DNA from: Eledone cirrhosa
Lineage: Eukaryota
Length of the DNA: 64,000 nt
NCBI GenBank assembly: GCA_964016885.1
Contig: OZ024740.1
Coordinates: forward strand, 168,268,001 to 168,332,000
Reading direction: 5' to 3'
Positions 1-64,000 of the stretch are shown in pieces. Position 1 is the first letter of the stretch. Each line of letters begins with the position of its first letter. The notes beneath the pieces were generated by a model that saw only the letters and a list, made by a program, of their open reading frames with translations, did no database searches and was not told the origin of the DNA. Both the position numbers and the translations under genes were made by a program.

Positions 1-1457
1 TAAAATAGTTGTTATTTTGTTTAGTTTGTCTATCATTATCTATGTACATAATTTTATCACTATATCCTGCTCTAGCTAACGATTCATTGTAGTACTGGGC
101 TTTTTCGTCGAAAATCTTTCTATTAGACGAGATTCTAGAGATACGTTTTTGAACAGAGTTTACTATAGTATTTTTGACAGATCTGGGGTGGTTAGAGTTA
201 AAGCTGACATAGTTTAAGTTTTCATTCAACTTGTGAAATGGATAGTGAAGACATGTGTTGAGATTTAATGTTATATTTAGGAAATTGACTATTCTATGGT
301 TATTCTCAATTTCTATTTTTAGATTAAAGTAATTAAAAAATTGTGTAATTTGTTTTCTTTTTCTATTTAGTTCAGAGTTATTATTATCAATAAGTAAAAG
401 CATGTCATCTCTATATAAACCTCCGGTAGTACCAGGTATTTTCCTATGCAGCGAATTGATTAAAAATAAGCCCACAAGGTCAGTTACCTGAGCTGAGTCG
501 GATGATCCCATAGTAATGTCAAAATTGCTATCTCTATCTGCTCTGGTCCATAGTTGGTCATTAAATTCTATCAATGTTTTCCTAGCCGATAATATAATGT
601 GCATTTCATTGCTAGTTAGGTCTGTATGTTTGAATGCGTAATTTAGTGCCTTATTTAGTAGATTAGGGGTAATAGAAGAATAATAGTTAGCAATATCAAG
701 TTGAATAAACTTATTATTATTGTTATATTTAATTTGCTTAAACCACTCAACAACCTCTCCAGTTCCCTTCCACAAGCTCAGGTTAGGTAAACAATCCAAG
801 TTTTTAATTTGCTGTATCACCCTGTCAAGAATGTTTTTGCTTAATTTACCCAGGTCCGATTTTGATGGTGCGATCAATCTGACTGGCAAGTCATTTTCAA
901 AATTCCTTTTGTGATCTTTCATATTGATCTTCGGTTTCCTGGGCACGAAAGGTTGTGTTCTGTTCTCAATTTCCAACTCGTGCATTATACAAGATGCTTC
1001 AACATTCATTTTCTCAAGCTCGGCCTTATCTGCTACCTTGTACTTTTTCCTCAGTTCTTTCATTATACATGTCTTTCTGCACTCCATAGAGGTTGTTGGT
1101 CTTGTCAGATTTCACCAAGATCTTCTCAGTTTTCTCTAAGCTCTCAATATTTTCCTTAATGCCTTTCAGATATTCCTGGCCTTTGAAGTTTCTCTTGAAT
1201 TTGACTCCTTGTATGATAGAAATTATATCGTTTTCAAAGTCAGATAAAAGTTTGTTAGGGGGTGGATTTCTTTTAGATTTGAAAACTTTGTTTAAGTCCG
1301 AGACATTTTCATTTATATTAGATTTATCAAAGTGAAATGCTCGCCACCTGATTCTCCTTATAAAAGAGTCAGATTTATCTATTAATTGTTTTATAAAGAC
1401 TTTGTTTCTAGGTAGAGGTATGTCTTTTAAAGAGGAAGTAATCTTAAAGAATTCCAT
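1..1457 (-). mobile_element. Penelope-like retroelement reverse transcriptase ORF (probably Nematis/Neptune type), one frameshift near 1065, runs off the window start
   Basis: ORF 1457->1026 (SSLKDIPLP..IRRIRWRAFHF..VKSDKTNNLY) continues in another frame from about 1063 to the window edge without a stop. It contains KDHKRNF..PVRLIAPSKSDLGKLSK, FIQLDIANYYSSI, FDITMGSSDSAQVTDLVGLF, catalytic GLYRDDML (about 398-421), VNFLNITLNL and YVSFNSNHP, which are PLE RT motifs. Confidence 0.92.
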
Positions 1458-1636
1458 TTTTTTCAGTTATAATATAAAGCGCTCAACAGTATTGGAGCAA
1501 GATACATGGAAAGTTATATTTAAATTGTTGGGTTACAACGAGTAAATATTTATAACTGATATAAAAGCACTCAACAAGTATTTGGAGTATATTTACGATA
1601 TTAAATAAATGGAAACTATATTTATAAAACCATATT

Positions 1637-1702
1637 TATTTCATTATATATATTTCAGGGATATCATATTAACAATATGTTATGCCTTCTTCAGACAAAA
1701 TA
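1637..1702 (-). ncRNA. Type I hammerhead ribozyme motif (family B) in the PLE pLTR
   Basis: Reverse complement reads TATTTTGT-CTGAAGA-[AGG..CATATT gtt AATATG..CCT]-GAA-ATATATAT-A-ATGAAATA. It is sense to the PLE ORF, about 180 nt upstream of the ATG. Confidence 0.75.
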
Positions 1703-2671
1703 CAATATAGACAGTTTTATAAATAAATAGATTTGACATACCTTTCAACATCGACTTGCATTTGAATAGTTGATTTGGCAGTGAAATTTTTATTAATATT
1801 TTTATTTAATTTTTATTAATATTTTTATTTAATTTTTATTTAATATATATTATTGATATTTTTATTAATATATTGAAATCTGTTCTCTATTTCTGCTTGA
1901 TAGATAATCATGTAGAGTAAAGACGAATAGTATTGTTAAAATTAATATAGACTCTATATATATGTGTATATATACACATATATGTATACTTAAATTTTTA
2001 TAGCACAATGAGAATGTTCTCCGTGTGAAATAGGAGTTTGCAGAGTTGATCACGTAAATTCACATCGATGTTTGTAGTTATGATATAAACATATGAATTT
2101 TTTAAAACTAGACATAAGATCATTACTTTTCACACATTATAGATACGTGTCTCATTCATGAATACTGATATTTACATTATAGTGCCTGTTTTTATACGAA
2201 CTAATATTTCTACATTGAAACATAGGGTTTTTAAATTCTGCCTCGCCTATGTCTGGTTACTTTTCATTTTTTTTTTCTCTATATATAACGGCTGGTTTCT
2301 CTCCTAACCACATATATCTCCCTTACATTAATACTAGAGCTAAATAAATAAATAAATAAATAAATAAATGTATCATTGATACGTCATTCAACGGATGTTC
2401 AACTACCTACTTTTCTCTATATATATCTATCTCTATCTATTTCCTCTCTCTATATATCTCTCTCTGTTTCTTTACATGAAGTTCTTCTCTTTATCTATCT
2501 TTCCATCTCTCTATTTAGTTGCATGCATTTCTTATTTTTCTTCGTTTTCTTTCTTTCTTTCCTTCTTTCTTTCTTTCTGTTTACAATTTTCACTGCCAAA
2601 TCAACTTTTCAAATGCAAGTCGATGTTGAAAGGTATGTCAAATCTATTTATTTATAAAACTGTCTATATTG

Positions 2672-2737
2672 TATTTTGTCTGAAGAAGGCATAACATATT
2701 GTTAATATGATATCCCTGAAATATATATAATGAAATA
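2672..2737 (+). ncRNA. Type I hammerhead ribozyme motif (family B), inverted copy
   Basis: CTGAAGA 2680-2686, stem II 2687-2717, GAAA 2718-2721, palindromic stem III, stem I TATTTTGT/ATGAAATA. Confidence 0.75.
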
Positions 2738-3012
2738 AATATGGTTTTATAAATATAGTTTCCATTTATTTAATATCGTAAATATATATTAACAAATTTT
2801 TGACAGCGATACATGCCCCAGCTAACAGGACAGACACGCGTGGTAAGTAATACACACAAAAGCACATATACATACGTACGAAATAGTAAACACATACACA
2901 CACTCTCACACATAAATATACATATACAAATACATAAACACGTACATACACATACATACACAAACACGTACACGTATATAATATAAACACACACATGTAT
3001 ATGTAATTATAT

Positions 3013-3054
<42 letters not shown>

Positions 3055-3317
3055 ACATACAAAAATATAAAAATATAAACGCACACACACATATAAATAC
3101 GTAAACACACATATACATACATAGCTAAACAATTATACACATGCAAATACGTATATATCAAAAGCACGCACAACCAAATACAAACACACACACACACACC
3201 CACACACACACCCACACATACATAAAAATAAATAAATACACACGCACACATATACATACATACACATACATATACACATATATACATATACATATATATA
3301 TATATACATATACATAC

Positions 3318-3368
<51 letters not shown>

Positions 3369-3510
3369 CACGTACACATACACACATGAATACACATACA
3401 CACACACATATACATGTGTGTATGTGTAAAGCTCAGTATTAGATAAGACAAATGAACCTTACATAAACGTATATATAGTAGTAAAGTAGTAAAGCCATAC
3501 AAGGCAATTA

Positions 3511-3570
3511 ATCCATTCACCAGAGGTTTCTTAAAAGCAAAAAAAGTTTCCTTCAATCTTCAGAATGAAA
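3511..3570 (-). ncRNA. Degenerate hammerhead motif at the 3' end of the PLE endonuclease fragment (cleavage triplet GUG, likely inactive)
   Basis: Reverse complement reads TTTCATT-CTGAAGA-TTGAAGGAAAC..TTTTGCTTTTAA-GAAACC-TCT-GGTG-AATGGA. Homologous to 5752-5813. Confidence 0.6.
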
Positions 3571-3642
3571 AAAAGCCTGGTTTATCCACATATACATACA
3601 TATATACACACAAATATACAATTATATACACACATACACACA

Positions 3643-3682
<40 letters not shown>

Positions 3683-3683
3683 C

Positions 3684-3758
<75 letters not shown>

Positions 3759-4005
3759 TATATACACAAACATATACGTACATATATACATACATACACA
3801 TATATATATATATACACACAAAAATACATACACATACACATAGGTATGTGAAGGGCAAAACAAAAAGAATATATGGGGGGGGGGCTAAGAGGAGGTAAAA
3901 ATATAAGGGGAGGTAAGGGAGAAAAAAATGTTAAATATACAAGAGTACAGAAGGTAGAATCAGCAAAATAAAAACCGTAGCAAAAGTAAAGAGCAGAGTA
4001 TGAGT

Positions 4006-4720
4006 TCAAGGCGGTTGATTTATCGTAGGAGTGTCAATCCAGTTACAGATCAGATGCGATTTCAGATGAGGACAGCATCTGAAGATCTCAGTCTTTGAGT
4101 TAAGGCAAGCGGAAGTGGCTCTCAAGTTTAGCAAAATCCTATACTTTTCTGTGGTACACAAAGAACAATTCTTTGTGCCCCTTTGGTACTCCCTCGAATG
4201 GTCTAATATAGACCAATCAATAGAGTACGGGATATTACTATCCTTGAGATCCCATACCTTACTTGCGAGGGCCGTTGATGTTCGTTTATCTGAGTGTTTA
4301 AAAGAAGCGACATGTGAGTAAAATCTGGTTTTAAACCTGTCCTGGATCATACCGACATATCGCTCACTTCTGGCTGGCTGGTTGTTGATAACTGGCGTTA
4401 TCTTAGCCTCATAAACGACAGATTTTGTGTTACATTTACCCTGCAATGGGCATTCATCCGGCTTCCTGCAACTGCATCCTGGATTTATCCTCGTACGGTT
4501 TGAACTGGTGATTTTGGACTTCATGGATGGGCAACAAGAGTAGCTGATCTTAACTACATTCCTATTAAAAATCTTATAATATCTATGAATAGGAGGAAAA
4601 TGTTTGTCTAATAGTTCAAGGAATTTCCTTCCTACATTAGTTTTGACATTTAGAGAGAAGGGGGGTGTGAACCAAATAATCTTCCTTTTCCTGTTATTAT
4701 GGTTAGTTTTAGGGGGGGGG
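4006..4720 (-). mobile_element. 5'-truncated Penelope-like element: thumb/linker plus C-terminal GIY-YIG endonuclease
   Basis: In frame upstream of the listed ORF: RKRKIIWFTPPFSLNVKTNVGRKFLELLDKHFP..KIFNRNVVKISYSC. Then a CSCRKPDECPLQGKC linker, SVVYEA..RYVGM..FKTRFYSH, CSLCTTEKYRI and LNSKTE..CPH. Confidence 0.92.
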
Positions 4721-4928
4721 AGTAGGTAAATAAGAAATATTTTCTGTAAAACCGCTGTTCTTTATTTATTTTTATGTATGTGTGGGTGTGTGTGTGTGTG
4801 TGTTTGTATTTGGTTGTGCGTGCTTTTGATATATACGTATTTGCATGTGTATAATTGTTTAGCTATGTATGTATATGTGTGTTTACGTATTTATATGTGT
4901 GTGTGCGTTTATATTTTTATATTTTTGT

Positions 4929-4972
<44 letters not shown>

Positions 4973-5362
4973 ATATAATTACATATAGATGTGTGTGTTT
5001 ATATTATATACGTGTACGTGTTTGTGTATGTATGTGTATGTACGTGTTTATGTATTTGTATATGTATATTTATGTGTGAGAGTGTGTGTATGTGTTTACT
5101 ATTTCGTACGTATGTATATGTGCTTTTGTGTGTATTACTTACCACGCGTGTCTGTCCTGTTAGCTGGGGCATGTATCGCTGTCAAAAATTTGTTAATATA
5201 TATTTATATATTTTTTTCTTATATTTATTTGCGTGCGTGAATATGTAGTGGAGTGCATTCATGTATGTGTATGTATGTACGTTGTATGTTTGTGTGAATG
5301 TATGTATGTGTATATATATGTGTGTGTGTATGTGTATGCTTGTACACACACATGTGTGTATG

Positions 5363-5401
<39 letters not shown>

Positions 5402-5430
5402 GTGTATATATATATATATGTGTGTGTGTA

Positions 5431-5478
<48 letters not shown>

Positions 5479-5751
5479 AATGTATGTATGTGTATATGTG
5501 TGTATATATATGTGTATGTGTGTGTAGGTGTACGCTTTATATATATATATATGTGTATATGTATATGTGTATGCGTACATTTATATATATGTATATATGT
5601 ATGTGTGTGTAAGTATGCTTTTGTGTTTTTTTGTGTGTGTTTGCATGTGTAGTTTTATTTTATTTTTCCTTTCCTTCTCCCTTTTCCAGCCTCACTTTCA
5701 TATAGATTGCATTTTTGTTTTTAGAATCCATATTCAATAAACAAACCAGGA

Positions 5752-5813
5752 TTTTTCATTCTGAGGATTGAAAGCAAAACCTTTTGCTTTTAAGAAACCA
5801 CTGGTAAATGGAA
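5752..5813 (+). ncRNA. Type I minimal hammerhead ribozyme motif
   Basis: Stem I TTTCATT/AATGGAA, CTGAGGA 5761-5767, stem II TTGAAAGCAAAA/TTTTGCTTTTAA, GAAA 5794-5797, stem III ACC-act-GGT, cleavage triplet GUA at 5804-5806. Confidence 0.78.
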
Positions 5814-5839
5814 TAATTGCCTTAAGTTGTTTATTACAT

Positions 5840-5925
<86 letters not shown>

Positions 5926-6009
5926 ATATATATATATATATAGTGGTAGAAAACTGGAAGGTAATATCCGTAGTGGTAGAGCACTGAGTCCATGGGACGA
6001 GTTAGGTAG

Positions 6010-6128
6010 AAGTGGTGACACAACAGTTAGTTCACCATACCGAGAACAATTGTTTGACCTTAGCTGAGGATCCGCTAAGGTGAAACAATTGTTCTCGGTA
6101 TGGTGAACTAACTGTTGTGTAACCACTT
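6010..6128. repeat. Fold-back with arms of about 55 bp whose loop and right arm contain an HHR core
   Basis: AAGTGG..CCTTAGC pairs with GCTAAGG..CCACTT. CTGAGGA-TCCGCTAAGGT-GAA-ACAATTGT-T lies at 6064-6093. Confidence 0.75.
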
Positions 6129-6235
6129 ATATATATATATATATATACATATATAAAATTGAGATGAGCTGAACAAGTAAATTTTAAACATTCTTTCAAA
6201 ATAAATTAAAATACAATTTAACTATTCTCCTATCC

Positions 6236-6324
6236 AAATTGCTTTTACCGACGGTTTCGCCTCACAAAAGATTGGGAATCCAAAGGACTTCCAATGGAAA
6301 GATCGGCTCTTCAGAACGCTATTT
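6236..6324 (-). ncRNA. Type I hammerhead motif with extended stem II
   Basis: Reverse complement reads AAATAGCGTT-CTGAAGA-GCC[..ATTGGAAGTCC ttt GGATTCCCAAT..]GGC-GAA-ACCGTCGGT-A-AAAGCAATTT. Stem I has two mismatches. Confidence 0.6.
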
Positions 6325-6664
6325 CCATTATATAGGATTTAAAATCCCATAGCAAGCAAATACACCTGTGAAAGATTGAGTGGGCCGTTAAAAATTGACC
6401 TACGCGTGAACTGGTCGTCTAGTGAAAGCGGGGATATTATAGACTTGTTGTATGCCACACTACTAAAAATAGCAGCTAGGTACAACGTTTTTTCTCTATA
6501 TTTATATATTTATGTGAATATATATACATATTACAGATAAATGTATTTATATATTTATGTGAATAAATAAATAAATATATATATATATATGTAAATATAT
6601 ATATATATTCATATAGATAGATAATGTGTGTGTGTGTGTGTGAGAGTGTGAGAGAGAGAGAGAG

Positions 6665-6747
<83 letters not shown>

Positions 6748-6944
6748 AAGGAGAAAAAGGAGGGAACTATAGAAATATAGAAAATGAATAGTGAATACAG
6801 AATCAACAGAAAAAAAAATCGTGAGATAAACATAATGTATGATGGAAGCAGGGTGTTGTAGAAAGCCACGTAAGCGGACAAGTGAACTTTCTGCCTAATG
6901 TAAGAAATTATTTCATAGAAGTAATAACAGTTCTTTGCTGGTAA

Positions 6945-7016
6945 GGTCTCATGGTGTAATGGTTAGCACTCTGGACTTTGAATCCAGCGATCCGAGTTCA
7001 AATCTCGGTGAGACCT
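6945..7016 (+). tRNA. tRNA-Gln (anticodon TTG)
   Basis: 72-nt cloverleaf GGTCTCA..TGAGACCT with A and B boxes, anticodon arm CTGGA-CT-TTG-AA-TCCAG, and an oligo-T terminator at about 7026-7032. Confidence 0.95.
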
Positions 7017-7561
7017 AAATTGTTATTTTTTTATGAAATGGTTATTTAGTTCGAAATCGTCTATTTTAAACATATTTACGTAACTTGCTGAGCTTTCGTA
7101 CAGTTTATATCGGAGATGGGATGATGTAATATTCACAAACAACAGCGCGGCATATGTCAGATCTAACAACCGCGTACAATATTTTGTTAAAGAATGACGT
7201 CGGAAAAGAATGAGAAGATAGAACAATAGAGAGAGATAAAGAGAGGAGTAGGCTGTAAAAAGACGTAGGTAGACGTGTAATGCAAATATAGTGAAACATG
7301 AAGGAAATAATCCAAGAAGAATTGAGAAATTAAGGTAGGAGTATGGGCAAGCTGAACGTGTGATACAGCTATAGGTAAATACTTACAAGTCTGTGCTATT
7401 TTCTGACAAAAATAGTCAACCTTAGAAATACAGTTGACATAAACTTTAATTATTATATTATTCACAGTTGTAAATATTACAAATTGCTGTCAATTCTTTC
7501 AGAATGAAAAGTTAAACACTTTTTTAGATAAAGTAAATGTAGTTGTCAGTTCAGCAGGTAT

Positions 7562-7633
7562 GGTCTCATGGTGTAATGGTTAGCACTCTGGACTCTGAAT
7601 CCAGCGATCCGAGTTCAAATCTCGGTGAGACCT
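7562..7633 (+). tRNA. tRNA-Gln (anticodon CTG)
   Basis: Identical to 6945-7016 except that the anticodon is CTG. Confidence 0.93.
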
Positions 7634-8016
7634 TGGTTGTTAATTATATGAAATGGTTATTTAGTTTGAAATCGTCTATTTTAAACATATTTTACGCAAC
7701 TTGCTGAGCTTCCGTACAACAATGCGGCATATGTCACAGATTGGGCTGCCATTTCTAGAAGATCTAACAATCACGTAGAATTTTTTGTTAAAGAATAACG
7801 CCGGAAAAAGAATGAGAAGATAGCAAAAGAAAGAGAGAAATTACGAGAGAAAGAGGAGTGGCGTGTAAAAACACTTAGGTAAACGTATAACGCAAATATA
7901 GCGAAACATTTGTTTAAATACAAGGTACTGCATAACAGGACTAAACCAAGAACCACGGGGTTTCGAAGCAAATTTCTCATTTACACAGCCATGCCTGTAC
8001 CTATAAGCACTTTTTT

Positions 8017-8910
8017 TACGAGACTTGCGGATAAAGTTGTCCGATGCGCCTCACAGTGAGACTGAACCCAGAACAACGTGCTTTCCATGCTAACTTCTTG
8101 ATGATGAGTGTACTCGCATCGGAGTAGCCCAACGCCTTGGCCTCTGCGTGTGTGAGCCACATAAATGCCGCTGCGGGGTGGTTGTTGACAAGTTCGGCCT
8201 GCACCTTCTGGCTTGCCACCAGGGCGCAGGCCGGTTCCCCTGACACGCCGCTCTCAATGACATATTGAGAAAAAGCCTGGACGCAGCTGGCTTTCCATCT
8301 CAACTGGAGCCAGCGGGCCTAGACGGCAGGAATGGCAAGCGCCCCGTCGGAATCACCCGCTTCCCATTCAAAGGAGGTAGATCCTTCATCTGGGACGCCA
8401 CCTGCTTCGACACGTTCTTCTTCTCCAACTTAGTCACTTCGGCCACAAACCCCGGCATCACAGCCCGCCTCACAGAAGAACATAAAATAAACAAATACCG
8501 GGGTTTGTCCGGCCGCTTCCTCTTCGCACCAGTTGTCGTCGAGACCTCAGGCGTACTTGAACCCCGTACTGCCGAGCCCCTCTGCAAGATCGGAGCATCG
8601 GCGGCCCGTCTGAGGAAGGGCCCCGCGAGGTTGGGTGGCTGTTGCAGCGGGTGTCACCGGGTATCGACCGAGGGAATGCTTTTGCTGTTATGTCAACGGG
8701 GTGCAGCACTTCTGCCCGCTTGCCCTAGGCCCAATGCCCAATCACCCTCCCTCTTCACCCCTCCCCTCTCTTCTGCGGCACCAGAGCTCTTGCCATCTCC
8801 TCCCCTTCCCGTTATTTTTCTTCTTTCTTTCTCTCCTTTTTTTCTATGTTTCCCTATTCTTTCTTTCCTTTTGTTTCCCCTTTTTTATTATTTCTATATT
8901 GAAAATAAAT
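8017..8910 (+). mobile_element. Degenerate 3' fragment of a CRE-like (restriction-like endonuclease) non-LTR retrotransposon
   Basis: A Cys/His knuckle remnant is followed by QLEPAGLDGRNGKRPVGITRFPFKGGRSFIWDATCFDT..K.NKY..FAPVVVETSGVL (PD..D/ExK RLE region), then a pyrimidine-rich 3' UTR and AATAAA at about 8904. Confidence 0.8.
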
Positions 8911-9254
8911 CACTATATACATAGAATAATGTACAAATGTCAGGAAAGTGAACAGTGTATGCGTCCTAATACACCCGCGCGTGCACATACATACACACAT
9001 ACACACGTGCGTGCGTATGTATGGAGGGGGAATATCAGGTGCAGTGTTGGCGAATTTCGGGGAGCATGGAAGTTTTGGAGGATGAAAATGTTTCCGAAAA
9101 TAATGGGAGCTGTACTGTTTTCCGATTTTGTAAGCATGTACTCTGTGTTAGACATATGAAATTCAAAATTGTGCTCAGGGTTGTTGTTGGAAAGATAGTT
9201 TATAACCTTATGGCTGTCTACCAAGTCAGTTGTCACGTAGAGTCTTCCTTTATT

Positions 9255-9310
9255 AACAGAAGTGTAATGGCAAGCATTCAGGACTTTGAATCTAGTGATC
9301 TGACTTGATG
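9255..9310 (+). pseudogene. tRNA-Gln pseudogene remnant
   Basis: GTGTAATGGCAAGCATTCAGGACTTTGAATCTAGTGATCTGA aligns to the intact tRNA-Gln(TTG) with multiple substitutions. Confidence 0.7.
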
Positions 9311-9692
9311 GTTAATATCTATTTAACGACATTCAATTTCAAATTGCATATATACTTTCAACCATTAGACTGCGGTTATGCTGTAAATGAAGAAATAGTT
9401 ACACATTTGGGATATCGAAACTGTATCATCCTATGTGCTTACATTTCACATCTTTCGCTCAGGGCCCCTGACTAAGAATTTTCAAGACAGAAATGTACTA
9501 CATTCGGTCCCTGGAGATGAGAGCTCCCCTCTAGATTCAAGAAGAACGAATGTTTATATATATTTTTTTTAGTTGTGTTTTATAGGAAGGGAGGAACAGA
9601 TATTTACGGACTCACATTTGACTCTTCGTGCCCTGACGGTTTTATAGGCGCTGCTTACTCTACGTCAGTTGCTGCAATGAAGATCTTGTACT

Positions 9693-9782
<90 letters not shown>

Positions 9783-10070
9783 TACACACACACATATATC
9801 TATATATATATTAGAACTGGAGCTCTGAAATACCAATATATATATGGATGTATATATAATGTATTTTGCAATACACTTTATGCTTAATTAAAAGCATTTT
9901 GAAGACCGTATGCTATTGTTTTAGAGTAGTGACAAATTCACTTACTTTAATCTCAGCAAACCATTTTTAATTTCTGCCTGACCAACAATCGCTCTGTATA
10001 ATCAGTTCCTGATTATTTACTAGAATTCTATAAGAATATAACATCAGTAATCTCAGTAGACAGGAGGGGT

Positions 10071-10119
10071 AGTTAGCCTTGATAAGCTTCAACAAAAGCG
10101 AAACAAGGCCTTGTCGGCT
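10071..10119 (+). ncRNA. Type I hammerhead motif with U3-A8 core variant (family A)
   Basis: AGTTAGCC-TTGATAA-GCTTCAACAAAAGC-GAA-ACAAGGCCTTGT-C-GGCT, with palindromic stem III and a GUC triplet at 10113-10115. Confidence 0.8.
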
Positions 10120-10389
10120 TATCTCCCCTGTTTGCTGAGATCAAAGTAAGTGAATTTGTCACTACTCTAAAAATCAATAGCTTACGGTCTTCAAAATGTT
10201 TTTAATTAAGCATAAAGTGTATTGCAAAATACATTATATATACATCCATATATATATTGCTATTTCAGAGCTCCAATTCTAATTTTTAATTTCTGCCTGA
10301 CCAACAATCGCTCTGTATAATCAGTTCCTGATTATTTACTAGAATTCTATAAGAATATAAGATCAGTAATCTCAGTAGACAGGAGGGGT

Positions 10390-10438
10390 AGTTAGCCTTG
10401 ATAAGCTTCAACAAAAGCGAAACAAGGCCTTGTCGGCT
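10390..10438 (+). ncRNA. Type I hammerhead motif with U3-A8 core variant (family A, unit 2)
   Basis: Identical to 10071-10119, 319 bp downstream. Confidence 0.8.
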
Positions 10439-10560
10439 TATCTCCCCTGTTTTCTGAGATTAAAGTAAGTGAATTTGTCACTACTCTAAAACAATAGCAT
10501 ACGGTCTTCAAAATGCTTTTAATTAAGCATAAAGTGTATTGCAAAACACATTATATATAC

Positions 10561-10595
<35 letters not shown>

Positions 10596-10694
10596 TATAT
10601 ATACATATATATATATATACACACATATATATATATAGTAATATTAATTATGAAGACCAAAATCAAAAGAGGGCTCAATAAGGATTATATATAT

Positions 10695-11189
10695 ACTAGC
10701 CGAATTACCCGCGCCTTGCTGCGTTTCACACATTTTTTTGTAAGAAAATGATGATTGATTTTAAATCACTGATATAATTCATGGAGAAAAACTCTGCAAT
10801 TCAATATTACTCTATGTAAAATGTAATGTATGAAAAATTGGAAAACATTTTTTTTTGTAATACATCAAATCAAAATTACACTATTAAATCTTATTCTTAT
10901 TTTGTTTCTTGTAAATAAAGTTTTTCAAAATATCAATTCAAAACTTTTGTGAATAGGCATCATATCTTGTCATTTACCTATGGTTTAAATTTCATATAAA
11001 TCGAAGGGAAAAAAGTTTCGGCGTGGGTTTTCAGGAGAGATTTGTGCCCCCGGGGAACCCTTTAATTAAAATGAAATATACTTATCCAAGTACCCTGGGC
11101 AATGTAGTTTCAGAATATATATAGTTATGGGGGTCTATCTCCAAAATCATAGGAGGAGTTCATAAACAAACAAACAGACAGGAATACTA

Positions 11190-11195
<6 letters not shown>
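10695..11195 (-). mobile_element. Non-autonomous Helitron-like element
   Basis: The minus-strand 3' end CGCAGCAAGGCGCGGGTAATTCGG-CTAG|T is a GC-rich degenerate hairpin followed by CTAG. The opposite end has CAAACAAACAGACAG repeats typical of such elements. Confidence 0.5.
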
Positions 11196-11270
<75 letters not shown>

Positions 11271-11490
11271 GAGAGGTATAGAGATTGTTTTAGCAAGAAG
11301 CTAACGGCATTCTATAACATATATGCGACTATAACGTCAAGATGGGAAAAGTAGTTAACGAAAGATTTAGGAAAAATAACTCAAACTCATCTCAAAAGAG
11401 AATCAGGATATAAATTCATCCACAGAATTTAGTGAAATCCGGGGAAAAATCTATAGACCTTTAACTCATGATAAAATAAAGTTTGAAACA

Positions 11491-11536
<46 letters not shown>

Positions 11537-12588
11537 CCGTAGAGCAAAAATATATTATTTGTACAGATTAAGCAAAGAATCGCTGCTTTCACCCTTTTAC
11601 GGGACCTTCCATATATATATAAGTGATGAGGGACCTTTTCAATCTCAAAAGCTATATTTATCTAAAATAAAAGACAAACAAAACCGCATATTTCATTATA
11701 TACATAGATACCAGAGAACACGTATTTAACTAACGTTTTTTCTTACTCAATTTCATCTGAAATTCTTTCAAGGCCCGGGTCATAAGCCATGACTTTTATT
11801 TTAATACAATATTGCAAATTTGATAAAATAAAATATATTCAGAGCAACTAAGGGCTACTCGAGAAGAGCTAAAGAGCCGCATACGACTGACCCGACTCAC
11901 ATTTAAATGGCAACAAACTCACTCAAAATAGAAAACATCCGAAAGAACGTATTGGGCATTGCCCCACCCCCGGCTGTCTACATTTTAGATGTTTTTAATT
12001 AAGAAAACAAATTCATTAGAAAAGTTTTCAAACCAAAATTTAGATCATTTGTAAGGAAGGCGTTGTTTATTAAAATTCCAATATTTTATCAACATTCTGG
12101 AAATTATTCTTTAATATTCAACCTTTTTCTTTCTCTTTTTTCACATACCACTATTTCTCTGTGTATGTGTGTATGTGTGTATATGTGTGTGTATGCGTTT
12201 GTCTTGGTCTATGTTATAACTGTGTATATATGTGGCCGCTCCCTCCCACTCTTTTTCTCCCCTATCTCTTTCTTGTTCTGTTTATCTAAATTCAACTTAT
12301 CTTAATCAACTATTGATTTGATACTCACCTCTTAAACTTGTAGATACAAGAATATCAAGGTTTAGTTGTGAAATTTCAGAGGTCAATTTTAAATAATGGT
12401 TGATAAAGATAAGTTGAATTTAGATAAACAGATCGACACGAGAGATGTGAAGTGAGAGGGGAAGAAAGAGAGAGAGAGATAGGGAGAGGGAGTGGCTCTA
12501 TATATATATATATATATATACATACATACATACAGATATATATATATATATATGCACTTAAACACGTACGCATTCACACACATACACA

Positions 12589-12650
<62 letters not shown>

Positions 12651-12713
12651 CACAGAAAATAGAGACGAACACATATATTGTGAGGTTTTAACTCAATATA
12701 TACTTTTGATATA

Positions 12714-12764
<51 letters not shown>

Positions 12765-12772
<8 letters not shown>

Positions 12773-13170
12773 ATACTTGGGGAGGGTCATATTTGTGTAA
12801 TAATATTGCCAGAATTAATAAGAGAACACACTCACTGTTTGGTTGGTTTTCGCTTCTGGGTCTTTTATATCGGTTAATTTAATTTATTCGGTCCTCAATG
12901 TTACCATTGACTGAGCACCGGTCAAAAATACAGATATAATATAGACACAAACACATATATATAGTCTAACAAAGTTCTTTCGTTGCACATCTGCAACATC
13001 GTCAGTGGTGCTATTATGTTTCCTCCTGTTGTATTGTATGCCTACGCCATCTTTATTTCTAAATAAAGAAAGAACTTTGTTAGACTATATATGACCCTCT
13101 CCAAGTATAACAATATTTGTTTCGACACACGATTTCATATCAAAAACCTCGCAAAACTAATTCATCGCCG
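12765..13170. mobile_element. Short TA-inserted repeat (family C) with internal inversions; a related copy lies at 43530-43685
   Basis: TTGTTATACTTGGGGAGGGTCAT (12768) is inverted against ATGACCCTCTCCAAGTATAACAA (13091). AAGTATAACAATAT..ACACACGATTTCA is shared with about 43612-43646. An HHR-like CTGACGA-TGTTGCAGATGTGCAAC-GAAA lies on the minus strand at about 12978-13005. Confidence 0.6.
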
Positions 13171-13259
<89 letters not shown>

Positions 13260-13968
13260 CACACACATATATATATGGGCTTTCCTGGTGATTTCTTTTG
13301 AATGAAACAGTTTTGGTCCAGTAGAAGCCATTTCGATATTAAACATTATATATATGTATATGTTATATATGTGTGTGTGTGTGTGTGTGTCTGTATGTGT
13401 GTGTGTGGGGGGGGGGGGTTACTAAAACTCTGCGATTGCTTGCTTGCTTGTCTGTAATGTAATACAGCAAAAAGGGCACATAATGGGAAAATACTTTGAA
13501 AGGAAGTTGACCCTGAAATGCGAATATAAATGAAATAAAACAGGTTTCGCGTAAATCGGAGAACGAGTTCCGGAGATATGGAGATTTCAGAGTAATGGAG
13601 ATTTCCGGTACCTTCATAAACAGAGAGAGAGAAGGATAGGCAGAAAGAGAGTGGTTGTGAAAGAGATTGAAACAGAGACATAGAGAGAGGGAGAGGAGAC
13701 AGGAAACGAGAATGGAAGAGAGAGAACGCCGGTGGTGTTGTTGTGTATATATGTGTGTGTCTATGTCCAGTGAATGTAGATGACAGACACACACATATAT
13801 ATATATATACACACATATATATATATATGTATACACACACACATATTTATATATATATATATATATACATACAAACACGTATATATATGGGCCTTCCAGT
13901 TTCATTTTACATTATATACATGTCTGAAAAATTATTTTAAAATGAACGTGACACAACGGGTGGTCTAG

Positions 13969-14026
<58 letters not shown>

Positions 14027-14031
<5 letters not shown>

Positions 14032-14235
14032 AACGAGTAGGACCCCGACGGCTGAGCTCAAGCCGTTTCGACGGCTAATTCTGGACTCAATTAGCCGTCC
14101 AGAATTAGCCGTCGAAACGGCTTGAGCCCAGCCGTCGGGGTCCTACTCGTTCCTATTGCCCACTCTACTACCCTAAGTATTGAGTACTTTGGTGCGTTAT
14201 GGTCCACTTGGTTCCTTACCACATTTCCTTCGTTA
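14027..14235 (+). mobile_element. Short element with 5' inversion carrying the 3' half of a hammerhead; second copy at 34045-34165
   Basis: Inverted repeat arms are 14027-14090 and 14097-14156. GAA-ACGGCT tgagccc AGCCGT-C-GGGGTCC lies at 14114-14143. The downstream 120 bp are shared with 34045-34165. Confidence 0.75.
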
Positions 14236-14298
14236 TATATATATATATATATATAATACGATATTAACAAATGGAAACTATATTTATAAAACCATATT

Positions 14299-14363
14299 TA
14301 TTTCATTATACATATTTCAAGGACACCAAGTTAAATTATGGTGTGCTTTCATCAGATAAAATA
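14299..14363 (-). ncRNA. Type I hammerhead motif (family B, solo pLTR-like copy about 14260-14420)
   Basis: Reverse complement reads TATTTTAT-CTGATGA-AAGcACACCA..TGGTGTcCTT-GAA-ATATGTAT-A-ATGAAATA. Confidence 0.75.
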
Positions 14364-15003
14364 TAATATAGATCAGTTTTATAAATAAATATTGACATAC
14401 CCTTAAAAATAGAACTTTTACATATATATATATATATATCCGTATGTGGTTATGTGGTTGACGGTGGAGAGAAAGGAGTACTCAAAACCGAACTAGAGTT
14501 TTATACTCACTACCATCCTCCCTTTATCGCCTCCTTCTTCTTTCACACATCCATATCCCCCCCCCCTCCTCACTGTCACCACCACCCTTCCAATCCTATC
14601 TTAATTAGCCCCTTCTCAATTAAATCTCCCTTCCCCCACCCCAAGTCTTTTTTTTTTATACTTTGCCGTTGCAACGTTAGTTCTTGTCTGATGACGCTGT
14701 GATAAACAGGCGAAACACCTGACCAACAACACTCACTATTTAACCTTAATAAAATGGATATATATTCATATACATATATATATATTGGTAAACGGAATAG
14801 AAAATGCTGACAAATTGTTCACAGTTGAAAAATGGTTTAATTAGGAATAAAAGAGTATTAGTGATTGTATAGGTTAGTATTCAGTTGTGGTTTTAAGTTT
14901 TTAAGTTTTTACCGGTTGCGCATTTCTAAATGCTTTTCAAAAATAATTTTGAGATAGAGTGTCCGTGCTGTTTGCTCTGATCTGATTAGTTTGGGAATTC
15001 TAC

Positions 15004-15231
15004 CTGTTTTTATGTTAAAAAAGTGGCTCCAGCGTTATTTTTGTGTTGCAAAAATGCTTGTGGTCAAAACAATTTTGATTGGTCGGTAGAGGTCATGTGA
15101 ATGTAAAAAGTTGATTTTGCGCCAAGACTGTTTTTATGTTAAAAAAGTGGCTCCAGCAAAAATTCTTGGGCAAAACAATTTTGATTGGTCGGTAGAGGTC
15201 ATGTGGATAAAAAATTGGTTTTGCGCCAAGA
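15004..15231. repeat. Imperfect tandem duplication, period about 124 bp
   Basis: CTGTTTTTATGTTAAAAAAGTGGCTCCAGC and CAAAACAATTTTGATTGGTCGGTAGAGGTCATGTG each occur twice. Confidence 0.8.
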
Positions 15232-15279
15232 TTGAGAAATGACTCTTTCACAACAAATATGTGTGTGTGTGTGTGTATG

Positions 15280-15318
<39 letters not shown>

Positions 15319-15389
15319 AGTAGTAGTAGTAAGGTGTTCGATGCTGCGACAATGGCCAGCAGCGATGTGTGTCAAATGGCTATTAAGAT

Positions 15390-15516
<127 letters not shown>

Positions 15517-16186
15517 GCAGAGTAATTCGATGGTCAGTAAGAATGTGTCAGAAATTACTTTTAGAACGGTAGTATGTAATTTGAGGGAAATTTGTTTACT
15601 ATTTTTAGCAGGTCAAGCAATTATGTAGAGTTTCTCCGAGAGAGTTAATGCTCTTCCCCACAAATATTCCTCTATAGAAGACTGATCTGGAAATTCCATT
15701 ATCCGTATTGTTTGGTTGTGAGCGCCTGGCAACGTTCCAGATATCTGATGCTATGTGCCAGATGCCAGATACCACACGCCCAGTTTTGATCATCGCTTAA
15801 CGGAAAACTATAGCTCAGTCAAACATACAAGGTGTAAAAAGACGGGCCTTGGAAATGACGACTACACATATTAACATCCAAGAATTTCTACAAATGCCGC
15901 ATTCTTAGCTCATGCTTGCGCATACTCTGTTCGTTGCAAATGGACATCAGTGAAGCACTTACCTTCCACAAGGAACGAAAGAGCAGATGTTATAATTTGG
16001 TTCGGCGAAAACTGAGGCAAAGCAATTTGGGCAAGCGGTAATTATACGACACAGGTGATGTATACGTTCGCCCCCGCCCCCTGTCCTTTCAGAGATAGCT
16101 TCCTTTCTAAGGGAAACTGACTACCTTGCTCATAAACTCGTCCTAGTTCCTAACCACCCGGAGGTATACATACATACATACATATA

Positions 16187-16305
<119 letters not shown>

Positions 16306-16678
16306 TCCGGGTAGGTAGTTTTTAATTATTTTTTGTATTCTGAAACATCAAAATACAACAAATTTTTGCTCACATGGCTCGAGAATATCATGACAGAAGT
16401 TTGTGGAAGTGACACAAATATTTTCGTATATTTTGCCGGAGCAATCCTTATTTATATTTTACATTTTACATTTACTTACATCTCAATATAAGATGGTTAA
16501 AATTTAAATTTTGCAGAGAGAAGAAAACCGACAAAAGAACTAGATACATTTCACTGCCCCCCGCCACCACAATAACGTCTACACTCTCACCCTACCACCA
16601 CATTTACATTTACACATGTCATTACCCTTGTAGACTAAAGTCAGTGGCCTGTTGTCAAACTCTCTACTCTGTGTTGAA

Positions 16679-16751
<73 letters not shown>

Positions 16752-17304
16752 AGAAATTAAAAAGATGGTTAAAAAAGTTCCATGTATTTTATTATGCGCA
16801 TTTCAAAAACAAATATCATCCAGGGACGATATTTGCGTTCTCATCAGATAAAATAGGGAGAGATGATATGAAGCTTAAAAAAGACACTTGTGAGCAAGGT
16901 AGTGTCTAAACAACATGTGATAAATAAATTTAAAAGGATATAGGAGATTGGAAAAAGGAAAGGAAGGGAAGAAGGGTAAGGAAGATGAAGAAAGGAAAAA
17001 GAAAAAAGAAGGAAAGGATAACGGAGGAAGATTATAAGAAGGAGGAAGGAGAGAGAAAGAGAGAGGAGAGAAAAGAGAGAGAGATAAACATTTAAACTGA
17101 GAAACGCTGTCCCACACAGAGAGATGACTGAAAAAAAAACGGTTGTAAAATTTATAAATAAATTAAATAAATTAATAAGATTTTAAATTTAAAAGTTTAT
17201 GGATAATGATGTTTATGATTACAGATATAGAAATTAAGTATACTATTTATTTAGGGTTATTCAGACGTACATACACCGATATAGTCAGCCGATCTGGAGG
17301 GTTT

Positions 17305-17481
17305 CGAGCAATGTAAATTATTCTTGAATAGTATTTTTCAGATGCCGTTTATTTCCATATAATGTGTGAGTGTGCTCGTACACGCACTGCATAAGAGTAA
17401 ATACATGCATGAACTCGCTCACACTGTATGAGGATAAACAACATCTGAAAAATACCATTCAAAAATAATTTACATTGCTCG
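17305..17481. mobile_element. Fold-back (MITE-like) element
   Basis: CGAGCAATGTAAATTATT..TTTTTCAGATG is inverted against CATCTGAAAAATA..AATAATTTACATTGCTCG. Confidence 0.7.
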
Positions 17482-18649
17482 TCACCATTCAAAACTACAG
17501 ACTGGTCACGTACCCCCATAGTCATATATATTTGCCTGTTTATATTTTAGACTTTCCCAATACCAAGGAGCATAACAACGCATCTCTGTAGTCCATAATC
17601 TATAAACTATCTTTTCAGCTGCACTTCTCTGAAATACTTGTCCCCAGTCTACCAGAATCAGCGTCGTTGCAATGTTTGTGTTTACAGAACATGGGTGGCT
17701 ATATATACATAATACATATATATATGTGGGGTGGGGCCAGAGTGTATGTGTCTGTATTATATATATATATATATATAAACAAGGAAATGGTATCGTTCGG
17801 TTGTTTTGGCGTCAGAAATGTGTCATACCATATACACCAACTCTTGTGAATTATTTTGGAAATAATTATATCACATCTTACAACTTATTTCTTGACTTGA
17901 AATTAAAATGAATAAGACATTCTGTTTTATGTATGCTTTCATACTGATTCCTTAGATAAAATCCTGAGAAACTCCTGTCGTTGTGACGGTAGCGCATTGG
18001 AAAGGTCGTTCGAACATTGAATTGAATGCTTTGCGGTACACACTCCAGCTTTCTGTGTTCTGAGTTCAAATTCCACTGAGGTCAAATGTACATTTCAGCC
18101 TTTCAGGTTGTTAAATAAACGATTAATCCATTACTGGAGATAATTCTTTCTCTCTCTCACTCTGCTACCATCCACTTTCCACCATGGCAGACGCTGTTCA
18201 ATACATATGCACCAGATTTAATATAACAGATATGATGAACAGTTGTTGCCATTCTTTTTAAAGCAATAAACGAACACTCTAAAAATTAGGAAACAGTTAG
18301 CAAATTAGTAGAGTAGGCAGGTCGGTATGTAGGTAAGTAGCCTGGAAGATAGATAGAACAAAGTCATTTGGATATATGTTTGATAATATGTAAGAAAATT
18401 ATTGTAATTTATTTAAATGAATGTAAAATAAAATACGGTGATGGCCGAAGTATCAAGCAGGAGAAGGCCAAGGAAAATCGAGGATTCAAGCATTTTAACA
18501 TAGAATGTTGTAATCAGGGAATTAAAAATATTTTAACGACGATCTATTTATAGAAACGATGAACGGATATTTATTTACTGAAAATTAACATAGAGTCAGA
18601 AGCTTCAAAGCACGTGTTTTTTTAACTATAAAAATAGTCTAACAAATCT

Positions 18650-18852
18650 TGGTTAACTTTCTGGAGAACTTTCTGGCATCCGTCGTTGGCGATTGTCAAA
18701 CTGATCTAAAGTTGCAATTTGTTGGTGTATATATAAGAAATTCCCCAGACAAACAGCCAAATTCCTTATATATGCACCAACACATTGCAACTTTATATCA
18801 GTTTGACAATCGCCACCGACGAATGCAAGAAAGTTCTCCAGAAAGTTAACCA
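18650..18852. mobile_element. Fold-back (MITE-like) element with arms of about 95 bp
   Basis: TGGTTAACTTTCTGGAGAACTTTCT..TATATATAAG pairs with CTTATATATG..AGAAAGTTCTCCAGAAAGTTAACCA. Confidence 0.8.
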
Positions 18853-19025
18853 GAATTTTTTTTTAACTTTCCAGCGAAGTTATAAAGGACGTATTAGATC
18901 TACATAGAAAAATTATAAAATTATAAAATTAAATTGTTATAGAATACCAACTATAAGTGAAATCATTTTTTTCCTTTTTTCAAATATACCTAACTGTGCC
19001 AAGGATCTCACACATTTTCCAACAA

Positions 19026-19417
<392 letters not shown>

Positions 19418-19942
19418 ATATATATAGAATAACTTGTACAAATTTAGCTATAGGCAGATTCCTAGAAGAGTGACCAAAAACAAGCCTGCTCCACCAAAAA
19501 TCTCGCCATTACTTTAGTTTCAACTGATAAGACAATATTACATAAAATAAAATAAAGCAGCATGGAAGAACTCAGCTTCATTAAATAGCATTCTTTGAGA
19601 GTATATATTAATATTCGTCTGTTAGTCAACCGAGGACATCAACTACCGTATCAACATGGTGTAAGTTTTACGCATGCGGGAATTAAGCAACCAAGTAATT
19701 ATTTGTAGATAAAGACAGTGACGAGTATAAATGTCGCTAGATATAGCAGCTATATATCACGTTTATCAACTCAACAATAAAGGAGTAGCATAAATGATAG
19801 CTAAAAATATCACGTAGAGATAATGTATTTTTAAACCAGAAAATATGTGGGGTTATTAAATTTATTATGGTAAGATTCTATTGTTATCTTGGCACCTTTA
19901 ATTTTCTAATGCATTGTATGGTTTTCAAAACTATTTAAATTT

Positions 19943-19980
<38 letters not shown>

Positions 19981-21379
19981 ATTTGGTTCTGCCAATAACA
20001 CAAGAATATTTACTCTCAATCATTTAATCCAGTTTGCCGTAAATAGATATTTCATGGGAATAATCTCCTAATCGGTAAACAATACAGTATATCTTGGTAT
20101 ATCTTGGAATGTCATTGATTCTATTAAGTTGAATTTCCTTGGATATACTTTTGGAAGAAAGAGTTTTTTCAAATACGTTCATAATACAATATCAACAACA
20201 GTAACAGCTACGGTAACAACAACACTATATATCAATTTCGAAAATCCTGAAAAACTGGCTTTGCCTTGGTCTTCTACAAAAAATGATATGCCTTCATTTA
20301 TTTACTTATATATTTCTAAATAATATTGTTTCAGAATGATAGTCTCCGGGGACAGAAGTATACAGTGTTATCACCGTCTGTCTGTTGGTTTAAGAAGATA
20401 ATTACTTCTCACTTACAACGAACGTCTTCATATGCTGACAGAAGATCTTTTAATTCTATCGACGAATGAGATCTAACAACGGAATGCCTGCAAAAACAAA
20501 TAGTTGCTGTTAACCGAAATGTATAAATATAAATATACGTATATATGTGATTACTCCTTCGGTGTCAACAAAATAAAAATAGTAAAATTAATCAAATACG
20601 ATGTGTTGGGTGTGGGTGTGGAGAGAGGTAGAATCTTATGTTTTGGGTCAGAATCCTTCTTTGAAAAGTAGAAGGTTGTAAATGAAACTGAATCCAACAC
20701 AATCCTTGTTACTTTGATGTGGCGCTCTGTCAGAAATGTCAGCGTTAATCTTTCTTTACATTATACAAACTTAATTTATTTAAGACATAAAATAGGAGCC
20801 ATGGATTTGACTTGCCTCTTTCTTCTTTATTGCTAATTTTCCATTTTTCTTCATAGATACTTTGTATGTAATTTCATACTTTAAAATACGTGTTGCATCT
20901 ACAAAGTTGCTGCTCCAGCTAGGTTTTAGCCATGACGGTTAAAGTTAGTTAACGAACTAAATAAGCAAAATAGTATGTATATGCAAATGTGTGTAGTTAT
21001 GTTTTGTATGTGTGCTCATTTCTGTATGCATTTGTGTAATTGACATGTAAAGTTTATTTTATAAACTAAATTTTAACCTCACCTTAAGACCATTACGTAT
21101 TAATTAATCAATTAAATAATTGTTTCTACTTTAGGCACAAGGCCAGCAATTACCCAGTGCATTACTGGTACTTTATTTTATCGACCCCGTAAGGATGAAA
21201 GGCAAAGTTAAATAATGTATGTAAAATAGGAATTAGCTAAACTGATTAGTCTAATTTGCATAACAGTGCATGAGCCGACAACAGGGATTAATTAAGTAAT
21301 TCCTATTTTGCATACATTGTAAATAGCTATAAGCTATTTACGTTTATATTAACGGGTGCTATTATTTCTCTAATGAAAA

Positions 21380-21570
21380 GGGCGGTGAATTGGCAGTATC
21401 AGTAGAGGGTCTGACACCATGCTTTGACGCATAGAGTTACGGCCCTTGCCTTTCTGAGTTCAAATCCCGCCGAGGTTGACTTTGCCTTTCATCCTTACGG
21501 GCTCGATAAAATAAAGTACCAGTAATACACTGAGTAATTGCTGGCCTTGTGCCTAAAGTAGAAACAATTA
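21380..21570 (+). mobile_element. tRNA-derived SINE (abundant family)
   Basis: A box TGGCAGTATCAG, B box GAGTTCAAATCC, conserved core GCCTTTCATCCTTACGGG.TCGATAAAATAAAGTACCAG and tail GCTGGCCTTGTGCC.AAAGTAGAAAC. A partial inverted copy lies at 21120-21210. Confidence 0.9.
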
Positions 21571-22454
21571 TTTCTCTAATGAAGGTCTAAGAAAAGTAGA
21601 AACTAACGTGATCTATTCCATTTACTCTGTCACCGAAAATATTAAATTTGTAATGTAACCAGTGTGTACTTATCACAGTAAAACTAAAATTGCGTGTTTT
21701 GTTTTTAAATATTATACTTTACAGTTCAAATTAACCAAAAGCTCTGTGTGGGACACTGAAATATTATATATATATATATATGTATGTGTGTATGTGTGTG
21801 TGTGTATGTGTGTGTGTGTGTGTACGTATGTATGTATGCATTTATGTGTGGGTGTATGTGTGTATGTTTGTATGTAAGTATGTATGTAGATATGTATGTA
21901 TGTATATATGTTTATGCTTGAAAATAGAATTACCAGTTTATGCTCAAACCACACCCCAAACTATCTCGTGAAAAACAGAAGTATGCTCCCAAGAGGAAAA
22001 CCAAGACGTTAAAGAGCCAAAACATAATCAACTAAAATACTAACAACCCACAATTGACATCAATAACAAAAGTCGAATCGAAAATATATCATCTCTTCAG
22101 AACAGCATAAAAATTATCGTCAATAATCAAAGCTCTCTAAAGGAAGACTGAACAACTGGAAAATTTAAACACAACCCCAAAACTCGTTTTACTAAAAGTA
22201 ACAGTGTTATTGTTTCTTTTATAGTCTCATTGATTGTTAAAAACATTCCCCACAATGATATCAAAGAAATGTTTCAGGAGACTCGACAGAAACAGAATTG
22301 CTTCATCTTTTGTAGTCTCACTGAAATTGACGTAAGCATGGACTGGGCCGGATTTAATGGGGGGTGGGCAAAGTGGGCAATGCTCCGGGCCTCCTGAAAT
22401 GGGGGGGGGGTTATTAATCGCTTTCATTTCTTGTCCTATTAAATTATTTGAGCC

Positions 22455-22645
22455 GATGGTGGATTGGCAGTATCGGTAGAGGGTCTGACGCCATGCTTTG
22501 CAGCAAAGAGTTACGGCCCTTTATGGTCTGAGTTCAAATCCCACCGCGGTTAACTTTACCTTTCATCCTTACGGGGGTCGACAAAATAAAGTACCAATAA
22601 TGCACTGGGTAATTGCTGGCCTTGTGCCAAAAGTAGAAACAATTA
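22455..22645 (+). mobile_element. tRNA-derived SINE
   Basis: Full-length copy of the family at 21380. Confidence 0.9.
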
Positions 22646-22914
22646 TTTGAGTCGGTGGTGAAATCAAGATTAACTAACATTCTGGAGAGCCACAATATAC
22701 TAAATTAGAACCAGCTTTCTTTTCTATGAAGCAAACATTGCTTAATGCTGATTCTACTCCAGTTTGATAACATGTTTAATGCTTTAGGCCCAGACACAGA
22801 TTATTATCTCCATTGGCTTTAACAAGGCATTCAACAGAGTAGGTCACATTTAATCTTTTAAACTCCAATTTAAAAAAAAAAGGACTATTCTACATTTGGG
22901 TCCGTGGAAAACTC

Positions 22915-23022
22915 GCACGGGCCGCCGACACTCCGATCTTGCGGAGCAGCTCGGCAGTACAGGGTCCAAGTACGCCTGAGATCTCGACGGCAGCTGGTGC
23001 GAAGAGGAAGCGGCTGGACAAA
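22915..23022 (-). mobile_element. Small fragment of the CRE-like element
   Basis: Reverse-complement homolog of about 8505-8607. Confidence 0.75.
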
Positions 23023-23342
23023 CGATACAACTCTTGTCCCGAAAGTATTTCTGTTCAATTCAATACTATACCGAAACAAATCAAGGAAAAAAAAGATTCA
23101 ATAAACATATGATGCGGCCAAGAATAATTCCATACTTGAATGGTTTGTGTTGTCCCTACTTATGAGACTTCATGAGGTGATGCTATGAAATTAGACTGGC
23201 AAAAACATACATTTATCTCAATTTATGTGTCTGTGTGTGTTACGCGTATGTTTGTATTTGTATGCGTGTGTATTTGTGTGCGTCTATGTGTAATTTCCTT
23301 CTTTCATTCTACTAATTTGAAAGGTTCTGTTAAGAGTCGTGG

Positions 23343-23421
<79 letters not shown>

Positions 23422-24599
23422 TGTGTGAGTGTGTCTGCGTGTTTGTTTTTGTGTATGTGAATATAAAATTTTCGTAAGATATCTGAGAATAAGTAAAGGC
23501 AATCGTAACGAAATAAACTTGGTGAAGGTATATCATTTATAAGCTGATAATATACGCAAATGAAAGCATCACCAATGTGTGGAAACACTTCTGTTTTGAA
23601 CTGAAATCACTAAATGTGACACATTTATTAATATTCAATATACACACAATTTACTCACACAGATTGTTGTGTTTGACATGACAATTTACTAAAATTCTTT
23701 GAAATAGCCAAAAGAATATTTGTAATATGAGAATATATTTGGTAGTTAGTTTTTTGGTTTCTTCAATTAAGTAAGAGGAGAGTTGCAGAGGGTTGGGTTT
23801 GTTAAGGTATCGTATGACCAACTGTTTGTATTTTGTTATAGCTTTTCACTGCGTAGTTCTTTTCAAACAAGCACGAGCGTGTGTACACACTCATGCGTAC
23901 GCATACATACACATACATACACATACACATACATACATGCATACATACATACATACATACATACATACATACATACATACATACATACATACATACATAC
24001 AAACAAACATACATACATGCACACATACATACATGCATACATACATGCATACATGCATACATACATGCAAACAAACATACGCACACACATATATATATAT
24101 GTGTGTGTGTTTGTGTGTGTACATATATATTATAGGGTAAATTTACAGAACTACACCCCTCTCCCGTTCGGTAGGAATTTCTTTTTCTATGCTTTTTCTT
24201 GTGCTTTCAATGAATCAGACCTCCAGATATGCCGGAAATGATTCGTTTTGATGGGGTTTTTTAAGCTAAAATACTATACTAGTAAAAGAGAAGGCCACCT
24301 CAGGGCTTTCTGTCCTGCAGTGCAAAAATGGACAGTGGGATAGATCTCCCCAGTGCTCCCAACACCCCCATCTTATTTAAAACAAAAAGAATTGTAGCAC
24401 CGGCAAGCGATGGGTAATCAGAAACGACCAACACAACAAAAATGGCAACCAGCCACGATCGGACTTCCTCCGAACAAAACACAAATGACGAAGAAAAAGC
24501 CAGACACACATGGGCATGAAACTAAGACCATCAGACTCGGACAAAAAGCAGGTGATCCTCCTGGTCGTATTTAGATAGAGTTTTCATTAAAGTCCACAG

Positions 24600-25630
24600 T
24601 TTCAGATAGTGCGATATACAGACCTCAAATTTGTGACTGGTACAATCAACTTAGAACAAACTAATAGACAGGATCCTGGTTACTGGAAACTGAACATGTC
24701 CTTCTCGGTCTGGAAATAATTCGGGGACCAGATTAGTGAACTAACGGGGGCTATCATAAACAACAGGTGTTGGGTTTCTTTAAAAAAAGAAACTTCGAGT
24801 ATTATCGGTGAGTTTCAACAAAACGTTAGCTACAGAAACCGGGGAGTAGAGAAAGAACTAGTCAATCGTTTAGAAGAAGCCATAGCAAAGGAATCATAGC
24901 TAACGTGCTAGCGACGAGAATGGCACCTGGCCATTTCTTCGGTACGAAACATGAAGGATATGTTGTCCGTGCTAGTACGTACGCACAGTCGTGTAAACAG
25001 GGAATGGTGATACAACTAAGAAAAAAACTGAACAAAGTGGACCTGGTAGAAAATATCAGGCCTGTAACTCTGTTGAACACAGAGTTAAAAGTTTTGGCAA
25101 AGGTGCTTGCCAAGAGATTGGCGCTTGTCATTGGCAATGTAGTCGGGGATACACAAACTTGTGTGATTCCTGGTAGATCGATCTCTGACAACTTCCATCT
25201 TATGAGATATAATATAGAAACGGCTGAAAGTAGACACAATTTTTGTGGAGATCTGGTTAATTTAGATCAGTCCAATACATTTGACAGGGTTGACCATCGC
25301 TACTTGGAGGCTTCCCTAAGAGCAGCTGGTTTCAGTCCCGTTTTCAGAAGTTGATTCGCTGCGCTCTACAACATCTGTTCGGTGGTCAAATTAAACGGCA
25401 ACTTATCGGAACCTTTTCACATTGAACGCTCGATCCATCTGGGATGTTCACTCCCTCCCATTTCTTCCTTCCTCTATATGTTGGCTTTGCGTTGGATTTG
25501 GTGCCTCTGCCGCGAATAATGGAAATCTTGAGGGGAATTCTATTTAAACCTGGTCGCAGGAGATCCGTGTCTGTGTACACAGACATCATTGTCATGGTGT
25601 TGGATATTTCAGATATAGAAAGAGCCGGCA
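24600..25630 (+). mobile_element. Degenerate Tx1/L1-clade LINE fragment (end of endonuclease plus RT)
   Basis: PGYWKLN at about 24675, then IRPVTLLNTELKVLAKVLAKRL..QTCVIPGRSISDNFHLMR..VNLDQSNTFDRVDHRYL, with stops and frameshifts. Confidence 0.85.
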
Positions 25631-25909
25631 CTATACACACACACACTCATATGCACAAACACATATGCACACACACCCATACACACACATACATATATAT
25701 ATAATGGTTTCTGATTTAGGCACAAGACCAACAATTTTTTTTTGGGGGGGGGGGAATTAAATCGATCCCAGTGCGTTACCGGCGTTTTATTTTATCAATC
25801 CCATAGGTTGAAAGGCAAAGCTAACCTCGGCCAGATTTGAACTCAAAGCGTAAAGGGCCTTCCTTATACACGCACACACACACATATATATATAAAAGTC
25901 AGCTCAAAA

Positions 25910-26130
25910 GTGACACAGAGGAGACTGAGGTCAGCTGGACATGCTCACCAACATCCAGAGCTGACATTGCACTCAGTGCTCCTGTGGGAGCCCCTACATG
26001 AACACACTGGAAGAGGAAGACAGGTTAACGTATGTTGATGCCCTAAGGACAGACACTGGTCTGTTGGAGACGCAGGACATGGCAGCGATAATGAGGGACA
26101 GAGATCGCTGGAGAGAACTCGTCCATGGAT
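25910..26130 (+). mobile_element. RTE-type LINE 3' fragment
   Basis: RRLRSAGH..LLWEP..LTYVDALRTDTG..IMRDRDRWRELV resembles the RTE C-terminus. Confidence 0.65.
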
Positions 26131-26407
26131 CTCGGGAATTTTACCCGTCCCAGAACATATACAGCAAAGCATGTCCGTCGCTCTACCGATGCTGCCAATC
26201 CACATAATAAAAATAGAGATGTATTCGTGAAGTGAACGAGACACTCAAATGAATAGCAGACATAATTAGACAAGCAGTCAAATAAACAGATATGTTATGA
26301 CAATGCCAATAGATCTTATCCCTAACATAATAACAAACAACATTATTATGGATCAGTGGAATGTAGATGTACACACCCGTCTATTCTCACCAGAATATCA
26401 TTTTAAG

Positions 26408-26461
<54 letters not shown>

Positions 26462-26538
26462 GATAGATAGATAAATAGATAGATAGATAGATATAGATAT
26501 AGATATAGACACACATATATATATAATATATTAATATA

Positions 26539-26615
<77 letters not shown>

Positions 26616-27018
26616 TATATATGCATATATATATATGTACATATGTGAGTGTGCGCATATGTGTGTACTGAGGGAAGAGGGGAGACAGACCTTCACAAGG
26701 GTAAACGGGTGTGTACATTTGCATTCCACTAATATATGTACATGTGTAGGTGTGTGTACATATCTATACTTATATATATATATAGAGAAAGAGAGAGAGA
26801 TATGTTCACACTCACACACACACACACACACACACACATTATATAAATATATATATACATATATTGTTTATATATATATATATACATTATATACATATAC
26901 ATTATATATATATATACATTATATATATATATATATATACATTGTATATATATAGATACATATATATATATATATATATATACATTATATATATATACAT
27001 TATATATATATATATGTA

Positions 27019-27052
<34 letters not shown>

Positions 27053-28226
27053 TAAACCTGTATCCTGCTTTTATTATTTTTTTGTAACTTTTCCTTACTC
27101 AGGTCATTATGCACCTTTCACAGCCCCCTACCCACCAAAGAACCTCACTACCTATAACCCGGACTAACTGGGACTTTAAAATAATTATGGTCTATTTGCA
27201 CTTTTCATTGGGTTGCTACCTTCGACTTGTGTGGTGGCTTTTCCCGGCTGCGCCCTGGGAGCTCGGAAAGTTCAGCCTTCCTTGAGTGCTCGGAAAAATA
27301 AATTTCCCCTCTTTCGGTAAACGGAATTACTCGGAGCGGGTTGCTTTGCCCCGGTCCCACCGCGCCGCCTGGTTTGGCCACCATATTATACTTATACCTC
27401 CAAACTCCAGGTTTAGGCATAACTATTAGCTGTATCATGCCTCTACTGGCACGTAAATAAACACCTCAAGTGGGATTTAATAGTATTTGTTTGGTGTGGA
27501 GGATGGCCTGTAGAAATTGTGGACTTCCCGCTAGCGCTCCCGGGGCCTTGAGGTAGCTACGTTCCTAGAGTACTCGGAAAAATTAATTTACATTTCTTTC
27601 GCTGGACGATACCACTCGAGACTGGCTGACACGTGGTTAGGAGGTGCTGGCTGGGACTCACAATCAAAATCTTTACTCTATATCCCATCCTTATATCTTA
27701 TCGAGATAAATTTTTTCATATAAGACTCTCTCTGTGAGTTTATTAAATAAATCTCGCTACCTTAACCTTTAATTTTCTAATAATTTATTTTTCAATTTAT
27801 CATTTTGCAATTTAATATTTTTTAATTTAATTTAATTTCATCCTATAACTCGCAACATAAGTTTAACGTTCCAATTTTCGGTTCACACATTAGACCATAC
27901 AGACATCCAATATATATGCCTTTGTTAAATATAGATTCTTTGGAGTAGCATTTTTCGCAGCATTTTCTAGCATGAATGTAGTGTGACCCTTACGCTGACT
28001 TCTTTCTTCCTTCTTCCTTTCTTTCTTTCCCTTTTCTTTGACAGAGAGGTGGTAGTGCATTATAAGCCTTCGCCCTCTCACCAGATGGTCATTAGTAGAT
28101 TCAGATGCCATCACTTTGAGGGCGACTGGCCGAGGTGAAGGCACCTAGTTGGTCAGTCGTCCTCTTTGTCTCTGTCTCTGATTTTTCGGACCCATGGTTT
28201 TTTACATATTCCTTTGTTATATTCCA

Positions 28227-28284
28227 ATACCTGATGATGTCACCAGATTCATATGGAACCCGGTCATTGAAATGATCATAGTAT
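28227..28284 (+). ncRNA. Type I hammerhead motif near the 3' end of a TA-flanked element (about 27055-28330)
   Basis: ATAC-CTGATGA-[imperfect stem II]-GAA-ATGATCAT-A-GTAT, immediately followed by AATAAA. Confidence 0.6.
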
Positions 28285-28566
28285 AATAAACCTTTCAAGG
28301 ATTTACACCAGTCCAGCCTCCTGTTATTTTATTTATATATATATATATATATATTAGTACAGCATTAACGAAGCTTTAGGCTGCGGCTAAGCTAACGAAT
28401 GCAGATTCGGAATGCAGCTTAGCACTCGATGGAGAATAATACCCCAGAGTTATAACAATACGTTTAGACAGCTTTGCAAATCAAATATAGCGACCGGCAG
28501 TCCAGCCGCATTGCCATAGCAACGAAAAGAACTGAACTGAGGGAAAGATATATATATATATATGCA

Positions 28567-29855
28567 AAAGTTCTATTTAAAATTGTTGGGATACAACAAG
28601 TAAATATTTTTATAACTGATACAAAGCACTCGAAAAATTTTTGGAGTAGATATACGATATTAATAAATGGAAACTATATTTATAAAACCATATTTATTTC
28701 ATTATACATATTTCAGGGATACCACATTAAATCATGGTATGCGTTCATCAGACAAAATACAATATATAACAGTTTTACAAATAGGTTTGACGTACCCTTT
28801 AAAATACAACCATTACTTTTGGAGGCTGTCTGGATAGTGATTTGTTCATTCATTATACATATGTATGTGTATATATGTGTGTGTATATATCTATGTGGTT
28901 GAGAGGTATGTTGCAGATGTGCATAATATTAAACACATGAATGGTAATCGTATATATGAGGACATGATTGTTAATCGTATATATTTGTATATATATACTG
29001 TGAAACTTTTATAACACAATGAGTGTATAGCAGTGATTAAGAGAAATTATTTACGTTTTGTATGGCTATATTGTTGGCTTGAGTAAACATAATTTCTATT
29101 TTCAGGACGTGCGTATCTATATATATGTATATATACATATGTATTTGTATGTCTTTGCATAAAATACTAATCTCTATACCAAGGGTACATTTTGAACTCA
29201 GATTTTGGTATATTGATCTCAAGTTTCTAAACTAAACATATGGTCATTATTGAACAATGTTTAATTTCTCATATTATATATCTGTGTCCCATTCATGAAT
29301 ATTGATACTTATATAAATTGTTAACTTAACTTAATATGACATGACGTAAAGTCGTCACTGTCCCGTCTCTCTATATAGTATTTCTCTCTCTTGAGTTTCT
29401 CTTTCTGTATGATGACTTGATATCTCTCTGTTGCTTTCCTTTGTTTTTCTTATTCCTTTGTTTTTCTTATTCCTTCCTTTTCTTTCTTTTTTATTTCCTC
29501 CTATCTTTATCTATCTCTTTCTTTTCTCCATACTTTTCTCTCTCTCCGATATTTCTCCAGGTTTTCTTTCTCTTTTCTTTCTCTCTCTCTGTCTTTGTTC
29601 TTTTCTCTTTCTTTCTCTCCGTCTTTTTCTAATTGTGCTTAACAATATGACTTATTATATGAACAAATCACTATCCAGACAGCCTCCAAAAGTAATGGTT
29701 GTATTTTAAAGGGTACGTCAAACCTATTTGTAAAACTGTTATATATTGTATTTTGTCTGATGAAGGCATACCATAATTTAATGTGGTATCCCTGAAATAT
29801 GTATAATGAAATAAATATGGTTTTATAAATATAGTTTCCATTTATTAATATCGTA
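28567..29855. mobile_element. Non-coding PLE derivative: family B pLTR in inverted orientation around a spacer of about 800 bp
   Basis: Arms 28655-28850 and 29659-29855 are near-identical inverted repeats, with HHRs at 28695-28759 (-) and 29749-29813 (+). The spacer shares blocks (AAACTA.ACATA.G.TCATTA, GTGTC.CATTCATGAATA.TGATA) with 1790-2580. Confidence 0.8.
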
Positions 29856-32800
29856 TATATATATATATATATATATAGATTCAGCGAGAATCGCATTTCG
29901 GCGGGTAGAAAAGGCGAAACGAAACCCAAACATCAGATATGATACTGGCAAGCGCTCGATAGTTAAAAAACTAGAGCTCAACAATATTTTAAGAGGCCAT
30001 ACAAAACTGAAATACTGGTCAAGAAAGCGTCAACCACCTAAGCCAAAAAGCAAATCAAGCTAAACAGGTCAAAACAAAATAAAATAAATGATAAAGAAAA
30101 CACAGACCTGGACCCCTTGGAATTATATATATATATATTGTGTGTATGTGTGTGTGAGAGAAAGAGTGAGAGGGGGGAGAAAAAAATAAGAAAGATCGTA
30201 TGGTGCATGAACCCAACTCCTTTGAAACAATTCGTTCATATTTTTTAATGCAAATAATCTCGTTTATTACATATCTGATCCCTAAATCAAGCAGATTTTT
30301 ACCCCTGGAATTTTTTTCCCGAAAATGATCAAAGCATTTATCTTTAATTACGATTTTATATACTCGAGTCTTGTAAAGCAGAACTTCATAAACCGACAGC
30401 CTTCTTCCCATCGTACGAACCTTCTGGTAGATTAAACAGAATTAGTATAACAGAATTAGCAACCTTTCAATATTTCCTGTATTTTCATGTAATGTTTCGT
30501 GTATTTTCCTATGTCAAATTATAAATACTGCCTAGGTTTGTTTGAACTTTCACTACCGTCAGATTAATGTTTCGTGCTGTGTTCAACTTCAGAAAAATAT
30601 ATTTCTATATTTTGTATTGAATACTCTCTTTTCTCCTTCCTGCTTGCAGTTTCTTGCGGAAACATATAAAACATACAGAAACAGACAAAGGATGCATATG
30701 AGGCCAAGTAGTCATGAAGGACTTTGCACGAGTACACAGTAAGACACCCGATATAGGAATGGAATCCGCAACCTTATTATCATGAGACCAACACTCTAAT
30801 CACTTGCTGGGCTGTAATTAACATCCGGGGCATTGCCAAATGATACTGCTGTTCAATATCTTTTGGGCGTTTTCCAATCTTTAACAGATCAAATCTGGTA
30901 TTGGTCCACTAAAGGTTCATGGCCACAAGCATTATATTATCTTTAATTAGGATTAACCCACAAAGACGTATATGTATGTGTCAAAGGTAGCTTATGGTAC
31001 ACTTGTATCATTGACTCTATTGTGTGAGAATTGCCAGTATAACGATGGAACAAAAGTTACTCTATAGTGAGATAGGTAAACACTCTCCTGGATATTGGTT
31101 AGATTATGGAACACACTTGGATTCTTATTGCACTGATAATATCCATGGTATGATAGAATCTAGGATGGTTGCAGAAGGAATTCTTTTGATTGTATGTTTT
31201 CATGAGTTAACTTGAGCTATACAACAACAGAAACAAAAATAACAGTTCAAAACACAGTTACTAAACAAATTCACTAATTATGCTTCACAAGTAATGCAAA
31301 GCCAAGAATATTGTCATTGCTCTTCGGTTCTAGGTTGATAAAAACAATTATCAACGAGTTTCCAGCCATGACCATACCATTTATTTTTAAACATGTTATT
31401 CGATAATAAATTCTTCTATAAGAGAGTGGGATTTGTGATTTAAGGGAGAATTGGCTGCTTTTTCTAACAGGTCGAGTGATATTATAGTCTTTCTGATTCC
31501 ATCCGAGAAATAACGAGTAGCGGCATGCAAAGACACAGCTTTAAATAAATATTTAAATAATATTCCCCTCTAACAGTATTCAGTGCATTCTTTCATTTCA
31601 TTGCATAAGGCATATACACACCAAACACATACACACATGTGTGTGCGTGTGTGTGTCTGCCTGTGTGTGTCTACCTGTGTGTGTGTGTGTCTGTCTGTGT
31701 GTGTGTGTGAGGCTATGTGTGCAATATACAATGTGAATCTATAGGAAATGAGTGTACGATCTGAATCTGGATATAATATGAATTCAAAACTGGAAGCCTT
31801 ACTTTTTATTTAGCCTCAATTGTTAAGAAAAGCATGGGATCTTTAGAAAACCTTGACATCAAATACATTAGTCAGACACATGGTCATCTCTTCATTTCTA
31901 CACAGATATACAGACAAACAGATATACACGCACACATACACACACATGAATATATATGTATATATGTGTATGCATACATACACACACACACACACATGTG
32001 TATTTACGTATATGTATTTATGTATACACGATTTGTGGAAAACGTTTTCACGGCCCCTTGTATGAGTAAATAATTATTTTTCCTTCTGGCACATGGTCAA
32101 ATATTTATATGGCATCCGTATAGCCGTATATTCGATGGGATCTATGTGTGTGGTAGTTATTATATCAACCATGCAATGATCAAAGCTAACGTTAACCAAA
32201 CCATGATTAAAACGTGCGATGTAGGGGGGTGGAATTAAATACAATAAGATATTTAGCTCGTACTGGCATATTATCAAAACCTTCCAGCCATTATCACCCT
32301 ATCTTTTTGTATTTCCATGATTATATTTTCCTATGTATCCTTCATTTTTTCAGATGATAGGATGTAATTTAATGGAGGTTTGACTGCGGTTTCTAGCATA
32401 TCAGGTTACCTAATAGAAAAAAGTTATCTTGTTTGCAAGGGAATAGTATAACTAACGGATTCAAACAAAATACACTATTGATTTAGTTAACTGCACAGGA
32501 ATGAAAGGTTTATTTAACTCAGCTTGAACACAATTAACCTTAGAAGAGGTATGGGCAAACTTTTTCGAGTAGTGTGTCGCATATTATGTGATACATTATA
32601 AGGCGGACCGTAGTACTAAAAAGGTCGAGGCAATTTTGATATTAGGCATGTCAATCAGAAAGTCAAACGAGCCGCAATTTGCCGATGACTGCCTTAGAAC
32701 AAGGGTCCCTAAAGTGGTGAATAAAATTATCCAGGGCTCGATTCAACTTTTGGGCCAAAATCTGATATTTGTAAAAGAAATCAAGATATATAAAATAGTA

Positions 32801-33309
32801 CAATAAAATACAAATTGCTCATTCAGGTTTCAGATTTATATATAATTAGTATATAATGCCTATTTTTTTAATATTTTGTTTACTGATGTATTTATTTAAT
32901 TTTGTTCATGGTACTCCCCATGTGGGTTTTTAGAGGTTGGTAAGTCTGATACTGAGCGACAAGTTTAGTCGAGAAACACATGAACAGAAAAAGTTACACA
33001 AACGGGCTTCTGCACAGTTTCTGTCTATTAAATTTCGCTCACTATTGGTAGAAAGCTACGGTAGAAAAAACTTGCTCAAATTATGTCGCAGTGAGATTGA
33101 AGCCTTAACCCCACAGCCAAACTTATTATTTCATCTTCTACTCTTCCCACCGAGATGTGTAGATATTAATGTGCACATGTTACATTCACAAACGCGAGCC
33201 AACGAGGGAACATCAACATACATATTCAACATGCTTGGAACTGCTGCCTCAGTTCCATCAAAAGCACCCTAACATCTGAAAAATGGAAAAACATATTCAA
33301 TTATGTTTT

Positions 33310-33575
33310 CCTGGTAGTAAGGGTGTTGGATTTACGATCATAATGTCGTCGTGGGTTCGATTCCTGGGCTGGGTTGCACGTTGTGTTCTTGAGCAAAGCA
33401 TTTCATTTCACGTTGCTCCAGTATACTCAGCTATAAATGAGTACCAACAGTAGCTGAGGGTTTAACCCTGCGATGGACTGACGTCCTGTCCAGGATGGGG
33501 GGGGGGGTACTCTCAGTCGCTTCACGCCATGATAAGCACCGGGATAAGCACCGGCCTAATGAGCCTTAAATGGCT
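33310..33575 (+). mobile_element. SINE with CORE-like and V-like domains
   Basis: B box GGTTCGATTCC, GTTGTGTTCTTGAGCAA (CORE-like) and CCTGCGATGGACTGACGTCCTGTCCAGG (V-like). Confidence 0.7.
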
Positions 33576-34164
33576 TAAAACAGACTTAAGTAAACTACGA
33601 AAATAAGATTGGATGTGGATGGCACGTCTGGAAAGACTTAGACCTGGTCTAAAAACATATGTAACGAGCTAGCAAAGGAGCTCTATGTAATCATACGAAC
33701 TGTTAAAATCGGCAAATATCTTTCAAATGATTCTTAGATATGGTTCCTCACTACAAATAGAAAATTAATGGCAGGATACATTGAGTAATGCAATCATACA
33801 TACACTATCTTAAAAACAACATGGCTATGGTTGTAACACTTTATATAAATCAGCGACCAGTCGTTTAAACATAACAAAAGAACTCATGCAGACAACATTA
33901 TGGAAATTGGCTATGAAGTTTGTTTGTTTTTTGTTTTTGTTTTTTAGTGGGGTTGTATGTATATATGTAAATCTGCGCATGTATATATGTAAGTCTAAGA
34001 AGTTACGAAAAGATGCAACACCACATCTGTGTGTGTGTGAAATAGAAACGGCTTGAGCTCTGCCGTCGGGGTCATACTTGTTCCTATTACCCACTCCACT
34101 ACCCTAAGTATTGAGTACTTTGGTGCGTTATGATCCATCTGGTTCCTTACCACAATTCCTTCGT

Positions 34165-34242
<78 letters not shown>

Positions 34243-34497
34243 TGTGTGTCTGTGAGTGTGTGTGTGCGCGCGTGTCTGTCTGTCAGTGTGTGTGTGCGCG
34301 CGTGTGTGTCTGTCTGTGTGTGTGTGCGTGTGTGTATGTGTTTTGGGAAGGTCATTTTGCCAATTAAGACACACGTACTGGTTACGGTTCACTACTTAAT
34401 AAAACGGTCTGTCAGTCTTTCGTTTTACTTTTTTTAAGTTCAAACACATGCGTACATACACATACACACATACGTATAGACACACTCACACACATAA

Positions 34498-34638
<141 letters not shown>

Positions 34639-34749
34639 AAAAATAAATACACAGATACATACATATACATGCATATACACACATATATCCCTGAATTTGT
34701 GTGGTGCCAACCTTAACCGTTGTTGCTCTATGATTAATAGGGACAAAAT

Positions 34750-34932
34750 AATTGTTTCTGCTTTAGGCACAAGGCCAGCAATTACCCAGTGCATTACTGG
34801 TACTTTATTTTATCGACCCCGTAAGGATGAAAGGCAAAGTCAACCTCGGCGGGATTTGAACTCAGATCGTAAAGGGACGTAACTATGCTGGAAAGCATGG
34901 CGTCCGACCCTCTACCGATACTGCCAATCCAC
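34750..34932 (-). mobile_element. tRNA-derived SINE
   Basis: Reverse complement of the family at 21380. Further copies at about 25710-25860(-), 37290-37476(-), 38880-39140(-), 39247-39435(+), 51275-51465(+), 53120-53350(+) and 56360-56515(-). Confidence 0.9.
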
Positions 34933-34997
34933 AGTCCTAGGGACAAAATAATCTGAATGAATTAGATTGGCCCAATATCAGAGCTATATAATACATT

Positions 34998-35622
34998 ATA
35001 AAGAAAGAAGAAACATTAGACATAAATAAAAATATATACTGTATATACCCAATATTCTTCGACATCCTCGACTGCGCAGTTTCGTGGCTACTATGCAAAA
35101 ATATTACATAATAGAAATGCAGTATTTTTGTGTGGTTTGCCAACTTATCAAGAGAATACCTCATTTAAATTTCAAAACACGTCCGCAAGGCGTGAGAGAG
35201 AATCACGGAAAGGTGGAGGGGGAACTTATCACGTGATACAGCGGTCAAGGAACAGAGTTAAGCCTCTTGCAACCAAGAGAAAAAATACCACAAATGGCGG
35301 AGGGGGTATTAATATCTAGGCCACAGACGAGGTGGCTAAGGAGGGCTAGAAGTGTAAATAGTGTAAGCTTGACATCAGTCACTATACTTCTGTGGTTACT
35401 CTACCGTAGGGAGTTATAGACAATAAAAAGAAATACACAGATACATGCGAATATATACATAAATGAGGTATTCTCTTGATAAGTTGGCAAACCTCACAAA
35501 AATACTGCATCTCTATGATGTAATGTTTTTATATAGTAGCCACGAAACTGCGCAGTCGAGGATGTCGTAGAATATTGGGTATATATATTTTTTCTTTATG
35601 TCTAATGTTTCTTCTTTCTTTA
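34998..35622. mobile_element. Short non-coding element with inverted arms of about 165 bp (34998-35166 and 35461-35622), each carrying a U3-A8 hammerhead
   Basis: The arms are diverged reverse complements, with HHRs at 35064-35157 (-) and 35470-35563 (+). Confidence 0.8.
35470..35563 (+). ncRNA. Type I hammerhead motif, U3-A8 core, long stem II
   Basis: ATTCTC-TTGATAA-GTTGGC[..AAAAATACTGCATC tctat GATGTAATGTTTTT..]GCCAC-GAA-ACTGCGCAGT-C-GAGGAT. Confidence 0.78.
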
Positions 35623-35732
35623 TATATATATATATATATATACATACATAAACACATGCATACATGCAGATATAAATACATACATACATACACACACACA
35701 CATATGCATAGACACACTCACACACATACACG

Positions 35733-35798
<66 letters not shown>

Positions 35799-36008
35799 CA
35801 TAAACTCTTTTATATATACATACATACATGCATACATACACACATACATACATGCATAGATACATACACACATACATACATACACACATACATATATACA
35901 TGCATACGTACACACATACACACATACATACATACATACATACATACATACATACATACATACATACATACATACATACATACATACATACATACATACA
36001 TACATACA

Positions 36009-36624
36009 TGGCGGCTGCCAACTCGTTTTCGAGTACGGCCACTACTTTATATCCATGTAGGAGAACCCCTACCGATGCGCTGAACAAGTGTGACTTTTTA
36101 GTCCAGCCAGCGACTTGACAACTCTGGTACAAACACTACACTTGTGACAATTATTGACACATAGTGCTGGGCCCATGGTACCATGTGATGACAAGTGCAG
36201 AGGGATCTCCAGATACAAAGCAATGCCTGTGCCGTGAAGCTTTTATAGTGAGCAAAGGCACTGCACAAAGCCAGTCCCACTCTCTTAACCAAGATGATAT
36301 TTACCGAAAAGAAGAACAAGTCAACATCATTGGATACCATCAGGGTTGCAGGTGTTATATCAGAGTTTTCCTTCTCCTAGAATTCTGCCTTGACAAAGGC
36401 TAAGGGGTCATCTCTCCCGGTGATTTTGGATGGCCATTGACTTAAGAGCTCCTTTGCCCTTTGACAGGTTTTGTTTTTAGTCCTGCAGGATGTCCAAAGT
36501 CACCCTCCTCACCAAGAAACCTTGGTGAGGTTACCACTTTAGTCGCCATGAGACAGGTTGTACTGGGATACATGTTACCAGTAGCACCAACATACATACA
36601 TACATACATACATACATACATACA

Positions 36625-36655
<31 letters not shown>

Positions 36656-37212
36656 GGTGGCTGCCAACTCGTTTTCGAGTACGGCCACTACTTTATATCC
36701 ATGTAGGAGAACCCCTACCGATGCGCTGAACGAGTGTGACTTTGTAGTCCAGCCAGCGACTTGAAAACTCTCGTATAAACACTACACTTGTGACAATTAT
36801 TGACACATAGTGCTGGGACCATGGTACCATGTGACGACAAGTGCAGAGATCTCCAGATATAAAGCAATGCCTGTGCCGTGAAGCTTTTATAGTGAGCAAA
36901 GGCACTGCACAAAGCCAGTCCCACTCTCTTAACCAAGATGATATTTACCAAAAAGAAGAACAAGTCAACATCATTGGATACCATCAGGGTTGCAGGTGCT
37001 ATATCAGAGTTTTTCTTCTCCTAGAATTCTGCCTTGACAAGGGCTAAGGGGTCATCTCTCCCGGTGATTTTGGATGGCCATTGACTCTTAAGAGCTCCTT
37101 TGCCCTTTGGCAGGTTTTGTTTTTAGTCCTGCAGGATGTCCAAAGCCACCCTCCTCACCAAGAAACCTTGGTGGGGTTGCCAGTTTAGTCGCCAACGACC
37201 CGACCATGAGAC
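36009..37212 (-). repeat. Tandem dimer of a non-coding unit of about 560-580 bp separated and flanked by (TACA)n; RTE 5'-UTR-like
   Basis: 36009-36590 and 36655-37212 are highly similar direct copies. The minus strand has GGAGAAGGAAAACTCTGA, a motif I recall from RTE 5' UTRs. Confidence 0.75.
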
Positions 37213-37557
37213 ATACATACATACATACATACACATATATACATACATACACACATACATACATACATACGTACATACATACATACATAATTGTTTCTAC
37301 TTTTTTGGCACAAGGCCAGCAATTACCCAGTGCATTATTGGTACTTTATTTTATCGACCCCGTAAGGATGAAAGGCAAAGTGAACCTCGGCGGGATTTGA
37401 ACTCAGACCATAAAGGGACGTAACTATGCTGGAAAGCATGGCGTCCGACTCTCTACCGATATTGCCAATCCACCGACATACATACATAATACACACATAT
37501 ATACATCATACACACATACATACGTACATGCATACATACACATACATACATATATAC

Positions 37558-38025
37558 ATATGAGAAATCTGCAGATACTCCACCTTGATTGCACCTTCAG
37601 ATTTATGCCTGTGATTATTGGGGCACTGGGATATGTTAGTAACTACCTCAATACAAATCTTGAGAAGTTGGGCTTCACAGGAACAGAAAGAACACAACTA
37701 GTTAGGAAATTACAAGTACAATCCATTAATGGAACAGTAAAAATATGTAAAACATTCCAAAAATGTTGCATCTAATAACTGCATATACACATGTACATAT
37801 ACAAAGCATATACACATGCACACATATAACTCAAAACATACACATCCACACATACAACAACATCCATATCTACACATGCATGCATACATACATATCTACC
37901 TAGTTGATGTGTAAATTTCAATGAGAGAGTATTGTGTCTATGTTAGAAACCGACTCTCTCTCTATTGGTAAAACTTTGTGAAATTATAAAACCAGAAGAA
38001 CATACATACATACATACATACATAA
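37558..38025 (+). mobile_element. 3' fragment of an R4/Dong-like RLE LINE ending in (TACA)n
   Basis: MRNLQILH..PVIIGALGYV..KLQVQSINGTVKICKTF. The 3' UTR is homologous to 48887-49310 (-). Confidence 0.8.
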
Positions 38026-38441
38026 ACACATACGAACAAAAGGAAGAGACTGAGAAATGTGTGTGTATTGTGCTACCTGTAAACTAATAACATGATTGTA
38101 TGATTAGGATAAAACCATTGGAAATGGAAACAATATAATATACATAAAACATCAAAAGAATACGTTTACATGCAGTGTTGTGTGTGTGCACGTATGTGTA
38201 TGTGGAAGAGAGGGGGGAGAGAGGTGATGCTGATGATGATGATGATGTGAGGAGGGGAGGGGATGAGAGAGGAGGAGGGGGAAGAGGGAGAGGAGAAAGA
38301 GAGCGACTGAGGAATGTTAATCGTCTGGTTTTGTAATCAACTGATCAGCAGATCTGATCTATTCACTCGAATAGCAAATGGTATGTTATTCCCACTACAA
38401 AAGTATTCAAATACACATCCTCTCAAATGCATACAGAAGCG

Positions 38442-38473
<32 letters not shown>

Positions 38474-38575
38474 CATGCATACATACATATATGCACACAA
38501 TCATACACGTACAATATAGTGAAAGATATATAACGAAGTATTTGAGATTAGTATGAATAAAAACTTCTGAATATG

Positions 38576-38697
<122 letters not shown>

Positions 38698-38725
38698 TGT
38701 GAGTGTGTCTGTGCGTGTGTGTGTC

Positions 38726-38761
<36 letters not shown>

Positions 38762-40009
38762 GTATATATAATTAAAACTTAACATTCACACCAGAGAAAA
38801 ACAAAATAAATACCTTAGAAGTATTCCAATCTGTCTATCTATTTGTCTATTTACCTTTTCCACATTGCTTAATATATTGGTTTCTACTATAGACATATGG
38901 CCAACAATTTGGGGTGAGGGGAAAGTTGAATAATTGACCTCAGTGCATTAATGGTACTTTATTTATCGACCTCGTAAGGATGAAAGACAAATCTAACCTC
39001 GTCAAGATTTGAACTCAGATTGTAAAGGATGAAAGGCAAAGTTAACCTTGGCGGGATTTGAACTCAGATTGTAAAAGGCCGTAACTCTAAGCTATAAAGC
39101 ATGTTGTCCGACGCTCCACCGATACTCCCGATTCACCGCCCTATATTACTTAATATATTGGAAACAAAATTTGTTTTCGCTCTAACATGGTGGATACCTA
39201 AATGTCTTCGTGAGTGAATAACAATAATATTATAACAATATTATAAAGGTCGGTGGATTGGCAGTATCAGTAGAGGGTCGGACGCCATGCTTTGCAGCAT
39301 AGAGTTACGGCCCTTTATGGTTTGAGTTCAAATCCCGCAAATGTTAACTTTGCCTTTCATCTTACGGGGTCAATAAAATAACGCACCAGTAAGACACTGG
39401 GATAATTGCTGGCCTTGTGCCAAAAGTAGAAATAATTATTAATATTCGGTTCGTTTACAATAGCTCCAAAACAATTGTTGACTATTTTCTCTCTGCTACT
39501 GTTGGAACAAAAGGATGACGTCAGTCATCTAGTAAACACACATGGTGTTATGAGGCTGTTTGCTTGCAAACGAACCAAATATTAATAATATTGTTATAAT
39601 ATTTTCATCATTCACTCATGAATAAATTAATATATTGGCTTTGCTTTTATTTTGAATATGGCTGTTCCATTAAATTACGTGTTGCCGATGTAGATCCACA
39701 CAATTTTGTCTGGATTCTAGTCTGTATATCAATCTATCAACCAGATTATTTATCCTTTCAATCATTTCCGTCTTGGTGTCTTCCTGCTGATATTCATAAT
39801 TAGCGTCACCACAATATTTCTAAGTTGGAGATTTCGCAGAGTCGCAAGGCTGTCAGGTTAAAAATACTTCAGTATTTGTTCCCGCTAACTCGTTCGCTAT
39901 GAGTTCAAATCCCACCCAAGTCAATATTTGCCTTTCATCCTTTCGAGATTGATAAATAACGTACCAGCTCAGTGAGAAAGTCGATTCTATCTCTAGAAAA
40001 AATCGGCCT

Positions 40010-40079
40010 TTGGGTAAAGATACATTGGGTAAAGATACATTAGTAAAGATACGTTGGGTAAAGATACATTGGTGATACA
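40010..40079. repeat. 15-bp minisatellite (TTGGGTAAAGATACA), about 4.5 copies
   Basis: Read directly from the sequence. Confidence 0.85.
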
Positions 40080-40647
40080 TATATTTCAGCTTTGTTACGC
40101 AATTCGAGAAATATATTTTAACATTTCACTTAATCCAGTAACTGCATCGTTTTCATGATGTGAGGGTTTTCACTCTGGGCTCAGAATCAAGCGTTCTACG
40201 TTCAGGCTTCGGTGAAATTTAAAAGCTGTTTTATTCCCTTTTATCCTTAATATAAAAACTTCATATTCAATCTGATTTCCACCAGTTTTTTCTTTTGATT
40301 TTTTTATGATAGTGGCACTTATTTACATACTGAAGGCGGCGAATTGACAGAATGGTTAGAGGTCGGATTAAAAATACCTCGGTATTTGTCCCGACTCACT
40401 GTGTTCTGAGTTTAAATCCCACCGAGATCAACTGTGCCTTTCTTCCTTTCAATGTCGATTCAGTACTGGAAGAAATTGGCTGTGTTCCGTTCTAGAGAGA
40501 GAGACGGACTCCACCAGTTTTAAAATTCCCAAACATGCCATGAGTCAGAAGGGAGCGAATCAGGAGTTAAGGATACTTTACCCAATACATTTCTTCTATT
40601 CCTCTAAATATTGACCACTTCTAATGTTTAGCAACTAAACTGAATAT

Positions 40648-40690
40648 GCTTCACTGATGAGATCTATCAAGATCGAAACATGTCTGTACT
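40648..40690 (+). ncRNA. Minimal PLE-type hammerhead motif
   Basis: CTGATGA 40654-40660, stem II GATCT-atca-AGATC, GAA-ACATGT-C (palindromic stem III, GUC). Stem I is weak. Confidence 0.6.
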
Positions 40691-40919
40691 TCCTCCAGTT
40701 GGCTTTAAGGACTTCAACCACTCCCATCTGCATTATCTCTGTTTTCAAAAAATTCAGGTAGCGGTCATTGCTGTTAACTATCTTGTTTGTTGTTTTTATA
40801 TTTTAAATATGACCAAAGGGAGTTGTTGTTTTTTTCTACTAATTACTTGGACAATCCCAGTTAATCGAAGTTTTTCAATTCACTATATTACATGTGTAAA
40901 CACATTCCTCTCCCTCCTC

Positions 40920-41140
40920 CTCTTCTTCTTCTTCTTCTTCTTCTTCTTCTTCTTCTTCTTCTTCTTCTTCTTCTTCTTCTTCTTCTTCTTTTTCTTCTTC
41001 GCCCACTTATTTCTGAGAGGGCCATGGAGGCAGAATCTTCAAACACTCCTTCCAGCGAGTCCTGTCAGAAGCAACCGTCTCCAATTGATCCAGCTGGACA
41101 GCGAAGCGAGACCAGCTGAGCTCATGGATGTTATCCAAAC
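40920..41140 (-). mobile_element. RTE-type LINE 3' end with (GAA)n tail
   Basis: 41005-41140 is a reverse-complement homolog of 59055-59200. The (CTT)n tract forms the tail. Confidence 0.7.
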
Positions 41141-41188
41141 ATCATGCCTGAGAAGGTGATCTCCGATTTGCACTTGAAACCCTTCCAT

Positions 41189-41268
<80 letters not shown>

Positions 41269-41849
41269 GGGGGGGGGTAGAATAGGGAGAGAAGAGATAC
41301 AGAAAGAGAGTGGAGGGAAAAAAGAAACAGATGTGGTATAAGAGAAACTGACAGCATCACTCAATCGCAATACATGAGGGTGGCGATGCTGCTGTTTATA
41401 AAAGAGACATTCAGTCAGCCATAAGACTTGAATACCTATGCAGTCACTCCTCCTCCTCCAATCACATATTATTTCCAATCACTTCGGAGACCACAACCTG
41501 CCCATTTTATGCCACAAGGACGATGTCATCACCAATGTTGTTCATTCTGAGCCTCGTTTTGTTTCGTCTTATGTATTGTGAAATTGATCAATGAGCAAGT
41601 ATAGTTCGGCCTGTTATTTTTTTTTGTTTTTTTTTGTTTTGTTCTTTAGGCAAAATATGCCCTTGTAATTGTTATTGTTGTATTAATTGTTGTTGTTGTT
41701 GTTGTTGTTGTTATTGTTGCTGTTGTTGTTGTTGTTGTTGATGATGATGCTGCTGCTGTTGTTGTTATTAACAGTATTATTCAAATGATATAAATTGGCG
41801 TTTTTAACTTTTGAAATATAATTGTGTGTCTGGGTCTGTAATTATGTAC

Positions 41850-41944
<95 letters not shown>

Positions 41945-42490
41945 AGATCGGACCAAGAAAACAGTTAGCAGCGGTTCAATCTTTCTTGTTATATAGTTGC
42001 GAATAAGGAACATTCACAAAGAAACTTGAAAATCTTGACGTAATGCACTCCTGCCTTTTACGGATGCCTCTTAACATCCCTTGGAAGAGCCATACTGCCC
42101 ATATAGAACTTTATAGTGGTCTACTAAAATAACTCAGAAGATGGTTGAGTGGAGAATGGGATTGGCAGGTCAATGAACTTAAATTTAGTGGCATGGCAGT
42201 CAACACATGAGTTGTTAAAGACCTCCTTTTCTATGTTCATGTGCGTTTTGGGGTGGCTGTAATGAGTTTCGTTTGGAAAGAATAGAGAGAAGTTAAGATA
42301 TATATGTTTGTGTGTAAGTGTATATATGTATGTATATATATATATTTCTATATTATATATATAGAGAGAGAGAGATAGATAAAAATATAAATTCAGCGAG
42401 AATCGCATCGCATTTCGGCGGTTAGAAAAAGCGAAACGTAACACAAATTCCGAGTCATGCTGGCAAGATAGATAGATAGATACATCATAC

Positions 42491-42523
<33 letters not shown>

Positions 42524-42662
42524 GATTTAATACCTGTAAATACAGATATCTTTTATGTGGAAAACTAAAGATAAACTTTATCTAAAAATATTTGTATTTA
42601 CTTATATATATATATATGTTATAAGGATATATAAAAACATGTATGTATAAACACACATACAT

Positions 42663-43057
<395 letters not shown>

Positions 43058-43166
43058 GTATTTTCCGTTGTGTTGTAATATAAATATTACACACAGTAGA
43101 TTATCAGCTCACGTAGAGTTTGCTCGACGGTTCCAGTTGTAGTTCCAAAAGTAATCCGGAGAAAAA

Positions 43167-43440
43167 TAGAAAGATTTGAATGGATACAGTTTAGTTGAAA
43201 GGAATTTATTGACACGTGTTTCTATAACAGTTACATAACCTAAAACAGCTATCTACAAACTTTTAGTTATGCAGACATTCAATATTTCAATGTTATTATT
43301 TACTAGTAAATAATAACATTGAAATATTGAATGTCTGCATAACTAAAAGTTTGTAGATAGCTGTTTTAGGTTATGTAACTGTTATAGAAACACGTGTCAA
43401 TAAATTCCTTTCAACTAAACTGTATCCATTCAAATCTTTC

Positions 43441-43442
<2 letters not shown>
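43167..43442. repeat. 276-bp spacerless palindrome
   Basis: TAGAAAGATTTG... pairs with ...CAAATCTTTCTA, centre TACT|AGTA at 43304/43305. Confidence 0.9.
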
Positions 43443-43531
<89 letters not shown>

Positions 43532-43679
43532 TGTTATACTTTGGAAGGGTCATGTTGCCAATAAGAAACACACGCACCAGTTGCTTTCACTTCAATTTAT
43601 TATATATTCCAAAGTATAACAATATCGGTTTCAACACACGATTTCAGATAAAGAATCTTGCTAAACAAATTCAGAAACG

Positions 43680-43799
<120 letters not shown>

Positions 43800-43840
43800 A
43801 AGGTTTAGTAAATAATGAAAAAGTTTCAAAATAAATTTTA

Positions 43841-43917
<77 letters not shown>

Positions 43918-44050
43918 TATATATGCGCAAGCGTGTGTATTCTTCCGTACAAATTTATATTTAACATTATATAATTATTTACATAATTTCCGTGGAAGTA
44001 CATCTGTAAAAGGGTTCATGGAGAAAACATATAGCGAAGACAAAACAACT

Positions 44051-44295
<245 letters not shown>

Positions 44296-45116
44296 GGGAG
44301 AGAAGATGTTAAGATATGTATTTCATTTCTTTGTTTTTGTTGTTGTTTATCCATCGTGCCTCTTTCACTACACTTATAGACCTAAAATTGAGCAATTACT
44401 GATGGATATAAGGAAGAATGATGTTGGATAGGAAAGAATTATGAGAAAGTCTTTTGGTTTTGTTTTTCTTTTCCTTATATATTATTTAATCGTTTAATGT
44501 GAAAACCCGAGTCGACAGCTGTGGGGGCTTAAAATCTGTCGTCAGAGAATCGGACGCTTCAAAAAGGATATACACACACAGACACACATACATACGTATA
44601 TATATAATATATATATCTATATATATATATATATAATACATACATATATATACATACATAGTTAACTGTCAACATTCTGACTATCAGCAACTTTGTTATC
44701 GCCACCGCTTCCACCACCACCACCACCATCGTCCCTGGCACCGTTGCTACCAACACCAACACCAACATTACTATTACACAAGTACGACCGACACCAATAC
44801 TGCCGCCGCCAACATTATCACCACCACCACTATCATCACTATCATTACCGTTTACTCCCCACCCCACCACCACTAATATTGCTATAACTATCACACTACT
44901 TACATCATTTCCACTGCTACTAGCATCACACACTTCTACAACAGCATCCCTTCCACCGCCACCTTCATTGCTATTACAATTACTAACATCATTACTACCA
45001 CCACCACCAACACTACTACTATCCTCTTCACTGACAAGGCTCCACCCCCATAACCAACTCCAACACTAACACCACGATTGTCATATGCTTCTATTTATAT
45101 GAACACTGCCGTTGCC

Positions 45117-48100
45117 ATGATGACTTCAGCTAGCACCTCTGTTACCATTCCGGTTAGGTTGTTCGCTGTGATCACAGTTGTCGTGATACAGTTTCTCGCC
45201 ACAGCGAAGATAACATCGGCTCACGATTTAAATGAAGAAGTTATACAGCCGTCATTAACTGCAACAACACCTTTTCATTCAGTTAACAATGAGACAGAGG
45301 AGAAAGCATCGATCCAGTTGGCAGTATTGCCACAGCAAGAATTCTCCACACTGGGTGTTACCGACCCACCAGAAGACACACTGGTCACAATTTTGGATGG
45401 ATCCAGTCCAACGACACCGTTTCAAGAGATACATACTGTGTCTCCCAGGAATCAACATGCAGATATTAATGCTAACGGCAATGATGAGAAGAAAGACATT
45501 GATAAACAAGCCCAGGTTGGAGATATTACCCACAAAAGAACTGTCATTGACAAAAGTGACCACAAGATCGTTATACCAGCTGATCGAATAGATGACTTAA
45601 TACATGAAGATGCTGTAAGAAATGATGCTATTATTCGAGGATCTTTTGTTGGTGACGATTCTGAAGTTCGTGATAATGATGATGGTGACGGTCATCGTAT
45701 GAAAGGAAGGCCTTCGGGGAGTAGCGAGCAAAAAGAACAAGAACCGATAATTTTCAAAAGTGATTTGGATTTCTTACAACAGCAATTAAAATACCAAAAC
45801 CAAGAACTCGCCGATCTCCGAGTGCGTCTTTCAAAAAGTGACATCGCTTTGATTGATATAGAAACGAAATTTTACAAATATTTACAAACCGAAAGTTTGT
45901 TGTCAGATGGCACGGAACACAAACGCAATATATTATCACAACAATTTCCCGACCAAGATACTAAACTTAAACAAATACCAGGATTATTCAACTGTCGAAA
46001 TAGTTTTCCAAAGGAATCTGATTTTTTGAAACTGGAACAGGACTTTACTATTTTCCGAAATCAAGTGGAAGATAACTTGGGTTTAATATTAAAAGAACTG
46101 GATTACCTTCGATCTTGGCGTCAAGATTATTTGAAACAAACAACTGAAATCACTTCAACTGAAAATATTCAAGATACTTTCCATTTAGTCCCTATGTCTA
46201 GCAAACAAAGTGAATGGGATAAAACCAAATCAATTAAGGACAACAGTTCTATTGATGAGGTTCAACAATCTACAACCAAAGTTCTTGATGACGTAAATTT
46301 GGAAAATGATTCAGTAACGAAAGAAATACCTATGATACACCAAAAATATGGTTTCTCAAACACATCACAAACTGACAATATTCTCGAGCCTACGGACATC
46401 TCTAATATCACTGTAGGCAATAAAATTGAAGAACTAGAGTATTTCAAAACGTTATTGCAGGAAATACATCAAAAAGTAGAGGATGCACACACTCGTGTTG
46501 ATAATTTGGAAGGAAATGTGATGCTCTCTATGGAAAATGTTTCACAAATCCTTAGCTTATCACAAGAAATTCAAAATATTACATTCCTCCAATCCCAGAT
46601 TAACCAAATTATTACTCGACTTGATTCAAAACAAAATAAATCTGAAATTGATACTTACTATGGAGATTTTAAACCAAATCTGACTAGATTTATTAATGAT
46701 ACCTATCAGGAATTGAAGACATTAAGCACTGTCGATGGAAGTTACAATGATACAGCAGATAAATATAATGTTTTACCAATAGAAAACAGTTCCAAAATCA
46801 GTGAAAATATTAGGCGTTCCTTCAACTATTCAATTAACGAAAGCTGGAATTTGACCGACTTTTCTCAAACTGATAAAAAAGAAGCATATAGCGATTTTTC
46901 TTCTGAATTAATTACTGTTAAACAAAACTTTACTCAACTTTTTCATGTAGTTGAAAATATTGATTCGAACTATGCTGATCTTTCTCAACGTCTAGGTCTT
47001 TTTTCTCACCAGTTGTCTTCAATTATGACACGGTTAAATCAAGACACAGATCAGCAGAATGGATCAGGGAAAAGTAAAAGTGTTTCCAGTCATTTAGACG
47101 TTTTAAACGAAGATTATGTGAAGGATAAAGATAGCATGACTTCTAAGCCAAATATTGGGTTGAAATCGAATGAAAGCTTTTTCCAAAATACAAAACATTC
47201 AAAATCAATATTTGTTCCCACCATGTCTACAACTTCTCAAAATAAAACTGAAGAGAAACTCTCTGAATGGATATCAAAAACATTCTTTAAAAATTTAACA
47301 TCAGATGAATTTCTAATGCGCTCGGATATTTCGAGTGGAAGTATGACAAGGGAAAAGGTTTTATGTTATAATTTCTCCGGTGTAAATGAATCAAATTCTG
47401 AAGTATCAATATTGAAAAGCTTTTTGGAGCATTTAGGATCAATGTTGATGGAAGTTAAAAATCATTTAACTATGTGCTCTGAAATGAACCGAACTTCAAA
47501 TACGTCTGAGAATGAGACGATCACAAATTATTCCAGTTTTGAGAATGGATCATTATATGGTAATATTTCAGAGAATTTCTCTATGTCTGGAAATATTACT
47601 TTTCCGCGACAGTCTTTTGATACTTTTGAAAACACTACAGATTTAACGTCTATCGAAAGTACAACCACAGGAATAAAAAACAATATAAGTCATTCTCGTT
47701 CTCGCTTTGATGAAATAAAAAGAAAAGAAAACGAAACAATGCTCGAATTGGATCAAAATATATTTTCTTTCGGTGATATAGAAAACAATGAAACTTTAAC
47801 TGGATATAATATTTCTGGTTTACCTCAATCAAGGCACTTGGAACTTATCTACTTCAAAATTGAAACTCTTAGCTTAAGGATTGATGCTCTTGAAAATCAA
47901 ATTCTTACATCGAACAAAGATCCTTTCAAAGAACCGGATGTAAACGAAACCATTCCTTTTATTGAAAGTGATTACGGAGGTTCTGGGTCTTTGGATTCAG
48001 AGTCCGTTGAAAGCCATGATGTGTTACAAAATTTAGTTTCTAATCTAACTAAAATTCAGAAACGTTTCGAATGTTTAAACTCAGCTGTGCAAGACCAAGA

Positions 48101-48489
48101 AAGGCAAATGTCAAGTGTGAAACTACGAATTTATGAGTTAAACGAAAAGCTTGAGCATAAAACACGGGAGAACTCAAGACGGGTGACCGAAAATATCTTA
48201 CTGGATGTTGAAAGCACAAAAGACGACGTAAGTAAACTTATTAACGAAATGTTTGAAATCTCAAATCAGGTTTCGTCATTTTCGAAACTTAATTTGACTG
48301 ATACACTTAGAAAAGTGAAGTGCCATTTGGAAGAACACCAGAAAGATATCAGAAATCTAAAAGAAGTAATGGAATACCAACACGAAAATAGATCAACAGT
48401 TTATAGGAAACCGCGGCCTGTACAGGAAAAAATATTGTACGTTGACGTCATGGTGCATAAGCGGCAAAAGGATTTGAACAAAACTACTG
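45117..48489 (+). CDS. Very large first coding exon of a secreted or membrane-anchored, coiled-coil, heavily N-glycosylated protein; gene continues after a phase-1 intron
   Basis: 3.4-kb open frame in repeat-free sequence. ATGs at 45099 and 45117 (GCCATGA). Hydrophobic segment VRLFAVITVVVIQFLATA, heptad-like stretches (LQQQLKYQNQELADLRVRL, LSLRIDALENQI) and many N-x-S/T sequons. A consensus donor CTG|GTAAGT at 48489/48490 lies just before the ORF stop. Confidence 0.85.
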
Positions 48490-48886
48490 GTAAGTTCAGT
48501 TGATTTACTTCAGTTGGTTTACTCTAAAATATATTTATTAATTTATATATTTAGTGCCAGTAAAATATTGCGTTCGATTTAATCGACTTTCTCCTCCTCC
48601 AAATTGCTGGCCTTGTGACTAAACTAGAAATCATTAATTTATATATTCATATGTCTTTTTATCTCTATATTTATCAGACCTGTCAACTCTCCCGTTCGAC
48701 GGAGAGGTCTCCCACCCACTTTGGGGTGGGTGAGAGATGTCTTCTCTTGTGAAAATAGGTATAACTTTCATTATGTAAAATCTGTGTTTGCGTATGTGTG
48801 TGTCTGCGAAAGCAATGTTCTACATGTATATATGTGTGTGCGTGGCTGTATGTATGTATTTGTATTTATGTATGTATGTATGTATG

Positions 48887-50460
48887 TTCTTCTGGTTTTA
48901 TAATTTCACAAATTGTTACCAATAGAGAGAGTCGGTTTCTAACATAGTTACAAGTCTCTCTCATTGGAATTTACACAACATCAACTAGGTAGATATGTAT
49001 GCATGTCTGCATGCATGCGTGTGTAGGTATGGATGTTATTCTATGTGTGGAGGTGTATGTTTTGAGTTATATGTGAGCATGTGTATCTGTATATGTGTAT
49101 GCAGTTATTAGATGCAGAAGTTTTGGAATGTTTTACATATTTTTACTGTTCCATTAATGGATTGTACTTGTAATTTCCTAACTAGTTGTGTCCTTTCTGG
49201 TTCTGTTGAGTCCAGCTTCTCAATATTTGTATTGAGGCAGTTACTAACATACCCCAGTGCCCCAATAAACACAGGTATAAATCTCATGGTGGAGTAACTG
49301 TAGATTTCTCATTAGTTCTACACAGATATTCTCCTTTTCGCTAATCTTTAATATTATATTAGCATCTTCTAGGCAGCTAACCTCCACTACTGTGCATGCC
49401 TTCTTTTCCCTGTCCCATATCATTATATCTGGTCTGTTATGTCTGCATTTTATTGGGGGTTTTACTGGAACGTTCCACTAGTACTCTTTCATTTTATGTA
49501 TGTGTATGCCTTCCATATTGCTGTAGCTTTTAATGTGCTTATTGTCGGGGCTATCTTTTCTACGGATTACATTGTACAATGTTTTGGCTACTACATCATG
49601 CCTCATAGGTATATAGTACCGTGATGACATCTTTGGACAGCTGCTTATGACATGGGTGACATCGATGTTAATTCTGCAGAGTCTGCACTTGTTGTCACAT
49701 CTAGGTGTCTTGCCTGCATCCCTATCTCTTTTGTGAATCAGGTATTTTGTGATGATTCCCTGTTCTTGGATTGCAAAAGCATATCCGTCAAAGTGGGAGC
49801 CAATATAGCAGTTGTTCGTCCAAGATAGACTACTTTTCTTATCTATATTACTCTCACTCTGGAGCTTCCTGGCAACATATCCATGCATGATTTTTTTGCT
49901 GATAAGCATGCAGTTTTTCATCCATGGATTCGCTTGAGTATTGCTGGGCAATTTCCCTGGGTGTGAGATTTTGATTATCATGCAGGGAGTATCTTTCAAG
50001 GAGCTCCTTCCCAACTATCATGATCTTATCTGTCTCATGCAGACAGACTTGCTCAATTGCTGTGCTACTACGCTTGGAGGTTCGAAAATGTTGTCAGAGG
50101 GATATGATGCGATACTCAAATGCTGTCTGGACTGATGTTAGGCCTCTGCCTCCCTGCTTACGTTTCAAGTTGAGGCGGTCTATGTCACTGTTGATGTTGA
50201 AGTTTCCGGTGTTGTTTAGAATGTTTCGAGGTTTAACATCAATTGCTCGGATTTCGTCTATCGTCCAATTGAGTATTCCAAACGTTGGTGTTAGGACAGG
50301 CACAGCAAACACATTGTGAGCCACTGTTTTACTGTACGCAGAGAGTTCCGATGACCATATTTTTCTTAATCGGGTGTAATATTCCCTTGTTAGACGTTTC
50401 TTATTACAAATACCATTATAGGATATATTATCATCTATCCCCAGGTATCTGTAGCAGTCA
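48887..50460 (-). mobile_element. Degenerate 5'-truncated R4/Dong-like non-LTR retrotransposon (RT end, CCHC knuckle, RLE)
   Basis: YRYLGI..AHNVFAVPVLTPTFGILNW..RKQGGRGL; MHG..AIQEQ..T; CRLC..HVISSC..RHDVVAK; NRPDIMIWD..VEVSC. Ends in a (TACA)n tail. Confidence 0.88.
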
Positions 50461-51914
50461 TTGATTAGTTGAATTCTTCCTATAAAAAATTATCTGCTTT
50501 CTAACAAAGAAACAAAGACCAGTTTCTGAAAATATATTTAAGAATAATAGTGTGTTAAATTTTAAAAACATTCTAGTATATATTTATTGATCCGCTTGTA
50601 TTTGCGAAGTATGTGTTAGTTGGTCACTTTCTTTGTCTGAAAATACTAATTATTAATGTTTTTTATTGATTACTATTTAGACATTTACTAACATAGCCAA
50701 GTTAATCAATAATTATAAATATAAATAATTATTTATAATTTGGTCACAGAAGCTATAATTTTTTAATAAGTCGTCCGTATTTTATCTCTTCCTCACCAAT
50801 TTTGAAAGAAAAGTCTAAATCTGCTGAGCAGCTGGCCTCGATAACATTTGACGACAGTTTTGATGAGAATGTTTCAGCAATATGTAACTTATGTTAAAAC
50901 ATATTATTTTACTGGTTTCTGTTATTATACTACGGCCACGCTGGGGCACCGCCTTAAAGGCGTTTTGACTATCAGATCAACTCCTGTACATATTTGTTTT
51001 CAAGTCTGGTAGTTCTTTTAACGATAACTTTTGTCGAACCGCTAGGTTACGAACATAAACACACATATATATTTTTTCCATCTACCAAACTCCACCCACA
51101 AGGGATTGGTCAACTCGAAGCTATAGTATAAAATACTTGACCAAGGCATCACACAATGGGAGGGAACCCGAAATCAAGCAGATGTGAAGTGAAATCCTTA
51201 AACAGTCAGCCATGCCTGCGTCTGTATGTATTCAACAATAGAAATATTTGTGTATTATATACATACAACTAGTGTGGTGGATTGGCAGAAACGTTAGGGT
51301 ATCAGACAAAATACCTCCCGATATTAGTCCCGGCCCTTTACACCGAGGTTAGCTTCGTTTTTCAACCGTACAGGGTCGATAAAATAAAGTGCCAGAAATG
51401 CGTTGGGGTCATTTTAATCGACATTCCCCTTCCCTTAAAATTACTGGCCCTGTGTCAAAAGTACAAACAATTATATACACGCAACATATTCATGCATTTC
51501 CACTAAATTAGTTATACGCATTGATTTATTTATCATTCTATGTTCTGTTATTTCGATAATTTTTTGTAATCTTTCTTTATTTTCTTTTTTTTTATCTTTT
51601 GTTTTCATATTCTCTGATAAAAATAGAACTGATTTCAAAATGAACAGCACTGTTCCTTGGATTAAAATTTAGAGAGTAGTAAGGATGCCAATATATGTTC
51701 TAAACTTCAGCAAAATTGTGTTTATTTTACAATCCCGCTTACAATCCAATTTTGCAAATCCCATATTCACTTCTCTTTTTATATATGTATGCTAAATTAC
51801 CCCTTAAATATTTGGCAACATTAACTGTTTCATTCGAAGGAAATCATCGAGAAAGCCAGGATACACACATATATATATGTGTGTAAGTGTGTGTCTGCTC
51901 ATGTACGTGTTTGA

Positions 51915-52018
<104 letters not shown>

Positions 52019-53599
52019 AATGTATACATGTACGTGGTTTGAATATGTGTATGTTTGCAGTGTATAAGTGTATTCGTGGTGGTTGACGTTAGTTGACTTT
52101 AATCCTATAATCACTAGTGATCATTTATACATCTTTACTGACTGAACGATCTATGAATGCAGTATACGACTATACATTTTCTCTAGTCTAGTTAATATGT
52201 AATTTCTTCTATTTCTACTTGCAGCCTTCTAATATTGTCATATTTATCAGTCATTGGTCTTTCTAGTCATATAAGCCATTTCTGTGACCATTCTTTTGTT
52301 CAGGTAGATTATTTGTTTACGCTTTCTTAACTATTGTCGATGTTAGCGTTTTGTAGAAATTAGAACGGAATATGATGGGTCTGTCGATTTGGAGACCATC
52401 TGTCTTAGTGGTTTTGGGTAGGCGGATTGCTTTTCCTTGCGCCAGACATCTTGATATTTGAGATAGACACTTCATTATTTCCTTGAAGTATTTGGCTTAG
52501 TTTGGTGTAAAGCATGCAGGTGTTTTATCAAATAATTCGAATTTTGTCTACTCTAGGTAATTTGTAATTGTATTTTTCTATTGTCTTCCATTATATTTTC
52601 CACTGTGATATTTTCCCATTCTTGCGATGTCACATGATTTACGTTTTATTTTGTTGTACAGTGGTATTCTACATCTAGTTTCTTTGAAAATATGTCTACT
52701 TACATTTACTCAGTCGATTCTCAACTTTTTTTTTAATGATCTGCAAAAGCTTCGTTTATCTTCTCAAAGCATTTTATTTTGTTTGAATTGTTTGATTCGT
52801 TTTACAAATTTCCTTATTCCCTGGGCTGTAGCTTTCATTTGTTGAATTGACATTTCTTTTGTAGGTTTTAGGAAACTGTTTGTCTTGAATGATAAGCTTT
52901 CTAAGTAACTTTGTTTTTATTTTGTTTCTGCGGGGAAATGTATGTATCATTGTTTTAGATCTTATTTATTCTAGCTATAATGTTTTTCTTGCGATTTGTC
53001 TCTTGTTGAATCTTTTCTTTCCTAACAGAATCTGTTTTAGGTTTTCTAGTGTTCTCTCTTATTTCGATGCATGATTCTCCGATTACTACACACACTGTGG
53101 AATATATTATTGATATAGTGGTGGTGGAATGGCAGTATCGGTAGAGGGTCTGACGTCGTGTTTTTATTCTGTTTTGTTATATCTTGGATTATACTGTATT
53201 ACCTTGGTTTACAGCAAAGAGTTACGGCCCTTTATGGTCTGAGTTCAAATCCCACCGAGGTTAACTTTGCCTTCCTCCTTACAGGGTCGATAAAATAAAG
53301 TACCAGTAATACACTGGGATAATTGCTGACCTTGTGCCAAACGTAGAAAGAATTATTTTGTTAAAGAACATTTTATCAATTTCATACATTTCCTCTGAAC
53401 CTAATTCTCATGCACAATTAGTTAGTTTCATTGTGGATCTATTTTGTTATGCCATCCCTTATAGTTTTGATTGTAGTCCGTCTTCAAATCGTATAAGTTT
53501 TCTCTCTTCAAACTTCTCCTTCGTCTTTCGTCTACCAGTCACTGCATTCGTTAGTTTCTGTTAGCATTGGTGTTTCTTTCTTGTTATTATTACTTGACA

Positions 53600-54225
53600 G
53601 TGTATGATAGGTGGATTGCTATAATCGTTAGTGTGCCTGACAAAATGCTGTGTGGTGTTTCTTTTGGTTCTTTACGTCTTGACTTCCCCGAGGTCAACTT
53701 TACCTTTCATTCTTCCGAGGTCAATAAAATAAAGTACCAGTCAAGTACTGGAGTCGAATTAATCGACTTTCTCTTCATCAAAAAATTGCTGGACTTGTGG
53801 CTAAATCAGAAACCATTATTACTTGGCAGTATCGGTAGAGCATCAAAGACCATACTTTGCAGCATAACGTTATGGCCCTTTACGTTCTGAGTTCAAATCC
53901 CGCCGAGGTTAGCTTTGCCTTCCATCCTTACGGGCCGATAAAATAAAGCACCAGTAACGTACTGGTATAGATTTAATCGACTTTCTCCTCCCCCAAATTG
54001 CTGGCCTTGTGCCTATTTTAGAAATCATTATTACTTGGCACTGGATTGGCAGTATCGAAAGAGGGTCGGACGCCATGCTTTGCAGCATAGAGATACGGCC
54101 CTTTATGATCTGAGTTCAAATCCCGCCGAGGTTAACTTTGCTTTCATCCTTACGGGGTCGATAAAATAAAGTACCAGTAATATACTGGTTTTTGGCTGGC
54201 CTTGTGCCAAAAGTAGAAACAAATA
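53600..54225 (+). mobile_element. Three head-to-tail tRNA-derived SINE copies
   Basis: SINE core and tail recur at about 53690-53815, 53820-54030 and 54040-54225, each followed by ATTACTTGGCA. Confidence 0.85.
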
Positions 54226-54280
54226 TTACTTGGCAGTGTAAGGTTTGGAATTGTTTGTTCCTTGTTTACTGTTATTTTAT

Positions 54281-54474
54281 CAGACCTGCAAACCTCTAAA
54301 AACCCAAACGGGGAGTACTATGAAAAGAAGTGTCCCAAAACGGGGAGAAATGAGGCAAAATGTGGAGATTTTACATAATGAAAGCTATACTCATTTGCAA
54401 AAAGGAAGATATCTATCACCCACCCCAAAGTGGGTGGGAGATCTCCCCGTCCGACGGGGAGAGTTAACAGATCT
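54281..54474. mobile_element. Short DNA-transposon-like (MITE) element; related end at 48675-48745
   Basis: Termini are CAGACCTGCAAAC and GTTAACAGATCT. TCTCCCACCCACTTTGGGGTGGGTGA is shared in opposite orientation with about 48708-48733. Confidence 0.55.
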
Positions 54475-56749
54475 TTTTTTTATCTCCGCTGGTTTGTAGA
54501 ATGTTTATATTCTGTTTTCATCTGGCCCGTGTTTTTATTCTGTTTTGTTATATCTTGGGTTATGCTGTATTACCTTGGTTTACTATACATTAAATCACTA
54601 TTTTTCGTAATGAATTTGGTAGACTTGGTGGCATTAAATTAACATCAAAATATGCCTTTAATTATGAATATAGTAGTAGTAGTAGTTGTTGTTGTTGTTG
54701 TTTCAACGGTTTCACGCAAGTTTCTACACCATCTCTTTGTTCCCAGAGTGTTTGTAGCATTGACACTTGTGAATGTAAAATTGTATTTGTGTGTTCCATG
54801 TGCTTTATTCTGTGGCGGATGTTGTTTTGTTGTTTCTGGTATTCCTTTAGTATTTCATGCCACGTAGAATATTTACTGTGTGAGTTGTGTTATTTTATTA
54901 GGTAGTTTCGCATAAGTCTTAAGAGTTGTGTCATGAATTTTAGAGGTGATTGTGTAAAGTATTTAATCTGTAGTTTATGTTATATTATTATTGAGTGGCA
55001 CTTGTGAATAATTTGAGATGTTTGAAATGCTAGTGTGTTATTGTATCATATGTCGATTATGTAAGAGCATGAGTTACTTTATTGGGGGGATAGCTGTTAT
55101 GTGTCGGATAACTGTTATGTGCCGGCACATAACTTGTTATGTGCCGGAACTGTGGTGTGTGTGGTTTTCTATTTAATTGAAAGTATTTTGTGAAGGTAGT
55201 GGACTGTAACTAATAGTACTATGCTGGAGGTTGTGTGTGGAGTTGTCTTTTGGGGGTTGTGATAAATATGTTTGTGTTTTCATTTTTTCAATTTTTTTTT
55301 TTTCTTAATTACACCCAGTGCTCCAATTAACATTGGTGCTTCTTTTGTGTTTGATTTTTTTCATATTTCCTTTCTGTTCGTTTTTATTTCATGGATAAAG
55401 TGAGGTCGAATGTTTCAGAGCTTCGTTTTGCTATCATTAGGTCCCGGGTTCAATTACACTGCGTGTCATCTTGACGAATTTACCATAGCTTCGAGTTGAC
55501 CCATATCTTATGAGTGAAACTGGATCAATGGAAATTGTTTTGAAGCTAATCAGATGGATTCTATTTGCAAATAAATGGACCAGCCTAGTTACACACTGTC
55601 ACGTTGAATGTTCTTGAGAATTACTCTACTGGTACGCGTGTCTGTGGAATGTTAGGCCAATTTCATGCTATCATGAGCAGGATGTTCCATTGATCGAACA
55701 ACTGGAGTACTCATTCCATTCAATTTTATTTCTATTTCGAACTTATTGTATTTGGATGGTTTCTTGATTTCTTTCCTCATTATGTTTTGATATGAATCGA
55801 TCGATAATGTATCCGAGAACAGAGAGTTTCTATATCACGTAGAATAGTGATAAGAATCTCCAGACTTTTATACTTGATAATCCTGTCAGAATGATTTATT
55901 CTGATCTCTTTGTAAGTCTGGATAGGCATGGTCCATATTAGTGTACTCAGACAGTTGCCATGTACAATTTTTGTACACGATTTTACCACTTATTCGTTTT
56001 CCTACCAAATGGTCAGCATATTACTCAATGGACATAATTACCAACTGGATCATACATGTGGATGTACGTTGAATTTGCAAAGACTAAGCAACAAGAAATC
56101 ATGTGGCTAATCGCTTTATTGTACGACATCTTTATTTTTGTGTAAATATGTGTGAGAATAGTAAAACAAAAAGTAATGCCCCTACTGTCCCTAATTCGTG
56201 ATGGGATCTTAGAGGTGCCCTCGTGACACACATCTGTTTTGATCAATTAAAATCTAGTGGAGTCCATCCTTTTGTTCCATGTTGGAACACAATCGATTCT
56301 GTTCAGAGAGAGAAAGAGATGGGGAGGGGGGGGGCGAGAAAGTGAAATAAAGGGAGAATCTATCCCAGTACTAGACTGGTCATTTATTTATAGATTCTAA
56401 AGTATTAAAGGCTTAGTTGACCTCGGCGGAATGTGAACTCAAAGCGCAGTAAGGCTGTACAAATACAGAGGCATTTTAAATACGACTTTCTAACGGTTCT
56501 ACCAATTTCCCGCCTTACGTGTGTAAATATACTAACTACACGTGACGCTATGTACTGTATGGAATAATTCAACAATAAGAAGAACAAAATGTTTTCCATT
56601 GCTACAGAAAAAAAGATTATATAATTATATTACATATAAATACATACATACATATATTCATATATTCATACATACATACATTACATACATACACAAATAC
56701 ACACACAAACACACACATGCATATATATATATATATGTGTGTGTGTGTA

Positions 56750-57263
56750 AAAGAAACCAAAGAACGCTTACATACTCAAACAGTTTTTATTTGTTTACAA
56801 TGTTTCATCCATACCGTTTGGTAGGAATCCTCAGAGCTTAATAAACATATAAGCTCCACAGAGCCTAGTCACACGAACAATCGGAATGCAAAAGAGGGTA
56901 AAGATAGGGAGATCGGAGATGGCGAACAAGGAGGGGGTCTATGTTGGGGTTGTTAAGCACCACAGCCAAATGTCAGGGCACAAGCGGATTCCACACGATG
57001 CAGATACAATTGATGGCACACAAAAGCAAAAAATATAGGGAATGGTTAAAACATAATAAAAAATAATAATAAAATAATAAAAAAAATAAAAGGAAGATAA
57101 TATAAAGAGATTGCATTCCGATTTTTCGTGTGACTAGGCTCTGTGGAGCTTATACTCAGCACTGTGTTTATTAAGCTCTGAGGATTCCTACCAAACGGTA
57201 TGGATGAAACATTGTAAGCAAATAAAAACTGTTTGAGTATGTAAGCGTTCTTTGGTTTCTTTT
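56750..57263. mobile_element. Short non-coding element with inverted arms of about 145 bp, each carrying a hammerhead
   Basis: Arms are 56750-56892 and 57110-57263, with HHRs at 56786-56845 (-) and 57167-57226 (+). Confidence 0.8.
57167..57226 (+). ncRNA. Type I hammerhead motif
   Basis: TTTATTAAGCT-CTGAGGA-T-TCC-TACC aaac GGTA-T-GGA-T-GAA-ACATTGT-A-AGCAAATAAA. Confidence 0.72.
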
Positions 57264-58479
57264 ACATATAACGGCTCTGTTCTTGTACATTGAGCTAACA
57301 CAATACTGTCATAACACGGTGCATGTGTGTTTATGCACATATGCTCCGTTCTATTCGTAAATAAATAAATATATATATATATGCAAACACTGACATACAG
57401 ACGCATGTATGTGCTTTTGTTTTAATGCTTGAATGTAAGACATAAATTGAGATATTCCCAAGAGTATAAAGAGCATGAGAGAAGCCATTCATATTGGATA
57501 ATGAAAACATACCATGAACTAGAAGTTACAATGTCGCAACAATAGCAATGATCATGGTGGCAATTGTAATGGTGGTATGGGGGGTGAAGAAGAAGAAGAA
57601 GAAGAAGAAGAAGAAGAAGAAGAAGAAGAAGAAGAAGAAGAAGAAGAAGAAGAAGAAGAATTGGCGACGGCACCTCATGCCAAACCTTCACTACTTCGAT
57701 AAACAGAGGCGAGGCCTCGAAAACATTTTCGAATGGGGTCATGACAATCTTTCCTTCAACAACTATATATATCAAGAAACAATATATTCACCCGCCCATA
57801 TTTTTGGACAACGTACTATTAAAACCTTTTATGAGACCATGGAAAATAATAGTAATCATTTCTTACATAAGGATATTAATGTAGGTGCGGGGAATGATAC
57901 ATTTGATTGTATTGATTTCATTACAGACTGCTGAAAACAAAAAGCAAAATCGAACCCCGGCCACGTTTCAACAAAAGGTGGGGAAGCAGTTAATTAAGTG
58001 TTCCATAATACTAATGACGTTGATTTCTCTAACATTGGTACAAAGCCACAAGATTTAGGGATGAAGATCTCGATTGGTGCTCAATATTTCGATTTCTAAG
58101 ATGATGGCAACAACCCAGTGAAAGACGATTTTCCAACGATTTGCTACAAACTTGATACTTTTATGTAACTCAATATTTTGTCTTCCTTTCTCTTATTCTT
58201 TCTCAAAATGTGACGAATTTCCTGTTGATTGAAAGAAAAATATTCTTTTTAAATATACATTATGTTATACTCCAAACGAAACCGGGTAGATAAAAAAAAT
58301 AACAATATCTTGTGAGGCTCGTAACAGAGACATCCACGACCGAAATATTTATCTCTCTTCGCCTTTCCGGTTGAACTAAAGCTAGCAAGAACAACCTCCT
58401 TTTATTTCTGACTACTGAAATAGACAGCTTAGGTATCTCTTTAAGTAATATACCTACGACAATGCCTATATAAATACTA

Positions 58480-59215
58480 CAGATCGACGCTCTAAGAGAT
58501 GAAAATCAGTGCTGCGAACACTGAGACACTCGTCCTCTCAAGGAAGCCTGTGCGGTGCACTCTACATGTGAGTGGAGTTCCCAGAAGTAGGTGAAGTTCA
58601 GGCATCTTGCGGTCGTTTTCACGAGTGGTGGAAGGCAGAATACTAAATTAAATGCAAGGATTGCAGGAGCTGGTGCAGTAATGTGCCAGCTTCAGCATTC
58701 GGTAATCAGAAGAAGGGTGTATGTGTAAAAACAAAAATTGCTATCTTCAATTCGGTACTCGTGCCAACCCTTACCTATGGTCATAAATCTTGGGCACTGA
58801 CCGAAAGAATACGATCGAGAATAGACGTGGCCGAAATCTGGTTCCTCCAAAGGGTATTTGAAGTAACGTTACTAAATAGAGTGCAGTTAGCTCGGAGATA
58901 AGAAAGTTGCTCTAGGTAGATTCGTTATTTCTCCGAATTGAGAGATCATAACTCCGTTACTGCGAACATGGGGTCAGAATGTCTCAGGAAAGAATCGCTG
59001 GGCAGCTTTTACGGGCAAAGTCAACTGGCAGGAGACCCAGGGTTAGACACCCGGCATGAAGATTGGATAACATCCATGAGTTCGGCAGGTCTCGCATGTG
59101 GATCCAGCCGGATCAATTGGAGACAGTTGATTTCGACATGACTCACCGGCAGGCGGGTATAAGGACTCTATCGCCAGGACCCTCCCAGGAATAAGAGGGT
59201 AAAGAAGACGATGAA
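58480..59215 (+). mobile_element. Degenerate RTE-clade LINE 3' fragment
   Basis: MKISAANTETLVLSRK..LNARI..KTKIAIFNSVLVPTLTYGHKSWALTERIRSRIDVAEIWFLQRV..G.RP. Confidence 0.85.
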
Positions 59216-59914
59216 ACTCTAACAATTATGTTACTTCGCTGCCAATATAAATACTATAAAGCATTTTTTCCACACTCTAATGATTATGTCCGTCCGCTAT
59301 AGTACAAAGCATCTTGTAAGACGTTCTAACGATTCTGTCAATTCGCTACATATATATAAATACATATATACATGTAGGTTACATATATATATATATATAC
59401 ATATATACATATATACATGTAGGTTGATAACCATTTTAAGCATGAACACAACACAGTGTACATATGGCAAGATATTAACCACCAGAACCTATTGTATAAT
59501 GTATGGCTCTCACTGTAAGATATGAACTATTAACTAATTATAATCGATCAGCTAGTCAGAGACGGCTATGTTTACAGGTTGTATATTTTTACTTTAAGCT
59601 GAAGAAAATGGTATCATTTAACGGTAATACTTCATTTTGAAAATGCAAAAGCAGGTCCGGCGCTATCATTAGAACACAGATTTCATTTTACTTGCAAGAA
59701 TGAGGCTAATAACCGGGAGGGGGAGCAACACATTGTACGGCTAGCCAAGGTGACTAAATGCCCAGATCTGGCTCTGCGTCTATTACATATCATCGTAGTG
59801 CTGATATGTAATGAGTATGAAGCATAACTTATATAACTAAATCCCTTCGTGTCAACACATGGGCGTTAATCTATGCATGGCTATCACTTCCTGAATTGTC
59901 CGTCTACACCTCAG

Positions 59915-59983
59915 TATCAGAATGTATGTTATATACGAGTATGTGCGTGGCTGTGTGTACATTTACTAGCGTGTACGCGCGTA

Positions 59984-60045
<62 letters not shown>

Positions 60046-60142
60046 TATATATATATATATATATATATATGCATACGCGCGTACACGCTAGTAAATGTAC
60101 ACGCAGCCACGCACATACTCGTATATAACATACATTCTGATA
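59915..60142. repeat. Inverted repeat with arms of about 75 bp around a (TA)n spacer
   Basis: TATCAGAATGTATG..CGCGTATGC pairs with GCATACGCG..CATACATTCTGATA. Confidence 0.85.
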
Positions 60143-60264
60143 TACAAGTATATATATACATATAGATAGAGAGATAGATAGGTATAGAAACATACATACA
60201 TATACGCATATACGCATATATATGCATATATATGCGTATATGTATGTATGTATACATGCATATA

Positions 60265-60363
<99 letters not shown>

Positions 60364-60364
60364 G

Positions 60365-60396
<32 letters not shown>

Positions 60397-60487
60397 TATA
60401 TAAAATGTATATATTATAAATATGTGCAGACCTGTATGTTATATTGAAGATATGACGATGTTCACAATAATTCATCTTTATATAAAC

Positions 60488-60625
<138 letters not shown>

Positions 60626-61093
60626 GTGTGTGCGTGTGTGTGCGTGTGTGTGCGTGTGTGTGTGCGTGTGTGTGTCTGCATCGTGTGTATCATGTGTCCA
60701 TATAACTGCGGGTATTTCCGTTCACATCTGTGAAGGTTGCAATCTCCCGAAGCCAGTTATTTTTTTTCGATTTTTATTTTATATTAATAATTGTTTTTAC
60801 TGTTGGCACATGAAATATGTTCAGGTTTATTTGAGAATTTTATCTAGAAATTAGGATCTTGTGAATAGTAGCAATTTAATATCCTGGTAGCCTAAGTCGT
60901 GCAACCCATCGAGATACGATATTGTAAATATTTCCTCCTCAACTTAACATCCTCCAGCACCTCCACTACCTCTACAACTGTCATCCTTTTAATACCCTTG
61001 ATAAAAATAAGCTCTTATATAATTCTATTGCCGACATTTATTCCTTCTCCTAAAATCCTTAGGTTTATTAATTTACACCCACACAAAGAGATG

Positions 61094-61147
<54 letters not shown>

Positions 61148-61180
61148 TGCCATTTAAAATTATATATGCACATGCATATA

Positions 61181-61513
61181 CGAGATGTATCAGGAAAGTA
61201 ACAGGACTTAGTGTGTTGTATGGGCTATGAGTGAGGTTGCGATTAGCTGATTGCATTACCTTGTGACGTAATATCCGGGGAGTATATAACTGCGATCTCA
61301 GTTCTCTGCAGTCATTGTATGCTTTTTCACGTGCTTTTGTTAACAATTTTAGGCCGTCGAACGATGGACTTAGAGCAACGATCCAACTTGAAGGATGGGA
61401 AACTGCTTTAGACTCGATGGGGTTATTTCGAAGAGGAAAACTGTGGTTTGTAGTTTGGATTTGAAATATATTTTTGCCCCGCCCCCAGTCCAGTTTCTTT
61501 TCTGAAACACCTC

Positions 61514-61514
<1 letters not shown>
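61181..61514. mobile_element. Tc1/mariner-derived MITE
   Basis: Imperfect TIRs CGAGATGTATCAGGAAAGTAACAGGACT and (reverse complement) CGAGGTGTTTCAGAAAAGAAACTGGACT, flanked by TA on both sides. Confidence 0.75.
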
Positions 61515-61576
<62 letters not shown>

Positions 61577-61688
61577 TTAAAACAATGAAATAAAAAATCA
61601 AGTCATTAGAGATATACTTCACTGCTTTATATATATATATATTTCAAGCGTAAAACTTGAACCGTTAAGGTCTCATTCCTGGATATGT

Positions 61689-61736
<48 letters not shown>

Positions 61737-61738
<2 letters not shown>

Positions 61739-62673
61739 ATGTATATATAATGTATTTTGCAATACACTTTATGCTTAATTAAAAGCATTTTGAAGACCGT
61801 AAGCTATTGTTTTTTAGAGTAGTGACAAATTCACTTACTTTGATCTCAGCAAACAGGGGAGATAAGCCTACAAGGCCTTGTTTCGCTTTTGTTGAAGCTT
61901 ATCAAGGCTAACTACTCCCACCTGTCTACCGAGATCACTGATGTTATATTCTTATAGAATTCTAGTAAATAATCAGGAGCTGATTATGCAGAGCGGTTGT
62001 TGGTCAGGCAGAAATTAAAAATTAGAATTGGAGCTCTGAAATAGCAATATATATATGGATGTATATATAATGTATTTTGCAATACACTTTATGCTTAATT
62101 AAAAGCATTTTGAAGACCGTAAGCTATTGCTTTTTAGAGTAGTGACAAATTCACTTACTTTGATCTCAACAAACAGGGGAGATAAGCCGACAAGGCCTTG
62201 TTTCGCTTTTGTTGAAGCTTATCAAGGCTAACTACTCCCACCTGTCTACCGAGATCACTGATGTTATATTCTTATAGAATTCTAGTAAATAATCAGGAGC
62301 TGATTATGCAGAGCGGTTGTTGGTCAGGCAGAAATTAAAAATTAGAATTGGAGCTCTGAAATTTCTGCCTGACCAACAACCGCTCTGCATAATCAGCTCC
62401 TGATTATTTACTAGAATTCTATAAGAATATAACATCAGTGATCTCGGTAGACAGGTGGGAGTAGTTAGCCTTGATAAGCTTCAACAAAAGCGAAACAAGG
62501 CCTTGTCGGCTTATCTCCCCTGTTTGCTGAGATCAAAGTAAGTGAATTTGTCACTACTCTAAAAATCAATAGCTTACGGTCTTCAAAATGCTTTTAATTA
62601 AGCATAAAGTGTATTGCAAAATACATTATATATACATCCATATATATATTGCTATTTCAGAGCTCCAATTCTA
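61737..62673. mobile_element. Retrozyme-like repeat family A, second locus: two tandem units (-) joined to one inverted unit (+)
   Basis: Period 320 (GGATGTATATATAA at 61737 and 62057), inversion junction at about 62360. HHRs at 61865-61913 (-, GUA), 62185-62233 (-, GUC) and 62463-62511 (+, GUC). (TA)n flanks. Confidence 0.88.
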
Positions 62674-62846
62674 ATATATATATATATATATATATAGTAA
62701 TAATAATAAATTTGAAGACTAAAATCCAAAAAGGGCTCGATAAGGATAAATATATATCAAATATATAAGAACCGTAGAGCAAATATTTATTACCGATTCT
62801 TTGCTTAAACTTTAATCTGTTATTTTAATAAATATATATATATATA

Positions 62847-63180
62847 AATAAATTTAGTCCTTCATCAGTGATCTTCTAACCTTCATTGGTATTTCATCGC
62901 TTTAAAGACCATATAGTAGCAGAGAGTGAGTGAGTGAAAGGTGAGGAAGAGGCTAACAGAGAGAGTGACTGTTGAGGGGGTAAAGGGAAGTGAGAGATAC
63001 AGAGAAAAGAGGAAGCAGTAAGAAAGAAACAGACGGGTCACAGCAGAGGATATTATATATATGCGAATATGAAAACAAGACGTGCTGTGTGGTTTCAGAT
63101 GGGTTACATATGAATAAATTTAGTCCTTCATCAGTGATCTTCCAACATTTCATTGGTATTTCATCGCTTTAAAGACCATA
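62847..63180 (-). repeat. Direct repeat of about 67 bp with period 266 and a degenerate hammerhead-like motif at 63071-63142
   Basis: AATAAATTTAGTCCTTCATCAGTGATCTTC..AAAGACCATATA occurs at 62847 and 63113. Confidence 0.65.
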
Positions 63181-63714
63181 TACCTCCGGTTGGTGCGAGC
63201 AACGGCTAAAGAAAGTCGTTGGGACACGTAAATAGGGGGAACGAGCGAGACTGTAAACAATCAAAGATGGTAATGCAACGAAAAGTGAGGAAGAAGGAGT
63301 CAAGTCCCTGAAATGTTTCAATAGTAATAAGCCCGGTACCATCACATGGAATCGATGAATTAATCGATGAATTAATCTTAACACATCCGTGAGAATAGAA
63401 AAAATGAAATAAAATAATATAAAGGCAATCTTTCCAAGGGCGAATATAGCACATAGAAAATATTAAGCAAGTGATTTGCGTAGCCAATGAAAAATGTATA
63501 AGCACAAGCATGAGAGGTAAAAGTGCACCCTATATTAGCATATTGTGAAATAAAGATGTGTGTAAATCTGAACAAATAGAGGATATTTAGAATGATACAC
63601 TAAACTTATGTGTGCACATGATTATTCTATATTACCGTTCAAGTTGATCATAAAACGTTTTACTGAAACCGAATTTTAGTGGAAAAACACTAAAATTCCT
63701 TTTCGGCTAACCAG

Positions 63715-63775
<61 letters not shown>

Positions 63776-63815
63776 TTCAAATATTAACAAAATAGATATT
63801 CTTGTGATCAATTAA

Positions 63816-63881
63816 ATTTTATTATACATATTGCAGAGGTACTTGAATCAGGTTCAACAGTACGTCCTCATCAGATAAAAT
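63816..63881 (-). ncRNA. Degenerate family-B-like hammerhead motif (GAAA changed to GCAA)
   Basis: Reverse complement reads ATTTTAT-CTGATGA-GGAcGTAC..TTGAA cctga TTCAA GTACcTCT-GCA-ATATGTAT-A-ATAAAAT. Confidence 0.55.
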
Positions 63882-64000
63882 AAAATGATACATGACATAC
63901 CCTGACATGTTAGATGGTTAAGATTTAATTAAGGTAGTGATTAACTTATGAGAAAACTCAATATGTATACCCTAATTATGAGAACATGCGAAAACGTAAT

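What the first reader, a model, noticed from the sequence alone, without database searches (positions are those of the whole stretch)
34998..35622. Unrelated second family also uses the UUGAUAA (U3-A8) hammerhead core, with a long stem II
Seen: ATTCTC-TTGATAA-GTTGGC..GCCAC-GAA-ACTGCGCAGT-C-GAGGAT in both inverted arms. The arms differ in the distal stem II, but the core, stem I and palindromic stem III are identical. No similarity to family A outside the core. Inference: U3-A8 either arose convergently or marks an old lineage-specific HHR subclass. Its recurrence in two families argues against chance decay of CUGAUGA.
Basis: partly seen in the sequence, partly recalled or inferred. Interest (0 to 1): 0.75.

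Follow-up and report, generated by a model that had tools for sequence, protein, structure and literature searches.

The report
Penelope-mobilised retrozyme with U-A hammerhead
The two inverted arms are copies of a ~590-base repeat family whose hammerhead-ribozyme motif uses an already published U-A core pair; the repeat is likely copied from a self-cut circular RNA by Penelope-type retrotransposon enzymes, and one branch of the family carries the ordinary C-G pair instead.

Summary
The motif is real. Both arms hold a type-I hammerhead motif with a U3-A8 core (35464-35563 +, 35064-35163 -). The element runs 34629-~35625 and is split by a SINE-like insert. It belongs to a non-coding ~589-nt repeat family with 1,258 descriptor matches genome-wide: 1,221 U3-A8, 16 C3-A8, 17 U3-G8, 4 C3-G8; reversed control 6. 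Chance decay is rejected. Sister subfamilies covary in stems I and II and keep a palindromic stem III, so cleavage is likely as a dimer. Insertions carry the Penelope-like (PLE) signature: (TA)n targets, two fixed 3' ends 165 nt apart, and one of each end in 40 of 56 inverted pairs. Arms reach 1.6 units, suggesting a circular template. U3-A8 is published, including ~1,300 schistosome PLE motifs. Here it also marks four zinc-finger PLE families. New details: one sister clade has no U3-A8 (0 of 28; C3-G8 or U3-G8), so the pair flips within one family; a conserved UGAGG/CCUCA pseudoknot is predicted. Cleavage and expression are untested, and no autonomous parent was found. New variant of a known kind.

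The parts
34938..35461 (-). Long arm of the insertion, main part (unit positions ~109-625): 5'-truncated body, hammerhead and start of the 165-nt tail
   Evidence: L001 984-1507 vs the natural copy L029
34629..34752 (-). Rest of the long arm's tail, ending at the second fixed 3' end (unit position 743) and running into (TA)n
34753..34937 (-). Later 185-bp SINE-like insert splitting the tail; 15-bp target duplication at 34738-34752 and 34938-34952 ('SINE' label recalled, not tested)
   Evidence: further copies in the window
35460..35625 (+). Short inverted arm, 5'-truncated just upstream of the ribozyme, ending near the first fixed 3' end (unit position ~578) in (TA)n
35464..35563 (+). Type-I hammerhead motif: UGAGG 35464-68, stem I, U3-A8 core 35476-82, long stem II with CCUCA 35492-96, GAA, palindromic stem III 35547-56, predicted cleavage after C17 at 35557
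35064..35163 (-). Second hammerhead copy, core 35151-35145, C17 at 35070; one private change breaks a pair of the predicted pseudoknot
35168..35459 (-). Non-coding body of the ~589-nt unit (the '292 nt between the arms')
34570..34628 (.). (TA)n target microsatellite at the long-arm end
35622..35645 (.). (TA)n target microsatellite at the short-arm end

Best explanation
The locus is a 5'-truncated, head-to-head double insertion of a non-coding ~589-nt repeat that carries a U3-A8 hammerhead motif and is likely a retrozyme-like parasite of Penelope-like retrotransposons. Shown: the unit, its ~1,250 motif matches, covarying stems, two fixed 3' ends, (TA)n targets and arms longer than one unit. Inferred mechanism: (1) a transcript with two tandem ribozymes pairs the palindromic stems III into a double hammerhead, probably helped by a UGAGG/CCUCA stem I-II pseudoknot; (2) it cuts out a 589-nt monomer, which is ligated into a circle; (3) a PLE RT/GIY-YIG protein supplied in trans, most likely from one of the zinc-finger (Neptune-like) families, nicks both strands of (TA)n; (4) it primes one strand at unit position 578 and the other at 743 (=154 on the circle), reading through the ligated ribozyme, sometimes for more than one turn. 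U3-A8 replaces the C3-G8 Watson-Crick pair in active masters; genomic copies such as these two then mutate neutrally.
For: Period 589. 3' ends: 78 at ~578, 48 at ~743, 36 other, of 162 arms; (TA)n follows 109 of those 126 fixed ends. Head-to-head pairs: 40 of 56 have one end of each kind, 0 have two short ends, 1 has two long ends, 15 have an interrupted or other end. This matches the two RT start sites and tail of PLEs (PMC11167929, main text read) and the inverted, (TA)n-targeted structure (PMC8557442, passages). 26 arms exceed 600 nt, maximum 965, and 9 hold two ribozyme copies; none extends into an ORF and none reaches three units. One unit folded as a circle: z -7.0 and -3.4 for two copies. 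Structure on 24 diverse copies: 89.8% of cells paired, 11 of 30 pairs with double changes, slid controls 32-45%; anchored stem I/IIa counts. Stem III is a palindrome in 115 of 151 copies, with several alternative palindromes (the retrieval regex favoured these). Cofold gives the double hammerhead at -56.7 vs 2 x -22.4 kcal/mol; the monomer hammerhead fold (-17.3) is not the MFE. Core tallies. Zinc-finger PLE families with U3-A8 in their pLTRs, including a 938-aa RT+GIY-YIG frame flanked by two motifs.
Against: No cleavage, expression or circular RNA was observed. No autonomous element with a family-B pLTR was found among 54 endonuclease segments examined or next to any fetched B copy. 5' ends do not pile up at the cleavage site: 2 of 162 within 5 nt, about 3 expected, so in vivo cutting is not visible in the DNA. 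In the anole PLE, hammerhead mutants did not affect insertion in vitro and uncut RNA was the main template (PMC11167929). The pseudoknot has no compensatory change (0 of 5 pairs). The 24 rows were hand-picked and related, so the shuffle control is not a probability. Single ribozyme folds are not better than shuffles (z -0.8 to -1.5).
Confidence: 0.68

Rival explanations
1. Same non-autonomous PLE derivative, but copied from uncut linear read-through transcripts of tandem loci. The hammerhead fold is kept for weak or protein-assisted cutting or as a binding structure, and no circle is needed.
For: No 5'-end pile-up at the cleavage site; 9 arms carry two intact ribozymes. Uncut RNA is the dominant PLE template in vitro (PMC11167929). 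PLE hammerheads are slow in vitro (PMC4209133).
Against: Linear copying can only shorten arms, yet arms of 1.3-1.6 units recur in several subfamilies and no array of three or more units was seen among 162 arms. The catalytic core and the palindrome are kept across subfamilies whose ribozyme regions align at only about 45-85%.
Confidence: 0.2
2. The copies are truncated pLTR fragments of an autonomous PLE not yet found.
For: Most hammerheads of PLEs occur as truncated singles or inverted pairs (PMC4209133). Family C shows short pLTR-only copies here. Only the best 150 of 10,597 GIY-YIG candidates were scored, and about 50 of those loci were fetched.
Against: Every long arm continues upstream into the previous repeat unit, never into coding sequence. 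No PLE-protein match within the unit.
Confidence: 0.08
3. U3-A8 is a decayed, inactive CUGAUGA in a repeat amplified by other means.
For: C-to-T and G-to-A are common changes; a C3-G8 sister clade exists.
Against: 1,221 double variants vs 16 and 17 single ones; covarying stems; U3-A8 reported active in vitro (PMC3088659 passage, citing a paper not held).
Confidence: 0.04

Closest known systems
PLE-associated type-I hammerheads, including the U3-A8 variant of Schistosoma mansoni Cercyon elements (Cervera and de la Pena 2014, PMC4209133)
   Same: Type I, palindromic stem III, enlarged stem II, G10.1-C11.1 in most subfamilies, U3-A8 covariation, pairs on opposite strands 100-700 bp apart.
   Different: Stem II region is ~61 nt with an internal loop (vs 7-8 bp); stem III palindrome is 8-10 nt; no unpaired base between positions 9 and 10.1; predicted stem I-II pseudoknot; sits in a non-coding unit, not next to an ORF.
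Metazoan non-LTR retrozymes (Cervera and de la Pena 2020, PMC7229834; Li et al. 2026, bioRxiv 10.64898/2026.07.22.740005)
   Same: Non-coding, low-GC repeat unit with one type-I hammerhead per unit; strongly self-paired when folded as a circle; co-occurs with autonomous PLEs.
   Different: Unit 589 nt vs 150-450 bp; never more than 1.6 units seen; dispersed inverted pairs with fixed PLE-type ends; U3-A8 core; RNA not shown.
PLE two-site RT initiation and tail (Frangieh et al. 2024, PMC11167929; Craig et al. 2021, PMC8557442)
   Same: Two fixed 3' ends, inverted 5'-truncated partner, AT-rich or (TA)n target.
   Different: Tail is 165 nt (usual 30-40); the two ends pair one-to-one on opposite strands in 40 of 56 cases; element is non-autonomous.
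Pseudoknotted hammerheads and natural core variants (Perreault et al. 2011, PMC3088659)
   Same: U3-A8 covariation seen in nature; stem I-II pseudoknot common (about 40% of their set).
   Different: Here between a stem I 5' extension and a stem II internal loop, in a dimer-type retroelement motif; no covariation evidence.

Membership tests
Type-I hammerhead ribozyme | Core with a 3-8 Watson-Crick pair, GAAA and UH cleavage site | tested here: met
   U3-A8 core, GAA, C17 in both arms; G12-A13-A14 in 142 of 151 and N17 not G in 149 of 151 copies
Type-I hammerhead ribozyme | Stems I and II supported by covariation | tested here: met
   double changes in stems I, IIa, IIb
Type-I hammerhead ribozyme | Self-cleavage | not testable with these tools
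   needs an in vitro assay
Rfam hammerhead families | Match to a covariance model at gathering score | tested here: not met
   no hammerhead family listed
PLE-associated dimeric hammerhead | Palindromic stem III | tested here: met
PLE-associated dimeric hammerhead | Located in the pLTR of an RT + GIY-YIG element | tested here: not met
   no family-B motif contiguous with a PLE ORF in fetched loci; the sample is incomplete
PLE-mobilised insertion | Two fixed 3' ends with tail, variable 5' truncation, inverted partner, AT-rich target | tested here: met
Non-LTR retrozyme | Non-coding tandem unit with one type-I hammerhead per unit | tested here: met
   period 589, 9 arms with two motifs; no PLE-protein match in the unit
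Non-LTR retrozyme | Multimeric arrays and unit of 150-450 bp | tested here: not met
   maximum 965 nt (1.6 units) in 162 arms; unit 589 nt
Non-LTR retrozyme | Expressed as circular RNA | not testable with these tools
Pseudoknotted hammerhead | Stem I-II base pairing supported by compensatory change | tested here: inconclusive
   89% of cells paired, conserved while neighbouring columns vary, 0 of 5 pairs with a double change

The most novel reading that the evidence does not exclude
Family B is a circular-RNA retrozyme whose genomic footprints directly record twin priming by a Neptune-type PLE enzyme at two fixed sites on an RNA circle. Its pseudoknot-braced double hammerhead has swapped the catalytic 3-8 pair between U-A and C-G, through a transposition-competent U.G (or extra-U) state, within a single family: a natural record of compensatory evolution in a ribozyme active site.
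Probability: 0.35. Interest if true: 0.62.

Novelty: new variant of a known kind. Interest (0 to 1): 0.4.

Why it matters
The headline trait (U3-A8) is known, so the finding as written is modest. The family does offer two testable things. First, insertion-level evidence that retrozyme-like RNAs are moved by PLE machinery, a link so far argued, in the papers read here, from co-occurrence and pLTR homology. Second, a natural allelic series at the hammerhead 3-8 pair (U-A, C-G, U.G) on one scaffold, ready for kinetics. It also shows that Rfam models miss more than a thousand such motifs in this genome.

Tried and rejected
Rfam scans: no hammerhead hit. Expression: no RNA holder listed (three runs of unknown kind from one study), which is no evidence either way; no reads were laid. 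Parent search: GIY-YIG scan and flanks of about 200 B loci gave no B motif joined to an ORF; B copies near PLEs in L146/L151 and L152 are separate insertions in (TA)n. Rejected: identical cores between the two arms as a sign of selection. Rejected: a pile-up of 5' ends at the cleavage site. My first descriptor fixed G10.1 and missed most of the C3-G8/U3-G8 clade; one search corrects this. Direction of the 3-8 switch not resolved: no outgroup, and midpoint rooting is unsafe for a ladder-like repeat tree. Automatic labels misfile some rows. In one search the labels for L107, L126, L127, L128, L136, L147 and L163 are spurious regex hits and were not counted. One search had one mis-set bracket; one search is the valid count. 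Direct B-to-family-C junctions (L013, L223; L064 ambiguous) could be template switches or nested insertions and are not used as support. Papers not held: Lunse et al. 2017; Przybilski and Hammann 2007.

Full report
Observation. The sequence shows the described motif twice, in inverted orientation. Stem I, core, GAA, the 10-nt palindromic stem III and C17 are identical between the arms; 6 substitutions fall in distal stem II. Family A in the window (10079, 10398, 61905, 62225, 62471) has the same core, but its 319-nt unit shows no significant similarity to family B. Rfam does not detect either (for the family-B region).

Anatomy. Genome searches and mapping onto one natural 743-nt copy show a non-coding unit of period 589 nt. 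In the window, the minus-strand arm runs 35461-34938, is interrupted by a 185-bp insert with a 15-bp target duplication, and ends at 34629 in (TA)n. The plus arm runs 35460 to about 35625. Across 162 distinct arms, 78 end at unit position ~578, 48 at ~743 and 36 elsewhere, while 5' ends are scattered. Of 56 head-to-head pairs, 40 combine one short and one long end, none has two short ends, one has two long ends, and 15 have an interrupted or other end (one duplicated locus counts twice). This is the PLE pattern of two RT start sites and a tail (PMC11167929, parts 1-2 of 4 read; PMC8557442, passages), with a 165-nt tail instead of 30-40. Families A and C show the same two-end pattern, with tails of about 32 and 66 nt, read from the alignments.

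With a descriptor fixing G10.1 and the stem II motif, the genome holds 1,167 U3-A8, 14 C3-A8, 5 U3-G8 and 1 C3-G8 matches. The complementary descriptor (other letters at 10.1) adds 71 matches, counted by eye from the listing as 54, 2, 12 and 3. Totals are 1,221, 16, 17 and 4; reversed-pattern controls give 6. These copies are not independent events. The stronger evidence is that diverged subfamilies keep the core. Among 24 hand-picked diverse copies, 89.8% of cells pair and 11 of 30 pairs show double changes, against 32-45% for slid controls (anchored counts). Stem III changes sequence and length yet stays palindromic in 115 of 151 copies (retrieval favoured such stems). Individual copies mutate evenly across core and non-core, so selection acted on active masters, not on these two arms.

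The 3-8 pair flips inside the family. A DNA search from one outlier retrieved a sister group. Of 38 aligned copies, 18 read U3-G8, 12 C3-G8, 4 U3-A8, 2 C3-A8 and 2 other. In a tree of 108 of 180 copies, with positions 3, 7 and 8 masked, 28 rows form one branch (SH-aLRT 96) with 12 C3-G8, 13 U3-G8, 1 A-G, 2 C3-A8 and no U3-A8 (quick method). The U3-G8 group can equally be read as C3-G8 with one extra U and an intact 5-bp stem I; the sequence does not decide between these. There is no outgroup, so the direction is unknown.

Context of U3-A8. Four PLE families, all with short ACCGGU stem III motifs downstream of the endonuclease, use U3-A8. One has a 938-aa RT + GIY-YIG frame with a CxxxxCxxC linker, flanked by two such motifs; this linker marks Neptune/Nematis PLEs according to PMC8557442. 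Canonical C3-G8 short motifs also occur in fetched loci and at window 40654. U3-A8 was reported as a natural covariation active in vitro (PMC3088659, passages) and in ~1,300 schistosome PLE motifs (PMC4209133, parts 1-2 of 4). So it is a recurring allowed variant, common in this genome's zinc-finger PLEs and their parasites, not a new subclass.

Mechanism. Shown: unit, ends, targets, covariation. Inferred: dimeric cleavage, because cofolding gives a double hammerhead 11.9 kcal/mol below two monomers and the monomer hammerhead is not the MFE. A UGAGG/CCUCA pseudoknot is predicted from conservation only. A circular template is inferred because 26 arms exceed 600 nt, 9 contain two ribozyme copies, none of 162 reaches three units or enters an ORF, and single units fold strongly as circles (z -7.0, -3.4), as described for metazoan retrozymes (PMC7229834, parts 2-3 of 6). 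Against: no 5'-end pile-up at the cut site (2 of 162 within 5 nt), no parent found, and the anole PLE uses uncut RNA in vitro (PMC11167929). Expression could not be examined.

Literature limits. Six searches listed no paper describing this family or a within-family 3-8 switch; the library lacks most subscription journals. Lunse et al. 2017 and Przybilski and Hammann 2007 were seen only as reference entries. Li et al. 2026 (part 1 of 5 and passages) already argues that animal retrozymes derive from PLEs. PMC6765202 and PMC3884650 were seen as passages. No supplements were read; those of PMC4209133 and PMC7229834 list further motifs and may bear on novelty. That the host is a cephalopod, and that the insert is a tRNA-derived SINE, are recalled impressions from no call.

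Verdict. Real feature, new variant of a known kind, interest 0.40.

Noticed in passing
window 9810-10575 and 61680-62675: Family A: 319-nt unit in partial tandems with an inverted partner, U3-A8 core, 12-nt palindromic stem III, two fixed ends about 32 nt apart in (TA)n; a single unit folds as a circle at z -4.7. Same kind of element as family B.
   Followed up: partly
L153:2780-8001 (G000 C1:145.87 Mb): Near-full-length zinc-finger PLE (family C), 938-aa RT+GIY-YIG frame flanked by two U3-A8 short hammerheads; candidate source of enzyme in trans.
   Followed up: partly
L068:1778-2146, L249:927-1290, L036:1099-1318 and others: Short family-C copies with a nearly fixed 5' end about 40 nt upstream of the ribozyme core, suggesting a pLTR transcription start and a SINE-like derivative.
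   Followed up: partly
L013:1091-1380; L223:1152-1460; L064:1154-1676: Family-C fragments joined directly, or across a few TA, to family-B arms; either template switches by the family-C enzyme or nested insertions.
   Followed up: partly
L131, L164, L167 (about 1 kb downstream of the endonuclease); related match at window 14908-15029 (-): PLE family whose U3-A8 motif reads G-C-A in place of the conserved G12-A13-A14 in all 6 copies listed: a second core deviation fixed in a family.
   Followed up: no
L156, L157, L159, L165, L169, L150 downstream of the ORF: Zinc-finger PLE family with no standard hammerhead found by the descriptors; a C-U-G-A-A-G-A ... G-A-A-A stretch lies about 390 nt after the stop and may be a variant.
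   Followed up: no
window 40654 (+): Canonical C3-G8 short hammerhead-like motif with palindromic stem III; stem I weak.
   Followed up: no
window 6945-7016 and 7562-7633 (+): Two tRNA genes (Rfam RF00005) with TTG and CTG anticodons.
   Followed up: no
window 45054-48503 (+): 1149-codon stop-free frame with no Pfam match; not examined for low complexity.
   Followed up: partly
window 36008-36548 and 36654-37194: Direct repeat of about 645-nt period, 95-98% identical, just right of the element.
   Followed up: no
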